Below, one piece after another: positions 1 to 64,000 of a stretch of 64,000 bases of DNA; position 1 is the first letter of the stretch, and each line of letters begins with the position of its first letter. The notes under the pieces are model-generated. The model saw only the letters and a list, made by a program, of their open reading frames with translations. It made no database searches and was not told the origin of the DNA. This DNA comes from Elusimicrobiota bacterium (GTDB lineage: Bacteria; Elusimicrobiota; Elusimicrobia; Elusimicrobiales; UBA9959): positions 64,001 to 128,000 of the forward strand of contig JBAXKK010000001.1 in the NCBI GenBank assembly GCA_037137395.1, in the 5' to 3' direction. The position numbers and the translations under genes were made by a program.

Positions 1-777
1 CCATCCAGGGCCGACCTTATGCTGGCTCATACGCCGGCATGGGTTGATAAGAATCTGCGCTTTAAATTCACGCCGCTGGACAGCGCCAGGGCGGAGCTTG
101 ATATAACCCGCGGCGTGGCGCGCGCGCACCTTATGAATGTCGGCGGCACTATCGCAGCCGCCAGGCTGGCGCTTGAAACCGGCCTGGGGATAAACTGCGG
201 CGGCGGCTCGCATCACGCCTTTAAAGGCCACGGCGAGGGCTTTTGTCTTTTAAATGACGTCGCCGTAGCGGTTAAAAAACTTCAGGCGGAAAAGAGTATA
301 AAGCGCGCGCTTATCGTGGACCTGGATGTTCATCAGGGCAATGGCACAGCCTCTGTTTTTAAAAAGGATAAAAATATTTTCACTTTTTCAATGCACCAGC
401 GGGATATATACCCGAAAGTGAGAGAAAAAAGCTCGTTTGATCTGGAGCTGCCCGCCGGAACCGGAGACGCGGAGTATTTAAAAATTTTGCGCAATATCCT
501 GCCTGAGATATTTAATAAGGCCCGAGCAGATGTTGTTGTTTACAATTCCGGCGCAGACATTTATGAGCATGACATGTTGGGGGGGCTGAAATTGACCATG
601 GCGGGAGTGGCTGCGCGGGATAAGATGGTATTCTCGGAGTGCTTTGGAAGGAAGACGCCTGTCATCCTTGTTCTAAGCGGCGGCTATGCCCGGAAATTTT
701 CCGATACCGTACGGCTGCACGCCAACACGATCATAACAGCTGTGGCGTTGTGGAAAAACATAGGTCTTAAGACCTAA
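1..777 (+). CDS. Histone deacetylase-family (Zn-dependent HDAC/AcuC-like) deacetylase, 5'-truncated by the window edge
   Basis: Motifs GGSHHA, GFCLLND, DLDVHQGNGT and SGGY. The frame is open from base 1 (PSRADLMLAH matches the internal 'dl.lvH' motif), so the true start is upstream. Confidence 0.92.
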   Translation, partial: PSRADLMLAHTPAWVDKNLRFKFTPLDSARAELDITRGVARAHLMNVGGTIAAARLALETGLGINCGGGSHHAFKGHGEGFCLLNDVAVAVKKLQAEKSIKRALIVDLDVHQGNGTASVFKKDKNIFTFSMHQRDIYPKVREKSSFDLELPAGTGDAEYLKILRNILPEIFNKARADVVVYNSGADIYEHDMLGGLKLTMAGVAARDKMVFSECFGRKTPVILVLSGGYARKFSDTVRLHANTIITAVALWKNIGLKT

Positions 778-850
778 TTTGGCATAGGCCCTAAGACCCT
801 CTGCGGTGTGGGCCTTTTGGCCTTGATAATCATCAATAGTGATGTAAACT
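761..850 (+). promoter_or_regulatory. Three phased 16-bp palindromic boxes plus a sigma70-like promoter for clostripain gene 1
   Basis: TAGGTCTTAAGACCTA (761-776, perfect palindrome), TAGGCCCTAAGACCCT (785-800) and TGGGCCTTTTGGCCTT (809-824) at a 24-bp period, followed by TTGATA-N16-TAAACT (823-850). Confidence 0.55.
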
Positions 851-892
851 ATATGACATGCCGCATGGCAGGTAAATAAAAAGTAGGAGGAA

Positions 893-2152
893 GTGCAGAT
901 GCTTAAAAAACTCGTGATGACAGCCGTTGCACTGTCGATGTCGGCCTCGCTTTACGCCGGGATCAATTTCGACAATCCCAAAGCCAATAACTTCAAAGAA
1001 GAGATTTCAAATGTGGAGCTCGCAGCCCCCGCCACGGCCTCTCCTGAGATAGTGACGGCTGATAAAGCCAAAGAATGGACCATTATGGTCTTCGTCAACG
1101 GCAAAAACAATCTGGAACAATACGCACTTAAAGACATGAACGAGATGGAGATGATAGGCTCCTCCGACCAGGTAAACATCGTCACCGAAGTGGGCCGTAT
1201 ATCCGGATACGATTCCTCCGATGGCGACTGGAAAACCGCCCGACGCTATCTTATAAAGAAAGATAGTAACATTAACAAAATAACCTCTCCCGTTGTGCAG
1301 GAGTTGGGAAAGGTGGATATGGGTGACTACAAACATCTTGCGGACTTCGCTAACTGGGCCAAGACCACCTACCCCGCCAAAAAATACATGCTTATAGTCT
1401 GGAATCATGGCGCCGGCTGGGTCAAATCCCGTGAACTTGGCAATAAAGGCATTTCATACGATGATGAGACGGGTAATCATATAGACACCCCGCAGCTTGG
1501 CTTGGCCCTGAAAGCCATCGGCAAAATCGATGTCTACGGCTCAGACGCCTGCCTTATGCAGATGCCTGAAGTGAACTATGAGATCAAAGATTATGTTGAC
1601 TATATCGTGGGCTCGGAAGAGACCGAACCCGGCGACGGCTACACCTATAATCTGCTGCTTGGGCCCCTCGTTGCCAAGCCCGCTATGGGAGCGGAAGAAC
1701 TGGGCAAGCTGGCAGTGGATGCCTACAGCGACCATTACCAGTCCATCGGAGAGGGGTCTACCCAGAGCCTTGTGAAAGCCTCCGCGCTGAACGGCTTCAT
1801 ACCTGTGGTTAATGACTTCGTCGCGGCTTCCATCGCCTCCGGAGAGAAAGCCCTGGTGAAAACGGCTTTAAATGGAGCGCAGAGCTACGCTTACGCAGAA
1901 AATAAGGACATGTCGCACTTCCTTACCCTCTACATGGCTTCCAGCAAGAACGCCGAGGTTAAGGCTAAGGGCAAGATCCTGCAGGACTATCTGCTGAACA
2001 CGCTGGTGATCCATAACCGCGTTAACGGCACATACGGAGACTCCAAGGGCCTTGCGATATACATGCCAAGTTATTCCAACTCCACCTACAACGAACTGGC
2101 CTGGGCCAAAGCGTCGCAGTGGGATGAGTTTATCGGCTGGTACACTAAGTAA
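893..2152 (+). CDS. Secreted clostripain-family (C11) cysteine peptidase
   Basis: Signal peptide, KEWTIMVFVNGKNNLE, and catalytic dyad motifs WNHGAGW and SDACLM. AGGAGG RBS; start is GTG 893 or ATG 899. Confidence 0.9.
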   Translation: MQMLKKLVMTAVALSMSASLYAGINFDNPKANNFKEEISNVELAAPATASPEIVTADKAKEWTIMVFVNGKNNLEQYALKDMNEMEMIGSSDQVNIVTEVGRISGYDSSDGDWKTARRYLIKKDSNINKITSPVVQELGKVDMGDYKHLADFANWAKTTYPAKKYMLIVWNHGAGWVKSRELGNKGISYDDETGNHIDTPQLGLALKAIGKIDVYGSDACLMQMPEVNYEIKDYVDYIVGSEETEPGDGYTYNLLLGPLVAKPAMGAEELGKLAVDAYSDHYQSIGEGSTQSLVKASALNGFIPVVNDFVAASIASGEKALVKTALNGAQSYAYAENKDMSHFLTLYMASSKNAEVKAKGKILQDYLLNTLVIHNRVNGTYGDSKGLAIYMPSYSNSTYNELAWAKASQWDEFIGWYTK

Positions 2153-2174
2153 TATTAATTCTTAATTAACAACA

Positions 2175-2211
2175 CGGGCCGTCTGCCTTGGGCAGACGGC
2201 CCGCTTGTTTT
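2175..2211 (+). terminator. Intrinsic terminator
   Basis: 13-bp stem CGGGCCGTCTGCC/GGCAGACGGCCCG followed by a T-rich tract. Confidence 0.85.
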
Positions 2212-2317
2212 ATAACCTTTATGCCCAAAGTCGCATAGGTCTTACGTCTCTTGTAATATTTGGCAGATCTTATAGTATATATGTAGTCGATGATATCAAC
2301 CTGCTGAGAGCCATAAA

Positions 2318-3613
2318 ATGTTTAAAAAAACTTTAACTTATGCGGTCATGCTGGTTTCCATTGCTTCTTTTTCCATGGCGGCTGTGAACTTCGACAATCC
2401 TGAGGCTAACAGCTTTGCTGATGAAATAAAAAATATTACCATCGATATGCCCGCCCCCGGAGGGGTGCCCAATAAGATGGCCGAAAAGCCAAAAGAATGG
2501 ACCATTATGGTTTTCGTTAACGGCAGAAACAATCTGGAGGAAAACGCCCTCAAGGATATTAACGAAATGGAAATGGTGGGTTCTTCAGACCAGGTCAATA
2601 TCGTCGTTCAGGTCGCCCGCATAGTCGGGTACAATTCTTCTGATGGCGACTGGACAACCGCCCGACGCTACCTCATTACTAAAGACAATAATGTTGACAG
2701 AATAAGTTCTCCCATTCTGAAGGACCTTGGCAAGGTGGATATGGGGGATTATCGGAATGTGATAGCTTTCGGCAAATGGGCAAAAGCCGCCTATCCTGCC
2801 AGAAAAACCATGCTTATCATCTGGGACCATGGCACGGGCTGGGTAAAAAGCAGCGGGAGCATCACAAAAGGTATCTCCTACGACTCGGAGAGTCGCCACT
2901 ATATTAACACTCCGCAAATGGCGGCCATTCTTAAAGGTGTCGGCGGCGTTGATGTTTACGGTTCCGACGCCTGCCTGATGCAGATGGCGGAAGTCGTGTA
3001 CGAGATAAAAGATTATGTTAAATTCATCGTGGGCTCGGAAGAGGCCGCACCCGGAGACGGATACGCCTATAATGACCTCCTGGCCCAGTTGGTCGCTAAA
3101 CCCGGCATGGACGCGGAAGCGCTCGCCAGGGTGGCGGTTGAGTCTTACGCCAATTACTACCAGGCCAAGAGAGAAGGTTCAACCCAGAGCTATGTCCGCT
3201 CCGCTGCTATTCCCGGTTTTCTGAAAGCGGTTAATGAATTCGCCAGTGCCATCACAACTGCCGGTGAAAAAAGCCTCACCGGGAAGGCCAGGGTCGCGGC
3301 ACAGGCCTATAGGGACACCGATAATAAAGATCTATATCACTTCGCGCAGCTTATAGCAGCCGGGAGCAATGACCCCTCAGTAAAAGAGAAGTCCGCAGCG
3401 CTGATGGCATACATGGAAAAAGTGCTTATAGGTTATAATCGGGCCAATAACGGTTCCGGCGGCAGCTACTGGCTTCCCCCCGTCAATCACTTAAACTCTC
3501 ACGGAATCTCCATATATCTGCCGTCTGCGGCCCCGGCCTCCGGCTATGAAGATCTTCAGTGGTCCAAGTATTCCAACTGGGATGAGTTTATAAAATGGTA
3601 CCAGCTGCCGTAA
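2318..3613 (+). CDS. Secreted clostripain-family (C11) cysteine peptidase, tandem paralog
   Basis: Colinear with 893-2152; WDHGTGW and SDACLM motifs; signal peptide. Confidence 0.9.
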   Translation: MFKKTLTYAVMLVSIASFSMAAVNFDNPEANSFADEIKNITIDMPAPGGVPNKMAEKPKEWTIMVFVNGRNNLEENALKDINEMEMVGSSDQVNIVVQVARIVGYNSSDGDWTTARRYLITKDNNVDRISSPILKDLGKVDMGDYRNVIAFGKWAKAAYPARKTMLIIWDHGTGWVKSSGSITKGISYDSESRHYINTPQMAAILKGVGGVDVYGSDACLMQMAEVVYEIKDYVKFIVGSEEAAPGDGYAYNDLLAQLVAKPGMDAEALARVAVESYANYYQAKREGSTQSYVRSAAIPGFLKAVNEFASAITTAGEKSLTGKARVAAQAYRDTDNKDLYHFAQLIAAGSNDPSVKEKSAALMAYMEKVLIGYNRANNGSGGSYWLPPVNHLNSHGISIYLPSAAPASGYEDLQWSKYSNWDEFIKWYQLP

Positions 3614-3639
3614 GTACGGTAATAAGGTGAGTTTTTGAG

Positions 3640-3670
3640 AAGGGCCGGCGTAAATGCCGGCCCTTTTTTA
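3640..3670 (+). terminator. Intrinsic terminator
   Basis: AAGGGCCGGC-loop-GCCGGCCCTT followed by a T tract. Confidence 0.85.
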
Positions 3671-3732
3671 TGTTTCGGTTTGTGTGAACGCCGGCTTTTA
3701 GTCTTAAGCGATAAGCATGAGCATAAAGGGAA

Positions 3733-3866
3733 AGTGGTTAGTGGACAGTGAATAGTGGCTAGTAGTTAATGGTTGGTGTCCGCCGCGCTGAGTAATGACC
3801 AATAAATAGTGATTGATGGATGCGGATCATTTACCACTTATCACTAACCACTATCCACTAATCACT
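3733..3866. repeat. Inverted heptamer-repeat element (AGTGGNY / RNCCACT type)
   Basis: Left arm AGTGGTT AGTGGAC AGTGAAT AGTGGCT; right arm CCACT TATCACT AACCACT ATCCACT AATCACT. Confidence 0.8.
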
Positions 3867-3872
3867 GGCGGG

Positions 3873-4802
3873 CTACACCCGGGATTTAAAATAGGCCACT
3901 GTTTTCTTAAGGCCTTCCTCAAGCGAAACTTTGGGCTGCCACTTTAGTTCCTTTTTAGCGCGGGTTATGTCGGGCTTGCGCACCTTGGGGTCGTCCTCAG
4001 GCAAGGGTTGGAAAATTATTTTTGACTTGCTGCCGGCGGCCGTCTTGACCATTTGAGCCAGCTCCAGGAGCGTAAGTTCGCGAGGGTTACCGATGTTTAC
4101 CGGTTCGTTTATGCCGCTGTTCAGCAGACGGTATATCCCTTCGATCAGGTCGGAAACATAGCACAGGCTGCGGGTCTGGAGGCCGTCGCCGTAGACGGTG
4201 ATGGGTTTATTCTTTAGCGCCTGCACCATGAAATTCGGGACGGCGCGTCCGTCTTCCAGGCGCATGTTGGGGCCGTAGGTATTGAAGATGCGCAGTATGC
4301 GCACCTGCATACCATGGTAGCGGTGGTAGGCCATGGTCATCGCTTCGGCGAAGCGCTTGGCCTCGTCATACACGCCGCGCGGGCCTATCGGATTAACATT
4401 GCCCCAATAGCTTTCGTGCTGGGGATTTATAAGCGGATCGCCGTACACCTCTGAGGTCGAGGCGATCATGAAAATGGCGTTCTTGGCCTTGGCCAGGCCC
4501 AGCGCTTTATGTGTGCCCAGGGCTCCGACTTTCAGCGTCGGTATCGGGTATTTTAGGTAATCTATGGGAGAGGCAGGGCTGGCGAAATGCAAGACCGCGT
4601 CCAATTTCCCCGGCACATGCAGGTAGTTCGTCACGTCATATTTTACGAACTCGAATTTGCCGTTTTTGAACAGGTCTTGTATATTATCGACGTTGCCGGT
4701 TATAAAGTTGTCCAGCCCCACCACCGAATGCCCCTTGCCCAGCAGATATCTCGATAGATGGCTCCCCAAAAAACCGGCGGCGCCGGTAACTAAAATTCTC
4801 AT
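3873..4802 (-). CDS. UDP-glucuronate decarboxylase (UDP-xylose synthase-like SDR)
   Basis: [42 protein letters not shown] and [10 protein letters not shown]. Confidence 0.9.
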
Positions 4803-4824
4803 GATATAACTCCTAATGATTTAT

Positions 4825-4918
4825 CGTAAAGCGTAAAGCGTGAAGCGTAAAGAGCGAGAACCAAACAGCAAATTTTTAAGAGCCGTGGCCCTTCACGCTT
4901 TACGCTTTACTCTTTACG
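4825..4918. repeat. Inverted heptamer-repeat element (CGTAAAG / CTTTACG)
   Basis: CGTAAAG CGTAAAG CGTGAAG CGTAAAG ... CTTCACG CTTTACG CTTTACT CTTTACG. Confidence 0.85.
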
Positions 4919-4922
4919 TCCG

Positions 4923-6254
4923 TTATTGTCTGCCGACAGACTTATATATAAATCCCAGTTCCCGCATTTTGGCCGGGTTATAAAGGTTGCGGCCGTCTAT
5001 CATGATCGGGTGCTTAAGCAGGGACAGCATCTTTTTCATGTCCAGCCTTGCGAATTCGGCCCATTCTGTGATAAGGCAGACGCAGTCCGCTCCGGCTACG
5101 CAGTCGTAGGCGTCTTTGGCAAAATAGATGCCTTTTGCCAGACCCTTGGCGTTCTCCTGTGAAACCGGGTCGTATCCGCGCACTTTGGCGCCGAGCTTTT
5201 TAAATTCAGCAATAATGTCAAGGCTCGGGGCGAAGCGCATATCGTCGGTTTCGGGTTTGAAAGCCAGGCCCAGCAGGGCCACGGTTTTGCCTTCCAGATT
5301 CCACAGTTCATCCTGAACTTTTTTTACCAGCCACATCTTGGCGGCTTCGTTAATGTCTTTAACGGACTTCAGCAGCTCAAAATCATAACCCTTGCGGTGG
5401 CTGAGCCAATAAAATGCCTCCAGATCTTTTGGAAAGCAAAATCCGCCGAAGCCGATACCGGCTTTCAGAAAGCTCATGCCTATGCGCTTGTCCATGCCCA
5501 TTCCGCGCGCCACCATCTCAACATCGGCGCCGGTCTTTTCACAGACTTGTGCCACTGCGTTGATAAATGAGATCTTGGTAGAGAGGAAAGAGTTGGAGGC
5601 GTGCTTTATCAGTTCGGCGCTTTTTACGTCGGTCACCAGCAGGGGAGCGCCCTTCATACGCTTATAGATCCTGCGCATCACGGCTTCGCACTGCCTGGTG
5701 GGGCAGCCCAGAACCACGCGGTCCGGTTTTAAGAAATCTCCCACAGCAGTGCCCTCACGCAGAAATTCCGGATTGGAGGCGACGTCAAAGGGTATGTGCT
5801 TTTTGTTATGTCGCACCACGGTCTTATTGATCCACTCGCAGGTTTCAACAGGCACGGTGGACTTTTCAACGATAACGGTATAGTCGGTCATGTTGAGGGC
5901 GATCTCTTCCGCCACTTTTTCCACGGCGGAAAGGTCGGCTGAGCCGTCTTCGCGCGGAGGGGTTCCCACAGCTATAAATATCGCTTCGGCCCTTTGGCCG
6001 CCGTGGTGCATGCCTTCTTTTATTGACCGGGTGAAAAACAGCCGTCCTGCCTTCACATTGCGTTTCACCACAGTTTCAAGGTTCTCCTCATAAATAGGCA
6101 TCACGCCTTTTTCAAGCAGCGCTATTTTTTTAGGATCGGAATCCACGCATACCACGCGGTGGCCGATCTCGGCCAGGCATGCCCCGGATACCAGTCCCAC
6201 ATAGCCGGCCCCTATAATGCAGATGTTAACTTTTTCATTATTTGTTTTTTTCAT
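4923..6254 (-). CDS. ugd: UDP-glucose 6-dehydrogenase
   Basis: GAGYVG, AVGTP, EKSTVP, NPEFLREG, GFGGFCFPKD and AFKPETDDMR. Confidence 0.95.
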   Translation of the reverse strand: MKKTNNEKVNICIIGAGYVGLVSGACLAEIGHRVVCVDSDPKKIALLEKGVMPIYEENLETVVKRNVKAGRLFFTRSIKEGMHHGGQRAEAIFIAVGTPPREDGSADLSAVEKVAEEIALNMTDYTVIVEKSTVPVETCEWINKTVVRHNKKHIPFDVASNPEFLREGTAVGDFLKPDRVVLGCPTRQCEAVMRRIYKRMKGAPLLVTDVKSAELIKHASNSFLSTKISFINAVAQVCEKTGADVEMVARGMGMDKRIGMSFLKAGIGFGGFCFPKDLEAFYWLSHRKGYDFELLKSVKDINEAAKMWLVKKVQDELWNLEGKTVALLGLAFKPETDDMRFAPSLDIIAEFKKLGAKVRGYDPVSQENAKGLAKGIYFAKDAYDCVAGADCVCLITEWAEFARLDMKKMLSLLKHPIMIDGRNLYNPAKMRELGFIYKSVGRQ

Positions 6255-6296
6255 GGTTTCTCCAATATGTGATGCGAATAGCGCTTATGGCGGTTG

Positions 6297-7520
6297 TTAT
6301 TTCGCCGGCGCGCAAACTATTTCTGAATCGCTCTCAGGTTCAACCTCGTGCGTCTTAGCCAGTTCACAGGCACGCTTCTTTTCTGCCAGACTTAGGAAAT
6401 AGATGGCGATGAATATTACCACCAGGCCTATCCAGTCTTCCGGCTTGGGAGGTTTGGCGGTCATCAGGAAGAAGACGACCAGCGTGGCAATGGTGCCGGC
6501 GATGAGCGAGGTCAGGCGGTTGACCAGGCCTGAGAAGGTGGCGGTGCGGCCCTTGAACATAAAAAGGAATACTGAGAAGAACGCCCCTATGCCGTATGGT
6601 ATGCCCGCCAGCGCGGCTTTAAACCACTGCGCGTGCGGCATGTTGAAACTGCTCTGGAAGTTGGCGACGAAATCTTTCGGATTCGCCGCGTCGGGGGCCA
6701 TGAGAAAGACTACGGCGCACGCGGCGAGTATCATCGTAGCGCTTGCGGAAAGTTGCTCAATTGCGAAGAATCCTTTATTATCGTAGGGTACGCCCTTCGT
6801 CCGCGTGTTCTTAAAATAATTCATTATATAGATGCGGATGGCATAGGCGATGATGTAGCTTGTCAGAATGGTCATGGCCGTTACATTAGTTATGAATGCG
6901 AAATTATTGGGGTCGAACACGAATAGCTGTTTAAATGAGGCTGTCAGCCCGGCCGCGGCTCGTGAGAAAGCGATAGCTCCCTTAAAGTTCAGCAACTGCA
7001 GTGCCACCGCGAAAAGCGCGAAGGCTACTGCCACATTTTCTTCCCAGTAAACCGTCTTGGTCAGTATGCCCTGGCGTATCTGGATTGAATCTATTATGCG
7101 GCTTATTATGATAATGCTGGCCCGCATGATTATCATCGCCACCATTACCGAGATGGGCAGCAGGTACATCAGCGTGGTCGTGGGGATAACTACGGCGGTG
7201 CATACTCCGGAAGGGATGATGTAAAGGAATTCTTTCGGGAAGGTCAGGCCCATGACCGTGATCCTGCCCTGCGATTGGAACTTGTACCACTTCCAGGCTA
7301 TGACAAGGCTGACGCAGAAGAGGCTGGAAAACAGCGTGGAGTAGACCATGTATTGAACATCGTTCATCGCCGGGTAGCCGGGCGCGGTGTTCATGAAATA
7401 TTTAGGGAAGATGCCGGTAAGTATGTAGGTGCCGAAGTAGGCCAGCGCTAGCTGGAGCAGCCGTTCGGTCGTGCCGTCGTGGGTTTTTTGTGTAAAAACA
7501 ACGCGCATCAACTTAAGCAT
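6297..7520 (-). CDS. Multi-pass membrane protein, probable DMT superfamily (nucleotide-sugar-transporter-like)
   Basis: About 10 hydrophobic segments in two halves; C-terminal PxPEDWIGLVVIFIAI resembles the last DMT helix. Confidence 0.5.
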   Translation of the reverse strand: MLKLMRVVFTQKTHDGTTERLLQLALAYFGTYILTGIFPKYFMNTAPGYPAMNDVQYMVYSTLFSSLFCVSLVIAWKWYKFQSQGRITVMGLTFPKEFLYIIPSGVCTAVVIPTTTLMYLLPISVMVAMIIMRASIIIISRIIDSIQIRQGILTKTVYWEENVAVAFALFAVALQLLNFKGAIAFSRAAAGLTASFKQLFVFDPNNFAFITNVTAMTILTSYIIAYAIRIYIMNYFKNTRTKGVPYDNKGFFAIEQLSASATMILAACAVVFLMAPDAANPKDFVANFQSSFNMPHAQWFKAALAGIPYGIGAFFSVFLFMFKGRTATFSGLVNRLTSLIAGTIATLVVFFLMTAKPPKPEDWIGLVVIFIAIYFLSLAEKKRACELAKTHEVEPESDSEIVCAPAK

Positions 7521-7684
7521 GTGATCCCCTTTTGCCGATTCAGCCTATATGTTATAAATTTAAATCCCGCGCCGCAATTCTCAATTTTCTTCCAGATTCC
7601 CCCGGTTTCTCCGGACTCGCAATTTCCGGCCGCATAGATTGCGTTGCAAATCGGCAATCAAAACTCTTTTAAAAGGAAGCAGGT

Positions 7685-8440
7685 TTACTTCGTCGCGCCC
7701 AGAATCTGGCATTTGAAAGTGCCGCGCGTGGAGGGAAGGTAAAAAATCTTTCCGAATCCGTAGAGTTGGTGCCTGGCGATAAAATCCTGTATCTCGCTCA
7801 CCTGGGCTGAGCTTTCAAGCGGGATCAGGCGATGCGGCTGTTTTATCGCGCTCAAGAGAGGCCCAACTTTTTGGAAGTCATAAGTCTCTATAATCTTGAC
7901 CACGCCATCTCTTTCGCTCTTAATCTGGAATTCCTTTAGCGCGGTTCCCGAGAGCGTTTCGGAGATCAGGAACCCCTTGAGTTTGTTCTCGTCCGGCATC
8001 TTGGACGCGGCTTTTTTTGCTTCGCCAAAAGCGTGGGAGAAAGCCTCGCCGAAATTGTTAAGCGGAGCCTCCATGCGCTTCAATTCGCCACTGATATAGG
8101 CAGAAATATTTAAAAGTTCGCCTTTGTAAAAAACCAGCTTATTCTCCGTGTAACTGTGCGAGGCGAGGATTTCCGAGTTTTCTATCTCGCGGAGAAAGTC
8201 TTTGGCCAGCTGGGGGGATATTTTGCCGCGCTTAACCGTGATGGCGTTTTTTGTTTCGGTCCGGGTGATTGCCGCCCCGTCCGCCGCGACTTCCATATAA
8301 TACTGCTGGCCTGTTTTTAATGACGAGACTGTCATCCAGCTGGCCCTGAGTTCGGCGCTTTTGGAGTAGGGGCGGAAAGCGTGGGCGACCGCGCCGGAGA
8401 AAATTAGAAGCAGTGAAAGTGCCGCGAGCTTTTTAACCAT
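7685..8440 (-). CDS. Hypothetical exported protein
   Basis: Signal peptide ending AHA; overlaps the stop of the upstream gene. Confidence 0.75.
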   Translation of the reverse strand: MVKKLAALSLLLIFSGAVAHAFRPYSKSAELRASWMTVSSLKTGQQYYMEVAADGAAITRTETKNAITVKRGKISPQLAKDFLREIENSEILASHSYTENKLVFYKGELLNISAYISGELKRMEAPLNNFGEAFSHAFGEAKKAASKMPDENKLKGFLISETLSGTALKEFQIKSERDGVVKIIETYDFQKVGPLLSAIKQPHRLIPLESSAQVSEIQDFIARHQLYGFGKIFYLPSTRGTFKCQILGATK

Positions 8441-8894
8441 GCTTTTCCACCACCGAGTCTATGGAGATCCTTCCGCCGTATTTCCAGGCGAGGGCGGCCA
8501 GCGCCAGCAGCAGCAGGTTTTGGGAGAACTCATAGCCGAGCGAACTATTCATGGAGGCGCCGAAACAGCCGCAGGAGGTGACAGGTAGTTTCCTTACAAT
8601 GGCCTGGAGCAGGAGCCCCTCAAAAGCGAGGATCATTGCGCAGACGGAGAGAGCGGAGTAGCGAGTGAAAACGCCTGCGGCCAGAAACACGCCCAGGTAA
8701 ATTTCTATCCAGGGTACGGCCAGGGCTGTAAACATGGTCAAACCGGCCGGGATTGTTCTATAGGTCTCTATAGCGTAGGCGAATTCTTCCGCCGGCGCGG
8801 CGGCCTTTAGGAATCCGGCATAAATAAACACGCCGCCGGCTAAAAGTCTGGCCAGAAACCCTATAATCTCCATGGTCTCAATTTTTTTATTCAT
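8433..8894 (-). CDS. DoxX/MauE-family membrane protein
   Basis: ARLLAGGVFIYAGFLK, PWIEI and CGCFG. Confidence 0.85.
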   Translation of the reverse strand: MNKKIETMEIIGFLARLLAGGVFIYAGFLKAAAPAEEFAYAIETYRTIPAGLTMFTALAVPWIEIYLGVFLAAGVFTRYSALSVCAMILAFEGLLLQAIVRKLPVTSCGCFGASMNSSLGYEFSQNLLLLALAALAWKYGGRISIDSVVEKHG

Positions 8895-8946
8895 ACGCGC
8901 GATTTAACGCTAAGCATCGTCACTTTCCGGGCCAGATCGCAAGTTT

Positions 8947-9585
8947 TTAGTCTTTAATTCTGCTGAGTAAAATATCAAATTTTTTAACCTGGTCCAGGAA
9001 CTGGGCTCCGCCGACGGCCCTTTTACCGTTTATGAAAAAGGTGGGGGTGGCGTTTACGCCCCGAAGGTCGCCTTCGGCAATGTCCAGTTTTACGCGGCGG
9101 GCGGTCTCAGGGTCGGCGGCGCATGCTTCCAGCGCCGGGAGGTTGAGCTTCAGCAGGGCGGCGGCAGCCGCGAATTCCCCGGGTTTTTCTCGGGCCTGAG
9201 CCCACTTCTCCTGATTCTCAAAAAGCAGTCCGGCATATTCCGTGAATTTGCCTTGCGTGCCGGCGCAGTCGGCGTATGACGCCGCCAGGAAGGACCAGGG
9301 GTGGATGGCGGAAAGAGGATAATGTTTAAAGTTGACCCGCACCGCGCCTTTATAAAGCTGCAGGCTTTTCTTCAGATGGGCCTCCGCCGATCTGCAGGCG
9401 GGGCAGGCGAAGTCGGTGTATTCGTAAATCTGTATAGGGGCGTCCTTCGGGCCAAAAGCGCGGAAGTCCGGAGAAGGTCTGGCCGGGGCCAGGCTGGACT
9501 GTCGTAGCATTAAGACGGCCATGGTGGCCCCGAATACGAGCAGGACCGCTATTAAACCTTTTCTCGCGGTTGTTCGGCTTAACAT
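8947..9585 (-). CDS. DsbA-family thioredoxin-fold oxidoreductase
   Basis: YTDFACPAC, FKHYPL and GVNATPTFFING; N-terminal anchor. Confidence 0.9.
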   Translation of the reverse strand: MLSRTTARKGLIAVLLVFGATMAVLMLRQSSLAPARPSPDFRAFGPKDAPIQIYEYTDFACPACRSAEAHLKKSLQLYKGAVRVNFKHYPLSAIHPWSFLAASYADCAGTQGKFTEYAGLLFENQEKWAQAREKPGEFAAAAALLKLNLPALEACAADPETARRVKLDIAEGDLRGVNATPTFFINGKRAVGGAQFLDQVKKFDILLSRIKD

Positions 9586-9688
9586 AAGTCTAATTATACA
9601 ATACTACGCGCACAGCGAAGCGGGGACGTTGCGAAATCAAAGAATAGGTCAGCGTTGAGACAGACCTCTTCCCTATTTCGCCATAGCG

Positions 9689-9907
9689 TTATATAATCCT
9701 AACTATTTTGGCGGGGCTGCGGGCTCCTTTGACCAGCAGTATCCGCTTGCGGTCGGTATGGATCTCGGCGGCCAGCAACCCCAGGGCGGCGGCGTTGGCT
9801 CTGCCGCGTTCGGCCGGAGCCTTGATCCATATCTCAAAAGAGTCCGGCCCTTTTTTATTTATTTTATTTTCTTTCGCGTCAGGGTGGACTTTTAGTTTGT
9901 AGAACAT
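9689..9907 (-). CDS. DUF167/YggU-family protein
   Basis: KVHPDAK, APAERGRAN and GARSPAK. Confidence 0.85.
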   Translation of the reverse strand: MFYKLKVHPDAKENKINKKGPDSFEIWIKAPAERGRANAAALGLLAAEIHTDRKRILLVKGARSPAKIVRII

Positions 9908-9921
9908 AAAGGTTAAATGAT

Positions 9922-9994
9922 GCCATAGGCCTTAAGCCATAGGCCATAAGTTGCAAAGATCTCCTTAAAAAGCCTAAAGCCTAAAGCTTATGGC
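9922..9994. repeat. Heptamer-repeat element (GCCATAN ... AGCCTAA-GCTTATGGC type)
   Basis: GCCATAG GCCTTAA GCCATAG GCCATAA, spacer, AGCCTAA AGCCTAA AGCTTATGGC. Confidence 0.8.
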
Positions 9995-9999
9995 GTCTC

Positions 10000-11568
10000 T
10001 TATTGCTTCGCAATAAGAGACTGGGAGGTCATATCCGCAGGCTGCGGCAGGCCCAGGATTTCCAGCACCGTGGGGGCCACATCTGAGAGTATGCCGTGAG
10101 GCCGCAGTTTCAGGCCGGCGGCGCCCTTCGCGACATATATAAACTCTACGGGATCGGTGGTGTGCGCGGTTTTAGCCATATTTATCTTGTAATCCCACAT
10201 TTCTTCGGCGTTGCCGTGGTCGGAGGTGATGAGGGCAGTGTAGCCTTTCTTCAACGCCTCTTCCGTAAGCGCGCCGACGCTCGCGTCAACTATCTCTATG
10301 GCCTTTACGGCGGCTGTGAAGTTGCCGGTGTGCCCCACCATGTCGCCGTTGGCGAAGTTGACCAGTATAAAATCGTAATTCTGAGCGTCGATTTCTTTCG
10401 CCACCCTTGCGGCCACCTCCGGGGCGTTCATTTCAGGATGCTCGCCGTAGCTGGACGGGTCAAAGGTGCCCGCTATCTCCACCTGATCCTCGCCTTTATA
10501 AGGCTCTATGCGTTTGCCGTTGAAAAAAGAAGTGACATGCTTAAACTTCTGCGTCTCGGCGATACGGAGCTGCTTTAAGCCGTGCTCGGCTATTACCTGG
10601 CCCAAAAGGTTGTTCATGCTGCCGCCCTCATCCATGGGTGGCAGAGCGCTGAATCTGAAGGCGTCATAATAGCGCGTAAGGCCGCAATAGACGATATTGA
10701 GTTTTTTCCAGCGCGAGCCGGAGTAATGGGGCTCCACAAAAGCCTTGGTGAGCTGTATCGCGCGGTCCTGGCGGAAGTTGGTGTGTATGACTGAGTCGCC
10801 TTCTCTCACGCCTTTATAATCCCCGATTATCGCAGGTGGTATGTACTCGTCTACGATCGGCTCGCCGTTTGGGTTTTTAAGTTCGCTGTAGGCGGTCTCA
10901 ATGGCCTCCAGAGCGCTGTCAACGGGGGTGCCTTCGGCCCCGGTTATGGCGTTATAGGCCTGGTCAGTCAGAGCCCACTTTTCACCGCGGTCCATGGCGT
11001 AGTAGCGGCCCATTACGGTGGCGATCCTCGCTACTGGCACTTCTTTGATAACCTCCTCAAGCATCTTTAAAAAGCTGAGCGCGCTGCGGGGCGGCGTGTC
11101 GCGTCCATCGGCGAAGAAGTGGATGCGAATGCTTTTTACGCCGGCCTTGGCGGCATGGCGCATAATGGCGTACATATGGTCCTGATGGGCGTGGACTCCT
11201 TCATCTTGGACCAGGCCCATGATATGGAGAGTGGACTTTTTGTTTACGGCGTTATCTATGGCGTTCTTGAGGGCCGGGGAATTGAAAAAAGTTCCGTCCT
11301 CTATCATATCCATGATGCGTTTTAGCTCCTGTATGACTATTCTGCCGGCGCCCATATTGAGATGGCCGACTTCAGAGGAGCCCTGATAGCCTTTAGGGAG
11401 ACCGACGGCCTCACCCGCCGGTTCAAGGACAGTATTCGGGTATTCTTTGAGGTAGCGGTCTATGTTGGGCTTTTTGGCGTTATAGACGGCGTTGAATTTA
11501 TCTGGTTTGGCTATGCCCCACCCGTCGCGTATTATCAGCAGAACTTTTTTCTTATCCATTATTTTCAT
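10000..11568 (-). CDS. gpmI: 2,3-bisphosphoglycerate-independent phosphoglycerate mutase
   Basis: DGWG, SEVGHLN, DGRDTPP, GRYYAMDR, AETQKFKHVT, DMVGHTG and DHGNAE. Confidence 0.96.
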   Translation of the reverse strand: MKIMDKKKVLLIIRDGWGIAKPDKFNAVYNAKKPNIDRYLKEYPNTVLEPAGEAVGLPKGYQGSSEVGHLNMGAGRIVIQELKRIMDMIEDGTFFNSPALKNAIDNAVNKKSTLHIMGLVQDEGVHAHQDHMYAIMRHAAKAGVKSIRIHFFADGRDTPPRSALSFLKMLEEVIKEVPVARIATVMGRYYAMDRGEKWALTDQAYNAITGAEGTPVDSALEAIETAYSELKNPNGEPIVDEYIPPAIIGDYKGVREGDSVIHTNFRQDRAIQLTKAFVEPHYSGSRWKKLNIVYCGLTRYYDAFRFSALPPMDEGGSMNNLLGQVIAEHGLKQLRIAETQKFKHVTSFFNGKRIEPYKGEDQVEIAGTFDPSSYGEHPEMNAPEVAARVAKEIDAQNYDFILVNFANGDMVGHTGNFTAAVKAIEIVDASVGALTEEALKKGYTALITSDHGNAEEMWDYKINMAKTAHTTDPVEFIYVAKGAAGLKLRPHGILSDVAPTVLEILGLPQPADMTSQSLIAKQ

Positions 11569-11725
11569 CCTCGCGGAATCATGTTGAAAACTATCACCTC
11601 TGTATTTTAGAAAATAAGGAGGCTGTTATGATATGGCCCTCTACGGCCGGAGCTTTCACTCAGGGATAAGGAAATTTTAGCCGCCTGCCAAAAGAGCGGA
11701 ATGCCGGCCGATTCCAAAAAAGACC

Positions 11726-13024
11726 TTACAGTGTAATGTCCAGCGCGGCGGCTGCCGACTGACCGGCCAGGCAGCCGGTGGAAAAAGCCTCCTGCAAATT
11801 ATAGCCGCCGGTAATCCCGTCAAGATCCAGCACCTCTCCGCAAAAATAAAGCCCGCGCACTATGCGCGACTCCATAGTCCTGGGGTGTATTTCAGCCAGA
11901 TTTACGCCCCCGCGCGTGACAGTCGCTTCCTGTATGGGGCGCGGCCTGGTTATGTGGATCCGGAAATCTCCGAACAGCTCCGCTATTTTTTTGCGCTCGG
12001 CGCCGGTTATTGAGGCGCACTGCCTGCCGCGGGCAATACCGCTCAGCCGCTCAAACACTGAGGCAAGAGAGTCCGGTAAAGCCGCTTTGAGATAAGTTGA
12101 AAACATTTTGGCGCCGTTATCGGCAAAATACTTCTGGGTAGCAGCGGCTAATTCGGCGGGCGTCCGCTCCGGCGCCAGATTCACGGATAGCTCCACCCTG
12201 TTTCCGCGCTCAAGCAGGGCGTCCACCGCGACCCCGCTCATGATAAGGAGTTTGGGGCCGGAAACGCCAAAATGCGTGAATAATAATTCGCCTTTTTCCG
12301 TTGCCGCCGTCCTGCCGTTGATTAAAACCGAAAGCGCTACGCCTTTAAGCGTCAGCCCCTGCAGATCTTTTATAAACGAATCATCGGATTCAAGGGCGGT
12401 AAGCCCCGGCCTTAGCGGGACGATGGTGTGCCCGCATTGCTTTGCCAGGGAGTAACCGTCCCCCGTGGAACCGGTTTTAGGATAGGACATCCCGCCGGCG
12501 GCGATAATTATTTTTTTGCCGCGGATAACTCCGCCGCCCGGGAGTTTTACGCCCTCTATTTGTGAGCCGTTGCGAATCAAAATGCCTGCGGCCTGCGAAC
12601 CGCAGGCGATACTGACTTTGCTGTCTTTCAGGTAGCCGATCAGCGCGGCCAAAACGCTGCGCGCTTTGTCATCTGAGGGGAAGATCTTTCCATCCGGATC
12701 CGCGCGGGTCGGCACTCCGCGCGAATTGAAAAAGGCTATCAGGTCTTCGTTTGAGAATACGCTCAGGGCCCTGTGCAGGAAGTTCCCATTTTTGCCGAAA
12801 GCCGCGATAAATTCTTTTAAGTCCGCGCTGTTGGTCAGGTTGCACCGGCCGCCGCCGGTAAGCAGCAGCTTCACTCCAAGGCCCGGATTTTTTTCAATAA
12901 GCGTGGTTTTGGCGCCCGACTCCCCCGCGCGGCCCGCCGCCATAATCCCGGCTGGCCCGCCCCCGATGACGAGTATGTCCGCGCTGTCGTGGTTCGCGTG
13001 ATAGTTTCCCATATCCATTTTCAT
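11726..13024 (-). CDS. HI0933/YhiN (BaiN-like) flavoprotein oxidoreductase
   Basis: GGGPAG, LTGGGRCNLTN, FTHFGVSGP and GEVLDLDGITGGYNLQ. Confidence 0.9.
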   Translation of the reverse strand: MKMDMGNYHANHDSADILVIGGGPAGIMAAGRAGESGAKTTLIEKNPGLGVKLLLTGGGRCNLTNSADLKEFIAAFGKNGNFLHRALSVFSNEDLIAFFNSRGVPTRADPDGKIFPSDDKARSVLAALIGYLKDSKVSIACGSQAAGILIRNGSQIEGVKLPGGGVIRGKKIIIAAGGMSYPKTGSTGDGYSLAKQCGHTIVPLRPGLTALESDDSFIKDLQGLTLKGVALSVLINGRTAATEKGELLFTHFGVSGPKLLIMSGVAVDALLERGNRVELSVNLAPERTPAELAAATQKYFADNGAKMFSTYLKAALPDSLASVFERLSGIARGRQCASITGAERKKIAELFGDFRIHITRPRPIQEATVTRGGVNLAEIHPRTMESRIVRGLYFCGEVLDLDGITGGYNLQEAFSTGCLAGQSAAAALDITL

Positions 13025-13080
13025 ATTTAAGCAGGTAGCCTATTATAGCGGCCCCGGAGTATTTTTGCAACTTTGGGAAA

Positions 13081-13426
13081 CCCTAATCCTCCGTTAAGTA
13101 TGCGGCCATATAGGAAACCAGATTTCACCTAATGGGTGAAATGGGCTTCACTTTCAGTTGTAATCTTCAGGTTTGCGGGGCTGTCGGGGGCCTGGAACGC
13201 GAAACCAGTGTCGGCCACACCGTGGCCGCACTTCCGGATCGGACCCAGTGTCGCAGGGCTCCACCCGCTCGGCGCGCTTATGCAAGCGCCGAACGAAAGT
13301 AGTGTCCGTAGCAAACCTCTGGTAGCCCAGTCCACTCCGGTACGGTTTCGCTAACCCAGATCCCCCGGCGCCCGCTCCGATATTGCATCTGTCTTGATTT
13401 TACATTTACTTAGCGGAGGATTTGGG
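13081..13426. mobile_element. MITE-like non-autonomous element (346 bp) carrying structured repeat copy A
   Basis: Terminal inverted repeats CCCTAATCCTCCGTTAAGTA (13081-13100) and TACTTAGCGGAGGATTTGGG (13407-13426), 18/20 match; no transposase. Confidence 0.6.
13171..13378 (+). repeat. Structured non-coding repeat, copy A (candidate ncRNA or ssDNA element)
   Basis: Homologous to 37833-38068 (minus) and 54779-54930; nested closing stems with covariation between copies. Confidence 0.75.
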
Positions 13427-13492
13427 AAATGCAAATTAAACTATTTATCTCGCCGGGGATAAAAAACAGGGCCGGATATCGTATTATTTATC

Positions 13493-15076
13493 ATGCCTAT
13501 GGAACTGATCGTGGCTGGGTTGCTCATTCCCGTTGAGAAAGACGGGGCTGATGAATATTTGAAAGCCGCCGCGCGCAAGTTGAATATCCAGGAAACGGGG
13601 TTAAGCGCCGGCAGGATTCTTTCAAAATCATTGGAGACCGGCGACAGACGGCAGTTCTACTATAAAGTTTCGCTGGTCGTCAGCGTTCCTTCCGGCTATA
13701 AGAATAAAGAAAATTTTCAGCTATACTCCGAAAAGCCGGCCTCGCTTCATAAGGTGGCGCCGGCCGGTCAGAGGCCCGTTATAATCGGTTTCGGCCCAGC
13801 CGGGATGTTCGCCGCGCTGGAGCTTATCGAGTACGGGCTTAAGCCGCTGATTTTTGAAAGGGGCAAAAGGCTGGAAGATCGCCACATTGACGTGCAGAGA
13901 TTTATAAGCGACCGGACGCTGTGTCCCGAGTCAAACATCCAGTTTGGAGAAGGCGGCGCCGGCGCTTATTCCGACGGAAAGCTGTTTTCAAGGCGTAATA
14001 ATTCTATTTACGTCAGCAAGGTTTTGGACACTTTTATTAAATTTGGCGCGCCGGCGGAAATAGGGTATATCGCCAAGCCCCATCTGGGGACCGAGGTCCT
14101 GCGCAGGATAGTGGCCAATATCAGGAACCACATTCTTGAGCGGGGCGGCGAGATACAATACGGCGCAAAAATGACGGACATCATCATCTTTGAGGGTAAA
14201 GCTGAGGGCGTTGTAATAAATGATTCTGCGCGCTACCTTTGTTCGGGCGTGTACCTGGCTATCGGCCATTCTGCGCGCGACACCTTTGAGCTGCTGCATA
14301 AAAAAAGCGTCAGCCTTGAGGCTAAGCCCATCTCGGTCGGAGTGAGAGTTGAGCACCCGGCCGCGACTATTAACCTTATCAGATACGGCGACAAATATAG
14401 GGACTTTCCCGGCATAGGGGCCGCCACCTATTCTTTTAACTGCACGAACCGTAAAACAGGCCGGGGCGCGTACACCTTCTGCATGTGCCCCGGCGGCGAG
14501 GTCGTGAACGCGTCCTCCGAGGAAGGCGGGCTTGCGCTGAACGGCATGAGTTACTCGGCAAGAGACTCGGCATTCTCAAACTCCGCCATCGCTGTAACCT
14601 GTCGCGTGGCGGATTATGGATCGGCGCATCCGCTGGCTGGTATTGAATTCCAGAAGGATATTGAGCGTAAAGCCTTCGCGGCGGGCGGGGGAAACTGGAA
14701 AGCGCCGGCGCAGAACCTTAGGGATTTCTTAAAAGGAACAATTTCGGCCGCGCTAAATAATAATTCCTGCAAAATGGGGACGCAGAGCGCTGACATCAGC
14801 GCTATCTTTCCGGACTTCATCGGCGAAACGCTCCGCGCCGCTTTTAGTCAGTGGGAAACAGAATGCCCCTTATTCGCGGGTGATGACGCGATACTGATGG
14901 GGCCGGAAACAAGAACCTCCTCGCCCGTAAGACTGAGGCGGAGGAAAAATTTTGAATCTTTAAATATACGAAACCTCTACCCGATCGGAGAAGGGTCGGG
15001 GTATAGCGGGGGGATAACCAGCTCCGCCGCGGACGCAATAAAAGCCGTGGAGACCGCGCTGTATTCTTTGAATTGA
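13493..15076 (+). CDS. Uncharacterized FAD-dependent dehydrogenase (COG2509-like)
   Basis: IGFGPAG, QFGEGGAGAYSDGKL, FCMCPGG, ETRTSSP and GEGSGYSGGI. Confidence 0.88.
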   Translation: MPMELIVAGLLIPVEKDGADEYLKAAARKLNIQETGLSAGRILSKSLETGDRRQFYYKVSLVVSVPSGYKNKENFQLYSEKPASLHKVAPAGQRPVIIGFGPAGMFAALELIEYGLKPLIFERGKRLEDRHIDVQRFISDRTLCPESNIQFGEGGAGAYSDGKLFSRRNNSIYVSKVLDTFIKFGAPAEIGYIAKPHLGTEVLRRIVANIRNHILERGGEIQYGAKMTDIIIFEGKAEGVVINDSARYLCSGVYLAIGHSARDTFELLHKKSVSLEAKPISVGVRVEHPAATINLIRYGDKYRDFPGIGAATYSFNCTNRKTGRGAYTFCMCPGGEVVNASSEEGGLALNGMSYSARDSAFSNSAIAVTCRVADYGSAHPLAGIEFQKDIERKAFAAGGGNWKAPAQNLRDFLKGTISAALNNNSCKMGTQSADISAIFPDFIGETLRAAFSQWETECPLFAGDDAILMGPETRTSSPVRLRRRKNFESLNIRNLYPIGEGSGYSGGITSSAADAIKAVETALYSLN

Positions 15077-15103
15077 TATAATTAAGATCCGTATGAAAGC
15101 CTT

Positions 15104-16153
15104 ATGAAAGCCTTCCGCGTTTTTGCCGTGCCGGTTCTCCTGCTGCCCGTGGTTTTCGCGGTGACGCTCCTGCTGTCTTTACAATGGGAAAGAGAGTTTG
15201 TTGTTTATCCTGCGGGGCCGGATCTGCCCCGCTTTCAGTCCGCAGATGAAGAGGAAGCGGGAGAGGTTGACGGATCAGAGGCGGCGGAAGAAGAAAGCTC
15301 TGTACAGAACAGAGAAGAAAAGGGAACGGCGCAGAGGATACGACGCGCGAGCGGTAAGCTGGAGGCTACATATCGTTTTCTCAATTTTAACAAAGACAAA
15401 CTTAATATCTCTTTTTCCATGGCCGAGGAGGAATACCGTGAGTATCTGTCCGGCTACGGTTACTCCGACGATAAACTGTCAAACCTGAACCAATGGCGGG
15501 AGAGCGCCCGCCGTAAGGAATGGGACAAAGCCGTAAAAAAGGGCGGGGAGGCAGCGGGTAAAGAGGCGTTGAAGGCGGTGGAATGGGAATATAAAGTCCG
15601 ATTAAATGAATTTTTTAATTCCCGCGGATTTGCGCTTCTGCCCGGCAATATTATTGTCTGCGACATCCCGGCCATTGTAAAGCGCAACATTCCGTTTTTA
15701 AAACCCATGGCCCTGGCTTTTCAGAAGATATCAGAGGCCAGGGGGTATGGACCCGAGGAGACGGTTGGGGCGGTTCTCTCAATGGCGCAGACGGCCCTGC
15801 TCTATAAAATACCGGCGATGATGGAGGGCGGCCTTCACACCGGCGGCTTATTGCCCCCGGGCAGAGCGCTGCTCAGCGGCTGGGGGGACTGCGACACCAA
15901 AACAGCGCTGGCGGCTTCAATTCTCGGGAGCTGGAGCGGGATGCGCCTGGTTGGGGTTTCCGTGCCGGGCCACTACCTTATGGCAATAAGAAGAATCCCG
16001 GCCAAAGGCGACTTGTTTGTAAGATATGACGGACTTGAATATGTGCTGATAGAGCCGGCGGGTCCCGCGTGGCTTGAGCCGGGCACAGTGGGAAGAAACA
16101 CCTCCGCGCTGTTGCAAGGGGCGGAGGGATATAAAATTGAGCCATTTTTTTAA
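15104..16153 (+). CDS. Membrane-anchored protein with a transglutaminase-like cysteine-protease domain
   Basis: N-terminal TM; GDCDTK...PGHYL...LIEP gives a Cys-His-acid triad pattern. Confidence 0.65.
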   Translation: MKAFRVFAVPVLLLPVVFAVTLLLSLQWEREFVVYPAGPDLPRFQSADEEEAGEVDGSEAAEEESSVQNREEKGTAQRIRRASGKLEATYRFLNFNKDKLNISFSMAEEEYREYLSGYGYSDDKLSNLNQWRESARRKEWDKAVKKGGEAAGKEALKAVEWEYKVRLNEFFNSRGFALLPGNIIVCDIPAIVKRNIPFLKPMALAFQKISEARGYGPEETVGAVLSMAQTALLYKIPAMMEGGLHTGGLLPPGRALLSGWGDCDTKTALAASILGSWSGMRLVGVSVPGHYLMAIRRIPAKGDLFVRYDGLEYVLIEPAGPAWLEPGTVGRNTSALLQGAEGYKIEPFF

Positions 16154-16209
16154 AAGCGACTGACGCGAATCCGGCGGCCTTTCGCGCCGGCCGCGCAAAT
16201 GGAGGAAGC

Positions 16210-16749
16210 ATGTTTAACACAAGAGTGATAGTCAGCCTGTTTGAATTCGCGCTCGCGGTGGCGATGTCCGGGTTGATAATAGCCCTGACTTACAAGGTGT
16301 TTATAAGGGCAAATCCGGACTTTGACATGGAGGCAGAAATAAAAAAAGGCAACACCGCGGTAGGCGCGCTGATGGCGGCGATACTTTTATCAGCCTCCAT
16401 GATAGTTCAGAAGGGTATGGGCGCCGTGGTCAGTATGTTTCGTCTCTATATTTCCGCTCCCGGCGAGAGCCAGTTCGGATTGGGGAAACTGACGCTGCTC
16501 TGTCTCGGCCATCTTGGCATTTCAATGCTGCTTGCCGTGATCACTATTTCGGTCACGCTGAGGCTTTTCGGCAGGTTGGATAAAAGCCTGCATGCCGGCA
16601 AAGAACTCCAGAAGGGAAACCTGGCGGTGGGAATACTGCTCGCGGGCGTCGTGTTGGTGGCAGCGCTTTACGTGGGGGAGGGAGTCAGTTCCATTTCAAA
16701 AGCCATGGTCCCACAGCCGTCTATAGGCCGCATAGAGATAATGAAATAG
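16210..16749 (+). CDS. DUF350-like membrane protein
   Basis: Four TM segments with a duplicated motif (EIKKGNTAVG / ELQKGNLAVG); GGAGG RBS. Confidence 0.8.
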   Translation: MFNTRVIVSLFEFALAVAMSGLIIALTYKVFIRANPDFDMEAEIKKGNTAVGALMAAILLSASMIVQKGMGAVVSMFRLYISAPGESQFGLGKLTLLCLGHLGISMLLAVITISVTLRLFGRLDKSLHAGKELQKGNLAVGILLAGVVLVAALYVGEGVSSISKAMVPQPSIGRIEIMK

Positions 16750-16794
16750 CGGGCGCGGCCGCTTTGTCTTAAATACTTTACCCCGGAGGCATAA

Positions 16795-17307
16795 ATGGAG
16801 CAGATTATATTGGACGTCAGAGAGCAGGACGAATTCGCGGCCGAGCATATCCCGGGGTCTATCTGGGTGCCGCTCTCTCAATTCGGCCATACTGCCCCTG
16901 GTGTCCTGCAGTCAATGCTGGGCAGGAAAATAATTATTATGTGCCGGAGCGGGAGCAGAGCGAAGCTCGCCCTTGAACAGATTTCGCAACTGGGCTTCGG
17001 CGCCCAGCTCTCAGCTGAGGTTTATGCCGGCGGAATACTGGAGTGGGCCAGGCAGGGGCGGCCGCTGGTGACTAGTAGGAGCGCGCGCCTGCCTATCATG
17101 CGGCAGGTGCAGGTAGCCGCGGGTTTTGGGGTGCTGGCGTCCGTGCTGCTTGGTTTCAGCGTGGACCAGCGGCTGGCCTGGGTGGCCGCTTTTATCGGGG
17201 CCGGGCTAATATTCGCGGGGATAACCGGTTTCTGCGGGTTGGCGAAGCTGCTCGCGCTCATGCCCTGGAATAAAACGGGGTCATCGCAGGATTGCAGCTG
17301 CGGATAA
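16795..17307 (+). CDS. Rhodanese plus DUF2892 (YgaP-like) membrane sulfurtransferase
   Basis: DVRE..E...HIPG, CRSGSR, RQVQVAAG and GITGFCG...LALMPWN. Confidence 0.9.
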   Translation: MEQIILDVREQDEFAAEHIPGSIWVPLSQFGHTAPGVLQSMLGRKIIIMCRSGSRAKLALEQISQLGFGAQLSAEVYAGGILEWARQGRPLVTSRSARLPIMRQVQVAAGFGVLASVLLGFSVDQRLAWVAAFIGAGLIFAGITGFCGLAKLLALMPWNKTGSSQDCSCG

Positions 17308-17341
17308 GCTGGTAAAGTTTATATATTTCAGAAGAGACGCG

Positions 17342-17376
17342 CCGCCGGGATCGTACGCCCGGCGGTTTTTGTTTTC
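17342..17376 (+). terminator. Intrinsic terminator
   Basis: CCGCCGGG/CCCGGCGG stem followed by TTTTTGTTTT. Confidence 0.7.
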
Positions 17377-17428
17377 AGGGTGAGGGTAAAAATATTTATC
17401 GCGGAAAGCTGTAACTGCAGCTTTCAGG

Positions 17429-18493
17429 CTAGCGGGTTATCTTTTGGTCCGCGCCGAAGATGTGGGCTATGAGCGCGGCCCTGGCCCACATGCCGTTGCG
17501 CTCCTGCCGCCAGAAAACGGCCCGCGGATCCGCGTCCACCGATATCTCTATCTCGTTTCTTCTGGGCAGGGGATGCATTATGACGCAGGTCTTTTTGATA
17601 AGCTTCAGGTGCTCGGACCTGAAATAAAAAGGTGAGTAGTCCACGGCTTTGGATTCGCCGGAGTGGTCGTGCTCGTCCTGAATGCGGGTCATGTAGATGG
17701 CGTCGGCTTCGCCCATGACAGATCTGAAGTCCCCGGTTTCCGTAAAAGGAATATGGTGGCGCTTCAGAAACTCCAGGATATCAGGCTCCATGCGGAACTC
17801 CTCGGGGGAAACAAAAGCCAGCGAGATATTCTTATAGTTCTTCATCAGATAAGTGAGCGAACGCACGGTCCTGCCGCGCTTCAGATCTCCGACCATTACT
17901 ATCTTCTTGTTATCCATGTCTCCGTTGAAGCTGCGGTAAAGCGTGTAAGAGTCCAGAAGGGCCTGGGTGGGATGCTGGTCCTTGCCTGAGCCGCCGTTTA
18001 TTATGGGGACGGGCCGGTTGGTGAGGTTCATCAGCCACGCGGTTTTTTCTACGAAGCCGGGGGTGGGATGGCGCATTATTATCATGTCCACGTAACTGGA
18101 GAAGGTGCGCACGGTGTCTTCCGGACTTTCGCCTTTAACCTCTGAGGAGGTGGAGGTGTCCCGTATCTCGGAAGTTTTTACGCCGAGTATGTGGCAGGCG
18201 TTCAGGAACGAGAGGAAAGTTCTGGTGGACGGCTGGACGAAATAAAGCATGGCGCGCGTGTGCGAGAGAAGGCTGCCGGCGTGATCCATGCCTTCTTTTT
18301 TTTGCGTTATATCCCTTAGCGTGTCGGCGGTTTTGAAAAGGCTGGTCAGAAGTTTCCGGTCAAACTGCTGGGCGAAAAGACAATCATAAAGCCGGCCGTC
18401 CCGGCTGAAGAAAGGGATCTTCTCGGACACATTCTTTTTATAGAAATCGTCCCAGTTCGCGTTCACGCTGGTCATTTTCAGAGTTCTTTCCAT
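17429..18493 (-). CDS. pyrB: Aspartate carbamoyltransferase catalytic subunit
   Basis: PSTRT, KGES, HPTQALLD, GDLKRGRTVRSL and MHPLPR. Start moved to ATG 18493 (GGAAGGA RBS) because the longer ORF-track start overlaps the upstream gene. Confidence 0.92.
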   Translation of the reverse strand: MERTLKMTSVNANWDDFYKKNVSEKIPFFSRDGRLYDCLFAQQFDRKLLTSLFKTADTLRDITQKKEGMDHAGSLLSHTRAMLYFVQPSTRTFLSFLNACHILGVKTSEIRDTSTSSEVKGESPEDTVRTFSSYVDMIIMRHPTPGFVEKTAWLMNLTNRPVPIINGGSGKDQHPTQALLDSYTLYRSFNGDMDNKKIVMVGDLKRGRTVRSLTYLMKNYKNISLAFVSPEEFRMEPDILEFLKRHHIPFTETGDFRSVMGEADAIYMTRIQDEHDHSGESKAVDYSPFYFRSEHLKLIKKTCVIMHPLPRRNEIEISVDADPRAVFWRQERNGMWARAALIAHIFGADQKITR

Positions 18494-18510
18494 ATGGTCC
18501 TTCCGGTGAT

Positions 18511-19047
18511 TTAATTTTCGTCTTTTTTGAGCAAAGCTTCGATGTGCAGGTTGTTCGCCCTGTCGAGCTTGACCTTTGCCGTTACCGAGCCGCTGCGCGC
18601 GTCCTTGAGCGGGTCGTTCTCGTTCAGGAAGAATTTCTCGATGCCGTAATATATGCGCGGGCCGCGCCAGGAGTCCGCCTGGACTCTGCCGCGGGCCCAT
18701 AGGCTGTCCGGGGAGGACGGCGGGCGGGGCGCGCAGTTAGCGGCCTCGTAGATCGGCAGGACTTTGCCCTGCGCAGTTACGGTCCGGGTGCTTTTCCGCA
18801 GGTTGACGTAGAGGGTTTCCCAGCCCTGAATTTTCAATAAGTCCCGGCAGTCGCCGGTCTGAGGGTCCCCTATGGCGTAATTCAGGGCCACATAGGTGCC
18901 GCTAAGGAGGTCGCGTGGGTCCACGGGTTCGGTCTCAAGATATATTTCATCGGGGCCGGCGGTCTTGTCCATGGTGAGCAGATAGCCGCCCCAGATCGTG
19001 AAGAACGCAAGTTGTATTATAAGCGCCGCGCGGAGTTTGCTCGTCAT
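18511..19047 (-). CDS. GDYXXLXY-domain membrane-anchored protein
   Basis: PVDPRDLLSGTYVALNY and YGIEKFF; typical partner of DUF2157. Confidence 0.85.
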   Translation of the reverse strand: MTSKLRAALIIQLAFFTIWGGYLLTMDKTAGPDEIYLETEPVDPRDLLSGTYVALNYAIGDPQTGDCRDLLKIQGWETLYVNLRKSTRTVTAQGKVLPIYEAANCAPRPPSSPDSLWARGRVQADSWRGPRIYYGIEKFFLNENDPLKDARSGSVTAKVKLDRANNLHIEALLKKDEN

Positions 19048-20414
19048 TTTTTCACCGCCGCGTCTATCAGGGCTTTCCTGCCCTTATTCATGATATAGGC
19101 CAGGCCGGCGAACGCGAGCCCCGCCGTTATGAAGGCCACGCCGCTCCTCAGCAGGTTGCCGAAAATATCCACGAACCTCGTGACTATTATAAGGAAGATC
19201 AGCGCCACGCCGGAGTTTATCCGCTTTTCATTCGAGCCGCCTGAGCCGTCCGTGATCAGGGCCAGGCCGGTTAGCAGGAGCAGCAGGTTGGCGCCCACCG
19301 CTATTATTTTAGCGCTGGATTCGCTGGCGTCAAAGAGGAGGAAGACCATGACCATAGAGGCCACCAGTCCCGTTTTAGCGGCGGTTTCACGCCAGGTTTC
19401 CCCGCCGAAGATCTTGAAAGGCAGGCCCACAGTAAGCGTCACGGCCGCGGCGAAGACCAGCCAGACTCCCGCCACCCCCGCCGCGGCGTCGTTGTGATAG
19501 GCGACTTCGTGCGACGAGTAGTGCCAGAAAAAAGTCATGGCGTAGACTGCCGCGATCCAGGCCAGGGCCGGGAGCCTGGAGCCGCCCTCGTCATCCTGGC
19601 TTAAAGTCAGCCAGATCACGGTCAAGGAGATGAGGGCCAGCATTACGAAAACCAGGCTCTTGAGCTGGAGGGTCGTGGGGCTTATGAAAGCGAAGAACAG
19701 CCAGGCAAGCGCCAGGCCGGTGAGGCGGGCCAGCCCTCCAGTTTTGATCTTGTAAAAATACATGGCGAACGCGGTGCCGAGGAGCAAAGGCGGCCAGCAC
19801 CAGTGTAGAAGCGGGGCTTCGGCTGAGCCGCGCGCGTAGGATCCTACCAGGGAGATCATGTTAACAGAGTTGAAGCTGCCGTAATACAGGATAACGAAGG
19901 AAAGGATAGAAGCCAGTACGGCATAGATCCTGCGGGGCGAGAAAATGGCAAGCGGCAGGACCAGGGCCAGCCAGACCAGGTAGGGCTTTACGGGGTCTCC
20001 GCTGAGGTTGAAGATCTGGGCGTAAAGGCCTATGCCTATCACAGGCATGAAGAACCACAGGACTCCGGCGGGCATAGAAACGGCAGGCTTATCCTCGCAG
20101 CGGATGGCGGCTTCCGCTACGGCGGCGAAAACCGCCAGGTAGGCCAGCATCTTGGCGGCCGCGCCGATCTTGTCCCAGTTGGAGGCCACTACCAGCGAGA
20201 TGCCGGTGGATATCATGAGCCCGGCCATGAGGCCTATCCAGTGGGCGGCTTTGAAAGAGGCGAACAGGCGTTTGGAATAGATATTTTCGTAAAGAGCGTC
20301 CGATTGCTGCGGAGTGATGAGTCCGTCGGCGGAGGCCGCGGCCAGATCTGTTTTAAGGCGTTTATAATATGAAGCCATTGCGTGTGCAGGTGCCGTATCT
20401 GGAGCTGCGCTCAA
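19044..20414 (-). CDS. DUF2157-domain membrane protein
   Basis: GLITPQQ, VASNWDKI and LYAQIFNLSG; many TM segments; start uncertain. Confidence 0.82.
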   Translation of the reverse strand: MSAAPDTAPAHAMASYYKRLKTDLAAASADGLITPQQSDALYENIYSKRLFASFKAAHWIGLMAGLMISTGISLVVASNWDKIGAAAKMLAYLAVFAAVAEAAIRCEDKPAVSMPAGVLWFFMPVIGIGLYAQIFNLSGDPVKPYLVWLALVLPLAIFSPRRIYAVLASILSFVILYYGSFNSVNMISLVGSYARGSAEAPLLHWCWPPLLLGTAFAMYFYKIKTGGLARLTGLALAWLFFAFISPTTLQLKSLVFVMLALISLTVIWLTLSQDDEGGSRLPALAWIAAVYAMTFFWHYSSHEVAYHNDAAAGVAGVWLVFAAAVTLTVGLPFKIFGGETWRETAAKTGLVASMVMVFLLFDASESSAKIIAVGANLLLLLTGLALITDGSGGSNEKRINSGVALIFLIIVTRFVDIFGNLLRSGVAFITAGLAFAGLAYIMNKGRKALIDAAVKK

Positions 20415-20513
20415 CGGACGGCCATGTTTCCCCTTATACTATGGATTATATTAATTATTATCAAATATTACTAAAGATTGTGAACACGCCTGATGTTTTA
20501 TAGAATCTAGGCC

Positions 20514-22283
20514 GTGAATATCGATAAAGAACGACTGCGGAAGATGGGGTGGTTCGCGGGGTTTGCCCTGGCTTTATCGGCTTTTTTTTTACCTGTCATC
20601 AATCCTGACATCTTCTGGCACTTTTCAGCCGCCCGCTATATTACTGAACATTTGAGCGTGCCGCGTACCGATTTTCTGGCCTGGACTATGCCGGGCAGGG
20701 AGTGGGTGGATTTTGAATGGCTGAGCCAGCTTATACTGTACGCTCTGTACAAACTTGGCGGGTTCAGGTTGTTGGTGCTGTTTAAAGGCGCGCTGCTGGC
20801 CGCGACTGCGGTTATCTCCTGGCGCACCGCCGCCTTAGGCGGCCGGAACAGAGGGGCCTGGCTTTATATGCCGCTCTTCGCCGCTGGTATAATAACCAAC
20901 AGCGATCTGCGGCCGGAGAACTTCTCGCTGCTCTTTTTCGCTTTACTGCTTTACAGGCTGGAGCGCGAGCGGGTGTGTGGCGCGCCCCGGTTTAATTTTC
21001 GCGACGGGGCCCTGACCGCTCTTTTCTTCTCCGTCTGGACCAACCTGCACGCCGGCTATCTATACGGGCTGGTGCTGCTGGCTATTTACTTCCTGGGAGG
21101 GTTTGCAAGCGCGGCCCTGCCCTTTATACAAGGCCGGGGCGCCGGCCTCCTGCCGGGGCGGTATAGCGCGTATCTGAAATACGCCATCATAGGCCTGGCC
21201 GCCACCCTGGTTAACCCTTACGGCTGGAGGATATACGGCGTCATCCTCAACCATCAGAAATATATCGGACTGCTGCAGGATTATATACAAGAGTGGAATA
21301 CTTTTGACCTGACCAATCTTTACCAGGCGCCCTATATCATAACCCTCGCGGGAGTATTTGGGCTTTTCCTGTGGCGTTTCATCAGGACCAGGGAGATAGT
21401 TTACGAGCACTTCGGGGCGCTTATCTTCTTCGCCTACGCCTCGTCTAATCATTCCAGGCATATCCCGTTCTTTATGATGACCGCGCTGCCGTATTCCGTG
21501 GCGATGCTCAGTCCGGACGCGGTGGAAGGCATGCGTAAATATTCGCTGCGCGCGTTTCAGTCCTTGGCTATGGTTGCGGTAATTCTTTACTACAACGCCC
21601 TGATCTGGCCCCGGTACACCGGCGGCTCCACGATGTTTGAATCATATTCAGAAGGGGTTTCCGATTTTCTTAAAGCCAATAAAGTCCGGCTTTCGGGCCT
21701 GCGGCTCTTCAATTATTGGGGCTGGGGGGGATTTCTGGGCTATAAACTCTATCCTGACTATAAGGTTTTTATAGACGGACGGTATCTTTTTCACGAGAAG
21801 CTTGAGGAGGCTGTTAGCGTGGGATCTTCTCCCGAATTGTGGGGAAAGTTTATTGAAAAATATAAATTTGACCTCGCGGTAATCACTCTCGATAATAATA
21901 AGATCACGGTCAAACGCAAACTGCCCGGCGGTCGCGAGGTCATCTTCTGGCGTCCGGCTTATCTTTTTTACCTCCCTAAAAAAGAGTGGGCCGTAATCTA
22001 CTGGGATTACCGCGCGGCCGTTCTGGTGCGCAGGCAGGCGGTGGACCCGGTCTGGCTCTCGGGTATGGAATACAGGTATTTCAGGCCCGCTGATTCAGTG
22101 AATATCGTCCTGCCGGTACTTGAAGGTGAGATCCGCCTTTCCGAGCTGGATACGGAGATAAGGCGCTATCTTAAAAGCAATACTGTTTACCACGAGCAGA
22201 GCAGCGTAACCGCGGAGGTTCTGAAGTATCAGAACGCCATAAAGAAGCTCTGCAGGGAGAATACCGCAAAATGCCGGCCCTGA
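20514..22283 (+). CDS. Polytopic membrane protein, probable GT-C-fold glycosyltransferase
   Basis: NPDIFWH after TM1, EWLSQ, RPE, WTNLHAG, NPYG and WGWGGFL..VFIDGR. Confidence 0.6.
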   Translation: MNIDKERLRKMGWFAGFALALSAFFLPVINPDIFWHFSAARYITEHLSVPRTDFLAWTMPGREWVDFEWLSQLILYALYKLGGFRLLVLFKGALLAATAVISWRTAALGGRNRGAWLYMPLFAAGIITNSDLRPENFSLLFFALLLYRLERERVCGAPRFNFRDGALTALFFSVWTNLHAGYLYGLVLLAIYFLGGFASAALPFIQGRGAGLLPGRYSAYLKYAIIGLAATLVNPYGWRIYGVILNHQKYIGLLQDYIQEWNTFDLTNLYQAPYIITLAGVFGLFLWRFIRTREIVYEHFGALIFFAYASSNHSRHIPFFMMTALPYSVAMLSPDAVEGMRKYSLRAFQSLAMVAVILYYNALIWPRYTGGSTMFESYSEGVSDFLKANKVRLSGLRLFNYWGWGGFLGYKLYPDYKVFIDGRYLFHEKLEEAVSVGSSPELWGKFIEKYKFDLAVITLDNNKITVKRKLPGGREVIFWRPAYLFYLPKKEWAVIYWDYRAAVLVRRQAVDPVWLSGMEYRYFRPADSVNIVLPVLEGEIRLSELDTEIRRYLKSNTVYHEQSSVTAEVLKYQNAIKKLCRENTAKCRP

Positions 22284-23500
22284 TCACCGAGCTGAAAAAA
22301 CATCCGCTGGCCCTCTTCGCCGATTTCAGGCGGCTGTTCGCCGGCCGCGTCGTTTCGGCCGTGGGGGATAAGTTTTTTTCAATAGCTATAGCCTGGTGGG
22401 TTCTGACGAAAGCGGGTGAAGATTCCAGATTCCAACTTGGTCTTATAATGGCGGTTAATGTCATTCCTGTCATTATTTTCGGACCCTTCCTGGGAACGCT
22501 GGCTGATCGTTCCGACAAGCGGCGCGTTATGCTGGCGGCCGACGCCGCGCGCGCGGCGCTGATGCTGGTCCTGGCCGGATTTTTATGGGCGGACCGGCTT
22601 ACGCTCGGCTGGCTTTACGCTCTTTGTTTTTTAATTTCGGCTTTCGGGCCGCTTTTTGAGTCCGCGGTGGCCGCGTCTATCGCGCGCCTCACCTCTCCTG
22701 AGAAGCTGCCGGCTGCGGTGGCGGCGGATTCCTCTGTGATGCAGCTGTCAAACGTCGTGGGTTCGGCTTTGGGCAGCATCCTGATGGCCGCGGCCGGCGT
22801 GGCCGGGGCTTTCTTTTTTAACGCCGCTTCTTATCTGGTTTCTTTCGGGGCGGTGTGGATGGTTAAAACTCCGCTGACGCCTGAGCCGCGCGGCGGAGCG
22901 ACCTTCGCGGATGAATTCCGCGGGGGGCTGGCGTATATCTTCGGCAATAAGCCGGTCAGGGCGCTTATACTTGCCTTTGCCGCTTTTAATTTTTTTGTGG
23001 GGCCGATCCTTATTCTGATACCTATGATAGTCAGATTCACGCTTAACGAGTCGGTAACCTGGCTTGCGGTGTTCGAGACTTTTTTCGCTCTGGGTTCGGC
23101 CGCCCTGGCTGTCGGTCTGAGTTTTAAAAAGGAGTATGGAAATATTTACGGGTGGTTCTTCGCTTCGCTGCTGATGGTGGGGTTTTCTTTCGGAGGACTT
23201 TATTTCACCGTTAATAAAACTCTTATCTGCGCGCTGCTTTTCGCCGCCGGAGCGGCGCTGGGGGCGGGCAACGCGGTCGCGCTGACGCTGTTCCAGTCTA
23301 CTGTGCCAGAAAAAATGAAGGGGCGCTTCTTCGCGGTGCTAACCACGCTGGCCTACGCAGTCCTGCCTTTGACCTTTATGCTTAACGGCGCGCTGGCGGA
23401 AAAATTCTCCATCGGGTTCTCGATAGCGCTCAACGCCTCGGCGGTTCTGGCGCTTTCCTTCGCAGTTCTGCTGCTTCCCAGAATAGAGTATAAAAGTTGA
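22271..23500 (+). CDS. MFS transporter (DHA3/MefA-like)
   Basis: About 12 TM segments; GTLADRSDKRRVM motif A; VPEKMKGRFF. Confidence 0.9.
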   Translation: MPALITELKKHPLALFADFRRLFAGRVVSAVGDKFFSIAIAWWVLTKAGEDSRFQLGLIMAVNVIPVIIFGPFLGTLADRSDKRRVMLAADAARAALMLVLAGFLWADRLTLGWLYALCFLISAFGPLFESAVAASIARLTSPEKLPAAVAADSSVMQLSNVVGSALGSILMAAAGVAGAFFFNAASYLVSFGAVWMVKTPLTPEPRGGATFADEFRGGLAYIFGNKPVRALILAFAAFNFFVGPILILIPMIVRFTLNESVTWLAVFETFFALGSAALAVGLSFKKEYGNIYGWFFASLLMVGFSFGGLYFTVNKTLICALLFAAGAALGAGNAVALTLFQSTVPEKMKGRFFAVLTTLAYAVLPLTFMLNGALAEKFSIGFSIALNASAVLALSFAVLLLPRIEYKS

Positions 23501-23511
23501 GGATTAAGGAA

Positions 23512-24411
23512 CTACCACGAGGATGTTGAAATTGAAATAGCCTCAAAACCATTTAATATCTCCTGGCGCCACTTTTCCCCCCAGCCGTCGATAGATGACA
23601 ATACTTTCCCGTTTCTCATGAAGTAAAAGTATGGGGAAATGGTGAAATTAAATTCCGGGAGCCTGCTTGCCTTATAGGCGATATATATATTGCGAAAATT
23701 AAACTGCTCGCGCCATCTTAAAACTCCCATAACATCGAACTTAACCGTTAATAATACTCCATTCTTCTTAAATACGGGGGCCAATTCGGGGTCGGCCAAA
23801 ATTGCTTTCATCGCGCGCTCGGCTATGGGGCAACCCGCAGATATTGAAACAATTACTTTTGGCCCGGCTTCAAGATGGAGCTCTTTAAGTTCGATTTTTT
23901 TCCCCTCTTCAAAAACATCATAAACGGGCCACCTGGCCGTCGCGGTTTCCGTATCGATGGCTATCACTTCGGGGACAGCGGGGTAATTCGCTGCGGGGAA
24001 CCGCTCACGAATCTCCGCAGCCCTGTCAAACATTCTTGTGTTGATGTAAGCCCAGTGCATATCCGAAATGTTGTGATCGGTGAAGTCGTTTCGCCGCGCC
24101 TTTTCATTAAAAGTGTTTTGTTCCCATTCGATATAGTTCTGGTTTTCAGGGAAGTAAAAAGTAAGACTTTCGGAGACATTGTACAGTAGATTAAGCGTTT
24201 TAAGAGAATACTTCTTAAGCCGCTTTTCCGAAAAATATTCTCCCTGTAAATTTCCGGGCAAAAAGCCTGCCTTTCTTGTCCCAAAGCCCCGCTGCGACAC
24301 TTCTTTATAGACTTCATCGGCAATTTTAACCGTCCTGATTTCCGATCGGGAACACCCGACCAGCGTTGCGGCGCAAAAAATATGAAAGCAGAAAAATAAT
24401 TTATTTTTCAT
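23512..24411 (-). CDS. Hypothetical lipoprotein with a possible thioredoxin-like C-terminal domain
   Basis: Lipobox LVGC; SAGCPIA; SPYFYFMRNGKV...GW. Confidence 0.6.
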   Translation of the reverse strand: MKNKLFFCFHIFCAATLVGCSRSEIRTVKIADEVYKEVSQRGFGTRKAGFLPGNLQGEYFSEKRLKKYSLKTLNLLYNVSESLTFYFPENQNYIEWEQNTFNEKARRNDFTDHNISDMHWAYINTRMFDRAAEIRERFPAANYPAVPEVIAIDTETATARWPVYDVFEEGKKIELKELHLEAGPKVIVSISAGCPIAERAMKAILADPELAPVFKKNGVLLTVKFDVMGVLRWREQFNFRNIYIAYKASRLPEFNFTISPYFYFMRNGKVLSSIDGWGEKWRQEILNGFEAISISTSSW

Positions 24412-24416
24412 TGATT

Positions 24417-25169
24417 CTATACCGGGTTCGGGATGTCTATGAATTCCGTCTTTACATTGAATTTAGAGCGCGCAAGTTTTTCGAGCGCCCGGACGCCGGG
24501 CTTTTCGGTGTTGTAATGGCCGGCCGAGATAAAATTGGCGCCGTGCTCCCGCGCCGTTTCCTGCACGAATTCGGAAACCTCTCCGGTGATATAAAGATCC
24601 AGTCCGGCCGCTATGGCCTGGTCGAACATCCGCTGCCCGCCGCCGCTGATGACGCCGACCGTTTTTATCTTCTTTGTCCCGAAATTGAAAGAGAGTATAT
24701 CTGCTGAAAGCTCGTTCTGGAGAATTTTTATCACCTCCGCTACGGTTTTGGGCCGGCGGAACGAGCCTTTGAAACCGATGGTTTCTCCGTCATAAGTCCC
24801 GAAAGGCCGCGGATTTACGGCCTCTAAAAAATTAAGGATCCGGGCGTTGTTGCCCGCGGTCCGGTGTTTATCCAGCGGCAGATGCCAGGCGGCCAGCGTC
24901 ATGCCGCTATCCAGCAGGGTTTCCAATTTTTTCTTGAAAGGGCCCCTCACAGGCTCCGAGCGGCCCCAGAGCAGGCCGTGATGCACGATCGCCATGTCGG
25001 CGCCGGACGCGGCCGCGCGTTTTAAAAACTCAAGCGAAGCGGAAACGCCGAACGCGATTTTTTTCACTTCAGCCTTCCCTTCCACCTGCAGCCCGTTCTG
25101 GGACGCGTCCTTTATGTTCCCGGAGTCCAGATAGTTGTTTATAAATTCTATTATCTTATCTCTTTGCAT
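24417..25169 (-). CDS. Nif3-like dinuclear metal-centre hexameric protein
   Basis: NGLQVEG, VHHGLLW, HLPLD and AGHYNTE. Confidence 0.93.
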   Translation of the reverse strand: MQRDKIIEFINNYLDSGNIKDASQNGLQVEGKAEVKKIAFGVSASLEFLKRAAASGADMAIVHHGLLWGRSEPVRGPFKKKLETLLDSGMTLAAWHLPLDKHRTAGNNARILNFLEAVNPRPFGTYDGETIGFKGSFRRPKTVAEVIKILQNELSADILSFNFGTKKIKTVGVISGGGQRMFDQAIAAGLDLYITGEVSEFVQETAREHGANFISAGHYNTEKPGVRALEKLARSKFNVKTEFIDIPNPV

Positions 25170-25239
25170 TTGAATATTCCTTAATGGTTACGAGATTCAA
25201 ATTCGCGGATATGCCGCCCTGTCTGCAGGATCGCCGCTT

Positions 25240-26925
25240 CTATTTTTTTCCGGGCCGGACGGCGTAATAATAACCGTTGGAGAAGTCTTCCGCCAGGAAG
25301 TCCGATATTGAGAAAGTTTTATTGTCGGGCGTGTGCAGCATAAACGCGCAGTAGCTCCACAGCATCGGATTGCCACGGAGCGCTGTCCTTGGCACGCGCA
25401 CGATGAAAGCTCCGTTTTCAAAGTTGGTCTTCAGGGCCGCCGTTTCCTGCGGGCCCTTGGCTGTGGCGGTGTAGAGCGTCGCTGTTTTGGGGGACGCTTC
25501 TAACGCGTATTCCCAGGCGTTGTCGGGGAATATCCTGCCGGCGCGGCCGTTCAGGAGCCTGGTCGAGCCGGCTCTTGGACGGTTGTTGATGTCTATGTAC
25601 AGGTCAAAGCGGGTTTCGGATAAGGCTGCGTTCGCGGCCGGCCCCGCGGCTTCCAGCGGCGCGAAAGAAAAAAATATGTCGCTGTCCGTCCATGAGACAT
25701 CCAGCCGCGCCAGCTTCCAGAGTTTATAAGGGCCCGTTCCTTTAGCGGCAGCCGGCGCTCCGTCAGGTGGCAGGGGTTGTCGGATCGTGTTGTTGAGCGT
25801 GAAAGAGGAGGAACTTTTTTTTACGATTATCTTATCGGCGCCTTCCGCTTCCTCTTTCATGTCGGATAAAGTGGAGAAAAGCCAGCCCGGCGGAGCCTTT
25901 TCCATCAGCCGGTAAGCGTTGACCAGGGCGCCCTGTATTTCTATTTCCGTTTCTTTAGCTGTTTCCTGGTCAGGGTCGGCAAGTTTAAGCAGCTTTGGCC
26001 CGGATTCCACTGAGAAGTATTCCGCGAAAGCGGCTTTGGCGGCTTTATAATCACCCTGCTTGGTGTTGAGGTAAGCCATGAGTTCGGCACGGGTCCTGGC
26101 GAAAGCTGTCAGCGTGCCAGCCTGAGTCGGCAATCCGGCCCATGGCGTATAATCTCCGCTCCAGGGAACTGTGAGCTGAGCGGCCTGGGCCGCCGGCATA
26201 GAGGTGGAGACGGCGCTGGCAAGCGCCTCGGACACAGTCAGGTATGGCTGAGCCGTCCCGTCCGAAAGGAACTTGAGTAAAGCGGCCCTTGAATCCGCCC
26301 CGGAGAGGCCCAGCGTTTCGTCAAAGATTAAAAATTGCGGGGCTTCGGACCGCGCTGCCTCGGCCGGGGCAAAGGAAAAGGGGATAAGCGTGACGCCTTC
26401 GGCGTTTATGACGCTAAACGGCGCGGTGGAGACAAGCGGTCCGGCCGCCAGCCACTTAAACCCCAGCGCTTTAGCCAGTGGGATATATTCCGGAGTTATT
26501 CCGCCCGGCGCGCAGGCGAAACTTATAGGCGGCCGCTTGAAGTTTTTAGCGTAAGAGTCGCGGGCGTCGCTCATTCTGAGAGCGATGAAAAAAGGGTCGC
26601 CGGTAAAAGCGGCGCTGGAGGGTTTATTCTGCCAGATCACCGTGTCGTGAACGGCATAGTAGAAAAGCGGGATAAGGGGATCTCCGGCTGGCCTTGCCGC
26701 CAGTTCCAGGCGTCCTTTGGATTCAAGGTCCTTTATTCTTTCCGCCAGCGGGGCGGGAAGCTCGCCGAGGGCAGCGGTTAATTTAAGATCTTTGTCATCC
26801 TCAAGGCGCGCAATCACGTCGTCTATCGGCGCATGCTCGCGCGGGATCCAGAGCGGCGCCGTGCCGGCGCGCAGCGGGCTCGCGGACAGAATCAAAAGCA
26901 GATTTAATATTAGTATCCGGGGCAT
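25240..26925 (-). CDS. Exported protein with a degenerate GH57-like region and a glucodextranase C-terminal/DOMON-like domain
   Basis: GRLELAARPAGDPLIPL resembles GH57 'GxIE...PxxHPxxPL'; GFKW; WSGDYTPWAG; DLYIDINN..AG...NAWEYAL. Confidence 0.6.
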   Translation of the reverse strand: MPRILILNLLLILSASPLRAGTAPLWIPREHAPIDDVIARLEDDKDLKLTAALGELPAPLAERIKDLESKGRLELAARPAGDPLIPLFYYAVHDTVIWQNKPSSAAFTGDPFFIALRMSDARDSYAKNFKRPPISFACAPGGITPEYIPLAKALGFKWLAAGPLVSTAPFSVINAEGVTLIPFSFAPAEAARSEAPQFLIFDETLGLSGADSRAALLKFLSDGTAQPYLTVSEALASAVSTSMPAAQAAQLTVPWSGDYTPWAGLPTQAGTLTAFARTRAELMAYLNTKQGDYKAAKAAFAEYFSVESGPKLLKLADPDQETAKETEIEIQGALVNAYRLMEKAPPGWLFSTLSDMKEEAEGADKIIVKKSSSSFTLNNTIRQPLPPDGAPAAAKGTGPYKLWKLARLDVSWTDSDIFFSFAPLEAAGPAANAALSETRFDLYIDINNRPRAGSTRLLNGRAGRIFPDNAWEYALEASPKTATLYTATAKGPQETAALKTNFENGAFIVRVPRTALRGNPMLWSYCAFMLHTPDNKTFSISDFLAEDFSNGYYYAVRPGKK

Positions 26926-26961
26926 ATTATTTCAGGATGGATGGTATGTCCAAGCGTAACT

Positions 26962-27429
26962 CTATTTAACAAGAACGACCGAAACTTTTTTGTCGCCGAG
27001 CATGGCCGTGTCGGGGTTGAGCGGGTCCAGCATCAGCTGGCCGTCTATGTTGTAAAGATATTGATATGTTCCGGGTGGCAGGGGTACAATGGTTCCCCAG
27101 ATATTGGTGTCGCGTTTTATAAGCCCGAGTGAGTCCACGCTCCACTTGTTGAAATCCCCGGCCAGCCTGACCGTTTTGGCGTTAGCTATTTTGACCGTGA
27201 ATTTTACGAAGCGCAATTCCGGCTGGGGATTGTCCGCTCTCTGCGCCGAAGTCCGGGGGTGCATCGGCGGAAGCTGGGCGTTTCGCGATGGCCGAACGGC
27301 GGCCACGTTCCAGTTTCCCATAAAGTTGATGTATCTTGAAAGCGCTGTGTGGAATAGTACGCTGGGAACGCTGACAAAGATCAGCGCCGCGAGCGCGATA
27401 GCCGTCAGAACGGATTTTTTTTCCATCAT
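26962..27429 (-). CDS. Membrane-anchored CBM48/AMPK-type glycogen-binding domain protein
   Basis: AKTVRLAGDFNKW and LPPGTYQYLYNIDG...DPLNP; N-terminal TM. Confidence 0.85.
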   Translation of the reverse strand: MMEKKSVLTAIALAALIFVSVPSVLFHTALSRYINFMGNWNVAAVRPSRNAQLPPMHPRTSAQRADNPQPELRFVKFTVKIANAKTVRLAGDFNKWSVDSLGLIKRDTNIWGTIVPLPPGTYQYLYNIDGQLMLDPLNPDTAMLGDKKVSVVLVK

Positions 27430-27431
27430 GT

Positions 27432-28076
27432 TTATATTTCCAGCCTCGCCCGTATCCTGGTTTTAACGCCAAGTTCTTTGGCCAGGGCTTCAAATTTTAC
27501 AATGTCCACGCCGGCGCCGTCTATGGCGGTCACAACCGTTTCCGGTATGACCCTGGCGGCGCCGCGCACGAATTCAAGCACGCTGTTAAAAGCTTTTTGC
27601 TCATATTCCGGTTTAGGCCGCATCAGGGCCAGCCATTGGAGCGGGTCCGGAGTATTGAGGCTTACGTGCACCGCGTCCACCAGACCTTTAAGCCGGGGGA
27701 CGATATCTGTCCCGTTCACGAGTCCGCCCAGACCGTTGGTGTTCAGGCGCACGCGCAAACCCGCCGGTACAGGAGCCAGAGCGCCGGTTTTTACGGCTTT
27801 GGCTATGGCGATCAGCGTATCCAGCCGCATGGTCGGTTCACCATAACCGCAGAAAACGAGTTCATCAAAAGGCGTCAGTGTCCATTCCGTTTTTATCAGC
27901 GATGTAACGGTTTTGGCGTCCGGTTCTGCGCCGCCCAGGTCCAGATTGCTACCCCGGTAGGCCATCTTCCATTTGCTCTTTATGCAGAAGACGCAAGCGG
28001 TCGGGCAGCAGTTTGTAAGGTTAACATAAAGTCCCGTTTTATAGCGATAAACTATTTCTGGTTTTGGAAATTCCAT
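27432..28076 (-). CDS. TatD-family-associated radical SAM protein
   Basis: LYVNLTN, CxxxCxxC (CPTACVFC), VFCGYGEPT and RLNTNG; likely start ATG 28076. Confidence 0.85.
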   Translation of the reverse strand: MEFPKPEIVYRYKTGLYVNLTNCCPTACVFCIKSKWKMAYRGSNLDLGGAEPDAKTVTSLIKTEWTLTPFDELVFCGYGEPTMRLDTLIAIAKAVKTGALAPVPAGLRVRLNTNGLGGLVNGTDIVPRLKGLVDAVHVSLNTPDPLQWLALMRPKPEYEQKAFNSVLEFVRGAARVIPETVVTAIDGAGVDIVKFEALAKELGVKTRIRARLEI

Positions 28077-28184
28077 GTTTTTCTTACTTCGTAAAGCGGA
28101 GAAAAGTAAAACATTCAAGTCTGCTGTTCACTTTTTACTAACCGCTATTCGCTACGCGGCCTCTCATTATTCTATCATTTAGAA

Positions 28185-29336
28185 ATGCGGATTTTAATAG
28201 CGCCTAACGCGTTTAAGGGGACTTTAGGGCCTTTGGCGGCGGCGCGGGCGATGGCGCGCGCTGTCAGGGCGGTTGTGCCGGGCGCGGAGATTGACTTGTT
28301 TCCTGTATCGGACGGAGGGGACGGGCTGTTGGAAGCTTTCATGTTCCACGGACACGGCAGTTACAGGGCGCTTACTGTCCCGGGACCGGTGTTTAAACCT
28401 GTGCGCGCCAGGTGGGTTATGGCCGGGGACAACGCGGTCATAGAGATGGCGCAGGCTTCAGGGCTCAAATATTTGTCCAAAAGCAGGCTTACTCCCCTCG
28501 ATGCCGCCACATTTGGCGTTGGCCGCCTGATCCGGGCCGCCGCGCGCTCCGGCGCCCGGTCGGTGCTGGTCGGTTTAGGTGGCAGCGCCTCCAGCGACGG
28601 AGGAGCGGGCTGCGCCGAAGGTTTTGGTTACAGGCTTCTGGACAAGGCAGGCGCTCCTGTGCCGCCCGGAGCCAGGGGACTTCTAAAGCTTGAAAGGATA
28701 GTTCCGCCTCTTTTTTTAAAATCAAACAGGCGGGAGCGGACTGGAATAAAGATCACTGCTTTAACGGATGTTGATAATCCGCTTACGGGACCGCGCGGTT
28801 CGGCTATTGTTTACGGCCCACAGAAAGGCGCGGGCCCGGCCGAGGTTGCCGTCATGGAGAGAGCGCTGATCCATTACGCCCGCGTAATTAAAAGGGAACT
28901 TGGGGTTGATGTAAGAAATATGAAAGGCGGCGCGGCGGCCGGGGGGCTTGGAGCGGGGCTTCACGCTTTTTTCGGGGCGGAACTGGTCCGCGGCGCCGCT
29001 TTCGTGCTTGAACGGTTGGGTTTTGAGGCCGCATTAAAAAGGTCCGATTTCATTATTACGGGGGAAGGACGGTTCGACCAGCAAAGTTTCTACGGCAAGG
29101 CGCCGGTAGCGGTCGCGCGGCTGGCCATGCGCCATAAAAAACCGACGCTTCTGGTATGCGGTTCCTGCGGTCTTAAAGACAGGCGCCGGTTCGCGGCGAA
29201 CGGTATAAGCGGGGTCATAGCCCTGGATGAAGTCCTTCCTCTCGCTGAGCTTCTTGAGACGCCGGCCAAGGCGCTGACTAAGGGGCTGATGCTCTCAAGT
29301 GAAACGCTTTCCAGTTTCCTCGAATCGCGCCGATGA
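28185..29336 (+). CDS. glxK: Glycerate kinase
   Basis: IAPNAFKGTL, SDGGDG, GGSASSDGG, YGPQKGA and TGEGRFDQQS..GK. Confidence 0.92.
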   Translation: MRILIAPNAFKGTLGPLAAARAMARAVRAVVPGAEIDLFPVSDGGDGLLEAFMFHGHGSYRALTVPGPVFKPVRARWVMAGDNAVIEMAQASGLKYLSKSRLTPLDAATFGVGRLIRAAARSGARSVLVGLGGSASSDGGAGCAEGFGYRLLDKAGAPVPPGARGLLKLERIVPPLFLKSNRRERTGIKITALTDVDNPLTGPRGSAIVYGPQKGAGPAEVAVMERALIHYARVIKRELGVDVRNMKGGAAAGGLGAGLHAFFGAELVRGAAFVLERLGFEAALKRSDFIITGEGRFDQQSFYGKAPVAVARLAMRHKKPTLLVCGSCGLKDRRRFAANGISGVIALDEVLPLAELLETPAKALTKGLMLSSETLSSFLESRR

Positions 29337-29560
29337 TCTGCCGGGCCCAGGATGTAAATCGGGCAAAAAGTTGGACTAAACCTTCAATTTTTAATAGTAT
29401 ATACAAGCGGGCGAGTATAGGGATAAGCATCAAGGGTTTCGCCATGGCGCGCTTCTTGATGAATATTGCGGCGCAACACGGCATCCGGGGCCTGTAGTCA
29501 TCAGACAGCCTGACGGCCTTCAGCCTGAACAATCTTGCTAATTACCGCAAAGGACATTTA

Positions 29561-30973
29561 ATGAGTTCGCATCCAAACCAGATAACTTTCGGCACGGACG
29601 GGTTTCGGGGCGTAATTTCACGCGATTTCACTTATGAAGCCGTGCGCAAGATAGCTCAGGGCCTGGCGGATTATATCGCCTATAAGAATATGCGCGTGGC
29701 AGAAAAGCCCAATGTTATTGTCGGCTATGACCGCCGCTTTATGTCAGACCGTTTCGCGGCCGCGGTTGCCGATGTGCTCACCGCAAACGGTATTGTGTGC
29801 GTGGTTTCCGATTCTCCCCTGCCCACGCAGGCGGTAAGCTGGCTCACCGCTTCCAAATTCGGGCTGGGCGTCATGATAACAGCTAGCCATAATAAATATT
29901 TCTATAACGGCGTCAAGATAAAGCAGAACGGCCGTTCTGCCCCGCCCGCTGTCACGGCGGAGCTTGAGAATTACATTTCAAAAGCGGTGCCTATGCGCAA
30001 CGCCGTCGCTCCCGCGCCACGGAAGTCTTTCAAAAAGGACTATGTGGATTATCTTAAGTCCCGGGTGCAGGTGGCCCAGATACTTTCAAAACTATCCGGT
30101 CCCGTGGTCGTGGACTTTATGTACGGCGCGGGGGCAGAGATAGCCGACGAGATCTTTAACTCGAAGAATATTATCAAAATCCGCGCGGCGGCCGATCCGC
30201 TGTTCGGCGGCATCACGCCGGAGCCGGTGGAAAACAATCTGGCCGAACTTATAAACGCGGTAAAGAAAAACAAGGCCGTCATGGGGATTGCCTTGGACGG
30301 CGACGCCGATCGGTTCGCTCTGGTCAGCGATAAGGGCGTCTATATGACCCCCTGCCAGATAGCGCCGATGCTACTTGAGTATCTGCTTAAGCGCAACGGC
30401 TTTAAGGGCAAGGTGGCCCAGACTGTCTCCATGGGCTACCTGACCAAGCGCATCGCCAAGGCGGCGAATCTGCAGTTTGAGGAAACCCCTGTTGGTTTTA
30501 AATACATAGCCGAGAAGATGATCTCCGAGGATGTTTCGTTCGGGTCGGAGGAATCCGGCGGCTACGCCTGGAAAGGCAATATTCCGGAGCGCGACGGCGT
30601 CATTACCGCGCTGATGTTTATGGAAATGACGGTCAAAACCAGGCATACCATTTCTGATATTTATAAGGATGTTGAGGCGCGTTACGGTAAATCCGCTTTC
30701 ATTCGCCGGGACCTGAAGCTGGAAAAGGCCATCCCTAACAAACACTCTTTCGCAGTAAAGCTCAAAAAGAAGCTGCCCAAGACTATCCTGGGCAGGAAAG
30801 TGCTGGACACTAATACCATCGACGGCCTGAAGATCATCCTGGAGGATGACTGCTGGCTGCTCATGCGTCCTTCCGGCACCGAGCCCTTGTTGAGGACTTA
30901 CGCGGAGACCGAATCCCGGGAAAACACGATAAAGTTCCTTGAATTCGCGGCCAAGCTCATGAATCAGAGGTAG
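29561..30973 (+). CDS. Phosphoglucomutase/phosphomannomutase-family phosphohexomutase
   Basis: [24 protein letters not shown] and RPSGTEP. Confidence 0.93.
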
Positions 30974-31062
30974 GAAACGGCGGTATCCGGCGGCGCGCCG
31001 GGCCGTGGAAGTGTCGTATCAGGCCGGCTCTGTCAGGCGGCCAAATTAAATGGAGGAAATGT

Positions 31063-32262
31063 ATGAACTTTACAGGCAAAAGATTTGTATCTTCGGAGTC
31101 GGTAACCGAGGGGCATCCCGACAAGGTGTGCGACCAGATTTCGGATGCGGTGCTTGACGAGATCATGAGAAAAGATCCCGCCGGCCGCGTGGCCTGTGAG
31201 ACTTTTATCACGCGCGGCATGGTTATCGTGGGCGGAGAGATCACCACCAAAACCTACGTGGATGTTGACGCGCTGGCGCGCCAGGTTATAAAGGATATAG
31301 GTTACACACACACGAAATATGGCTTCAACTATGAGACGTGCGCGGTGATCAATGTGATCGGCCGCCAGTCACCGGATATAGCGCAGGGAGTGGACACCGG
31401 CGGCGCCGGCGACCAGGGCCTTATGGTTGGATACGCCTCCGACGAGACGCCCGAGCTTATGCCCCTGCCGCTCATGCTCGCTCAGAAGTTGGCCATGAGG
31501 CTCGCCGAGGTCCGCAAAAAATGCATTCTTCCCTACCTCGGCCCCGACGGCAAATCGCAGGTTACAGTTGAATATCACGACGGGAAACCCGCGCGCATAG
31601 AGACCATCGTGATTTCCTCGCAGCATACCGAAGAAATCCTGGATAAATCCGGCCGCCAGATCACCGAGAAATCCAGAAAAGAGATCATAGACGCGGTCAT
31701 CATGCCGGTTATAGACAGGAAGATGATAGATAAGAACACTAAGTTTCTCATCAACCCTACCGGCAAATTTGTGGTGGGCGGCCCTCAGTCTGATACCGGT
31801 GTTACAGGCCGCAAAATAATTGTGGACACTTACGGCGGCGTGGCCCCGCACGGCGGCGGCGCCTTCTCCGGCAAGGATCCGACGAAGGTTGACCGCTCCG
31901 CCGCTTACATGGCGCGCTATGTGGCCAAAAACATCGTAGCGGCCAAGCTGGCCAAAGAGTGTACCGTGCAGGTTGCCTACGCCATAGGCGTGGCCGAGCC
32001 GGTGGGCTTGTATGTGGACACCCACGGCACCGGCGTCCTGGCCGACGAGAAGCTTGCAGCCATAGTGAAGGCGAGCTTTGATTTTACGCCTAAAGGCATA
32101 ATTAAAAATCTTAAGCTCCGCGCTCCTATATTTAGGAAGACCGCGGCTTACGGCCACTTCGGCCGGACCGGCTTCGAATGGGAAAAAACCAACGCGGCGG
32201 ATATGCTCCGGAAAAAAGCGGCGGGGGTTCCCAAGGCTAAATGCGCCTGCTCTTGCTGCTGA
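31063..32262 (+). CDS. metK: S-adenosylmethionine synthetase
   Basis: [17 protein letters not shown] and [16 protein letters not shown]. Confidence 0.98.
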
Positions 32263-32307
32263 ACGGGAAAGGGATTAGGGATTTTTAAGTTAAGGGGGGA
32301 GGATGTT

Positions 32308-32664
32308 ATGAAGGCCTTGATAGTTGAGGATAACGCGCTGATGCGCTACACCATAAAGTCGCTCCTGCTTAAACTGGGGCACGAGGTGGTGGGCGAAGCC
32401 GGGGACGCGGAAAGCGCCATTAACGCTTATACCGCGCTTAAGCCGGAAGTGGTTTTCCTGGACTTAATCCTCCCCGGGAGGTCTGGCGTGGAGATTCTTG
32501 AAGTGCTGCGCGGGCTGGACCCGAAGATCAAGGTTGTTGTTGTAACGGCCATAGAGCAGACTGAGCTGGACCGCAAGCTTTCCAATAAGGGCGTCATGAC
32601 CGTTATACGTAAACCTTTTTCATATGAGGAGTTTAAGGAAGCCCTAAGCCATATAGTTCCGTGA
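32308..32664 (+). CDS. Single-domain CheY-like response regulator
   Basis: IVED, FLD57, VT and KPF. Confidence 0.9.
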   Translation: MKALIVEDNALMRYTIKSLLLKLGHEVVGEAGDAESAINAYTALKPEVVFLDLILPGRSGVEILEVLRGLDPKIKVVVVTAIEQTELDRKLSNKGVMTVIRKPFSYEEFKEALSHIVP

Positions 32665-33281
32665 TTAAAACTATGAGCGACAATGTGAATGAAATGCTCG
32701 GCCGCATAGCGGTGGCAAGCCTTCAGAAATGCGTGGGAAAACTTTCAAGAGTTTCGGCGGGAGTATGGAGTATCGCCGGAGCGGAGGTTTCCACCGGAAC
32801 CCTGGAGGAAACCATAAACCACCGGGGTCCGCAAGACGCGGAGGCTACGGCCGTTTATTTCGAAGTGAAGGGCGACCTGCCGTTCGTCGCTGTCATACTG
32901 TTCGACCCGCGCGATATAGACCGCATTTCCAAGTGCTTCCTGGGCTACTCTTTTTCCGTGTCCCCGGTCCTGACCCAGGCGGGGGAAATGCTCCTTTCCG
33001 AGCTGGGCAATATAATCCTTAATTCCTTTATTAGCGCGCTTTCCAACACTCTGAAGCGGGTATTCATGCCGTCCGCGCCTGAGTGTCTCAGCGGCCAGCC
33101 GCAAAGCCTGCTGGAGTCCATGAGCACGGCCGTTGATATCAGGCGAAGCTGCTACATCGTAAGGGTAAAGTTGGATTTGAAATGCGGAGAGAGCGTTACT
33201 CGTAGCGAGGTTTTGGGCCTGATACCGGAGAAGCTGGCGCAGGAACTTTTGGCGACTGAAGAAAAGGATAAACACCTATGA
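32661..33281 (+). CDS. CheC/CheX-family phosphatase-like protein
   Basis: LSELGNIILNSFISALSN ... PSAP; overlaps the stop of the CheY-like gene. Confidence 0.75.
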   Translation: MIKTMSDNVNEMLGRIAVASLQKCVGKLSRVSAGVWSIAGAEVSTGTLEETINHRGPQDAEATAVYFEVKGDLPFVAVILFDPRDIDRISKCFLGYSFSVSPVLTQAGEMLLSELGNIILNSFISALSNTLKRVFMPSAPECLSGQPQSLLESMSTAVDIRRSCYIVRVKLDLKCGESVTRSEVLGLIPEKLAQELLATEEKDKHL

Positions 33282-33817
33282 CCAGAAATTACGGATTTGC
33301 CGCTATCTTGCTGATTGCCGCGACCGTTCCGTTTTTCAGCGCGCCGCTCCAGGCCCAGGTCCGGATAAATAAGATAGACTGGCAGGTCTCGCGCGTAGAG
33401 GGAAAAGCTAAACTGCCCTTTGAGCCTATACTGGACCTGAAACTTGAGCCGTACCAGAAATACCTGAACAAATTCCGCGCCTTAGTCAATATCCAGAATT
33501 CTTCCGCCAAGCCGGTAGAGGGACTAGTGCTCAGGTGCGCTTTAAGTCTGCACATTGTGAAGGTTGCCGACGCTGCTGACGTAGGTTTCTGGGCTGTTCC
33601 GTTCCATGTTGAAGAACTTCGCGTGTCCCGGATCCGGGCTGGCGGAGTATATGACGCAAAGATTATACATTTCGTGCTCAATGAACAGCTTAAGAAACTA
33701 AAGAACACCGGTTTTTGGGTGGACGCGCTTAAACTTCAGGTTATGTTGGACCCCAGGCTGGCGGATGAGCCCGCCAGTATAATGAAAGAAGCCGTAATAA
33801 ATATCAAGAAACCGTAA
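33278..33817 (+). CDS. Hypothetical exported protein
   Basis: Signal peptide; ATGA overlap with the upstream stop. Confidence 0.7.
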   Translation: MTRNYGFAAILLIAATVPFFSAPLQAQVRINKIDWQVSRVEGKAKLPFEPILDLKLEPYQKYLNKFRALVNIQNSSAKPVEGLVLRCALSLHIVKVADAADVGFWAVPFHVEELRVSRIRAGGVYDAKIIHFVLNEQLKKLKNTGFWVDALKLQVMLDPRLADEPASIMKEAVINIKKP

Positions 33818-33819
33818 TA

Positions 33820-33892
33820 GAGGATTGGAGGATTGGAAGACTAGAGGATTAGCTTTCGGAATACGGGAAGTTCCTTTAGCGGCCAATCCTCC
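33820..33892. repeat. Inverted octamer-repeat element (GAGGATTG / CAATCCTC)
   Basis: GAGGATTG GAGGATTG GAAGACTA GAGGATTA ... CCAATCCTCC. Confidence 0.65.
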
Positions 33893-33907
33893 GATCATTT
33901 ATCTCAT

Positions 33908-35194
33908 ATGCTTGACATCAAATTCATACGTTTAAACCAGGAAAAAGCCAGGGCCGGCCTCGGCGCCCGCGGTGGGCGTTACCTTCCGGCTTTGGAAAAA
34001 GTTATAGAGACGGATGGGGCCTACCGCGACATCCTGACCGAAACTGAAGCTCTGCGCTCCGGGCGCAATGAGGTTTCCAAAAAAATACAGGAATTTAAAA
34101 TAGCCAAAAAAGAGGCCGAAGCCGCCGCGGTAATGGCCGAGGCTAATGCCATAAAAGAAGCCATCAAGTCCAAGGAAGAGCGCTTAGCCGCGCTTGAGCG
34201 CGAACTGAACGATCTTCTTTTGGGTATCCCCAACCTGCCGGCCGAGAAAGTTCCGCAGGGCGGCGGACCCCAGGATAATAAAGTGGCATATGAAGATTTA
34301 AGCGGCAAGCGCGAGTTCACTTTTAAGCCGCTGGATCACCATGCCGTAGGCGAGGGTCTGGGGATACTGGATTTTGTCGCGGCTACCAAGCTTTCCGGTT
34401 CGCGCTTCGCGCTTCTAAAAGGTCTCGGCGCGCGCCTCGAAAGGGCTATAACACAGCTGATGTTGGACACGCACACGCTTGAACACGGGTATATCGAAAT
34501 ATTCCCTCCTTTTCTCGTCAACGCGGAGAGCATGACCGGAACCGGGCAGCTCCCGAAGTTTGAGGAAGACCTTTATAAAATAGCCGCCGAGCCGCCGCTT
34601 TATCTTATCCCCACGGCTGAAGTCCCGCTCACCAATCTGTGCCGGGGCGAGATTCTGAAGGAAGAGTCTCTGCCGCAGAAATTCACCGCAAGCACAGCCT
34701 GTTTCCGCCAGGAGGCCGGTTCTTACGGCAAGGACACGCGCGGGCTTATCCGCAACCACCAATTTAATAAAGTGGAGCTGGTCTGGATAACCAGACCTGA
34801 AGATTCCATGGAGGCCCTTTTAAAATTGCGTTCCGACGCCGAGAAGATCCTTCAGCTGCTCAAGATACCTTACAGGGTGCTTGAGCTTTGCACCGGCGAT
34901 CTCGGGTTTGGTTCAGCCATCACCTACGACCTTGAAGTCTGGATGCCTGGCGAAAATAAGTTCAGGGAAATCTCGTCGTGCTCCAACTGCACGGATTTTC
35001 AGGCCCGCCGCATGAACGCCAGATTTAAGCGCACGGATGGGAAAAAGACCGAGTTCGTCCATACGCTGAACGGCTCCGGGTTAGCGGTTGGCCGCACTTT
35101 CGCGGCTATACTGGAAAACTATCAGGAGGAGGACGGCTCCGTGACTGTGCCCCAGGTTCTCAGAAAATATATGGGCGTGGATAAGATAGGGTGA
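33908..35194 (+). CDS. serS: Serine--tRNA ligase
   Basis: [33 protein letters not shown] and [11 protein letters not shown]. Confidence 0.98.
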
Positions 35195-35213
35195 AGCTTT
35201 TGCCTGTAACTTT

Positions 35214-36410
35214 ATGAAAAAAATTATAGCCTTTGCTATTTTTTCTTTTTTAACCGCGAATCTGCAGGCTGCCGCGGTAAAATCCGAGGCCCTTCCCGAA
35301 GAACTCCGGTTATTGTCCAAAAGCGGCATAGATTCCATCTACGCCGTGGACCTGCCCGAGGCTAAAAAAAATTTCGATCTGGCGGTGCTGAAATATCCGG
35401 ATCATCCCTTTCCTCATTTCGGTATAGCTATGACCAAGTGGGCGGAGCTGGAATATCTGGAAGACGAATCAAACCCTAAGCTCTCGCAGGAATACGGGGC
35501 GCTGACCGACGATGCCATAAAGATCGCGCTGGCCTGGATAAAAAAACATCCCAACGACGCCAACGCGTACATGTGTCTGGGCGGGATGTACGGCCTGCGG
35601 GCGCGGCTGGCCGTTATGCAGCACCGCTGGATAAAAGCCTATTTTGACGGCAAGAAAGCCATCTCAAACACCCGCAAATCCCTGAAGGTGGATCCGGAAA
35701 TATATGACGCCTATCTGGGCCTGGGGATGTACGAATATTACGCCGGAACCTTGCCGGGCGTGATAAAAATACTGGCCAAGCTTTTCCTGAGCGGAGACGC
35801 CGAGCAGGGAGTGGAATACCTTAAGCTTTGTAAGGAAAAGGGCTATTTTAATTCTCTGGCCGCGGAACTTCTGCTAATAGAAGTTTTCACGGAGCCCGGT
35901 AACCAGTTCAAGGATCCAAAGACCGCGGTCAAGTGGTCCACGGAGCTCCGCAAGCTTTACCCGCTCCATCCCCAGATGCATTTTGTGCAGATAGTGTCGT
36001 TATTTGAAGACAAGCAATACGAGGTGACCCGCACGGAGGCGCTGGAATATCTAAAGCGTATAGAGACCGGCGTGCCGGCTTACCGGAAGAATTACCTGCC
36101 CCGCATTCTCACGGCCATAGGGGCTACCTATCTGGTGGAGAAGAATTACGGCGAGGCTTTGATATATTTTCAGAAAGCCGCCGCCACGCTCAAGGAAGAC
36201 CCTAAAGCCCACCCCGCGCGCTGGGCCGTCTGGGCGCTGGTCAGGGTCGGAAACACTTTAGACCTTAAGGGCGACCGGGCGAAGGCTGTAGAGCTTTACA
36301 AAGAGGCCCGAACCTATAAGGACGAATGGGGCTTCTATGAGGCCATAGACGCCTATCTTAAGAAACCATTCAGCGAACTGGCGCTGCCAGGTCCGCTACC
36401 CCCGCCGTAG
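35214..36410 (+). CDS. Exported TPR-repeat protein
   Basis: Signal peptide; TPR-like helices (DANAYMCLG, DAYLGLG). Confidence 0.75.
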   Translation: MKKIIAFAIFSFLTANLQAAAVKSEALPEELRLLSKSGIDSIYAVDLPEAKKNFDLAVLKYPDHPFPHFGIAMTKWAELEYLEDESNPKLSQEYGALTDDAIKIALAWIKKHPNDANAYMCLGGMYGLRARLAVMQHRWIKAYFDGKKAISNTRKSLKVDPEIYDAYLGLGMYEYYAGTLPGVIKILAKLFLSGDAEQGVEYLKLCKEKGYFNSLAAELLLIEVFTEPGNQFKDPKTAVKWSTELRKLYPLHPQMHFVQIVSLFEDKQYEVTRTEALEYLKRIETGVPAYRKNYLPRILTAIGATYLVEKNYGEALIYFQKAAATLKEDPKAHPARWAVWALVRVGNTLDLKGDRAKAVELYKEARTYKDEWGFYEAIDAYLKKPFSELALPGPLPPP

Positions 36411-36417
36411 AAGGGGC

Positions 36418-36505
36418 CGTAAAGCGGAAAGCGTAAAGAGTAAAGTGTAAATCGGAAAACGTAATATTGGTGTTACTCTTTCCGCTTTACGCTTCCCGCT
36501 TCACG
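36418..36505. repeat. Inverted heptamer-repeat element (CGTAAAG / CTTTACG)
   Basis: CGTAAAG CGGAAAG CGTAAAG AGTAAAG TGTAAAT ... CTTTCCG CTTTACG CTTCCCG CTTCACG; same family as 4825-4918. Confidence 0.85.
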
Positions 36506-36525
36506 AGCTTTATCACGCTGCCTTT

Positions 36526-36954
36526 ATGGATTCATCAACTATAACATTTCTTATTTTAGCCATTCTGTCCTGGGGGGCCGGCGCTTTTTTTGACAAAATG
36601 ACGCTCAAATACATTGCCCCGGCCTCGGCTTTTTATCTCAGGACCCTCTTCATGCTGGTCTTGTTCATCCCTTTCCTGCTTTGGAAATTTATACCCACCA
36701 GGGATGCTCTTTTAGGTTCGCATAAACTGGCGTCTGCCTTCATCCTCTCCAGCGTGATAGTCACAATGGCCGGGGTGTTTTTCTATCTCCGCGCCATGTC
36801 CTCGGGCGAGGCGTCAAGGATCGTTCCTTTGAGTTCCACTTATCCATTCGTAACTTTTGTTCTGGTATACCTCTTTCTGGGAGAGACCTTTACCGCCAGC
36901 AAGTTCTTAGGCACGGCCCTAATCTCCTGCGGAATATATTTCATCTCAAAATAG
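36526..36954 (+). CDS. EamA-family (single-domain DMT) transporter
   Basis: Five TM segments; GEASRIVPLSSTYP and FLGE. Confidence 0.85.
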   Translation: MDSSTITFLILAILSWGAGAFFDKMTLKYIAPASAFYLRTLFMLVLFIPFLLWKFIPTRDALLGSHKLASAFILSSVIVTMAGVFFYLRAMSSGEASRIVPLSSTYPFVTFVLVYLFLGETFTASKFLGTALISCGIYFISK

Positions 36955-36974
36955 CGTGGCATGGCCGCGCTATT

Positions 36975-37088
36975 GCCATAAGCCATACGCCTTAGGCCAT
37001 ATGCAGAAACATTTATAAAGCCTATAGCCTAGGGCCTAAAGCTTATGGCAGTCTTTCTGCGTATAGCTTACGGCATATGGCGTATGGC
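36975..37088. repeat. Heptamer-repeat element (GCCATAN type)
   Basis: GCCATAA GCCATAC GCCTTAG GCCATAT, spacer, AGCCTAT AGCCTAG GGCCTAA AGCTTATGGC ... ATATGGC GTATGGC. Confidence 0.85.
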
Positions 37089-37097
37089 AACAGATTT

Positions 37098-37454
37098 ATG
37101 ACCTCTGAAGAATTCTCAAAACTGGCGGATAAGGCCGTGAGGGGCCTGCCGAAGTTTTTTAAAAACAAAATGCAAAATGTTGTTGTGGTGGTAGCCGGCT
37201 CGCCGGACCGGGCGCAGGAGCGCAGGTTCGGCCGCGGCTTGCTTGGGCTGTACGAGGGCGTTCCGCTCCTGGATAGGGGGACTTATTACAGCGGGGCCAT
37301 GCCCGACAAAATAACTATTTTTCAGAAGAATATTGAGGCGCACTGCCCGGATCCGAAAGAGCTGGAGGGTGAAGTGCGGCACGTGGTGATGCATGAGATA
37401 GCCCACCATTTCGGCATGACCGACGAAGAATTAAAGGCGAAAGGTTTATACTAA
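37098..37454 (+). CDS. Minimal zincin metallopeptidase-family protein (Zincin_1)
   Basis: LLGLYEGVP, PDKITIF and HEIAHHFG. Start ATG 37098; the upstream ATG comes from the repeat. Confidence 0.88.
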   Translation: MTSEEFSKLADKAVRGLPKFFKNKMQNVVVVVAGSPDRAQERRFGRGLLGLYEGVPLLDRGTYYSGAMPDKITIFQKNIEAHCPDPKELEGEVRHVVMHEIAHHFGMTDEELKAKGLY

Positions 37455-37507
37455 CTTGGTTAACTCCAGATATAGAATCCGCGTCGCTTATTTATACAAC
37501 AAATACG

Positions 37508-37713
37508 GCTATCCCAAGAAAACAATAAGGCGACGGCGGGTTGGCAGGGGTCCTGCCAGCCATGGGACCCATCGGGCCTGCGGCCGGCCCGGCGACTTCG
37601 CGCCGGTTCCTCCTCGGCCCGATTCAACCCATGTCTGTCACCCCCTTAGCCCCCGCCGTACTTAAAATCGTCAAGGGAGACGTGTTTTTGTAATTATGGA
37701 TTTGTGGGATAGC
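37508..37713. mobile_element. Second MITE-like element with a long internal hairpin
   Basis: Ends GCTATCCCAAGAAAACAATAA / TTATGGATTTGTGGGATAGC (9 bp perfect plus a degenerate extension); internal nested stems at 37533-37659. Confidence 0.5.
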
Positions 37714-37832
37714 ATCGTGGCAACATCGTTTTACTGTAAGGATGGATTGACCAGCAGATTGGTTAATCGTGCTTTATCTAAATTAAGGGTGGTATGTTAT
37801 TTGTTGTAACGCGAAGGCGAAGCCCAATTAGA

Positions 37833-38068
37833 CAGCGCGGATGACGGGGAACCGGATAGCGAAACCGTACCGGAGTGGACTGGGCTACCAGAGGTTTGCT
37901 ACGGACACTGTTTTCGCTCGGCGCTTGCGTAAGCGCGCCGAGCGAGTGGAGCCTTGCGACACTGGGCCCGATCCGGAAGTGTGCCCCGACGCATGCAGTG
38001 TCCGATAGCCAAGCAAACTGCGGCAAAGTCCACCCTGATTTCGCGTTCCGGTTTTCCGGCAGCCTCTA
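37833..38068 (-). repeat. Structured non-coding repeat, copy B
   Basis: The reverse complement is near-identical to 13229-13353 over about 125 nt and shares the outer stems. Confidence 0.8.
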
Positions 38069-38243
38069 CGCCAAATTATTGACTGACTAAACTTGGATAA
38101 CCAAGAACCGCAAGGCCTACTCCGGCCTAGGTCTTTTAAGTATGAATATTTACCCTTAAGACCCTTATTGAAATTTGCAAAATAAAATAACATATAAGTA
38201 GCGGCTTTTGAAAATGCCGCCGGGTATAATCAGGAGGAAATGC

Positions 38244-38831
38244 ATGAAGCTATTTTTTAAAGCAGTGGCGGTTGTTCTTATGGCGCTTAGCGGCGGCGTT
38301 CTTAATTCCAATGCAGGCGATATGGAAGCGGCTAGAGAGCTGTCTTTTTCCAAGCCAACCGTTAACTCCGATGTTTCCATCCCGGCGGTCAGTGAACCCG
38401 CGGTGACTGATGAAGAGCCGGGAGAGGGGGAAGTTGCCAGGCAAAACAACACGGGAAAACTTCTGCCCGACGCCTTATATTGTAAAAAGGTGCGGTGTTA
38501 CGATATAATGCCGCCGGTCAACGACTCCAGCTGGTGCCAGGACGATACTCTTAAATCCGTAACGCTAACATCTCTCAATAAAATGCCTTTGTATCTGAGC
38601 GGCGATAAGCCGGTGTCCGGGGCAATTCATCTTGATGAGGCGAAAAATATTATTATCGATTTTGCTCCTCCGGGGGATCAGTATTCTTTTTTCACCTTCC
38701 CCTCCGCCGGTCTTGAAGAGCTTTATTTGGGAAGCCAGACCGAGGTTAAAGGGACGTACACCGACGCCTTTGACTGGGATGGGTATCACGAGCGCTTTAA
38801 AGTTGATTTTACCTGCCGCAAAAGCCTGTAA
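38244..38831 (+). CDS. Hypothetical secreted protein
   Basis: AGGAGG RBS before ATG 38244; signal peptide; four Cys. Confidence 0.75.
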   Translation: MKLFFKAVAVVLMALSGGVLNSNAGDMEAARELSFSKPTVNSDVSIPAVSEPAVTDEEPGEGEVARQNNTGKLLPDALYCKKVRCYDIMPPVNDSSWCQDDTLKSVTLTSLNKMPLYLSGDKPVSGAIHLDEAKNIIIDFAPPGDQYSFFTFPSAGLEELYLGSQTEVKGTYTDAFDWDGYHERFKVDFTCRKSL

Positions 38832-38852
38832 GCAGCTCTGAATAAAATGTAT

Positions 38853-38885
38853 AAAAGGCCCGCCGAAAGGCGGGCCTTTTGTTTT
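38853..38885. terminator. Bidirectional intrinsic terminator
   Basis: AAAAGGCCCGCC-GAAA-GGCGGGCCTTTT between convergent genes. Confidence 0.9.
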
Positions 38886-38902
38886 GAAAGGTGTGAAGGG
38901 AA

Positions 38903-39775
38903 CTATTTGCTTTTGGGTGATTCAGGCTGTTCTCCGCTCTTGGGGAGATTGCGGATCTTGACGCCGGCGGCGGTTATGTGGATCTCTTTCCCGCTTCCTG
39001 TCACGCGTATTTCGCCGTTGTCTATTTTTACTTTTCTCGGGCCGTTTCTGCCCTCATCTTCTATATCCACATTCCCCATAAGCCCGAATTTGCGCATAAT
39101 TTTAAGAATCCAGCCTGAAAACCACTGATGGCGCTGAAAAATTTCTTCTTCGCCTGGTTTTGCTTCTGGCTTTGGCGCGGCGCCAGCTTCCTGCGCCGGC
39201 TCTTGTCCGGATTTTTCTCCAGCGAAACCCGTGTCGGCCGGGCTTTGGGGGCTCACCGGATCTTCTCTGAGGACTTTGTAAACTTTAATTTTATCGGATA
39301 TGCCCTTGAACTGCCTGTAGCCTATCTCGCTTGAGGGGACCTCGTTCTTATTCATGGACAGATAAATAGATTCGGTGAAGAAAACCTCGCCCGCCTCCGC
39401 TATGCCTTCTATTCTTGAGGTGATATTCACGGCGTCGCCAAAAATATCTCCGTCCTCCGCGATGGACACCTCGCCGGCGTTTATGGCTATGCGGATGTCT
39501 ATGCGGTCATCCTGCGGCCTGTCCTTGTTGAAGGCGAGTAGCGCTTCCTGGATTGAAGTCCCGCAGAGCACGGCGTCCGTTGAGCTTTCAAAAGTGACCA
39601 GGAAGGCGTCGCCTATGGTTTTGACGACATGGCCGTGGTATTTCTCTATGGCCGGCAGGACCAGCTCATTGTGTTTTGTCAGAAGCTCTTTTATCTGGGC
39701 GCGCGATTTCCTTGAGGTTTGATCCGTGAACCCTTTTATATCCGTCAGCATTACGGCTAGATTTCTGGCTTTCAT
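38903..39775 (-). CDS. Class III adenylate/guanylate cyclase domain protein
   Basis: LTDIKGFT, KTIGDAF, RIAINAGEV and DIFGDAVNITSR (K/D specificity residues suggest an adenylate cyclase); start ATG 39775. Confidence 0.9.
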   Translation of the reverse strand: MKARNLAVMLTDIKGFTDQTSRKSRAQIKELLTKHNELVLPAIEKYHGHVVKTIGDAFLVTFESSTDAVLCGTSIQEALLAFNKDRPQDDRIDIRIAINAGEVSIAEDGDIFGDAVNITSRIEGIAEAGEVFFTESIYLSMNKNEVPSSEIGYRQFKGISDKIKVYKVLREDPVSPQSPADTGFAGEKSGQEPAQEAGAAPKPEAKPGEEEIFQRHQWFSGWILKIMRKFGLMGNVDIEDEGRNGPRKVKIDNGEIRVTGSGKEIHITAAGVKIRNLPKSGEQPESPKSK

Positions 39776-39788
39776 ATAGTCGCTCCAT

Positions 39789-41213
39789 TTACTGAATGAC
39801 CACGGCACGCCGCTGATATCCCGAGGCGGATGTTATCTTTACATTCACAAAGTCGCCGGCCTTAAGCGAGGGAGGTGATTCCACGCTGCCATAGGCCATA
39901 GGCTTTAGGCTATAAGCTTTTTGGTTTTTTCTGTTTATGGCGTATGGCGTATGGCGTATGGCGCTGTTTTTAAATCTTAAATCTTCAATCTTGAATCTTG
40001 AATCTTGAATTATCTCTATCCTCCCGTCTATCTCCGGCGCGTCGCGGCCGGTGCGGCCAAAAGCGGAAGAATCCATCAGGACTTTTACGGTTTTGCCGAT
40101 GAGGTTCGCGTTCTTTTTATCTACTACACGGCTTTGGACGCGTATAAGGGCGTTCATCCGCGCGAGCTTAACCTTTTCCGGTATCTGCCCCGGCAGGCTT
40201 GCAGCCGGAGTCCCCGGCTCGCGCGAATAGGCGAAAACGCCCACATTGTCTAAACCGGCTTCAGCGACGAATGAACTCAACTTTTTGAAGTCATTTTCCG
40301 TTTCTCCGGGGAAGCCCACGATAAAATTTGTCCGCAGGGCGATGTCCGGCACGATATTTCTTATTGAAGCTATTTTGGCCCTTATTGATTTTTCGGTGGA
40401 GCGGCGGTTCATTTTTTTTAGCACATTATCCGAGATATGCTGAAGCGGCATATCCAGGTAGCGGCAAATCTTGCTCTCGTCGCGCATCAGCTTTAGTATT
40501 TTCAAAGGCAGCTTTTCGGGATAGACATACATAAGCCGCAGCCAGTTCAGGCCGTCCAACTTTACCAGTTCTTTTAAGAGCTCATAAAGTTTTGCCCGAC
40601 CGTAGAGGTCCATGCCGTATGAAGTTGTGTCCTGAGCTATGAGGGATATTTCCCGCGCGCCGGAGGCTATCAGGGTTTTGGCTTCCGTCACGACTTCTTT
40701 CAGCGGTTTGGATCTGAAGCGCCCGCGTATCATCGGGATAGCGCAGTAGGCGCAGCGGTTGTCACAGCCGTCGGCGATCTTCAGGTACGCGGTATGGGGG
40801 GCGGTGAGGCGGGCCTTAAGTTTGGGCGCGGCCAGCGGCGCCGTGGCGGGCAGGATATAATTAGTTTTGCCGGTCAGGGCTGAATTTATGCGCTCAAGCG
40901 CGTTTATGCCCACCACCGCGTCTATCTGCGGGAATTTCTCCAGTAGCAGGCGCTTCTCGCGCTCCACCAGGCAACCAGTGACGGCTATTTTGGATATTTT
41001 GCCGCGCTCCTTGAGAGATATAAAGCGCCTGATTTCCGCTTCAGACTCTTTTACGGCGGAACTGAGGAAAGCGCAGGTGTTTATCAGAGCTATGTCGGCC
41101 TGTGTCTCGTCCGCGGTCAGCTCAAAACCCGCCGCCGCAAGCTGACCGGCCATAACTTCCGCGTCGGTCAGGTTTTTGGGGCAGCCCAGGGAGATGATAA
41201 ATACTTTAGGCAT
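39789..41213 (-). CDS. rimO: Ribosomal protein S12 methylthiotransferase, with an in-frame repeat insertion in the TRAM domain
   Basis: SLGCPKN, INTCAF, AYLKIADGCDNRCAYC, IAQDTT.YG and APEIDG. Confidence 0.95.
   Translation of the reverse strand: MPKVFIISLGCPKNLTDAEVMAGQLAAAGFELTADETQADIALINTCAFLSSAVKESEAEIRRFISLKERGKISKIAVTGCLVEREKRLLLEKFPQIDAVVGINALERINSALTGKTNYILPATAPLAAPKLKARLTAPHTAYLKIADGCDNRCAYCAIPMIRGRFRSKPLKEVVTEAKTLIASGAREISLIAQDTTSYGMDLYGRAKLYELLKELVKLDGLNWLRLMYVYPEKLPLKILKLMRDESKICRYLDMPLQHISDNVLKKMNRRSTEKSIRAKIASIRNIVPDIALRTNFIVGFPGETENDFKKLSSFVAEAGLDNVGVFAYSREPGTPAASLPGQIPEKVKLARMNALIRVQSRVVDKKNANLIGKTVKVLMDSSAFGRTGRDAPEIDGRIEIIQDSRFKIEDLRFKNSAIRHTPYAINRKNQKAYSLKPMAYGSVESPPSLKAGDFVNVKITSASGYQRRAVVIQ
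39888..40010. repeat. Heptamer-repeat element inside the rimO coding sequence
   Basis: GCCATAG GCCATAG GCTTTAG GCTATAA ... TTATGGC (GTATGGC)x3 ... (AATCTTN)x5. Confidence 0.85.
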
Positions 41214-41219
41214 AAATAT

Positions 41220-41315
41220 AGGGTACAGGGTACGGGGTACAGGGTACGGGGTACAAGGTCAGGAGTTATTCCTTAAACTTTACCCTAACCCCTAAGCCCT
41301 CTACCCTATGCCCTG
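41220..41315. repeat. Inverted heptamer-repeat element (RGGGTAC / TACCCT)
   Basis: AGGGTAC AGGGTAC GGGGTAC AGGGTAC GGGGTAC ... TACCCT AACCCCT AAGCCCT CTACCCT ATGCCCT. Confidence 0.85.
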
Positions 41316-41320
41316 CTGTT

Positions 41321-42247
41321 TTAGTGTCTTTCTACCCGTTTGATGATCCAGTAGGTTATCAGGCCGATAATTGCCATTATCCCCACAAAAGCCAGAAAAG
41401 CCAGTCGGGGGTTTGATATCCCGGTAACCGTGCAGAGCTCGGACATTCCGCCGACCCCGGCGAAGAAGCTTGGCACCGCCACCGCGATGACGACGGCGTT
41501 AAGGTTCTTCATCATCACATTGAGGTTGTTGCTGACGATGGAAGCTCTGGCGTCCATCAGGCCTGCCAGGATGTTGGAGTAGATCTCGGCCTGGCGCGCG
41601 CACTGGTTATTTTCGATTATTATATCGTCCAGAAATTCCGCGCTGCGCTGCGAAAACCCTATTTTCTCGCTGTTGTGTTTCAGGCGGTCAATGGCGTATG
41701 TGTTGGAGTTTGTCGCGTTCAGATAGTAAACCAGACTTTTCTCCAGCGTGAAAAGGTTCAGGAGATGCTTGTTTTCCATGGAGGAATTAATCTTGTGCTC
41801 TATCTCATCGGCTATCATATTGATAACCTTTAAATGTTCCATGAAGTGGAAGATGGAATTATAGATAAGCTTAAGAAAGATCTCCTTTATCCCGGTGACA
41901 TTCTTAAAGTACTTGCCGGCGAACAGGTTCAGATCTTCCGAGATGGCTATTATCAGCTTATCCTTGAACAGGAATAGGCCCATGGACGAGACTTTGAACA
42001 GGAACTGGTCCTTGGAGGAATAGTTCTTGGGGCGCTTAAATATTATTTCCAGATGGTCCGGCTCAAACTCCATCCGGGCCGGCTCTTCAGGGTCAAAGGC
42101 CGAGGCGAGGTTATGATCGTCAAGGTTGAAGTTGCTGACTACCCATTTTTTTTCGTCCTCGGTGGGGTCTATAAGCAGCCAGACCAGCGGCGTTTCCGCC
42201 TCGGTCTGCACCAGCTGATTGTTTTCCAACACATATCGTTTTATCAT
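41321..42247 (-). CDS. corA: CorA-family Mg2+ transporter
   Basis: DPEEPARME, LEKSLVYY, SIVSNNLNVMMK and two C-terminal TM segments; the signature is GMS rather than GMN. Confidence 0.85.
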   Translation of the reverse strand: MIKRYVLENNQLVQTEAETPLVWLLIDPTEDEKKWVVSNFNLDDHNLASAFDPEEPARMEFEPDHLEIIFKRPKNYSSKDQFLFKVSSMGLFLFKDKLIIAISEDLNLFAGKYFKNVTGIKEIFLKLIYNSIFHFMEHLKVINMIADEIEHKINSSMENKHLLNLFTLEKSLVYYLNATNSNTYAIDRLKHNSEKIGFSQRSAEFLDDIIIENNQCARQAEIYSNILAGLMDARASIVSNNLNVMMKNLNAVVIAVAVPSFFAGVGGMSELCTVTGISNPRLAFLAFVGIMAIIGLITYWIIKRVERH

Positions 42248-42277
42248 ATTCCGGTTCCTGGTCTGGGGGTTTGAATG

Positions 42278-43180
42278 TTATTTTTTTCCGGCTTTAACCT
42301 TTGTTTTAAGCGCGACGGTCTCGCCCATCAGTGAGAGATTTTCAACCACGGTGACGCCTGCGGCCGCGAGAGCTTCAACTTTGGAAGCGTGAGTCCCGGA
42401 GGCTCCTTCCACGATGGCCCCGGCGTGTCCCATTCGGCGGCCGGGAGGGGCGGTCTTGCCTGCCACGAAGGAGAAGACCGGTTTGGTCATATGGGCTTTT
42501 ATATAGCGGGCCGCGTCTTCCTCAGCTGAGCCGCCTATCTCGCCGATCATCACTACGGCGTGAGTGTCATTGTCGGCCTCGAACATTTTGAGAACATCCA
42601 CGAAGTTTACGCCCTGCACAGGGTCGCCGCCTATGCCGACCACGGTGGATTGGCCGAGGCCCTGGCTGGTCAGCTGCCAGACCGCCTCATAGGTAAGCGT
42701 GCCGGACCGCGAGACGATGCCGACATTGCCCTTTTTGTGGATATAGCCGGGCATGATGCCGGCCTTGCATTCGCCGGGAGTTATAACTCCGGGGCAGTTG
42801 GGCCCGATCAGCGTGACGCCGCGTCCTTCCAGCTCCAGGCGGAGAAGATGCCGCTTGACCCGCACCATATCCAGCACGGGGATGCCCTCGGTGATGGCGA
42901 TGACCACCTTTATGCCGGCCTCGGCGGCTTCAAGGATTGAGTCGGCCGCGAAAGGCGGCGGCACGAAAATTAAAGAGGCGTCGGCCCCGGTCTCCCTGAC
43001 CGCGTCCCTGGCGGTGTCGAATATGGGCGTGTCCAGATGTTTCGTTCCGCCTTTTCCGGGAGTCACCCCTGCCACTATATTTGAGCCGTACTCTATGCAC
43101 TGCTGGGCGTGAAAAGAACCCTGCGCCCCAGTCATGCCGTGAACCACCAGCCTGGATTTTTTATTTAAAAGTATGGACAT
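42278..43180 (-). CDS. sucD: Succinyl-CoA ligase alpha subunit
   Basis: [24 protein letters not shown] and RMGHAGA. Confidence 0.97.
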
Positions 43181-43200
43181 GGTCTGTCTCCTTGTAAAAA

Positions 43201-43306
43201 AGGGTATAGGGGTTAAGGTTTCCGCCGGTTGTTTGGCGGGCAGGGTTTAGGGTAAGGAAATTATTACTTCTTCACCCTATACCCTCTACCCTGCACCCTG
43301 TCCCCT
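43201..43306. repeat. Inverted heptamer-repeat element (AGGGTNT / NCACCCT)
   Basis: AGGGTAT AGGGGTT AAGGTTT ... TCACCCT ATACCCT CTACCCT GCACCCT GTCCCCT, between sucC and sucD. Confidence 0.8.
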
Positions 43307-43307
43307 G

Positions 43308-44465
43308 TCACTTGGCCGCTTTCACCGCTTTCTGGGCGGCTTCCCACAGGGAATCGGCCTGCTCTATCTTTATCCCGGAATCTTCTAAAATCTTTTTGCC
43401 TTCCTCAACATTGGTCCCTTCAAGGCGTACGATCAGCGGCACGTTCAGCTTTACTTTTTTAGTAGCTTCCACTATTCCCAGGGCGATGTTATCGCACTTC
43501 ATAATGCCGCCGAAGATATTTACCAGGACGGCGCGAACCTTCGCGTCCTTCAGAATTATCTGGAAGGCTTTGGTAATCTGTTCAACATTCGCTCCGCCGC
43601 CTACATCCAGGAAGTTGGCCGCGGACCCGCCGGCGAGCTTCACCGTGTCCAGCGTAGCCATGGCGAGGCCGGCTCCGTTCACCATGCAGCCTATGGATCC
43701 GTCCAGTCCGATGTAATTGATGCCGATAGCTTTGGCTTCCCGCTCTATTTCGGAAGCTTCGTGGTCGGCTTTGGCTTCCAGATCTTTATGTCGGAAAAGG
43801 GCGTTATCGTCCGTGACTATCTTAGCGTCAACGGCTATCAGCTTTCCGTCTTTGGTGATCGCCAGCGGATTAATTTCCACAAGGCTGGCATCGTAATCCA
43901 CAAATAATTTGACGATGGCTTTGGCTACGGCAAGGAACTCGCGGAAATGTTCTTTGGGAATCTTCAGCCCGAAGGCCAGTTCCCTGGCCTGGAAGTCCAG
44001 CAGCCCCGTGTTGATATCAACGGGTAATTTTATGATAAATTCCGGTTTTGTGCGGGCCAGGTCCTCTATGGACATGCCGCCTTCCGCTGAGGCTATTATC
44101 ATCGGCGTAGCCGTTTTGCGGTCAAGGACTACGGATATGTATATCTCGCGCTCTGGCGCGCAGGCGGCTTCCACCAGCACTTCCTCAACCGTGAGAGCTT
44201 GGCCCTGAGTTTGGTGGGTGATTATTTTCATGCCCAGCATGTTTTGTATATAGGTATGCGCTTCTTCTTTTGTGGCGGCTATTTTAACTCCGCCGGCCTT
44301 GCCGCGACCGCCTGTCAAGACCTGGGCCTTAACGACCCAGGGCCCCGTGCCGTCCAGCTTAACTTTATCCGCGCTGTCGCCTATCCTGACCACGCCGAAT
44401 CTGGCCTGTATCGGTATCTTATAAGCTTCAAATATATCCTTGCCCTCGTATTCAAGAAGTTTCAT
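43308..44465 (-). CDS. sucC: Succinyl-CoA ligase beta subunit
   Basis: KAQVLTGGRGKAGGV, EINPL, NGAGLAM, NFLDVGGGA and NIFGGI. Confidence 0.97.
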   Translation of the reverse strand: MKLLEYEGKDIFEAYKIPIQARFGVVRIGDSADKVKLDGTGPWVVKAQVLTGGRGKAGGVKIAATKEEAHTYIQNMLGMKIITHQTQGQALTVEEVLVEAACAPEREIYISVVLDRKTATPMIIASAEGGMSIEDLARTKPEFIIKLPVDINTGLLDFQARELAFGLKIPKEHFREFLAVAKAIVKLFVDYDASLVEINPLAITKDGKLIAVDAKIVTDDNALFRHKDLEAKADHEASEIEREAKAIGINYIGLDGSIGCMVNGAGLAMATLDTVKLAGGSAANFLDVGGGANVEQITKAFQIILKDAKVRAVLVNIFGGIMKCDNIALGIVEATKKVKLNVPLIVRLEGTNVEEGKKILEDSGIKIEQADSLWEAAQKAVKAAK

Positions 44466-44512
44466 AATATATTTTGTAGTATAATTTGAACAGGTAAGTC
44501 CAGTCCATAATC

Positions 44513-44599
44513 AGTAGCGCTTAGTAAACAGCGGCCAGTAGTTGGTAGCCGGTAGTAATTTTTTCCCGCTGATCACTATTCACTAAACACTATCCACTG
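44513..44599. repeat. Degenerate inverted heptamer-repeat element (AGTRG / CACT type)
   Basis: Right arm GATCACT ATTCACT AAACACT ATCCACT; degenerate left arm. Confidence 0.65.
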
Positions 44600-44620
44600 C
44601 CATTTAAGAGAGGCCCCCGG

Positions 44621-46471
44621 ATGATGAAATCCTCCAAGAATATAAAGGTCAGCGAGCTGGACTCGGTAACCATACGCTTCGCGGGTGATTCCGGCGACGG
44701 GATACAGCTGGTCGGAAGCCAGTTTGCCAACGCCACGGCCATTTCTGGCAATGATCTGAGCACCCTGCCGGACTACCCGGCCGAGATCCGCGCCCCGGCA
44801 GGATCGCTGGGCGGGGTAAGCGGTTTTCAGATAAGCTTCGGTGACGAATCCGTTCTGACTCCGGGCAATAAGCCGAATGTGCTTATAGTGATGAATCCCG
44901 CGGCTCTGGCTGTTAATATAAGGAATATAGATAAGGGCTCGGTAATTATTACCAACTCGGACGCTTTCACGCCCGCCGCGTTGGAGAAAGCCGGGTATGC
45001 GGCCAATCCGCTGGAAGACGACACTCTTTCAAATTACCGCGTCATTGCCATCCCCGTCACCGCCCTGACCGAAAGCGCGCTTAAAGACTCTAAGCTCGCA
45101 AAATCACAGATCGCGAAATGTAAAAATTTTTACATGCTGGGCATCATGTACTGGATGTACGGGCTGCCGCTCGCGCCGACAGTCAACTGGATAAAGACCA
45201 AATTCAAAAAGACCCCCGAGCTGGCCGAGGCCAATATAAATGTGCTGACGGCCGGCCGCAACTACGCGGACGCCACCGAGATCTTTGACGCGCGCTTCCA
45301 GATAAAGAAGAGCCCCGTGACTCCGGGCAAATACCGCAACCTGACCGGCAACGAGGCCGCGGCCTACGCCCTTATCACGGCGGCGAAACTGCTGAAGCGC
45401 AAACTTTTCTACGGCTCTTATCCTATAACTCCGGCTTCCGAGATACTTCACACTCTGGCCAAGCATAAGGCAAACGATGTCGTTGTTTACCAGGCCGAAG
45501 ACGAGATAGCCGCGGCCTGCGCCTCCATCGGCGCGTCCTTCGCCGGCTGCATGGCGGCCACCGGCACCAGCGGTCCCGGCCTCTCGCTTAAGATCGAAGC
45601 GCTCGGCCTTGCCGTGATCGCTGAGCTGCCGCTGGTAGTTGTTAATGTTCAGCGCGGCGGGCCGTCCACCGGCCTGCCCACCAAGACCGAGCAGTCGGAT
45701 CTGCTGCAGGCCGTCTACGGCCGCCATGGCGAGTCGCCTCTGGTGGTCATGGCCGCCTCAAGTCCGGCCGATTGTTTCACCACTACGCTGGAGGCCGCGC
45801 GCATAGCCGTAAAATACATGACGCCGGTGATAGTTCTTTCCAATTCCTATCTGTCTAACGGCTCCGAGCCGTTCAGGATCCCGAAGCTCGGCGAGCTGCC
45901 GAAGTTTGAGCTGCCGCCCATGCCGCGCTCCGAAGACTTTAAGCCGTATATGCGTGACAGCGACACTCTTGGACGTCCCTGGGCCAGCCCCGGCATGAAA
46001 GGCTATGAACACCGCACCGGCGGTCTGGAGAAGGCGGAAAATTCAGGCGCCATAAGCTACGACGCCGAGAATCATGAGAAGATGACGAAGATCCGCGACG
46101 AGAAAGTTGCCCGCGTGGTCAGGGAGATACCGCCGACAAAAATATACGGCGCAGCGGAAGGTGAACTGCTGGTGGTCGGCTGGGGTTCCACTTTCGGCGC
46201 CATAACACAAGCCGTAAGCGAGGCCCGCAAGACAGGACTTAACGTCTCGGCCATACATATCAAATTCGTTAATCCGCTCCCGGCGGACCTTGGCACCATC
46301 ATGCGGCGCTTCCGCAAGGTGCTTGTGCCTGAGGAGAACACGGGACAGTTTAGGATGATGCTGCGCTCGGCTTACGCTCTTGAGCCTATAGGCTTAAACA
46401 AGGTGCAGGGCCAGCCGCTGAACGCCGAAGAAGTTCTGGGCAAGATAAAAGAAATCCTGAGGGGAAATTAA
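44621..46471 (+). CDS. korA: 2-oxoacid:ferredoxin oxidoreductase alpha subunit
   Basis: FAGDSGDGIQL, YPITPAS, QAEDEIAA, TSGPG and QRGGPSTGLPT. Confidence 0.93.
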   Translation: MMKSSKNIKVSELDSVTIRFAGDSGDGIQLVGSQFANATAISGNDLSTLPDYPAEIRAPAGSLGGVSGFQISFGDESVLTPGNKPNVLIVMNPAALAVNIRNIDKGSVIITNSDAFTPAALEKAGYAANPLEDDTLSNYRVIAIPVTALTESALKDSKLAKSQIAKCKNFYMLGIMYWMYGLPLAPTVNWIKTKFKKTPELAEANINVLTAGRNYADATEIFDARFQIKKSPVTPGKYRNLTGNEAAAYALITAAKLLKRKLFYGSYPITPASEILHTLAKHKANDVVVYQAEDEIAAACASIGASFAGCMAATGTSGPGLSLKIEALGLAVIAELPLVVVNVQRGGPSTGLPTKTEQSDLLQAVYGRHGESPLVVMAASSPADCFTTTLEAARIAVKYMTPVIVLSNSYLSNGSEPFRIPKLGELPKFELPPMPRSEDFKPYMRDSDTLGRPWASPGMKGYEHRTGGLEKAENSGAISYDAENHEKMTKIRDEKVARVVREIPPTKIYGAAEGELLVVGWGSTFGAITQAVSEARKTGLNVSAIHIKFVNPLPADLGTIMRRFRKVLVPEENTGQFRMMLRSAYALEPIGLNKVQGQPLNAEEVLGKIKEILRGN

Positions 46472-46474
46472 AAA

Positions 46475-47476
46475 ATGGAAAACGCTAAACTTACCGCTAA
46501 AGATTTTGCCTCCACCCTCCCGGTCAAGTGGTGCCCCGGCTGCGGCGACTTTGCCATACTAAACCAGCTGCAGAAGGTTATGGCCGGCATGGGGTTACCG
46601 CACGAAAAATACGTGGTGGTCTCCGGCATCGGCTGCTCCAGCCGCTTTCCGTATTATGTAAACACCTACGGTTTCCATTCCATCCATGGCCGGGCCTGCG
46701 CTATCGCCACTGGCGTAAAGCTTTCTAACCCGGAGCTGGCCGTATGGGTTATCACCGGCGACGGGGACGGCCTCTCTATCGGCGGCAACCACACCATGCA
46801 TTCCATCCGCCGCAACATCGGCCTGAAGATAGTGCTGTTTAATAACCGCATCTACGCGCTGACCAAGGGCCAGGCCAGCCCCACCACGCAATTGGGCGCA
46901 AAGACCAAGTCTTCGCCCATGGGTACGATAGACTTTCCGTTTAATCCGGCGCGGTTCGCCATCGGCCTGGACTGCACTTTTGTCGCGCGCGGCATCGATA
47001 CCGATATGGCCGGAACTACCGCCATACTGGAGAGGGCGGCCAAACATAAAGGCACTACGTTCGTGGAGATCCTGCAGAAATGCGTGCCGTTCACCGATAA
47101 AGAATTTGACGCCCTCAAGGATCCGGAAAATAAGGAGGATTCGATAATCAGGGTGGCGCACGGCAAACCGCTTGTCTTTGGAAAGAATAAAAATAAAGGC
47201 ATAGCGTTTAATAACTTCAGGCCCGAGATACTGGAGTTTAAAGCCGGTGACGTTCCGGGCGAGGTGGCTGTTTACGACGAGACCAACGCGGAGATGGCTT
47301 ATCTGATAAGCGGCTTTCAGGCTCCTGAATTTCCGATCCCGCTCGGCGTGTTCCGCGCGACGCAAAAGCCTTCGTATGAAGAACTTTATTACGACCAGGT
47401 GGCGGCGATAGGCGACACAAAAGATAATGAACTGGAGTCGCTGCTATCCGGCCCGGACGCGTGGGAAGTCAAATAA
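46475..47476 (+). CDS. korB: 2-oxoacid:ferredoxin oxidoreductase beta subunit
   Basis: WCPGCGD, SGIGCS, GDGD.LSIGGNH and NNRIYALTKGQ. Confidence 0.93.
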   Translation: MENAKLTAKDFASTLPVKWCPGCGDFAILNQLQKVMAGMGLPHEKYVVVSGIGCSSRFPYYVNTYGFHSIHGRACAIATGVKLSNPELAVWVITGDGDGLSIGGNHTMHSIRRNIGLKIVLFNNRIYALTKGQASPTTQLGAKTKSSPMGTIDFPFNPARFAIGLDCTFVARGIDTDMAGTTAILERAAKHKGTTFVEILQKCVPFTDKEFDALKDPENKEDSIIRVAHGKPLVFGKNKNKGIAFNNFRPEILEFKAGDVPGEVAVYDETNAEMAYLISGFQAPEFPIPLGVFRATQKPSYEELYYDQVAAIGDTKDNELESLLSGPDAWEVK

Positions 47477-47524
47477 ACGCGGCAGAGCGCACCAGAATAG
47501 CAAGACGGGAACGGGCGCAGCAAC

Positions 47525-47602
47525 TTTAAAAATAAAAAGAAGAAAAATAAATAAAATAAAAATAAAAAAACTATTGCATTTTTTTTATGCATGATGTAAA
47601 CT
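47525..47602 (+). promoter_or_regulatory. Strong sigma70-type promoter with an A-rich UP element
   Basis: About 45-nt A-tract, then TTGCAT (47574-47579), N17, TAAACT (47597-47602). Confidence 0.75.
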
Positions 47603-47636
47603 CAATAAGCAGCGTTAAATAGTAAAGGAGACAACA

Positions 47637-47720
47637 ATGGCAAAGAAAGCTAAAAAAGCGGTGAAGAAAGCCGTAAAGAAAGTCGCGAAGAAAGTCGCGA
47701 AGAAAGCGAAACGGAAATAA
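47637..47720 (+). CDS. 27-aa Lys/Ala/Val-rich basic peptide (histone H1-tail-like), not in the ORF track
   Basis: AAAGGAG RBS, 6-nt spacer, then MAKKAKKAVKKAVKKVAKKVAKKAKRK*; own promoter and terminator. Confidence 0.8.
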   Translation: MAKKAKKAVKKAVKKVAKKVAKKAKRK

Positions 47721-47745
47721 TTCGTCCGCTTGTAGTTCGTGAGCG

Positions 47746-47780
47746 AAGGCCCTTTAGTTCAAAGGGCCTTTTCTTTTTCT
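47746..47780 (+). terminator. Intrinsic terminator
   Basis: AAGGCCCTTT-AGTTC-AAAGGGCCTT followed by TTCTTTTT. Confidence 0.85.
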
Positions 47781-47807
47781 CCTGGGGGAATGTTGATGTG
47801 GGGTTGT

Positions 47808-49976
47808 TTAGTTCAGCGTCTGAAGGGAGTGCGTAGCGGCGGTTGTCGCCGCCGGCCGCCGGGTTTCCCGCGCCGCCGCGGACTTTTTTTTAACATATTT
47901 AATTTTTTTAATTTTTGTGCCGGGAAAATAGAACTCAATTATTTCGCGGTAGCTCTTTCCGTATTTTCCGGCCAGCCCCGCCGCGCCCGACTGACACATT
48001 CCGATGCCGTGACCCCAGCCCCCGCCGTAGATCCAGTAGTTCCGCACCTTCCCGTTTTTGAAACGGTTCACCTCTATGAAAAACAAAGTGCTCTTTATGG
48101 AACTGAAGCCCAGAATATTTCGGATGAGATGTTCGCGCTCAACGGTGACGGTTTTTTTAGAGCCTACCATCTTCAGGGAATTAACATTTCCCGACGGGCT
48201 GCGTTTAATGGCGATCAGGTCCAGCAGCGTCCCGATATTGTAGCTCTTGTTTATTCGGAACTCTATATCTTTCTGCTTAATGATGCGCACCCAGCGGAAT
48301 TCGGCGGCGCGCACCCGGCCCGGATAATTGCAGTTGGCCGGCGGATCTCCGGTTATCCACTGGTGAAACTTCCAGGGGGAGTCTATCGGTTTGGCAATAT
48401 CAGGCGGCAGATCCTGGTGAGTGGTGAGATAAGGGGAGTCGCCCCAGCCCGTCACCTCCGACGAGGCCTGGATGTAACCGCCGCAATTGGAGTGATAGAA
48501 AGTGTAGGCGGGTTTGGCGTGATAAGTGAGGAGCTCTCCTTCCGTCTCAAGCACCGCCCTGTCGGTAGTGTTGGCCTCGGTCATAACGCCCTTGTACGCC
48601 TGGCAATGCTGTCCGTCGCACATGTGGTACCCGTCAGCCTTGTGCGTGCCGCCTCTGGCGCGGCGTATAATGGCCTGCGTGCGGGCCAGGACCGCCTGAG
48701 CCTTCAGCGACTCGTAAGGCCACTGAGCCGCGACCTCGCTCGGGACCACGCCCAGCAGGTAGACCTCCATGTCCACGATATTCACTATACCCAGGCCGCG
48801 TCCGGGTATGGGGTAGATTTCCATTAAGCCGCGGTATTCCCGGTCTGAATACCTGACCCAGGGATTCTGGGCGGTCCTGACGTTTTCAAAAATTATGGTG
48901 CCGCGCTTCAGGTTTCCGGACCTGATGATCAGCGCCTCGCTGAAGCTGCCAAAGGCCGCTCCGTTTGAATCCGTCAGCGCCAGCTTCCCGTTTTTAAATA
49001 CAGCTGTCCAGATCTCGTCGGGAGGAATCCTCGCGTGAACTTTCCCGCTGGCCTTGCTCCGTATTATCAGGCCTTCGTACGATTTAAATTTCAGGATATT
49101 ATTTCTGCCCTGCCTGCCGGTATTGCCGGTGCCTATACCCACGCGAACCGTGACCGCGCTGGTGAGCTCGTCTAAAACTGGGACCGGCGCCATTTTCAGC
49201 GGCTTCACGATCCGGAAAGGAGGCCGTATCTCTTCTGGCTGTTTTGAAAGTTTGCCTTCCAGCACTTTCATCATTTTGGAGGCGAGGGGGTGGTTGGGGG
49301 CGTAGTCCAGAACGCGGTAATACTGGTTCCACGCCTCGTTAAACTTGCCTTCCCGGGTGTAGATGCCGGCCAGCGGCAGGCGCGCCTCTGTAAAAGAGGC
49401 ATCTTTGCGCAGGGCTTCTATAAGGCTTTCCTGAGCCTCTTTATACATCTTAAAATTCATGTAATTCCAGGCCATGACATAATCCACTCCGGCGAAATCC
49501 GGGCGCAGCTTCCGGTAGCGGTCCAGGTACTCAAGAGTTTTTTCTTTATCTCCGAGATTGGAATAGACGCTGGTAAGGCCCAGGATGCCGCGGACATGCA
49601 GCGGCTGGATGCGCAAAGCCCGCTCAAAACAGGCCTTGGCTCCCTCGTAATCGGCCTGATGGAATTTGAGCCAGCCCAGTTCCGAGAGAATATCGCTTTG
49701 GTAGGGATCGAGCCGCAGAGCTTGTTCAAGCGCGGCGGTGCCGGCGGCGTAGCGGCCCAACTGCTTATATACCATGGCCGCGTCCATGAGGGGTTCGATG
49801 GTCCCGGTTGGTGCCGCGGCCAGTTCCATGTAGGCGGATGCCGACTTTGACAGGTTGCCGTCAAGGTAAAGCCGGTATGCCTGCGAGGCGTCTGCGGCCG
49901 CAACGCTGCCGGGAAAAAGGCAGAGCGCAAGAAGCAGGCCGGAGAACATTGAAACCCGGTAAATTGTTTTTTTCAT
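47808..49976 (-). CDS. TPR plus SpoIID/LytB-domain lytic transglycosylase-like protein
   Basis: Signal peptide, TPRs, YLLGVVPSEV, LKAQAVLART, CQAY and GWGHGIGMCQ.GA. Confidence 0.9.
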   Translation of the reverse strand: MKKTIYRVSMFSGLLLALCLFPGSVAAADASQAYRLYLDGNLSKSASAYMELAAAPTGTIEPLMDAAMVYKQLGRYAAGTAALEQALRLDPYQSDILSELGWLKFHQADYEGAKACFERALRIQPLHVRGILGLTSVYSNLGDKEKTLEYLDRYRKLRPDFAGVDYVMAWNYMNFKMYKEAQESLIEALRKDASFTEARLPLAGIYTREGKFNEAWNQYYRVLDYAPNHPLASKMMKVLEGKLSKQPEEIRPPFRIVKPLKMAPVPVLDELTSAVTVRVGIGTGNTGRQGRNNILKFKSYEGLIIRSKASGKVHARIPPDEIWTAVFKNGKLALTDSNGAAFGSFSEALIIRSGNLKRGTIIFENVRTAQNPWVRYSDREYRGLMEIYPIPGRGLGIVNIVDMEVYLLGVVPSEVAAQWPYESLKAQAVLARTQAIIRRARGGTHKADGYHMCDGQHCQAYKGVMTEANTTDRAVLETEGELLTYHAKPAYTFYHSNCGGYIQASSEVTGWGDSPYLTTHQDLPPDIAKPIDSPWKFHQWITGDPPANCNYPGRVRAAEFRWVRIIKQKDIEFRINKSYNIGTLLDLIAIKRSPSGNVNSLKMVGSKKTVTVEREHLIRNILGFSSIKSTLFFIEVNRFKNGKVRNYWIYGGGWGHGIGMCQSGAAGLAGKYGKSYREIIEFYFPGTKIKKIKYVKKKSAAARETRRPAATTAATHSLQTLN

Positions 49977-50057
49977 CTGGGGCCGGTAAAATTATAGAAT
50001 CTATTTTATATCGTATGAAATTATAGGGCGCTGAACAAAAAAATATAAAGGAGCGGA

Positions 50058-50618
50058 ATGGATATTGCTGACGCCGAGCTGGTAAAAGCCTTCAAAGAAG
50101 GCGACGCCGGTGCTTTGGACGAATTGATAAGCAGGTACAAAGACCGGCTTTACGCCTATATCCTCAGGCTTTCACGCGACCGCGACGCGGCCGACGACCT
50201 GCTTCAGGAAGTTTTTATTAAGGTAATAAAGAAAATTAATTCCTACGGAGAGCGTGAAAAGTTCTCCGCCTGGCTGTTCACCGTGGCCCATCACGCGGCA
50301 ATGGATCATTTTCGCTCCGGTTCCCGCCGGCATGAAGAATCGCTGGACGCGGCCGGAGAGGGCGGGGTCCCGCTGGCGGATATGCTGGCTTCCCCTGAAC
50401 CGGGGCCGGATAAACTCCTTGAGGAAGGTGAGCGCGCCGCCGCGCTTCAGGCTGCGTTTGATCATCTTTCCGCTGAACAGCGCGAGATCTTCCTGATGCG
50501 ACATTATTCCGGCCTGTCATTTAAGGAGATAGCTGATATTCTGGGAGTGCCTATCGGCACCGTTCTGGCCCGCATGTCGCGAGCGATGGCTAAAGTGCGG
50601 TCGGAACTGAAAGACTGA
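50058..50618 (+). CDS. ECF RNA polymerase sigma factor
   Basis: DAELV, DLLQEVF, FSAWLFTVAHH and LSFKEIA...PIGTV..R..RA. Confidence 0.93.
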   Translation: MDIADAELVKAFKEGDAGALDELISRYKDRLYAYILRLSRDRDAADDLLQEVFIKVIKKINSYGEREKFSAWLFTVAHHAAMDHFRSGSRRHEESLDAAGEGGVPLADMLASPEPGPDKLLEEGERAAALQAAFDHLSAEQREIFLMRHYSGLSFKEIADILGVPIGTVLARMSRAMAKVRSELKD

Positions 50619-50662
50619 GAGCGGAGGACAGACAGATAAGGAAATGTTTTCTCGGCTATTGA

Positions 50663-50693
50663 TGCAATAAAAACCGGCCCTGCCGCGTTATAC
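50663..50693 (+). promoter_or_regulatory. Putative ECF-sigma promoter
   Basis: TGCAAT-N17-CGTTA resembles ECF -35 AAC/AAT and -10 CGT elements. Confidence 0.4.
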
Positions 50694-50712
50694 TAGTGAG
50701 AAGGTAAATGTT

Positions 50713-51186
50713 ATGAACTGCGGATATAAAGAAAAGACCATACTCTACTTCTACGGAGAACTGTCAGGATCCGCCGCGGAGCTTGAGGCTCATCTGGCCG
50801 GTTGCGCCGAATGCGCGGCTGATTTGGCCGTGCTCAAAAACCTTTCGGCGGATTTCTCGGCTTTCAAGCCTGAGGCTCCCGCGCTTAGGGCCTTTGAGTT
50901 GGTTCAGGCCGCGCGCGGCGCGCCGTTGGCAGAGCGGTTTATGGCCGGGTTCAGGCGCCTGTCCCTGGCCGGGGCAGTCACCGCGGCGTTCCTGCTGGCG
51001 TTCCAGGCCCTGGCGCCAAGGGGCGGAGGCGTCGGCCTGGGCGATATGGAATCGCGGTTGGACACTATGGAATATGGTATTTACAACCTGCAGGACGACA
51101 TCGTTTATTCTTCTTCGGCGGATTTTGATTACGGCTATGCTGACATAGAGAATCAAAAAGAGCAGGCGGCTGAAAAAGCCGCCTAA
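50713..51186 (+). CDS. Zinc-binding (zf-HC2/ZAS) anti-sigma factor
   Basis: HLAGCAEC (HxxxCxxC); one TM; follows the ECF sigma gene. Confidence 0.85.
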   Translation: MNCGYKEKTILYFYGELSGSAAELEAHLAGCAECAADLAVLKNLSADFSAFKPEAPALRAFELVQAARGAPLAERFMAGFRRLSLAGAVTAAFLLAFQALAPRGGGVGLGDMESRLDTMEYGIYNLQDDIVYSSSADFDYGYADIENQKEQAAEKAA

Positions 51187-51217
51187 AGGCTGATGACGCA
51201 ATAATAAGGGAGGCTAT

Positions 51218-51916
51218 ATGAAAAAGAAACTGATAACTCTGTTCGGGACACTGGCGCTGGCGGTGATGCCGGCCATATACGCGGCCGCGCAGGATATGGA
51301 TGAGCCCAGGGACATTGGCGAGGCGCCAGGCTGGCATGGCCAGTCAGAGCAGCCCGGAGGTAAGGGCGCGATAGATGAGGCGCGGGGGAAGGAAAAGCAG
51401 CGGATTGATGGCATGAATGAGATGAGGGAGATGAAGGGGGCCAGGGAGCGCGGGGGCGGCCTCGGGTTAATATCGGAAGACGCAACCATAGCCGTGATTA
51501 AAAAACACGACGCTGGCTTCGCCGAGAAACTGGCCGGTTTCAAAACCGCGGCTCCGGGTAAATATAAGATGCTGCTTATGATGGGCGGCAAGATGCTCTC
51601 CGGCGCTAGGTTTGAGGCTGACGCGAATATGGAGCGTGACGCTGTCAGGGAATTATCGCTTGAATTCGCCACAAAAGAGCTGGGGCTGAAATACGATAAA
51701 GCCACGGACTCCGAAAAACCGGCCATCAAAGCGGAGCTTAGAACCAAGGTTTCAGAGCTCTTTGACCTGCGCCTGAAGGGTCAGGAGATAAGGATAGGCC
51801 GGATGGAGAAGGACCTGGCCAAACTTAAGAAGAACCTTGAAAACAGAAAAGCCAATAAGGCCAAGATCGTGGATGAGCGGCTCAGCCAGATGACCGGAGA
51901 GGGCTACGGTTGGTAG
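51218..51916 (+). CDS. Periplasmic helical protein (possible Spy/CpxP/ZraP-like)
   Basis: GGGAGG RBS; signal peptide; Met/Gly-rich linker; coiled-coil C-terminus. Confidence 0.6.
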   Translation: MKKKLITLFGTLALAVMPAIYAAAQDMDEPRDIGEAPGWHGQSEQPGGKGAIDEARGKEKQRIDGMNEMREMKGARERGGGLGLISEDATIAVIKKHDAGFAEKLAGFKTAAPGKYKMLLMMGGKMLSGARFEADANMERDAVRELSLEFATKELGLKYDKATDSEKPAIKAELRTKVSELFDLRLKGQEIRIGRMEKDLAKLKKNLENRKANKAKIVDERLSQMTGEGYGW

Positions 51917-51949
51917 AAAAGACAGGGTTTAGGGGTGAGGGTACAGGGG

Positions 51950-51992
51950 AAAGAAAAAGTCCCGCGGAATTATTCCGCGGGACTTTTTCTTT
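51950..51992. terminator. Bidirectional terminator (perfect 21-bp inverted repeat)
   Basis: AAAGAAAAAGTCCCGCGGAAT-T-ATTCCGCGGGACTTTTTCTTT between convergent genes. Confidence 0.9.
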
Positions 51993-52011
51993 GATTATTT
52001 GTCCAATCTTT

Positions 52012-53223
52012 TTATTTTCCGGCGAGTTTGGCCGCGTCTATCATTCCCGCGCCCTCTTCGGTCGGCTTCATGCCGAGGCTTGAGGCGGCTTTATTAAGGG
52101 CCGCTCTTACTTTTGCCGGGGTGTTCGCGCCGCCGGCTACAGCGATCACCGCCAGGCCCGCCACATGGGGGGAAGCCATGGAGGTTCCGGACGCTGTTTT
52201 GTAGGCGGAGCCCTTATAGGTTGAGGGGACATCCACTCCGGGAGCTATAAAAGCTATTTCAGCGCCTCTGGAGGAGAAATAAGCCAATTTGTCCATGGAG
52301 TCGGACGCCGATACCGCTATGGCCTGAGGATACTTGGCCGGGTAGTTGACCGGTCCTGAGTCGTTGCCAGCCGCGCAGACTATGGTCACGCCCGCTTTAT
52401 CCGCCGCTTCCATGACTTTTTGGAGAGCGGGTGTGCCGGATCCGCCGCCCAGGCTCATGTTGATGACCTGCATTTTATTATTCACGGCCCACTGTATGCC
52501 ATCTACGATATTGGAGTACGAGCCCGAACCGTTGGCGTCAAGAACTTTTACCGCGTAAAGCTGGACTCTGGGGGCGATACCTACTACGCCTTTCGCGTCC
52601 CTTACGGCCGCGATGGTGCCGGACACATGCGTGCCGTGGCCCTGGTCGTCAAGAGGGGTCTTCGTGGAAACTATGGCGTTGTAGCCGCCGGCATAAACGG
52701 CTTTAAGGTCGGGGTGATTATAGTCTATCCCGGTGTCGATCACTGCCACCTTTACGCCTTCGCCCATGGTTGTGTTCCAGACGCCGGGAGCGTTGACCCG
52801 TTTAACGCCCCAGGGAATCTCGGTTTCCTCGGGCGTGAGCGCCGGCTTAGCCGGGATCTGGAGAGATTCCTGCGTCTCCACTCCTTCATTTTTTATGCTG
52901 CTGAGTCCGTCCGTCACATAGGAAAGGGGGAGGGCCGCGGGGGTCTCCTCTATCCACTTCAGGTAGAGGTCTTCTTCAACACCGGTGACGCCTTTCAGTG
53001 ATTTGATGTCAGCGTCTGTTACATTGTCGGCGAAGACGGCGACGACCGCTTCTATGATGCGTAAATCCTTGGTTACTCTGCCGCCCATCCGCTCTATGCC
53101 GACGATTCTGTCCGCCGCTTTAAAGGAAGAATCAAAAGTTACTATCTTCTGACTGGCGGAAGCGTAGGCCGCGCCTGAGATAAGCAACGCCGCCGCTAAA
53201 CCTAATATTTTAGTCCGATTCAT
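52012..53223 (-). CDS. Secreted subtilisin-family (S8) serine peptidase
   Basis: VIDTGID, HGTHVSG and GTSMASPHVAG; signal peptide and propeptide. Confidence 0.95.
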   Translation of the reverse strand: MNRTKILGLAAALLISGAAYASASQKIVTFDSSFKAADRIVGIERMGGRVTKDLRIIEAVVAVFADNVTDADIKSLKGVTGVEEDLYLKWIEETPAALPLSYVTDGLSSIKNEGVETQESLQIPAKPALTPEETEIPWGVKRVNAPGVWNTTMGEGVKVAVIDTGIDYNHPDLKAVYAGGYNAIVSTKTPLDDQGHGTHVSGTIAAVRDAKGVVGIAPRVQLYAVKVLDANGSGSYSNIVDGIQWAVNNKMQVINMSLGGGSGTPALQKVMEAADKAGVTIVCAAGNDSGPVNYPAKYPQAIAVSASDSMDKLAYFSSRGAEIAFIAPGVDVPSTYKGSAYKTASGTSMASPHVAGLAVIAVAGGANTPAKVRAALNKAASSLGMKPTEEGAGMIDAAKLAGK

Positions 53224-53311
53224 TTACTGCCTCCTGTAACTTATGCTAAAGCGCTGAAGTCGTGAAGCGTAGCGAATAAAAAACTCAGCCCTAGCCTTAT
53301 AGTATAAGCCC

Positions 53312-53341
53312 AATATAGGAATTTTATTTGATAATTGTCAA
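53312..53341 (-). promoter_or_regulatory. Sigma70-type promoter for the S8 peptidase
   Basis: TTGACA-N18-TATATT on the minus strand. Confidence 0.55.
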
Positions 53342-53366
53342 CCAAAATAAAACCGCGCAGCGGATA

Positions 53367-54623
53367 TCAGGAAACACTCTGAGGTTCCACTAGGTCCGCT
53401 ATGCCTACCTGGCTGGAATGTTCAGTTCTTCCCCATACCGCGTCGCGGCGAAGCAGTCCGCCGAAAAGAACAGGGAACCGTAAAACGCCCAGCACCGGCG
53501 TCAGGAAGTATCCGATGTATAAATTGAAATTAGCCCGCTCTACCGCCAATGCCGGAACAGGGTAAAAAAACAGCGGCAGCATCGCCAGGAATTTCTCTCC
53601 GAAGTTGGCTCCGGGCAGCTTGTGGTAAAGCCAAAAATAAAAAATAAAAGGATCCGTGGTCAGGAGAAGAAGGACGCTGGTGAAAATTATCATCGCGATC
53701 AGCTTATAAACGCCGCCGCAGTAAAGCACCCCTTCAAAAGCTTTAAGATCCCGGTGTTTCAGCATTCTCGTCAGCAAGCCGTTGAAATGCCGCTTGGCGA
53801 CGACCATTGAGCCCCGTGTCCAGCGGATGTTCCTTTTCAGGTATTGCCTTATGGTGACGGGCTCCTCGTTGTAGACCACGGCGCCCTCCGCCCAGGTTAT
53901 GCGAACCCCGTGGCGTATAAGGCGCATTTGCATTTCGATATCTTCAGTAAGGCAGGTCTCGTCCCAGGAAAAATTCTCGGTGATGCGTTTTGAAAAACAC
54001 ATGCCTTTGCCGTGCAGCGTCGCTGATAGGCCGCTCATATATTTAGGGATCTGCAGCAGTCTGTTCATTAAAATCTGGCTGGAGGAAAGTATTATTGAGA
54101 GCCAGACATCCTCGTTCTTTGTAAGCTGTCGGCCCTGAATCGCCTCTTCACCCATGGAGAGGTGGTCGTTCATCACGTTCAGGAAATCGGGATGCGCCAG
54201 CGAATCGGCGTCAAAGTAGCAGAAACCGTCATAGCATCCGTTCTTCAGTATTTCGGCCACCGCCCACTTTAACGCGCGGCCCTTGCCGGCCCTCCTGCCG
54301 GGCCCGGAATGGTTCAGGATGCAGGCGCCCAGCCCCTGAGCTATCTCTTCGGTGGCGTCCGTGCAGTGGTCGGTGACTACGAACACGTCAAAAAGCTCAC
54401 GCGGATAGTTTATCTTAAGGAGGCTCTCGGTTGAAAATCTGATTACTTTTTCCTCATTGTAAGCGGGTAGAATAAGGGCGAAACGGAGTTTTTTTGACGC
54501 TCGCAGCGGCGGGGTTGGGACGCCGCGGAAACCGCGCAAGCTTAGGAACGCGTAAAAAATGCCGATCAAAAAAAACAGGATTTGGGCCGAATTTGAAACA
54601 AAAGAAAGGGATGTCTGCCACAT
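53367..54623 (-). CDS. GT2 processive-type (cellulose-synthase-like) membrane glycosyltransferase
   Basis: PAYNEE, FDADS, TED and a RxxRW variant (RNIRW) of QxxRW. Confidence 0.88.
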   Translation of the reverse strand: MWQTSLSFVSNSAQILFFLIGIFYAFLSLRGFRGVPTPPLRASKKLRFALILPAYNEEKVIRFSTESLLKINYPRELFDVFVVTDHCTDATEEIAQGLGACILNHSGPGRRAGKGRALKWAVAEILKNGCYDGFCYFDADSLAHPDFLNVMNDHLSMGEEAIQGRQLTKNEDVWLSIILSSSQILMNRLLQIPKYMSGLSATLHGKGMCFSKRITENFSWDETCLTEDIEMQMRLIRHGVRITWAEGAVVYNEEPVTIRQYLKRNIRWTRGSMVVAKRHFNGLLTRMLKHRDLKAFEGVLYCGGVYKLIAMIIFTSVLLLLTTDPFIFYFWLYHKLPGANFGEKFLAMLPLFFYPVPALAVERANFNLYIGYFLTPVLGVLRFPVLFGGLLRRDAVWGRTEHSSQVGIADLVEPQSVS

Positions 54624-54778
54624 AGTAAATCTGCTCCCCGCTATGTATAGGATTTAATTATTATAACATAAAACCGGAATGGGCCCGGTTACCGGTAAAC
54701 GTCGCGCCCGGGCCCCGGTTTTCCTGCCCCGGTAGCGTCAAGACTTGTGTGTGTGTTGACAATGTAGGGTTTGCGGGT

Positions 54779-54930
54779 CCTGTCAGGGGCCCGGAACGCG
54801 GAACCGGCGTCGCGCACTTCCGTTGCGGGCCCAGTGTCGCAAAAGCTCCACCCAGCCTCCGCGCTCCGTATGCTCGGCTTCCGGACGGTTCCGCTTATCC
54901 GGTTCCCCTGCCACCCACTCCACCGGCATC
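54779..54930 (+). repeat. Structured non-coding repeat, copy C (shorter, diverged)
   Basis: Shares GTTTGCGGG..TGTC.GGGG.C.GGAACGCG.AACC, GCACTTCCG, CCCAGTGTCGCA, GCTCCACCC and the 3' closing stems with copies A and B. Confidence 0.7.
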
Positions 54931-55056
54931 GCCAGAGGTTTATCCTTTCAAATCATACTTTGCCTGCCCGCGTTCCGTTGACAGGGGCAGGCTCATATCG
55001 CTATATTATCAGTGCGCTTGCTATTTGGCGAAATTGAAAATGCCGGGTAAAAAGCG

Positions 55057-55929
55057 GTGAGTCCCGAAAAGCGCGCAGGAACATACCGACCAGGGGGGAA
55101 TTTGCTAAGGAAAACAATAAGCGTTATTATCCCGACCCGCAATCAGGCGGAAAAAATAGGGGAAACTATCGATCACATTAAGGCTGAGTCTCAAAAGCTC
55201 AGGAATTTCAATATTGAAATAGTTTTTGTGAACGATCGTTCCACTGATAATTCGGTTGGGATCGCCGCGGAGCGGTTAAAAGATTACCCCGATTATCAAA
55301 TTTTAAATACTGACGAAAAGTGTGTCGGAAACGGGAAGGGTCTGGCCGTAGAGCTGGGGATGGCTAAAGCGCGCGGAGACTTCCGGATTTTTATGGATGC
55401 CGATAATTCAACCAGGTTTGAAGAGGTTGAAAAACTGCTTCCGTTCTTGGACAACTACGATATTGTGCTGGGGACCAGATACTCTGACGAGGCGGTCATT
55501 CCTTCCGGAAACTGGTTTAAGTCATTTTGGCTTGCGGTGGGGGATGTTGTTGAGGTTGTAATTTACGGCCACGCCCTTCGTTACACCGCGAAAATGAAAC
55601 AGGGCCGCTTCAGAGCGCTGGTTTCCCGCGGCGGAAACCTGGCTTTCACGGTTCTTCTGGGTCAAAGCTTCACCGACAGCCGTTGCGGCTTTAAGATGTG
55701 TTCAAAAGAAGCCGCGGAGAAGATTTTTCCTAAGTGCCGGATAAAAACCTGGGATTTTGATTCGGAAGTTTTGGTTCTGGCGAAGATTTTCGGGTTTTCC
55801 ATGATTGAGGTTCCGGTGGTCTGGTATGATGACGCCGGCGCTTCCAATTTTAAGATCAGTGATATGATGAGTTCATTCAAGGCTATTTTTTTGATCCGGT
55901 GGAATCAGTTAACCGGAAAGTATAAATAA
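55057..55929 (+). CDS. GT2 polyprenol-phosphate glycosyltransferase (ALG5/DPG-synthase-like)
   Basis: VNDRSTD, GKG.AV..G, FMDADNST, DSRCGFK and WDFDSE; start uncertain. Confidence 0.85.
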   Translation: MSPEKRAGTYRPGGNLLRKTISVIIPTRNQAEKIGETIDHIKAESQKLRNFNIEIVFVNDRSTDNSVGIAAERLKDYPDYQILNTDEKCVGNGKGLAVELGMAKARGDFRIFMDADNSTRFEEVEKLLPFLDNYDIVLGTRYSDEAVIPSGNWFKSFWLAVGDVVEVVIYGHALRYTAKMKQGRFRALVSRGGNLAFTVLLGQSFTDSRCGFKMCSKEAAEKIFPKCRIKTWDFDSEVLVLAKIFGFSMIEVPVVWYDDAGASNFKISDMMSSFKAIFLIRWNQLTGKYK

Positions 55930-55953
55930 GAATCTGCCGGGCCGGGAGCGGAA

Positions 55954-57735
55954 ATGTTCGGATTTATCAGTAAGAATCGGATTAGGCTGAGTGTCGCGGC
56001 TATCCTTATCGTGATGGCCGGATTAATGTTTTTTTCATCCAAAGGCGATTCTAATATCGTTGACGAGGCGGCGCATATTCCTTCCGGCTTTTCATATGTA
56101 ACCCGCGGCGACTATCGGCTTAATCCCGAGCATCCGCCGCTCATTAAAGATCTGGCGGCCCTGCCGCTTTTGGCGATCGGAGTGAAATTCCCTTACGCCT
56201 ATTGGCAGGCTAATGATCCGGTGGTCAACAACCAGTGGGAGATAGGCTGGAGATTTTTATATCAACTGGGCAACGATCCCGACCAGCTTAATATCCTGGC
56301 CCGCGTTCCGGTCATGTCCATTTCGCTCATGTTAGGCTATTTTGTTTTTTTGTGGTCCCGGAAGCTTTATGGCGATAAGGCGGGGATTTTAGCCCTGACG
56401 CTCTACGCGTTTAATACGGCGATCATCGCTCACTCGCGATTTGTCACTACGGATCTAGGGGTGTCATTCGCCTTTTTTGTGAATATGATGGCGCTCTATT
56501 ACTATCTTCAGCAACCGGGCTGGAAAAGACTTCTGGGGACGGGGCTGACCTTCGGGCTCGTTCTTGTCACAAAATTTTCGGCCGCTGTTTGCCTGCCGGT
56601 TTATTTCCTTGTTTTAATTATGCTTGTTTTCAGGGAGCGCGGACAAAAGCCGGAGACCTTCCTTCAGGAGATAAACGGGCCGGACAGACGGAAAAGGTTT
56701 TTCGCGGGCGTTTTTAGCTTCGCGATTATTTGTTTCGCGGGCGTAATAGTCGCCTGGATATTTTATTTCCCGCACACAATTAATATGCCTGCTGAGGTTC
56801 AGCGTGAGCTTATACGCCAATCTTTGCCGAATGAGGGGGTTTTAGCTAAATTTTTGCCTCTGCTTTCCGGCAATGTTTTCACCCGCCCTTTGGCCCAATA
56901 TATTCTCGGGTTCGCCATGGTCACCGCGCGCGTGTCAGGCGGGCATGACGCGTATTTGCTGGGCATGGTGTCAAACCAAGGGTGGTGGTATTATTATCCG
57001 GTCGCGCTGGCTTTGAAAACCCAGATCGGATTATTTGTTTTATTTCTGCTGACAGCGGCGTTCTGGAAGAGAACAAATCACAAAGAGTGGTTTACGGAAT
57101 GGTATTTCTGGACCTTGCCGGCCGCGCTGATGTATATCGGCATGAACGGGAAGTTGAACCTGGGTGTCCGCTATATGCTCCCGATTTACGCTTTCGCTAT
57201 AGTTTATGTTTCAAAAACGGCAAGCATGCTGGACTTTACCGCGGCGCGGATGCTTTGGAATAAAAAAGTCAATCCTTCCTCAGGGGCGTCGCTTTTGGCT
57301 TCGCTTCTGGTCGCCGTGTCGGTTGTCTGGTATGTGGCGGCCGGCATTTTTAGCTATCCGTATTACCTGTCCTACTATAACGAATTCGTCGGCGGGTATA
57401 AGAATGGTTACAAGTATCTTACCGACTCAAATACCGACTGGGGGCAGGACCTGAAAAGGCTTGCCGCGCGGGTTGAAGCGCTTGGAATAAAAAAAATATA
57501 TATTGATGTGTTCCCGGGTGTGCCGCCGGCGAAATATTATATTGGAGATAGCATGCTTGAATGGCATGTTCAGAACGGCCGGCCCCCGGAGGGCAGCTAT
57601 CTGGCGGTTTCCGCCAACTTCTATCAGAATTCCCGGCTCAAAAAAACCCCCGAAAATCCTCTGGACTATTCATGGCTGGATAAACTTATTCCGATAGAAA
57701 ACGTCGGCGGGTCAATTCTGATCTACAAGCTATAA
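55954..57735 (+). CDS. ArnT/PMT-like GT-C glycosyltransferase
   Basis: DE after TM1, NPEHPPL, VTTD, TKFS, RY and DSNTDWGQD. Confidence 0.85.
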   Translation: MFGFISKNRIRLSVAAILIVMAGLMFFSSKGDSNIVDEAAHIPSGFSYVTRGDYRLNPEHPPLIKDLAALPLLAIGVKFPYAYWQANDPVVNNQWEIGWRFLYQLGNDPDQLNILARVPVMSISLMLGYFVFLWSRKLYGDKAGILALTLYAFNTAIIAHSRFVTTDLGVSFAFFVNMMALYYYLQQPGWKRLLGTGLTFGLVLVTKFSAAVCLPVYFLVLIMLVFRERGQKPETFLQEINGPDRRKRFFAGVFSFAIICFAGVIVAWIFYFPHTINMPAEVQRELIRQSLPNEGVLAKFLPLLSGNVFTRPLAQYILGFAMVTARVSGGHDAYLLGMVSNQGWWYYYPVALALKTQIGLFVLFLLTAAFWKRTNHKEWFTEWYFWTLPAALMYIGMNGKLNLGVRYMLPIYAFAIVYVSKTASMLDFTAARMLWNKKVNPSSGASLLASLLVAVSVVWYVAAGIFSYPYYLSYYNEFVGGYKNGYKYLTDSNTDWGQDLKRLAARVEALGIKKIYIDVFPGVPPAKYYIGDSMLEWHVQNGRPPEGSYLAVSANFYQNSRLKKTPENPLDYSWLDKLIPIENVGGSILIYKL

Positions 57736-57788
57736 AATATAAATAAAAACACGGAAACTTCGCTAAATTTGCGAAAACGTTCCGTGGT

Positions 57789-58631
57789 TTAGTGTTGTTT
57801 TTTTATGCTGCGCAGGTTGAACTTTTTCGCTATATCGGACACGTCTGGGTTGCCTTTAAGCATATTCATTATGCTTGGGTTGGACATAGCCATAGCCATA
57901 AGTTCCGGGTTGGATGTTACTAGTGCCCCAAGCGCGGAGGGGTCGTTCATAAGGGTTTTGCCGGCGGGGGTGTTCAGCAGGGCTGTGACAATGCCGCTGG
58001 TGGCCACGGCGCTGACGACCTGCGGATTTTTCAGAGCCGCCCGGACAACCGGACTATTCATGAAATTGGTCGGCCCGTCGCCTTTCAGAAAATTATTGAG
58101 GCCCTGTGTGCTTCCGGTAGCCGCTTTTACCGTGTTCCTTGCCATGAAGCCGTTGATTACGTATTTATTGCTGAAAAGCGCGTTTACGGCCTTAGGATTA
58201 TTCATGATCCTTCGCGCCGCGGCCTCCAGGAAGCCGCTGGTGAAGCCGATAGATCGCTGTTCCTGCGCCTTTATCGGGTCCGTTACGTCCTGTTTTCCCC
58301 GTCCCTGGCTCGCGGTTGAGGGCTGCTTCCCGGACGACGCCTTTTTCTGTTCACGCTCTTCGGTAATGATATTTTCGTTCTCAGTCTTGCTTGGCTTTGA
58401 TTTATATCGAACGCCCATGATGCCGTCGTTGAATTCAGGCCTGGCGGGCGCGGCCGTCTTGCGGATCTCGCCGTCCTCGGAGTTGAAGAGCGAATAGTCA
58501 TCTTGGGAAAGCTCAATATTACCGTTATTGGCCTTCTTCATCCACTGGAACGCGGGCCACGCGGCGAGGATGAAGACCGGGATCAGGTAGATCCAGAGGA
58601 CTGAACTTTTTTGTTTGTTTTCTTCTTCCAT
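57789..58631 (-). CDS. Single-TM hypothetical protein with Met-rich NP/DP (STI1-like) helical repeats
   Basis: TM near the N-terminus; C-terminal IMNNP, LKNP, LMNDP, TSNP, AMSNP and KGNP; likely start ATG 58631. Confidence 0.6.
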   Translation of the reverse strand: MEEENKQKSSVLWIYLIPVFILAAWPAFQWMKKANNGNIELSQDDYSLFNSEDGEIRKTAAPARPEFNDGIMGVRYKSKPSKTENENIITEEREQKKASSGKQPSTASQGRGKQDVTDPIKAQEQRSIGFTSGFLEAAARRIMNNPKAVNALFSNKYVINGFMARNTVKAATGSTQGLNNFLKGDGPTNFMNSPVVRAALKNPQVVSAVATSGIVTALLNTPAGKTLMNDPSALGALVTSNPELMAMAMSNPSIMNMLKGNPDVSDIAKKFNLRSIKKQH

Positions 58632-58789
58632 AAAAGCAGGTTCCGGGGACCGTAATTCAGTAAAGACATTAATAATATAACAATGGCGGCGCGCAATGTC
58701 AATGTGCAAATATTTTATGTTATAATTGCAGTTTATACCGCTCCTGCTGAAAAGCGGAAGTGCGGTCGGATCATAGATATGGAGGCTTA

Positions 58790-59530
58790 ATGACCAGAAA
58801 AGTGATTATTTGCGCGGCGTTGGCGCTGCTCGCGCCCTCAGTTAAGGCGGCTGACCAATTGTTGCCGGCGTTGCCCGGTATGGAGACTGCAATGTCCGCG
58901 CCGGCCGCGGAAGCCGATATCCAGAGGCCGGACTCTCAAAAGGTCCTGGCTGACCTAAGCGCCGACCTGCGCCTGAGCACCAAGCAGGAGCAGCGCATTA
59001 AATCGGCTGTGGACAAGAAGAGTAAAAATTTCGACAAGCTGTTCAAGGAATATGACAAGGCTTCCGCCGAAGAGAAAAAATGGCGGTTCAAGGTCAATGA
59101 GTTAAAATATGAGATGACCAGGATAAGCAAGGATCTGCCGGACGCGATCCGCGAGTTCCTGGATGACGACCAGCGCCAGACTTACGACGCTATGCTTGCC
59201 GCCAGAAAGAAGCCGGCAGAAGCTTCCGTCGACGCTTCAAAGCCCGTAAAGAAGCGGAAAGTTATAAAGAGAAAGAAAGCCAAAGCCGGCGGTGAATCCG
59301 CCGCCCCTCTTCCCACGGATATAGACGAGGAAGCGGGACAGGTAGTGGTTGACAAGGCCCCGGCCGCGGACCAGGCCGCGCCCCGAAAGAAGCGCGCGCT
59401 GAAGAAAAAGGCCGCCCCCGCAGTTCAGGAGCCGGTAGATGATATAATGGCTGATGAACCGGCTGGCGCCAAGCCCACCGGGAAGGAATCCCCGGCCGAA
59501 GCGGATGAAGACGCGGGATCGTACCCGTAA
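58790..59530 (+). CDS. Exported Spy/CpxP-like (LTxxQ) protein with a charged disordered tail
   Basis: GGAGG RBS before ATG 58790; signal peptide; LRLSTKQ and FLDDDQR motifs. Confidence 0.6.
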   Translation: MTRKVIICAALALLAPSVKAADQLLPALPGMETAMSAPAAEADIQRPDSQKVLADLSADLRLSTKQEQRIKSAVDKKSKNFDKLFKEYDKASAEEKKWRFKVNELKYEMTRISKDLPDAIREFLDDDQRQTYDAMLAARKKPAEASVDASKPVKKRKVIKRKKAKAGGESAAPLPTDIDEEAGQVVVDKAPAADQAAPRKKRALKKKAAPAVQEPVDDIMADEPAGAKPTGKESPAEADEDAGSYP

Positions 59531-59535
59531 TTGGG

Positions 59536-59567
59536 AAGTGGTTAGTGGACAGTGAATAGTGGTTAGT
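59536..59567. repeat. Single heptamer arm, 27 nt identical to 3732-3758
   Basis: AAGTGGTTAGTGGACAGTGAATAGTGG occurs at both sites. Confidence 0.8.
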
Positions 59568-59701
59568 CTCTGCCGCGCTCAGCCGGCTTTTTGGCTCAGA
59601 ACGCAAAGGGTGCGGATTTGCCGCGTGTTTATATGCGTTAAATTGCGGACCAGGGACGGGACTTCCAGACTGCCGCCGAGTGGTTTTACTAAGGATTAAA
59701 G

Positions 59702-62326
59702 ATGCGGTTATTGAACAAGCATTTCAGCCTGTGCCGGATATTCTCCGGCGGAGAAGGTTTGTTTTCGGGCGATAACTTCCCGGGCCGCCGCGGGTTCACG
59801 CTGGTGGAACTTATGATAGCGCTCGCTATCCTGACCATAGGCGTAGTCGGCATGATGGGCTCCTTCGAATATATACAAAAAACCGTGCAGCTTGCCAAAA
59901 ACAAAACGCTTGCTTCCAACCTGGCGCAGGAAAAGATGCAGATATTAAAGCAGAAGTCATACTACCAGGTAGTTGTGACTTCCAGCCCGGCCTATAATGT
60001 TGCTGATTTTGCGCCTGAGTTCGTGGAATACGATGAAGGCTACTTTCCTCCGGAGCAGATCATGGAGGCTGGCGTTACCTATACGCGCTATACCTATGTG
60101 CAGGGGATAAAAGAGGATTCTGGCGCGCTTGCAACGCTTGCGCCCAATATCGCGGATACAGGCATGAAGCGCATTACTATAACCGTGATGTGGGAGTCCG
60201 GAAGAGGTAAGAGAAAAGTGACAGTGCGCAGTATTCTGAGTAATCCGGACACTATAATAGCCAATGTCGTCTTTAACGGCGTAATCAGAACCACGTCTTC
60301 AGTGGCTATCGGCGGGGCTCTGGTTCAGGTGGTTGAGGCCTCAGGCTGCAGCGATACCACCAGCTCTTCAGGGCTATATAATATAATTACCACCCCCGGG
60401 ACTTATACTCTTATGGTTTCCGCCACCGGTTATTACACAGCAACGAAGAGCGTGGTTGTAGCGGCCGGCAACACCCAGACGAATAATTTCGATATGGCGA
60501 AGATCGGCTCCGGAAGAATTACCGGTTATCCCTGGCTTAACGATCATCTTGTAATCAGCCAAGTGGTCGGCAGCACTATTGACGTTTCCGTCACTCCCAA
60601 CTTTGATCAGGAGTATATTGAGGTCTTTAATCCGACCACCTTCACCTGGACCCTGGGCGGAAATATAGGTCTTAAATTCCAGCGCGCCTCTGATTCATCG
60701 GAGAAGACCATACAACTTAGTTATTACAACGACGAGATTCCAAGCCATGGTTACTACCTTTTCGCTAATACCGGCACCGTGGTCGCGGGCGGGGAGGTCG
60801 TGGACGCGGACGCCGTCTGGGCGCCCGGCAATCCGATTTCCAGCTTTCCTTATTTTGCGGCGCAAGGCAACATAGTCCCGGTTGACGGAGACGATGGAGT
60901 CATCCCCAGCAATGAGGGCGGCGGCGCCGTTAAGCTTTACATGATCTCGGATGGAACGGTGCTGGATAAGGTCGGCTGGAATAAAAGTTTACATCCAGCG
61001 CCGTTTTATGAAGGAGCCGCCATCATCCAGACCATCGGGCTTTCCCGCAACGAGGCTTATACCCGTTTCACAAGCACAAGCGATTTCAGCGGCGTAAATG
61101 CGAACTACGGCCCAGCGTATGATTCCAACAATAACAGCCTTGATTTTTACGATTACATGACCTTAGTGGATTCCCCTCCGCACGGTTCCTTTTCCGGAGT
61201 GAAGCCGGTGATATCGGGCACCCCGGCCGCGGGAGCCGTGATTTCCTGCGCTGACGGACTTTCCTCCTCTACCGAAGCCGTGATTTACGCTAATCCCTCC
61301 CCCAACGCGCAGTCCTACGCCTATTTTTCACTTGTGGATGTAGCCACCGGCTCCTGGACAACTCTTATTTCGAGCGGGATATACAGCCTGGAGCGGACTA
61401 CCGTTCCCGTGCCCTCCCCGGGTTCGGTTTACATTTTTGACAGTACTTCCACTTTTCTTACGCAAAGCAACAACCAGGGTATAGTCGCCGGCCGTGTTGT
61501 CAATGTGAGTGGCGCGGCGCTAAACGGAATAACTGTCACTTCAGGCGGCGCGACATCAACCAACACCGGCACCGACGGCCGCTACAGGTTAAGGGTAACC
61601 CCCGGCACGATGAATATAACTGCAAACCCGTCCGGCGGCTCCGCCACTTATGTGCAAGCCTCCTCCAATTCCATATCCGTTGACGCAGGGGAGATACATG
61701 GCGGGGTGGATTTTACGCTTTACCAGGGCGGCCGGGTGAGCGGAAAGGTTACCAGGGACGGCACTAACGGCCTGCCCGGAGTGGCCGTGGCCATATTTGA
61801 TGCCAACAGCGTCGCCAAAGACCAGCAGGTGAGCGGATCTGACGGGCGGTTTACTTCAGTGATACTGTCCACGGGGTATTATGTCGTTCAGCCGGAGATC
61901 GGCGCGCTTGAAGCCTCCAATCCCATCGCTTCCACGGTGACGATACTCGGAATGGGTTCCACCATGTTCTCATCCACTTTCACTATTACCGGAGCGCTGG
62001 GGGTTATAACCGGCGCTGTGACCGCCGGCGGTCAACCTATAAAGACAGGTGTGCTTATAGTTGTTACCACCACCACGCTTACCGGTTCGCCGCCTGAGCC
62101 GCCTGCTCTAAGTTCCGCGACGCTTACCGGGCCGCCGTTTTATATGGTTTCCAGTATGGAGAACGGCACCTACCAGGTGGAGGTACGCGACGGTTCATTG
62201 TACCGCGTTTACGCATATTATCCTTCGGTAGGCAGCGCCAGCGCCGTAATCTATTCATCCAGTACGGCGGCCACTGTTTCTGTTACCGCTGGCCAGACCG
62301 TTTCGGGGGTGAACTTTTCATGGTAG
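59702..62326 (+). CDS. Large type IV prepilin-like protein with carboxypeptidase-regulatory-like beta-sandwich repeats and a lamin-tail-like domain
   Basis: RRG|FTLVE prepilin site; repeated 'G.V...G..L.G..V....T..DG.Y...PG.Y' units; EYIEVFNPT; start uncertain. Confidence 0.8.
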   Translation: MRLLNKHFSLCRIFSGGEGLFSGDNFPGRRGFTLVELMIALAILTIGVVGMMGSFEYIQKTVQLAKNKTLASNLAQEKMQILKQKSYYQVVVTSSPAYNVADFAPEFVEYDEGYFPPEQIMEAGVTYTRYTYVQGIKEDSGALATLAPNIADTGMKRITITVMWESGRGKRKVTVRSILSNPDTIIANVVFNGVIRTTSSVAIGGALVQVVEASGCSDTTSSSGLYNIITTPGTYTLMVSATGYYTATKSVVVAAGNTQTNNFDMAKIGSGRITGYPWLNDHLVISQVVGSTIDVSVTPNFDQEYIEVFNPTTFTWTLGGNIGLKFQRASDSSEKTIQLSYYNDEIPSHGYYLFANTGTVVAGGEVVDADAVWAPGNPISSFPYFAAQGNIVPVDGDDGVIPSNEGGGAVKLYMISDGTVLDKVGWNKSLHPAPFYEGAAIIQTIGLSRNEAYTRFTSTSDFSGVNANYGPAYDSNNNSLDFYDYMTLVDSPPHGSFSGVKPVISGTPAAGAVISCADGLSSSTEAVIYANPSPNAQSYAYFSLVDVATGSWTTLISSGIYSLERTTVPVPSPGSVYIFDSTSTFLTQSNNQGIVAGRVVNVSGAALNGITVTSGGATSTNTGTDGRYRLRVTPGTMNITANPSGGSATYVQASSNSISVDAGEIHGGVDFTLYQGGRVSGKVTRDGTNGLPGVAVAIFDANSVAKDQQVSGSDGRFTSVILSTGYYVVQPEIGALEASNPIASTVTILGMGSTMFSSTFTITGALGVITGAVTAGGQPIKTGVLIVVTTTTLTGSPPEPPALSSATLTGPPFYMVSSMENGTYQVEVRDGSLYRVYAYYPSVGSASAVIYSSSTAATVSVTAGQTVSGVNFSW

Positions 62327-62829
62327 CCCGCCGGAAAGGCTTTACTCTGATGGAAATGATGGTGGTGATGGGCATAGTGTCAGCCCTGTTCGCCGTGGCC
62401 GCGCCGCTTCTTATGCAGGCCAACCGGCAGTTTATACTCGTGCGCACCAAGCTGGAGCTGCAGCAGGAGGCGCGTGGGATCATGTATGTTCTGACGCGCA
62501 ATCTGCGCCAGGCCCGGGCCGACACCATTACCATAAGCCAGGTCTCCGGCCAGCCTTTTTATTCCAAGATATCCTTCACCAAGCAGACGACCGCGGCCGG
62601 AGTTTCTTCAAGTCTGGTGTTTCAGCAGGAGGGAACGGTTTTATATCAGGTTATAGGCACAAGCAAGCGGGTGCTTAGCCGCAATCTGAATTACCTGGCT
62701 TTTACTTTTCCTCGGTCCGACGATATGGGTATAATTTCGGTTTCAATTACATTCAGGAAAAATATTTATGAGGGAAGAAACAAGGCCCTGCACATGGCTT
62801 CGGAAAAAGTGCGGATAATGAACGAGTGA
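62320..62829 (+). CDS. Type IV minor pilin/pseudopilin (PilW/PulJ-like)
   Basis: RKG|FTLMEMMVV; overlaps the upstream stop. Confidence 0.85.
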   Translation: MVARRKGFTLMEMMVVMGIVSALFAVAAPLLMQANRQFILVRTKLELQQEARGIMYVLTRNLRQARADTITISQVSGQPFYSKISFTKQTTAAGVSSSLVFQQEGTVLYQVIGTSKRVLSRNLNYLAFTFPRSDDMGIISVSITFRKNIYEGRNKALHMASEKVRIMNE

Positions 62830-62837
62830 GGTTTGAG

Positions 62838-64000
62838 ATGAAAAAAAGAAACGGGTTTCTGCTGGTGGGGGTGCTGTTCATTTTTATTTTTATGCTGATA
62901 ATAGTTCCCGTGATGGTGCGGTGGGTGCAGGACGACACGAAAGTTTCGGTGAAGGACCAGAAATCAACGCTGGCGTTCAATCTGGCGGAGGCGGCTGTTG
63001 ACCGCGGCTACTGGAAGGTTAAGAGTTCAACCGGCATTTACAATTCCGTGGCGCTGGGCAACGCCCTTACCGGCTATCATTTTGACTCCGTTTATACGGA
63101 TGTTCCCGGCGGAAGTTACCGGGTTAACATATCTTCGGGTCCGGGTGAGGACCAGATAACGATTCTCGGAGAAGGACGCGACTCCGGTAATAATGAAATA
63201 CGCACCGTCAAAGCTGTTTTTACCAATACCAGCGTGCCGGGCGCCATACTTTCAGCCGGCCAGTTGAACGCGAACGACATTGACAGTACCATACACTGGG
63301 GGCCCATTATGGCAAAGGGGGATATAGTGCTGGCCACCGGCTATCCCACATATCCGCGCAAGCTCTCAATGCAGACGGTTAAGCCCCGCGACTCCACAAA
63401 CGACACAAATCCCCCCAATACCGACAGTCTTGAATGGTGGTCAAACTACAATGTGCCTGACCTGCCGATATTTGACTTCAATACCATGAGATCCTCCGCC
63501 GCGCAGACCGGCACGCTCAATTGTAAGGACGCGTACCCCGAAACTTATACCAATATTTATAACCCCTGTACCGGCACAGCCTGCACCGACCCCGGCGGCA
63601 GTTGCTCATGTTCCAATACTACCACCGGCTCCGCTTGCGTTGACTCCGGCGGCAGTTGTTCATGCACGACCAAAGTCTGTTCCGGCAGCGGTTGTACAGA
63701 CCCCGGCGGCGGCTGCAGTTGTACGGGCAGCGGCGCCTCCAAGGTATGCACGGGCAACTCCTGCCCTGACCCCGGGGCCAACTGCGATTGTTCAAGGACC
63801 TGCACCGGCAACGGTTGTACGGACAGCGATGGTTCCGGTTCCAATTGTATTCTCAATAAGACCTGCACCGGCACCGGTTGCGCCGACAGCGACGGCGCTG
63901 GCGGCAGCTGCACTTGTACAGTCACGGTTGCTACCACCACGGCTACCACCGCTGTCATGCAATGCTGCCATTCCGATACATACGGCGGAGCAATCACCTG
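62838..64000 (+). CDS. PilX/PulK-like minor pilin with Cys-rich repeats, 3'-truncated by the window edge (not in the ORF track)
   Basis: MKKRNG|FLLVG lacks Glu5; AFNLAEAAV is the PilX N-terminal motif; frame is open to the window end. Confidence 0.8.
   Translation, partial: MKKRNGFLLVGVLFIFIFMLIIVPVMVRWVQDDTKVSVKDQKSTLAFNLAEAAVDRGYWKVKSSTGIYNSVALGNALTGYHFDSVYTDVPGGSYRVNISSGPGEDQITILGEGRDSGNNEIRTVKAVFTNTSVPGAILSAGQLNANDIDSTIHWGPIMAKGDIVLATGYPTYPRKLSMQTVKPRDSTNDTNPPNTDSLEWWSNYNVPDLPIFDFNTMRSSAAQTGTLNCKDAYPETYTNIYNPCTGTACTDPGGSCSCSNTTTGSACVDSGGSCSCTTKVCSGSGCTDPGGGCSCTGSGASKVCTGNSCPDPGANCDCSRTCTGNGCTDSDGSGSNCILNKTCTGTGCADSDGAGGSCTCTVTVATTTATTAVMQCCHSDTYGGAIT

Follow-up and report, generated by a model that had tools for sequence, protein, structure and literature searches.

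A dispersed, gene-less hairpin repeat in one family of uncultured Elusimicrobiota, carried in part at insertion-sequence ends and predicted to fold as single-stranded DNA

RESULTS

The hairpin copies and their surroundings

The window analyzed here is a 64,000-nt stretch of an Elusimicrobiota bacterium genome (GCA_037137395.1, contig JBAXKK010000001.1, positions 64,001 to 128,000). It holds three copies (A, B, and C) of a hairpin repeat that we call Y, and their positions and parts are collected in Table 1. An earlier note had drawn attention to these three copies, and a check in the sequence shows that they are present, lie between genes, and contain the stem pairs quoted for them.

Copy A is enclosed by a miniature element derived from an IS1380-type insertion sequence (IS). 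This envelope is a MITE: it has IS terminal repeats, it is missing from the same site in the nearest relative (genome G001), which is empty there, and it is bordered by a short target duplication, by eye about 3 nt. As copy A has module M3 without module M1, it is likely to be a recombinant. Copy C, as read in the sequence, belongs to the right-hand end of an IS256 element, in which the last transposase codons, the hairpin cassette, and the terminal repeat follow one another; the corresponding place in G001 is occupied by an F2 hairpin with another envelope. Y itself was also considered as a MITE and rejected, having no terminal repeats or target duplication of its own and having ragged junctions.

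Table 1. Hairpins, envelopes, and modules in the window
Feature	Position	Strand	Remarks
IS1380-derived miniature element enclosing copy A	13081..13426	+	346 nt; limits by eye
Terminal repeats of this miniature element	13081-13097 and 13410-13426		17 nt; the same repeat closes the IS1380 transposase loci L025, L088, and L100
Short palindrome characteristic of IS1380 left ends	13123..13141		Also in L024, L088, and L100; limits by eye
Copy A, Y-hairpin of family F1	13170..13379	Folded strand minus	Carries M2 and M3, no M1
Copy A, arm 2	13207..13232	-	Stem of 11 pairs with one bulged A; the loop reads GGT on the folded strand; limits by eye
Copy A, module M2	13239..13264	-	Approximate limits
Copy A, arm 1 apex	13274..13287	-	Stem, TT bulge, GC-loop-GC mini-hairpin, loop ATAA; by eye
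Copy A, module M3	13293..13334	-	Complement of M1
F2 sister hairpin	37542..37648	-	Paired in inverted orientation with copy B, the TCCA-side ends facing inward
Copy B, F1	37834..38077	Folded strand plus	M1, M2, and M3 present; arm-2 tip absent
Right terminal repeat of an IS256-family element	54731..54756	-	On the GGTTC side of copy C
Copy C, F1	54768..54922	Folded strand minus	Carries M2
Remnant, last codons of an IS256 transposase gene	54927..54958	-	On the TCCA side of copy C; aligned with L115, L151, L386, and L390

A modular repeat family in six genera

The element had been described as having three copies. A genome search places A, B, and C among 43 copies in the host genome (G000), to which the sister hairpin beside copy B has to be added. 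The 40 copies that could be aligned at near-full length measure 135 to 254 nt, the differences resulting from optional modules in a core of about 145 nt (family F1). Module M2 is present in 13 of these 40 copies, modules M1 and M3, which are complements of each other, in five each, and a fourth module in two. The sequence CCCAGTGTCGC..GCTCCAC, formerly taken for a conserved core, is in fact module M2 and hence optional. Two sister families, F2 (21 copies genome-wide in the host) and F3 (8 copies), have the outer stem in common with F1 and differ in their interiors, and the three families substitute for one another at identical sites, F1 and F2 doing so at IS256 and chromosomal sites.

Several individual loci bear on how these hairpins are built. 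An M3-like module lies inside an F3 hairpin (G000:C6:22957-23075) and also inside an unrelated hairpin (G000:C21 near 1571-2149), implying that modules move between folds; G001 has an F1 copy at the latter site. A minimal form with both element ends and no interior (L278:1-176) is paired inward with a full copy. One copy, C18_9712, is preceded by a duplicated gene end (G000:C18 near 9712-9940 and 11588-11851), and in G001 Y stands at the original site. Three related small open reading frames, which we take to be ORF6N-like, adjoin F1, F2, or F3 hairpins in the host genome (C93:7858-8382, C12:43061-43576, and C8:47899-48405).

The relatives were searched with a covariance model built from 23 copies. 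Of 60 host-family genomes, 47 contain the repeat, namely every genome of six genera and none of the other seven genera, so that the further copies which the earlier note had suggested looking for exist both here and in relatives. Five genomes of one genus have 47 to 100 copies each. Outside the host family, a single genome in a phylum sample of 143 gave two weak matches. Metagenome contigs (run X1) pile up 7- to 25-fold over both arms of copy A and break at 13378, as expected of a sharp-ended repeat, and some of them skip its module M3.

Known families were also searched. Rfam gave no match at the gathering score in the window, none around copy A at E values up to 10, and none over the element in nine loci; the earlier note, too, had not recognized a known family. 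The seven plasmid records recovered at E 0.5 are at chance level, phage sequences gave no match, and neither did viral contigs searched with two sequence patterns. Among 546 open reading frames beside 202 copies, clustered with the GIY-YIG locus described below outside the set, only orthologues and transposases recur. Y is a gene-less dispersed repeat, present in dozens of copies per genome within one family of uncultured bacteria.

Covariation and the folded strand

The structure was examined in an alignment of 99 copies from 92 loci, which were fitted to a model of the same fold and include kin that are not independent. The fold is a long interrupted stem leading to a three-way junction with two arms, comprising 50 pairs. 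Pairing is found in 93.9% of cells, compared with 73.8% in shuffles and 34 to 47% with slid partners, and both sides have changed at 47 of the 50 pairs; as the pairs were placed by hand after the columns had been seen, these figures lean favorable and overstate the case, with a margin that is nevertheless wide. The compensatory changes noticed among the three copies are real, and covariation is also seen in this larger alignment. Taken one by one, copies A (z -4.6) and B (z -4.0) fold better than shuffled sequences (0/200 shuffles), and C does not in the orientation originally proposed (z -1.4; 17/200).

That orientation, with A as the folded strand, finds no support in the larger set. In all but one of 40 copies (39), the folding energy is lower for the strand opposite A, though its z-score is better in only 26 to 28 of the 40. 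When the pairs are read on this strand, G-T occupies 166 cells and A-C 62 over the 99 copies, G-T outnumbering A-C at 25 pairs and being outnumbered at 12 (p 0.047), although one pair is reversed, with A-C in 14. Tandem GA/GA motifs occur at three places on the same strand (89, 60, and 45 of the 99 copies). At the tip of arm 1, a stem with a TT bulge is capped by a GC-loop-GC apex whose loop is GTAA, GTA, ATA, GCA, or ATAA (125/179 parsed), GTAA being the commonest (48 of 125). Among 40 copies, 25 have the motif GCGN(N)AGC on the folded strand and eight on the other strand, and by eye F2 and F3 likewise have C-GNA-G loops on the folded strand. Certain unpaired positions are kept across six genera: the TT bulge, a bulged A (94/99), and the most frequent of the GA/GA motifs.

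Mini-hairpins of the types GCGNAGC and GCGNNAGC are described, in an excerpt of PMC13037366, as far more stable in DNA than in RNA and as occurring at the priming sites of phage G4 and of RSF1010 ssiA. Taken together, the imbalance between G-T and A-C, the tandem G-A motifs, and the DNA mini-hairpin apex argue for single-stranded DNA rather than RNA, and we infer that Y folds as single-stranded DNA on the strand opposite A. The RNA reading of the earlier note fares less well, as the loops GTA, GCA, and ATA beside GTAA suit DNA mini-hairpins better than GNRA loops; its view of a mobile, covarying element folded as a single strand, and not a riboswitch, holds.

Hairpin cassettes at insertion-sequence ends

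To describe IS carriage in the relatives, families were assigned as IS1380 from PF13701 and as IS256 from PF00872, besides two rve groups. Transposase-bearing ISs have an F1, F2, or F3 hairpin in five end positions, of which two are left ends of IS1380 (L088, L024, and L014; L021), one is the right end of IS256 (L115 and L151), and two are right ends of the rve type (L079 and L027; L243). At L243, the cassette has intruded into the last part of the coding sequence. One rve group is presumably IS1202-like. It has a TGT end, which supports that label (an excerpt of 10.1101/2022.12.17.520857), and NCBIfam scores below the cut-off. The cassette is absent in close relatives of these ISs, namely in six of 12 IS256 elements and in L100, L116, L240, and L245, indicating that these ISs do not need it. 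A composite miniature element at L014:1400-2100 is made up of two IS1380 left ends that are inverted relative to each other, the first holding F1 or F2 and the second the other of the two.

As judged with a small set of tips, a known IS tip lies within 220 nt of 13 of 41 copies in the host genome (background, 4 of 1,500 windows) and of none of 53 copies in G009, G017, and 20 further loci. Carriage by ISs thus covers only a share of the copies, most of which are found away from recognizable IS ends.

One contig (L334:1-1771) has a 141-nt terminal overlap and contains a whole rve-type IS with its right and left ends abutted and Y after the stop codon. This closed form is either a circle or a tandem dimer, and the contig was binned with another phylum. 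In six relatives within this IS group (L336, L340, L343, L344, L356, and L358) there is no Y; instead, DnaA-box-like words, judged by eye, follow the transposase stop in the same slot. Most of the 38 rve-type IS ends inspected have neither Y nor such a word. In L356, the DnaA-box-like word lies within a hairpin having a mini-hairpin cap, and similar words are also seen at IS1380 right ends in L025, L088, and L100. Such words may represent a further priming module at IS ends.

The mobile-element partners suggested earlier were looked for as well. RAYT genes were considered as partners, as for REP/REPIN, and rejected: none of 33 RAYT loci is flanked by a copy within 1.2 kb, and RAYT genes are found in 12 of 13 genera, Y in six. 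Four RAYT-like genes in the host genome (L001-L004) are flanked by short tandem-type repeats, one such repeat truncating copy G000:C32:2757. No IS110 was found. The sole reverse transcriptase, at G000:C52:11795-14836 (L009), is accompanied by a small accessory open reading frame, template and variable repeats, and a target gene, and looks like part of a diversity-generating retroelement. The Y2 transposase of IS91/ISCR had no match in the genome, the control genomes being equally silent.

Fixed polarity, inverted pairs, and strand bias

At all five IS end positions, Y is turned with its TCCA end, which forms the 5' foot of the folded strand, toward the transposase (p about 0.06). Among 167 hairpins, 17 have a flank matching a transposase, and the match is on the TCCA side in 17/17. 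Eight of these 17 were not counted as IS end positions: three are more than 600 nt away, four are short IS256-like fragments, and the one at L172 probably belongs to a neighboring IS. Neighboring hairpins less than 400 nt apart, at loci chosen around known matches, form 53 pairs, of which 49 are inverted with the TCCA ends inward, none is inverted outward, and four are direct.

Single copies were compared with the base skew of their strands. In four relatives, the folded strand is the C-rich strand in 36 of 49 cases (p 0.0014), regardless of gene direction; in the host genome, the count is 24 of 40 (not significant). As genes favor the G-rich strand (349 of 527 in the host genome, with a noisy skew taken from 10-kb pieces), the C-rich strand was taken to be the leading-strand template. 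Of the genes that end at a copy, 61 read the A strand and 29 the opposite strand (p 0.001). For single copies between co-oriented genes, the fold is on the sense strand in 23 of 52, so there is no sense bias.

A GIY-YIG gene bracketed by Y

At locus L404, a gene for an 88-aa GIY-YIG protein (L404:4792-5058) follows a tRNA-Gln gene and is bracketed by two inward-facing Y copies. Across 31 loci of this gene, Y lies upstream within 120 nt in 16, with the TCCA end toward the gene in 14 of them, and downstream in four. In some genomes, the start codon of this single-copy gene lies within the Y flank. GIY-YIG matches were recovered in 63 of 80 genomes, covering all six genera that hold Y, and were strong in two of the seven genera that lack it; G008 and G193, with one or two Y copies, have no strong match. 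The nearest solved relatives of the protein are the UPF0213 proteins 1ywl and 1zg2.

DISCUSSION

The comparisons made here with known systems draw on excerpts of the papers cited. Y was compared with the single-strand origins and initiation signals ssoA/U/W, RSF1010 ssiA and ssiB, the phage G4 origin, and the A site of the ABC primosome (PMC5703833, PMC13037366, PMC6127211, and PMC8567376). Like these, it is an irregular hairpin of about 150 to 250 nt with one working strand, which for Y is a predicted fold, and with mini-hairpin caps; RSF1010 ssiA and ssiB also form an inverted pair, as Y doublets do. Unlike them, it is chromosomal, reaches 40 to 100 copies, sits in IS ends, has no adjacent rep gene, and lacks a sequence match in plasmid or phage collections. 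The likeness to REP, BIME, and REPIN repeats lies in an intergenic, dispersed, and modular nature, inverted doublets of fixed orientation (49/53), and the lack of a target duplication (PMC6006769 and PMC3733652). REPs, however, are described as single hairpins of 21 to 65 nt with a GTAG (GTGG) or CGTC foot (PMC6006769 and PMC3733652), whereas Y is a three-way junction of 135 to 254 nt, and no foot is conserved in the 99-copy alignment. The envelopes of A and C resemble MITEs derived from IS1380 and IS256, whereas Y occurs in unrelated IS families and also free-standing. In its scattering, Y resembles REP/REPIN and in its build a single-strand origin; it belongs neither to the REPs nor to the MITEs, the tRNA mimics, or the Rfam families.

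Several accounts of such an element can be weighed against the fold. One in which it acts as RNA, be it as transcript stabilizer, terminator, or small RNA, and possibly spreads via an RNA step, would fit the strong covariation, the many copies near stop codons, the excess of A-strand reading in genes ending at a copy, and the commonest loop, as GTAA is also a GNRA loop. We nevertheless regard it as improbable: the strand more often transcribed is the worse folder, three-base GNA loops and the ATA and ATAA variants are unlike GNRA, single copies show no sense bias, Rfam has no match, and there is no fitting reverse transcriptase. A terminator was rejected in its own right, as by eye there is no U-run at either element end. 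Nor do we give much credence to a functionless fold, whose copies would ride passively in miniature transposons, have their pairing kept by template switching and gene conversion, and owe their orientation to hairpins being lost when they stand on the lagging-strand template. Inverted loops and exchanged modules do occur, F1 and F2 replace one another at the same IS256 and chromosomal sites, and the replication-strand bias is consistent with purging, but the conservation of unpaired positions across six genera speaks against it, and purging leaves the 49 inward versus 0 outward inverted pairs unexplained. The last nine bases of many copies are those of the two tRNA-Gly genes of the genome, so that the A strand might be a tRNA-Gly mimic processed at its CCA end. 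This is very improbable, since two acceptor pairs are C-A or A-C on the CCA strand (in 8 and 12 of 99 copies) and G-T on the other, the end is not conserved in genus g4, and ARAGORN called no tRNA in the window.

More weight goes to an account in which the small GIY-YIG nuclease of the host would have Y as its target, just as SsnA has NTS repeats, with the single strand cut near the TCCA foot and repair joining new DNA to it; on present evidence we think this somewhat unlikely. SsnA is described as cutting solely single-stranded DNA, immediately 5' of its hairpin (PMC11893778). A cut of the Ssn type would explain joints on the TCCA side, and a single-strand cut there followed by repair would give inward pairs and ragged junctions; Y junctions are ragged, with no target duplication. 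In the NTS/SRM and Ssn system, hairpin repeats bracket a small single-domain GIY-YIG gene (PMC11893778), an arrangement to which that of L404 may correspond, and the gene is found in all genera that hold Y. Unlike in the Ssn system, the nuclease here is closest to UPF0213 structures and the flanking is at one inherited locus, and Y is five to nine times as long as the 28-nt NTS (PMC11893778). The gene being syntenic and inherited, the 16 loci with an upstream Y are not independent. The gap upstream of the gene, as seen at L404, L457-L486, and G000:C11:30290-30526, holds short-period repeats or nothing in other genomes, and in the host genome no Y flanks the gene. Gaps elsewhere, for example behind sdhB and behind fba, likewise recur in several genera. 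Four genomes that are 78 to 92% complete (G185, G196, G199, and G188) have 10 to 47 Y copies and no GIY-YIG match, and a nuclease target explains the polarity in ISs poorly.

The reading that we tentatively prefer, at rather less than an even chance, is that Y may be a priming signal comparable to the single-strand origins of plasmids and spreading as a passenger. A strand exposed during transposition, uptake, or fork stalling would fold, its shape would be read by host primase, primosome, or RNA polymerase, and the missing DNA strand would be primed at Y by these host proteins. Extension of a primer on the folded strand would proceed in the direction of the TCCA end and thereby enter the IS or approach the partner copy, in the manner of facing PCR primers, and IS-end carriage would account for part of the spread. 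Plasmid single-strand origins are described as folded and about 160 nt long, with activity confined to one strand (PMC5703833), and among known priming sites on single-stranded DNA is a DnaA-box hairpin (PMC6127211). The priming reading is suggested by the strand-specific fold of DNA type, the size, and the mini-hairpins matching single-strand origins of plasmids and phages, by the fixed polarity at IS ends and in inverted pairs, and by the closed Y-bearing IS of L334 together with the DnaA-box-like words replacing Y in the same slot. Circle formation is described for IS256 and IS1202 elements (10.1101/2023.06.07.543989); in the excerpt of that paper listing circle-forming families, IS1380 is not among them. 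The host has a PriA gene.

Several points stand against priming. Close IS relatives do without the cassette, most copies have no known IS tip nearby, most rve-type IS ends inspected show neither Y nor a DnaA-box-like word, and IS1380 is missing from the circle-forming families. Five IS positions are few, and polarity is irrelevant on a closed circle. Fixed-orientation doublets are also usual for REPs. The bias toward the C-rich strand is not toward the strand exposed by a moving fork, as this strand is not the lagging template, and no credible match was found in plasmids, phages, or viral contigs. A priming signal and a nuclease target can both hold. A wider version, in which unrelated ISs would carry an exchangeable tip cassette (Y, a sister fold, or a DnaA-box hairpin) that starts inward second-strand synthesis, and in which inward pairs would be tiny self-priming units spreading gene-free, is in our judgment unlikely. 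In a literature search made up mostly of openly accessible main texts, we found no description of the repeat, of an IS-borne priming signal, or of GIY-YIG proteins with REP and YhbQ.

How the second strand is primed in copy-out transposons is, to our knowledge, an open question. What spreads REP-like repeats that lack a RAYT is likewise open, as stated for CGTC repeats in an excerpt of PMC3733652. Should Y show neither priming nor nuclease activity, it would be one more lineage-specific REP-like repeat. The family offers natural pairs of near-identical IS256 and IS1380 elements with and without the hairpin, three folds that can replace one another, a single strict polarity, and a candidate nuclease, which make both questions testable with oligonucleotides and purified proteins.
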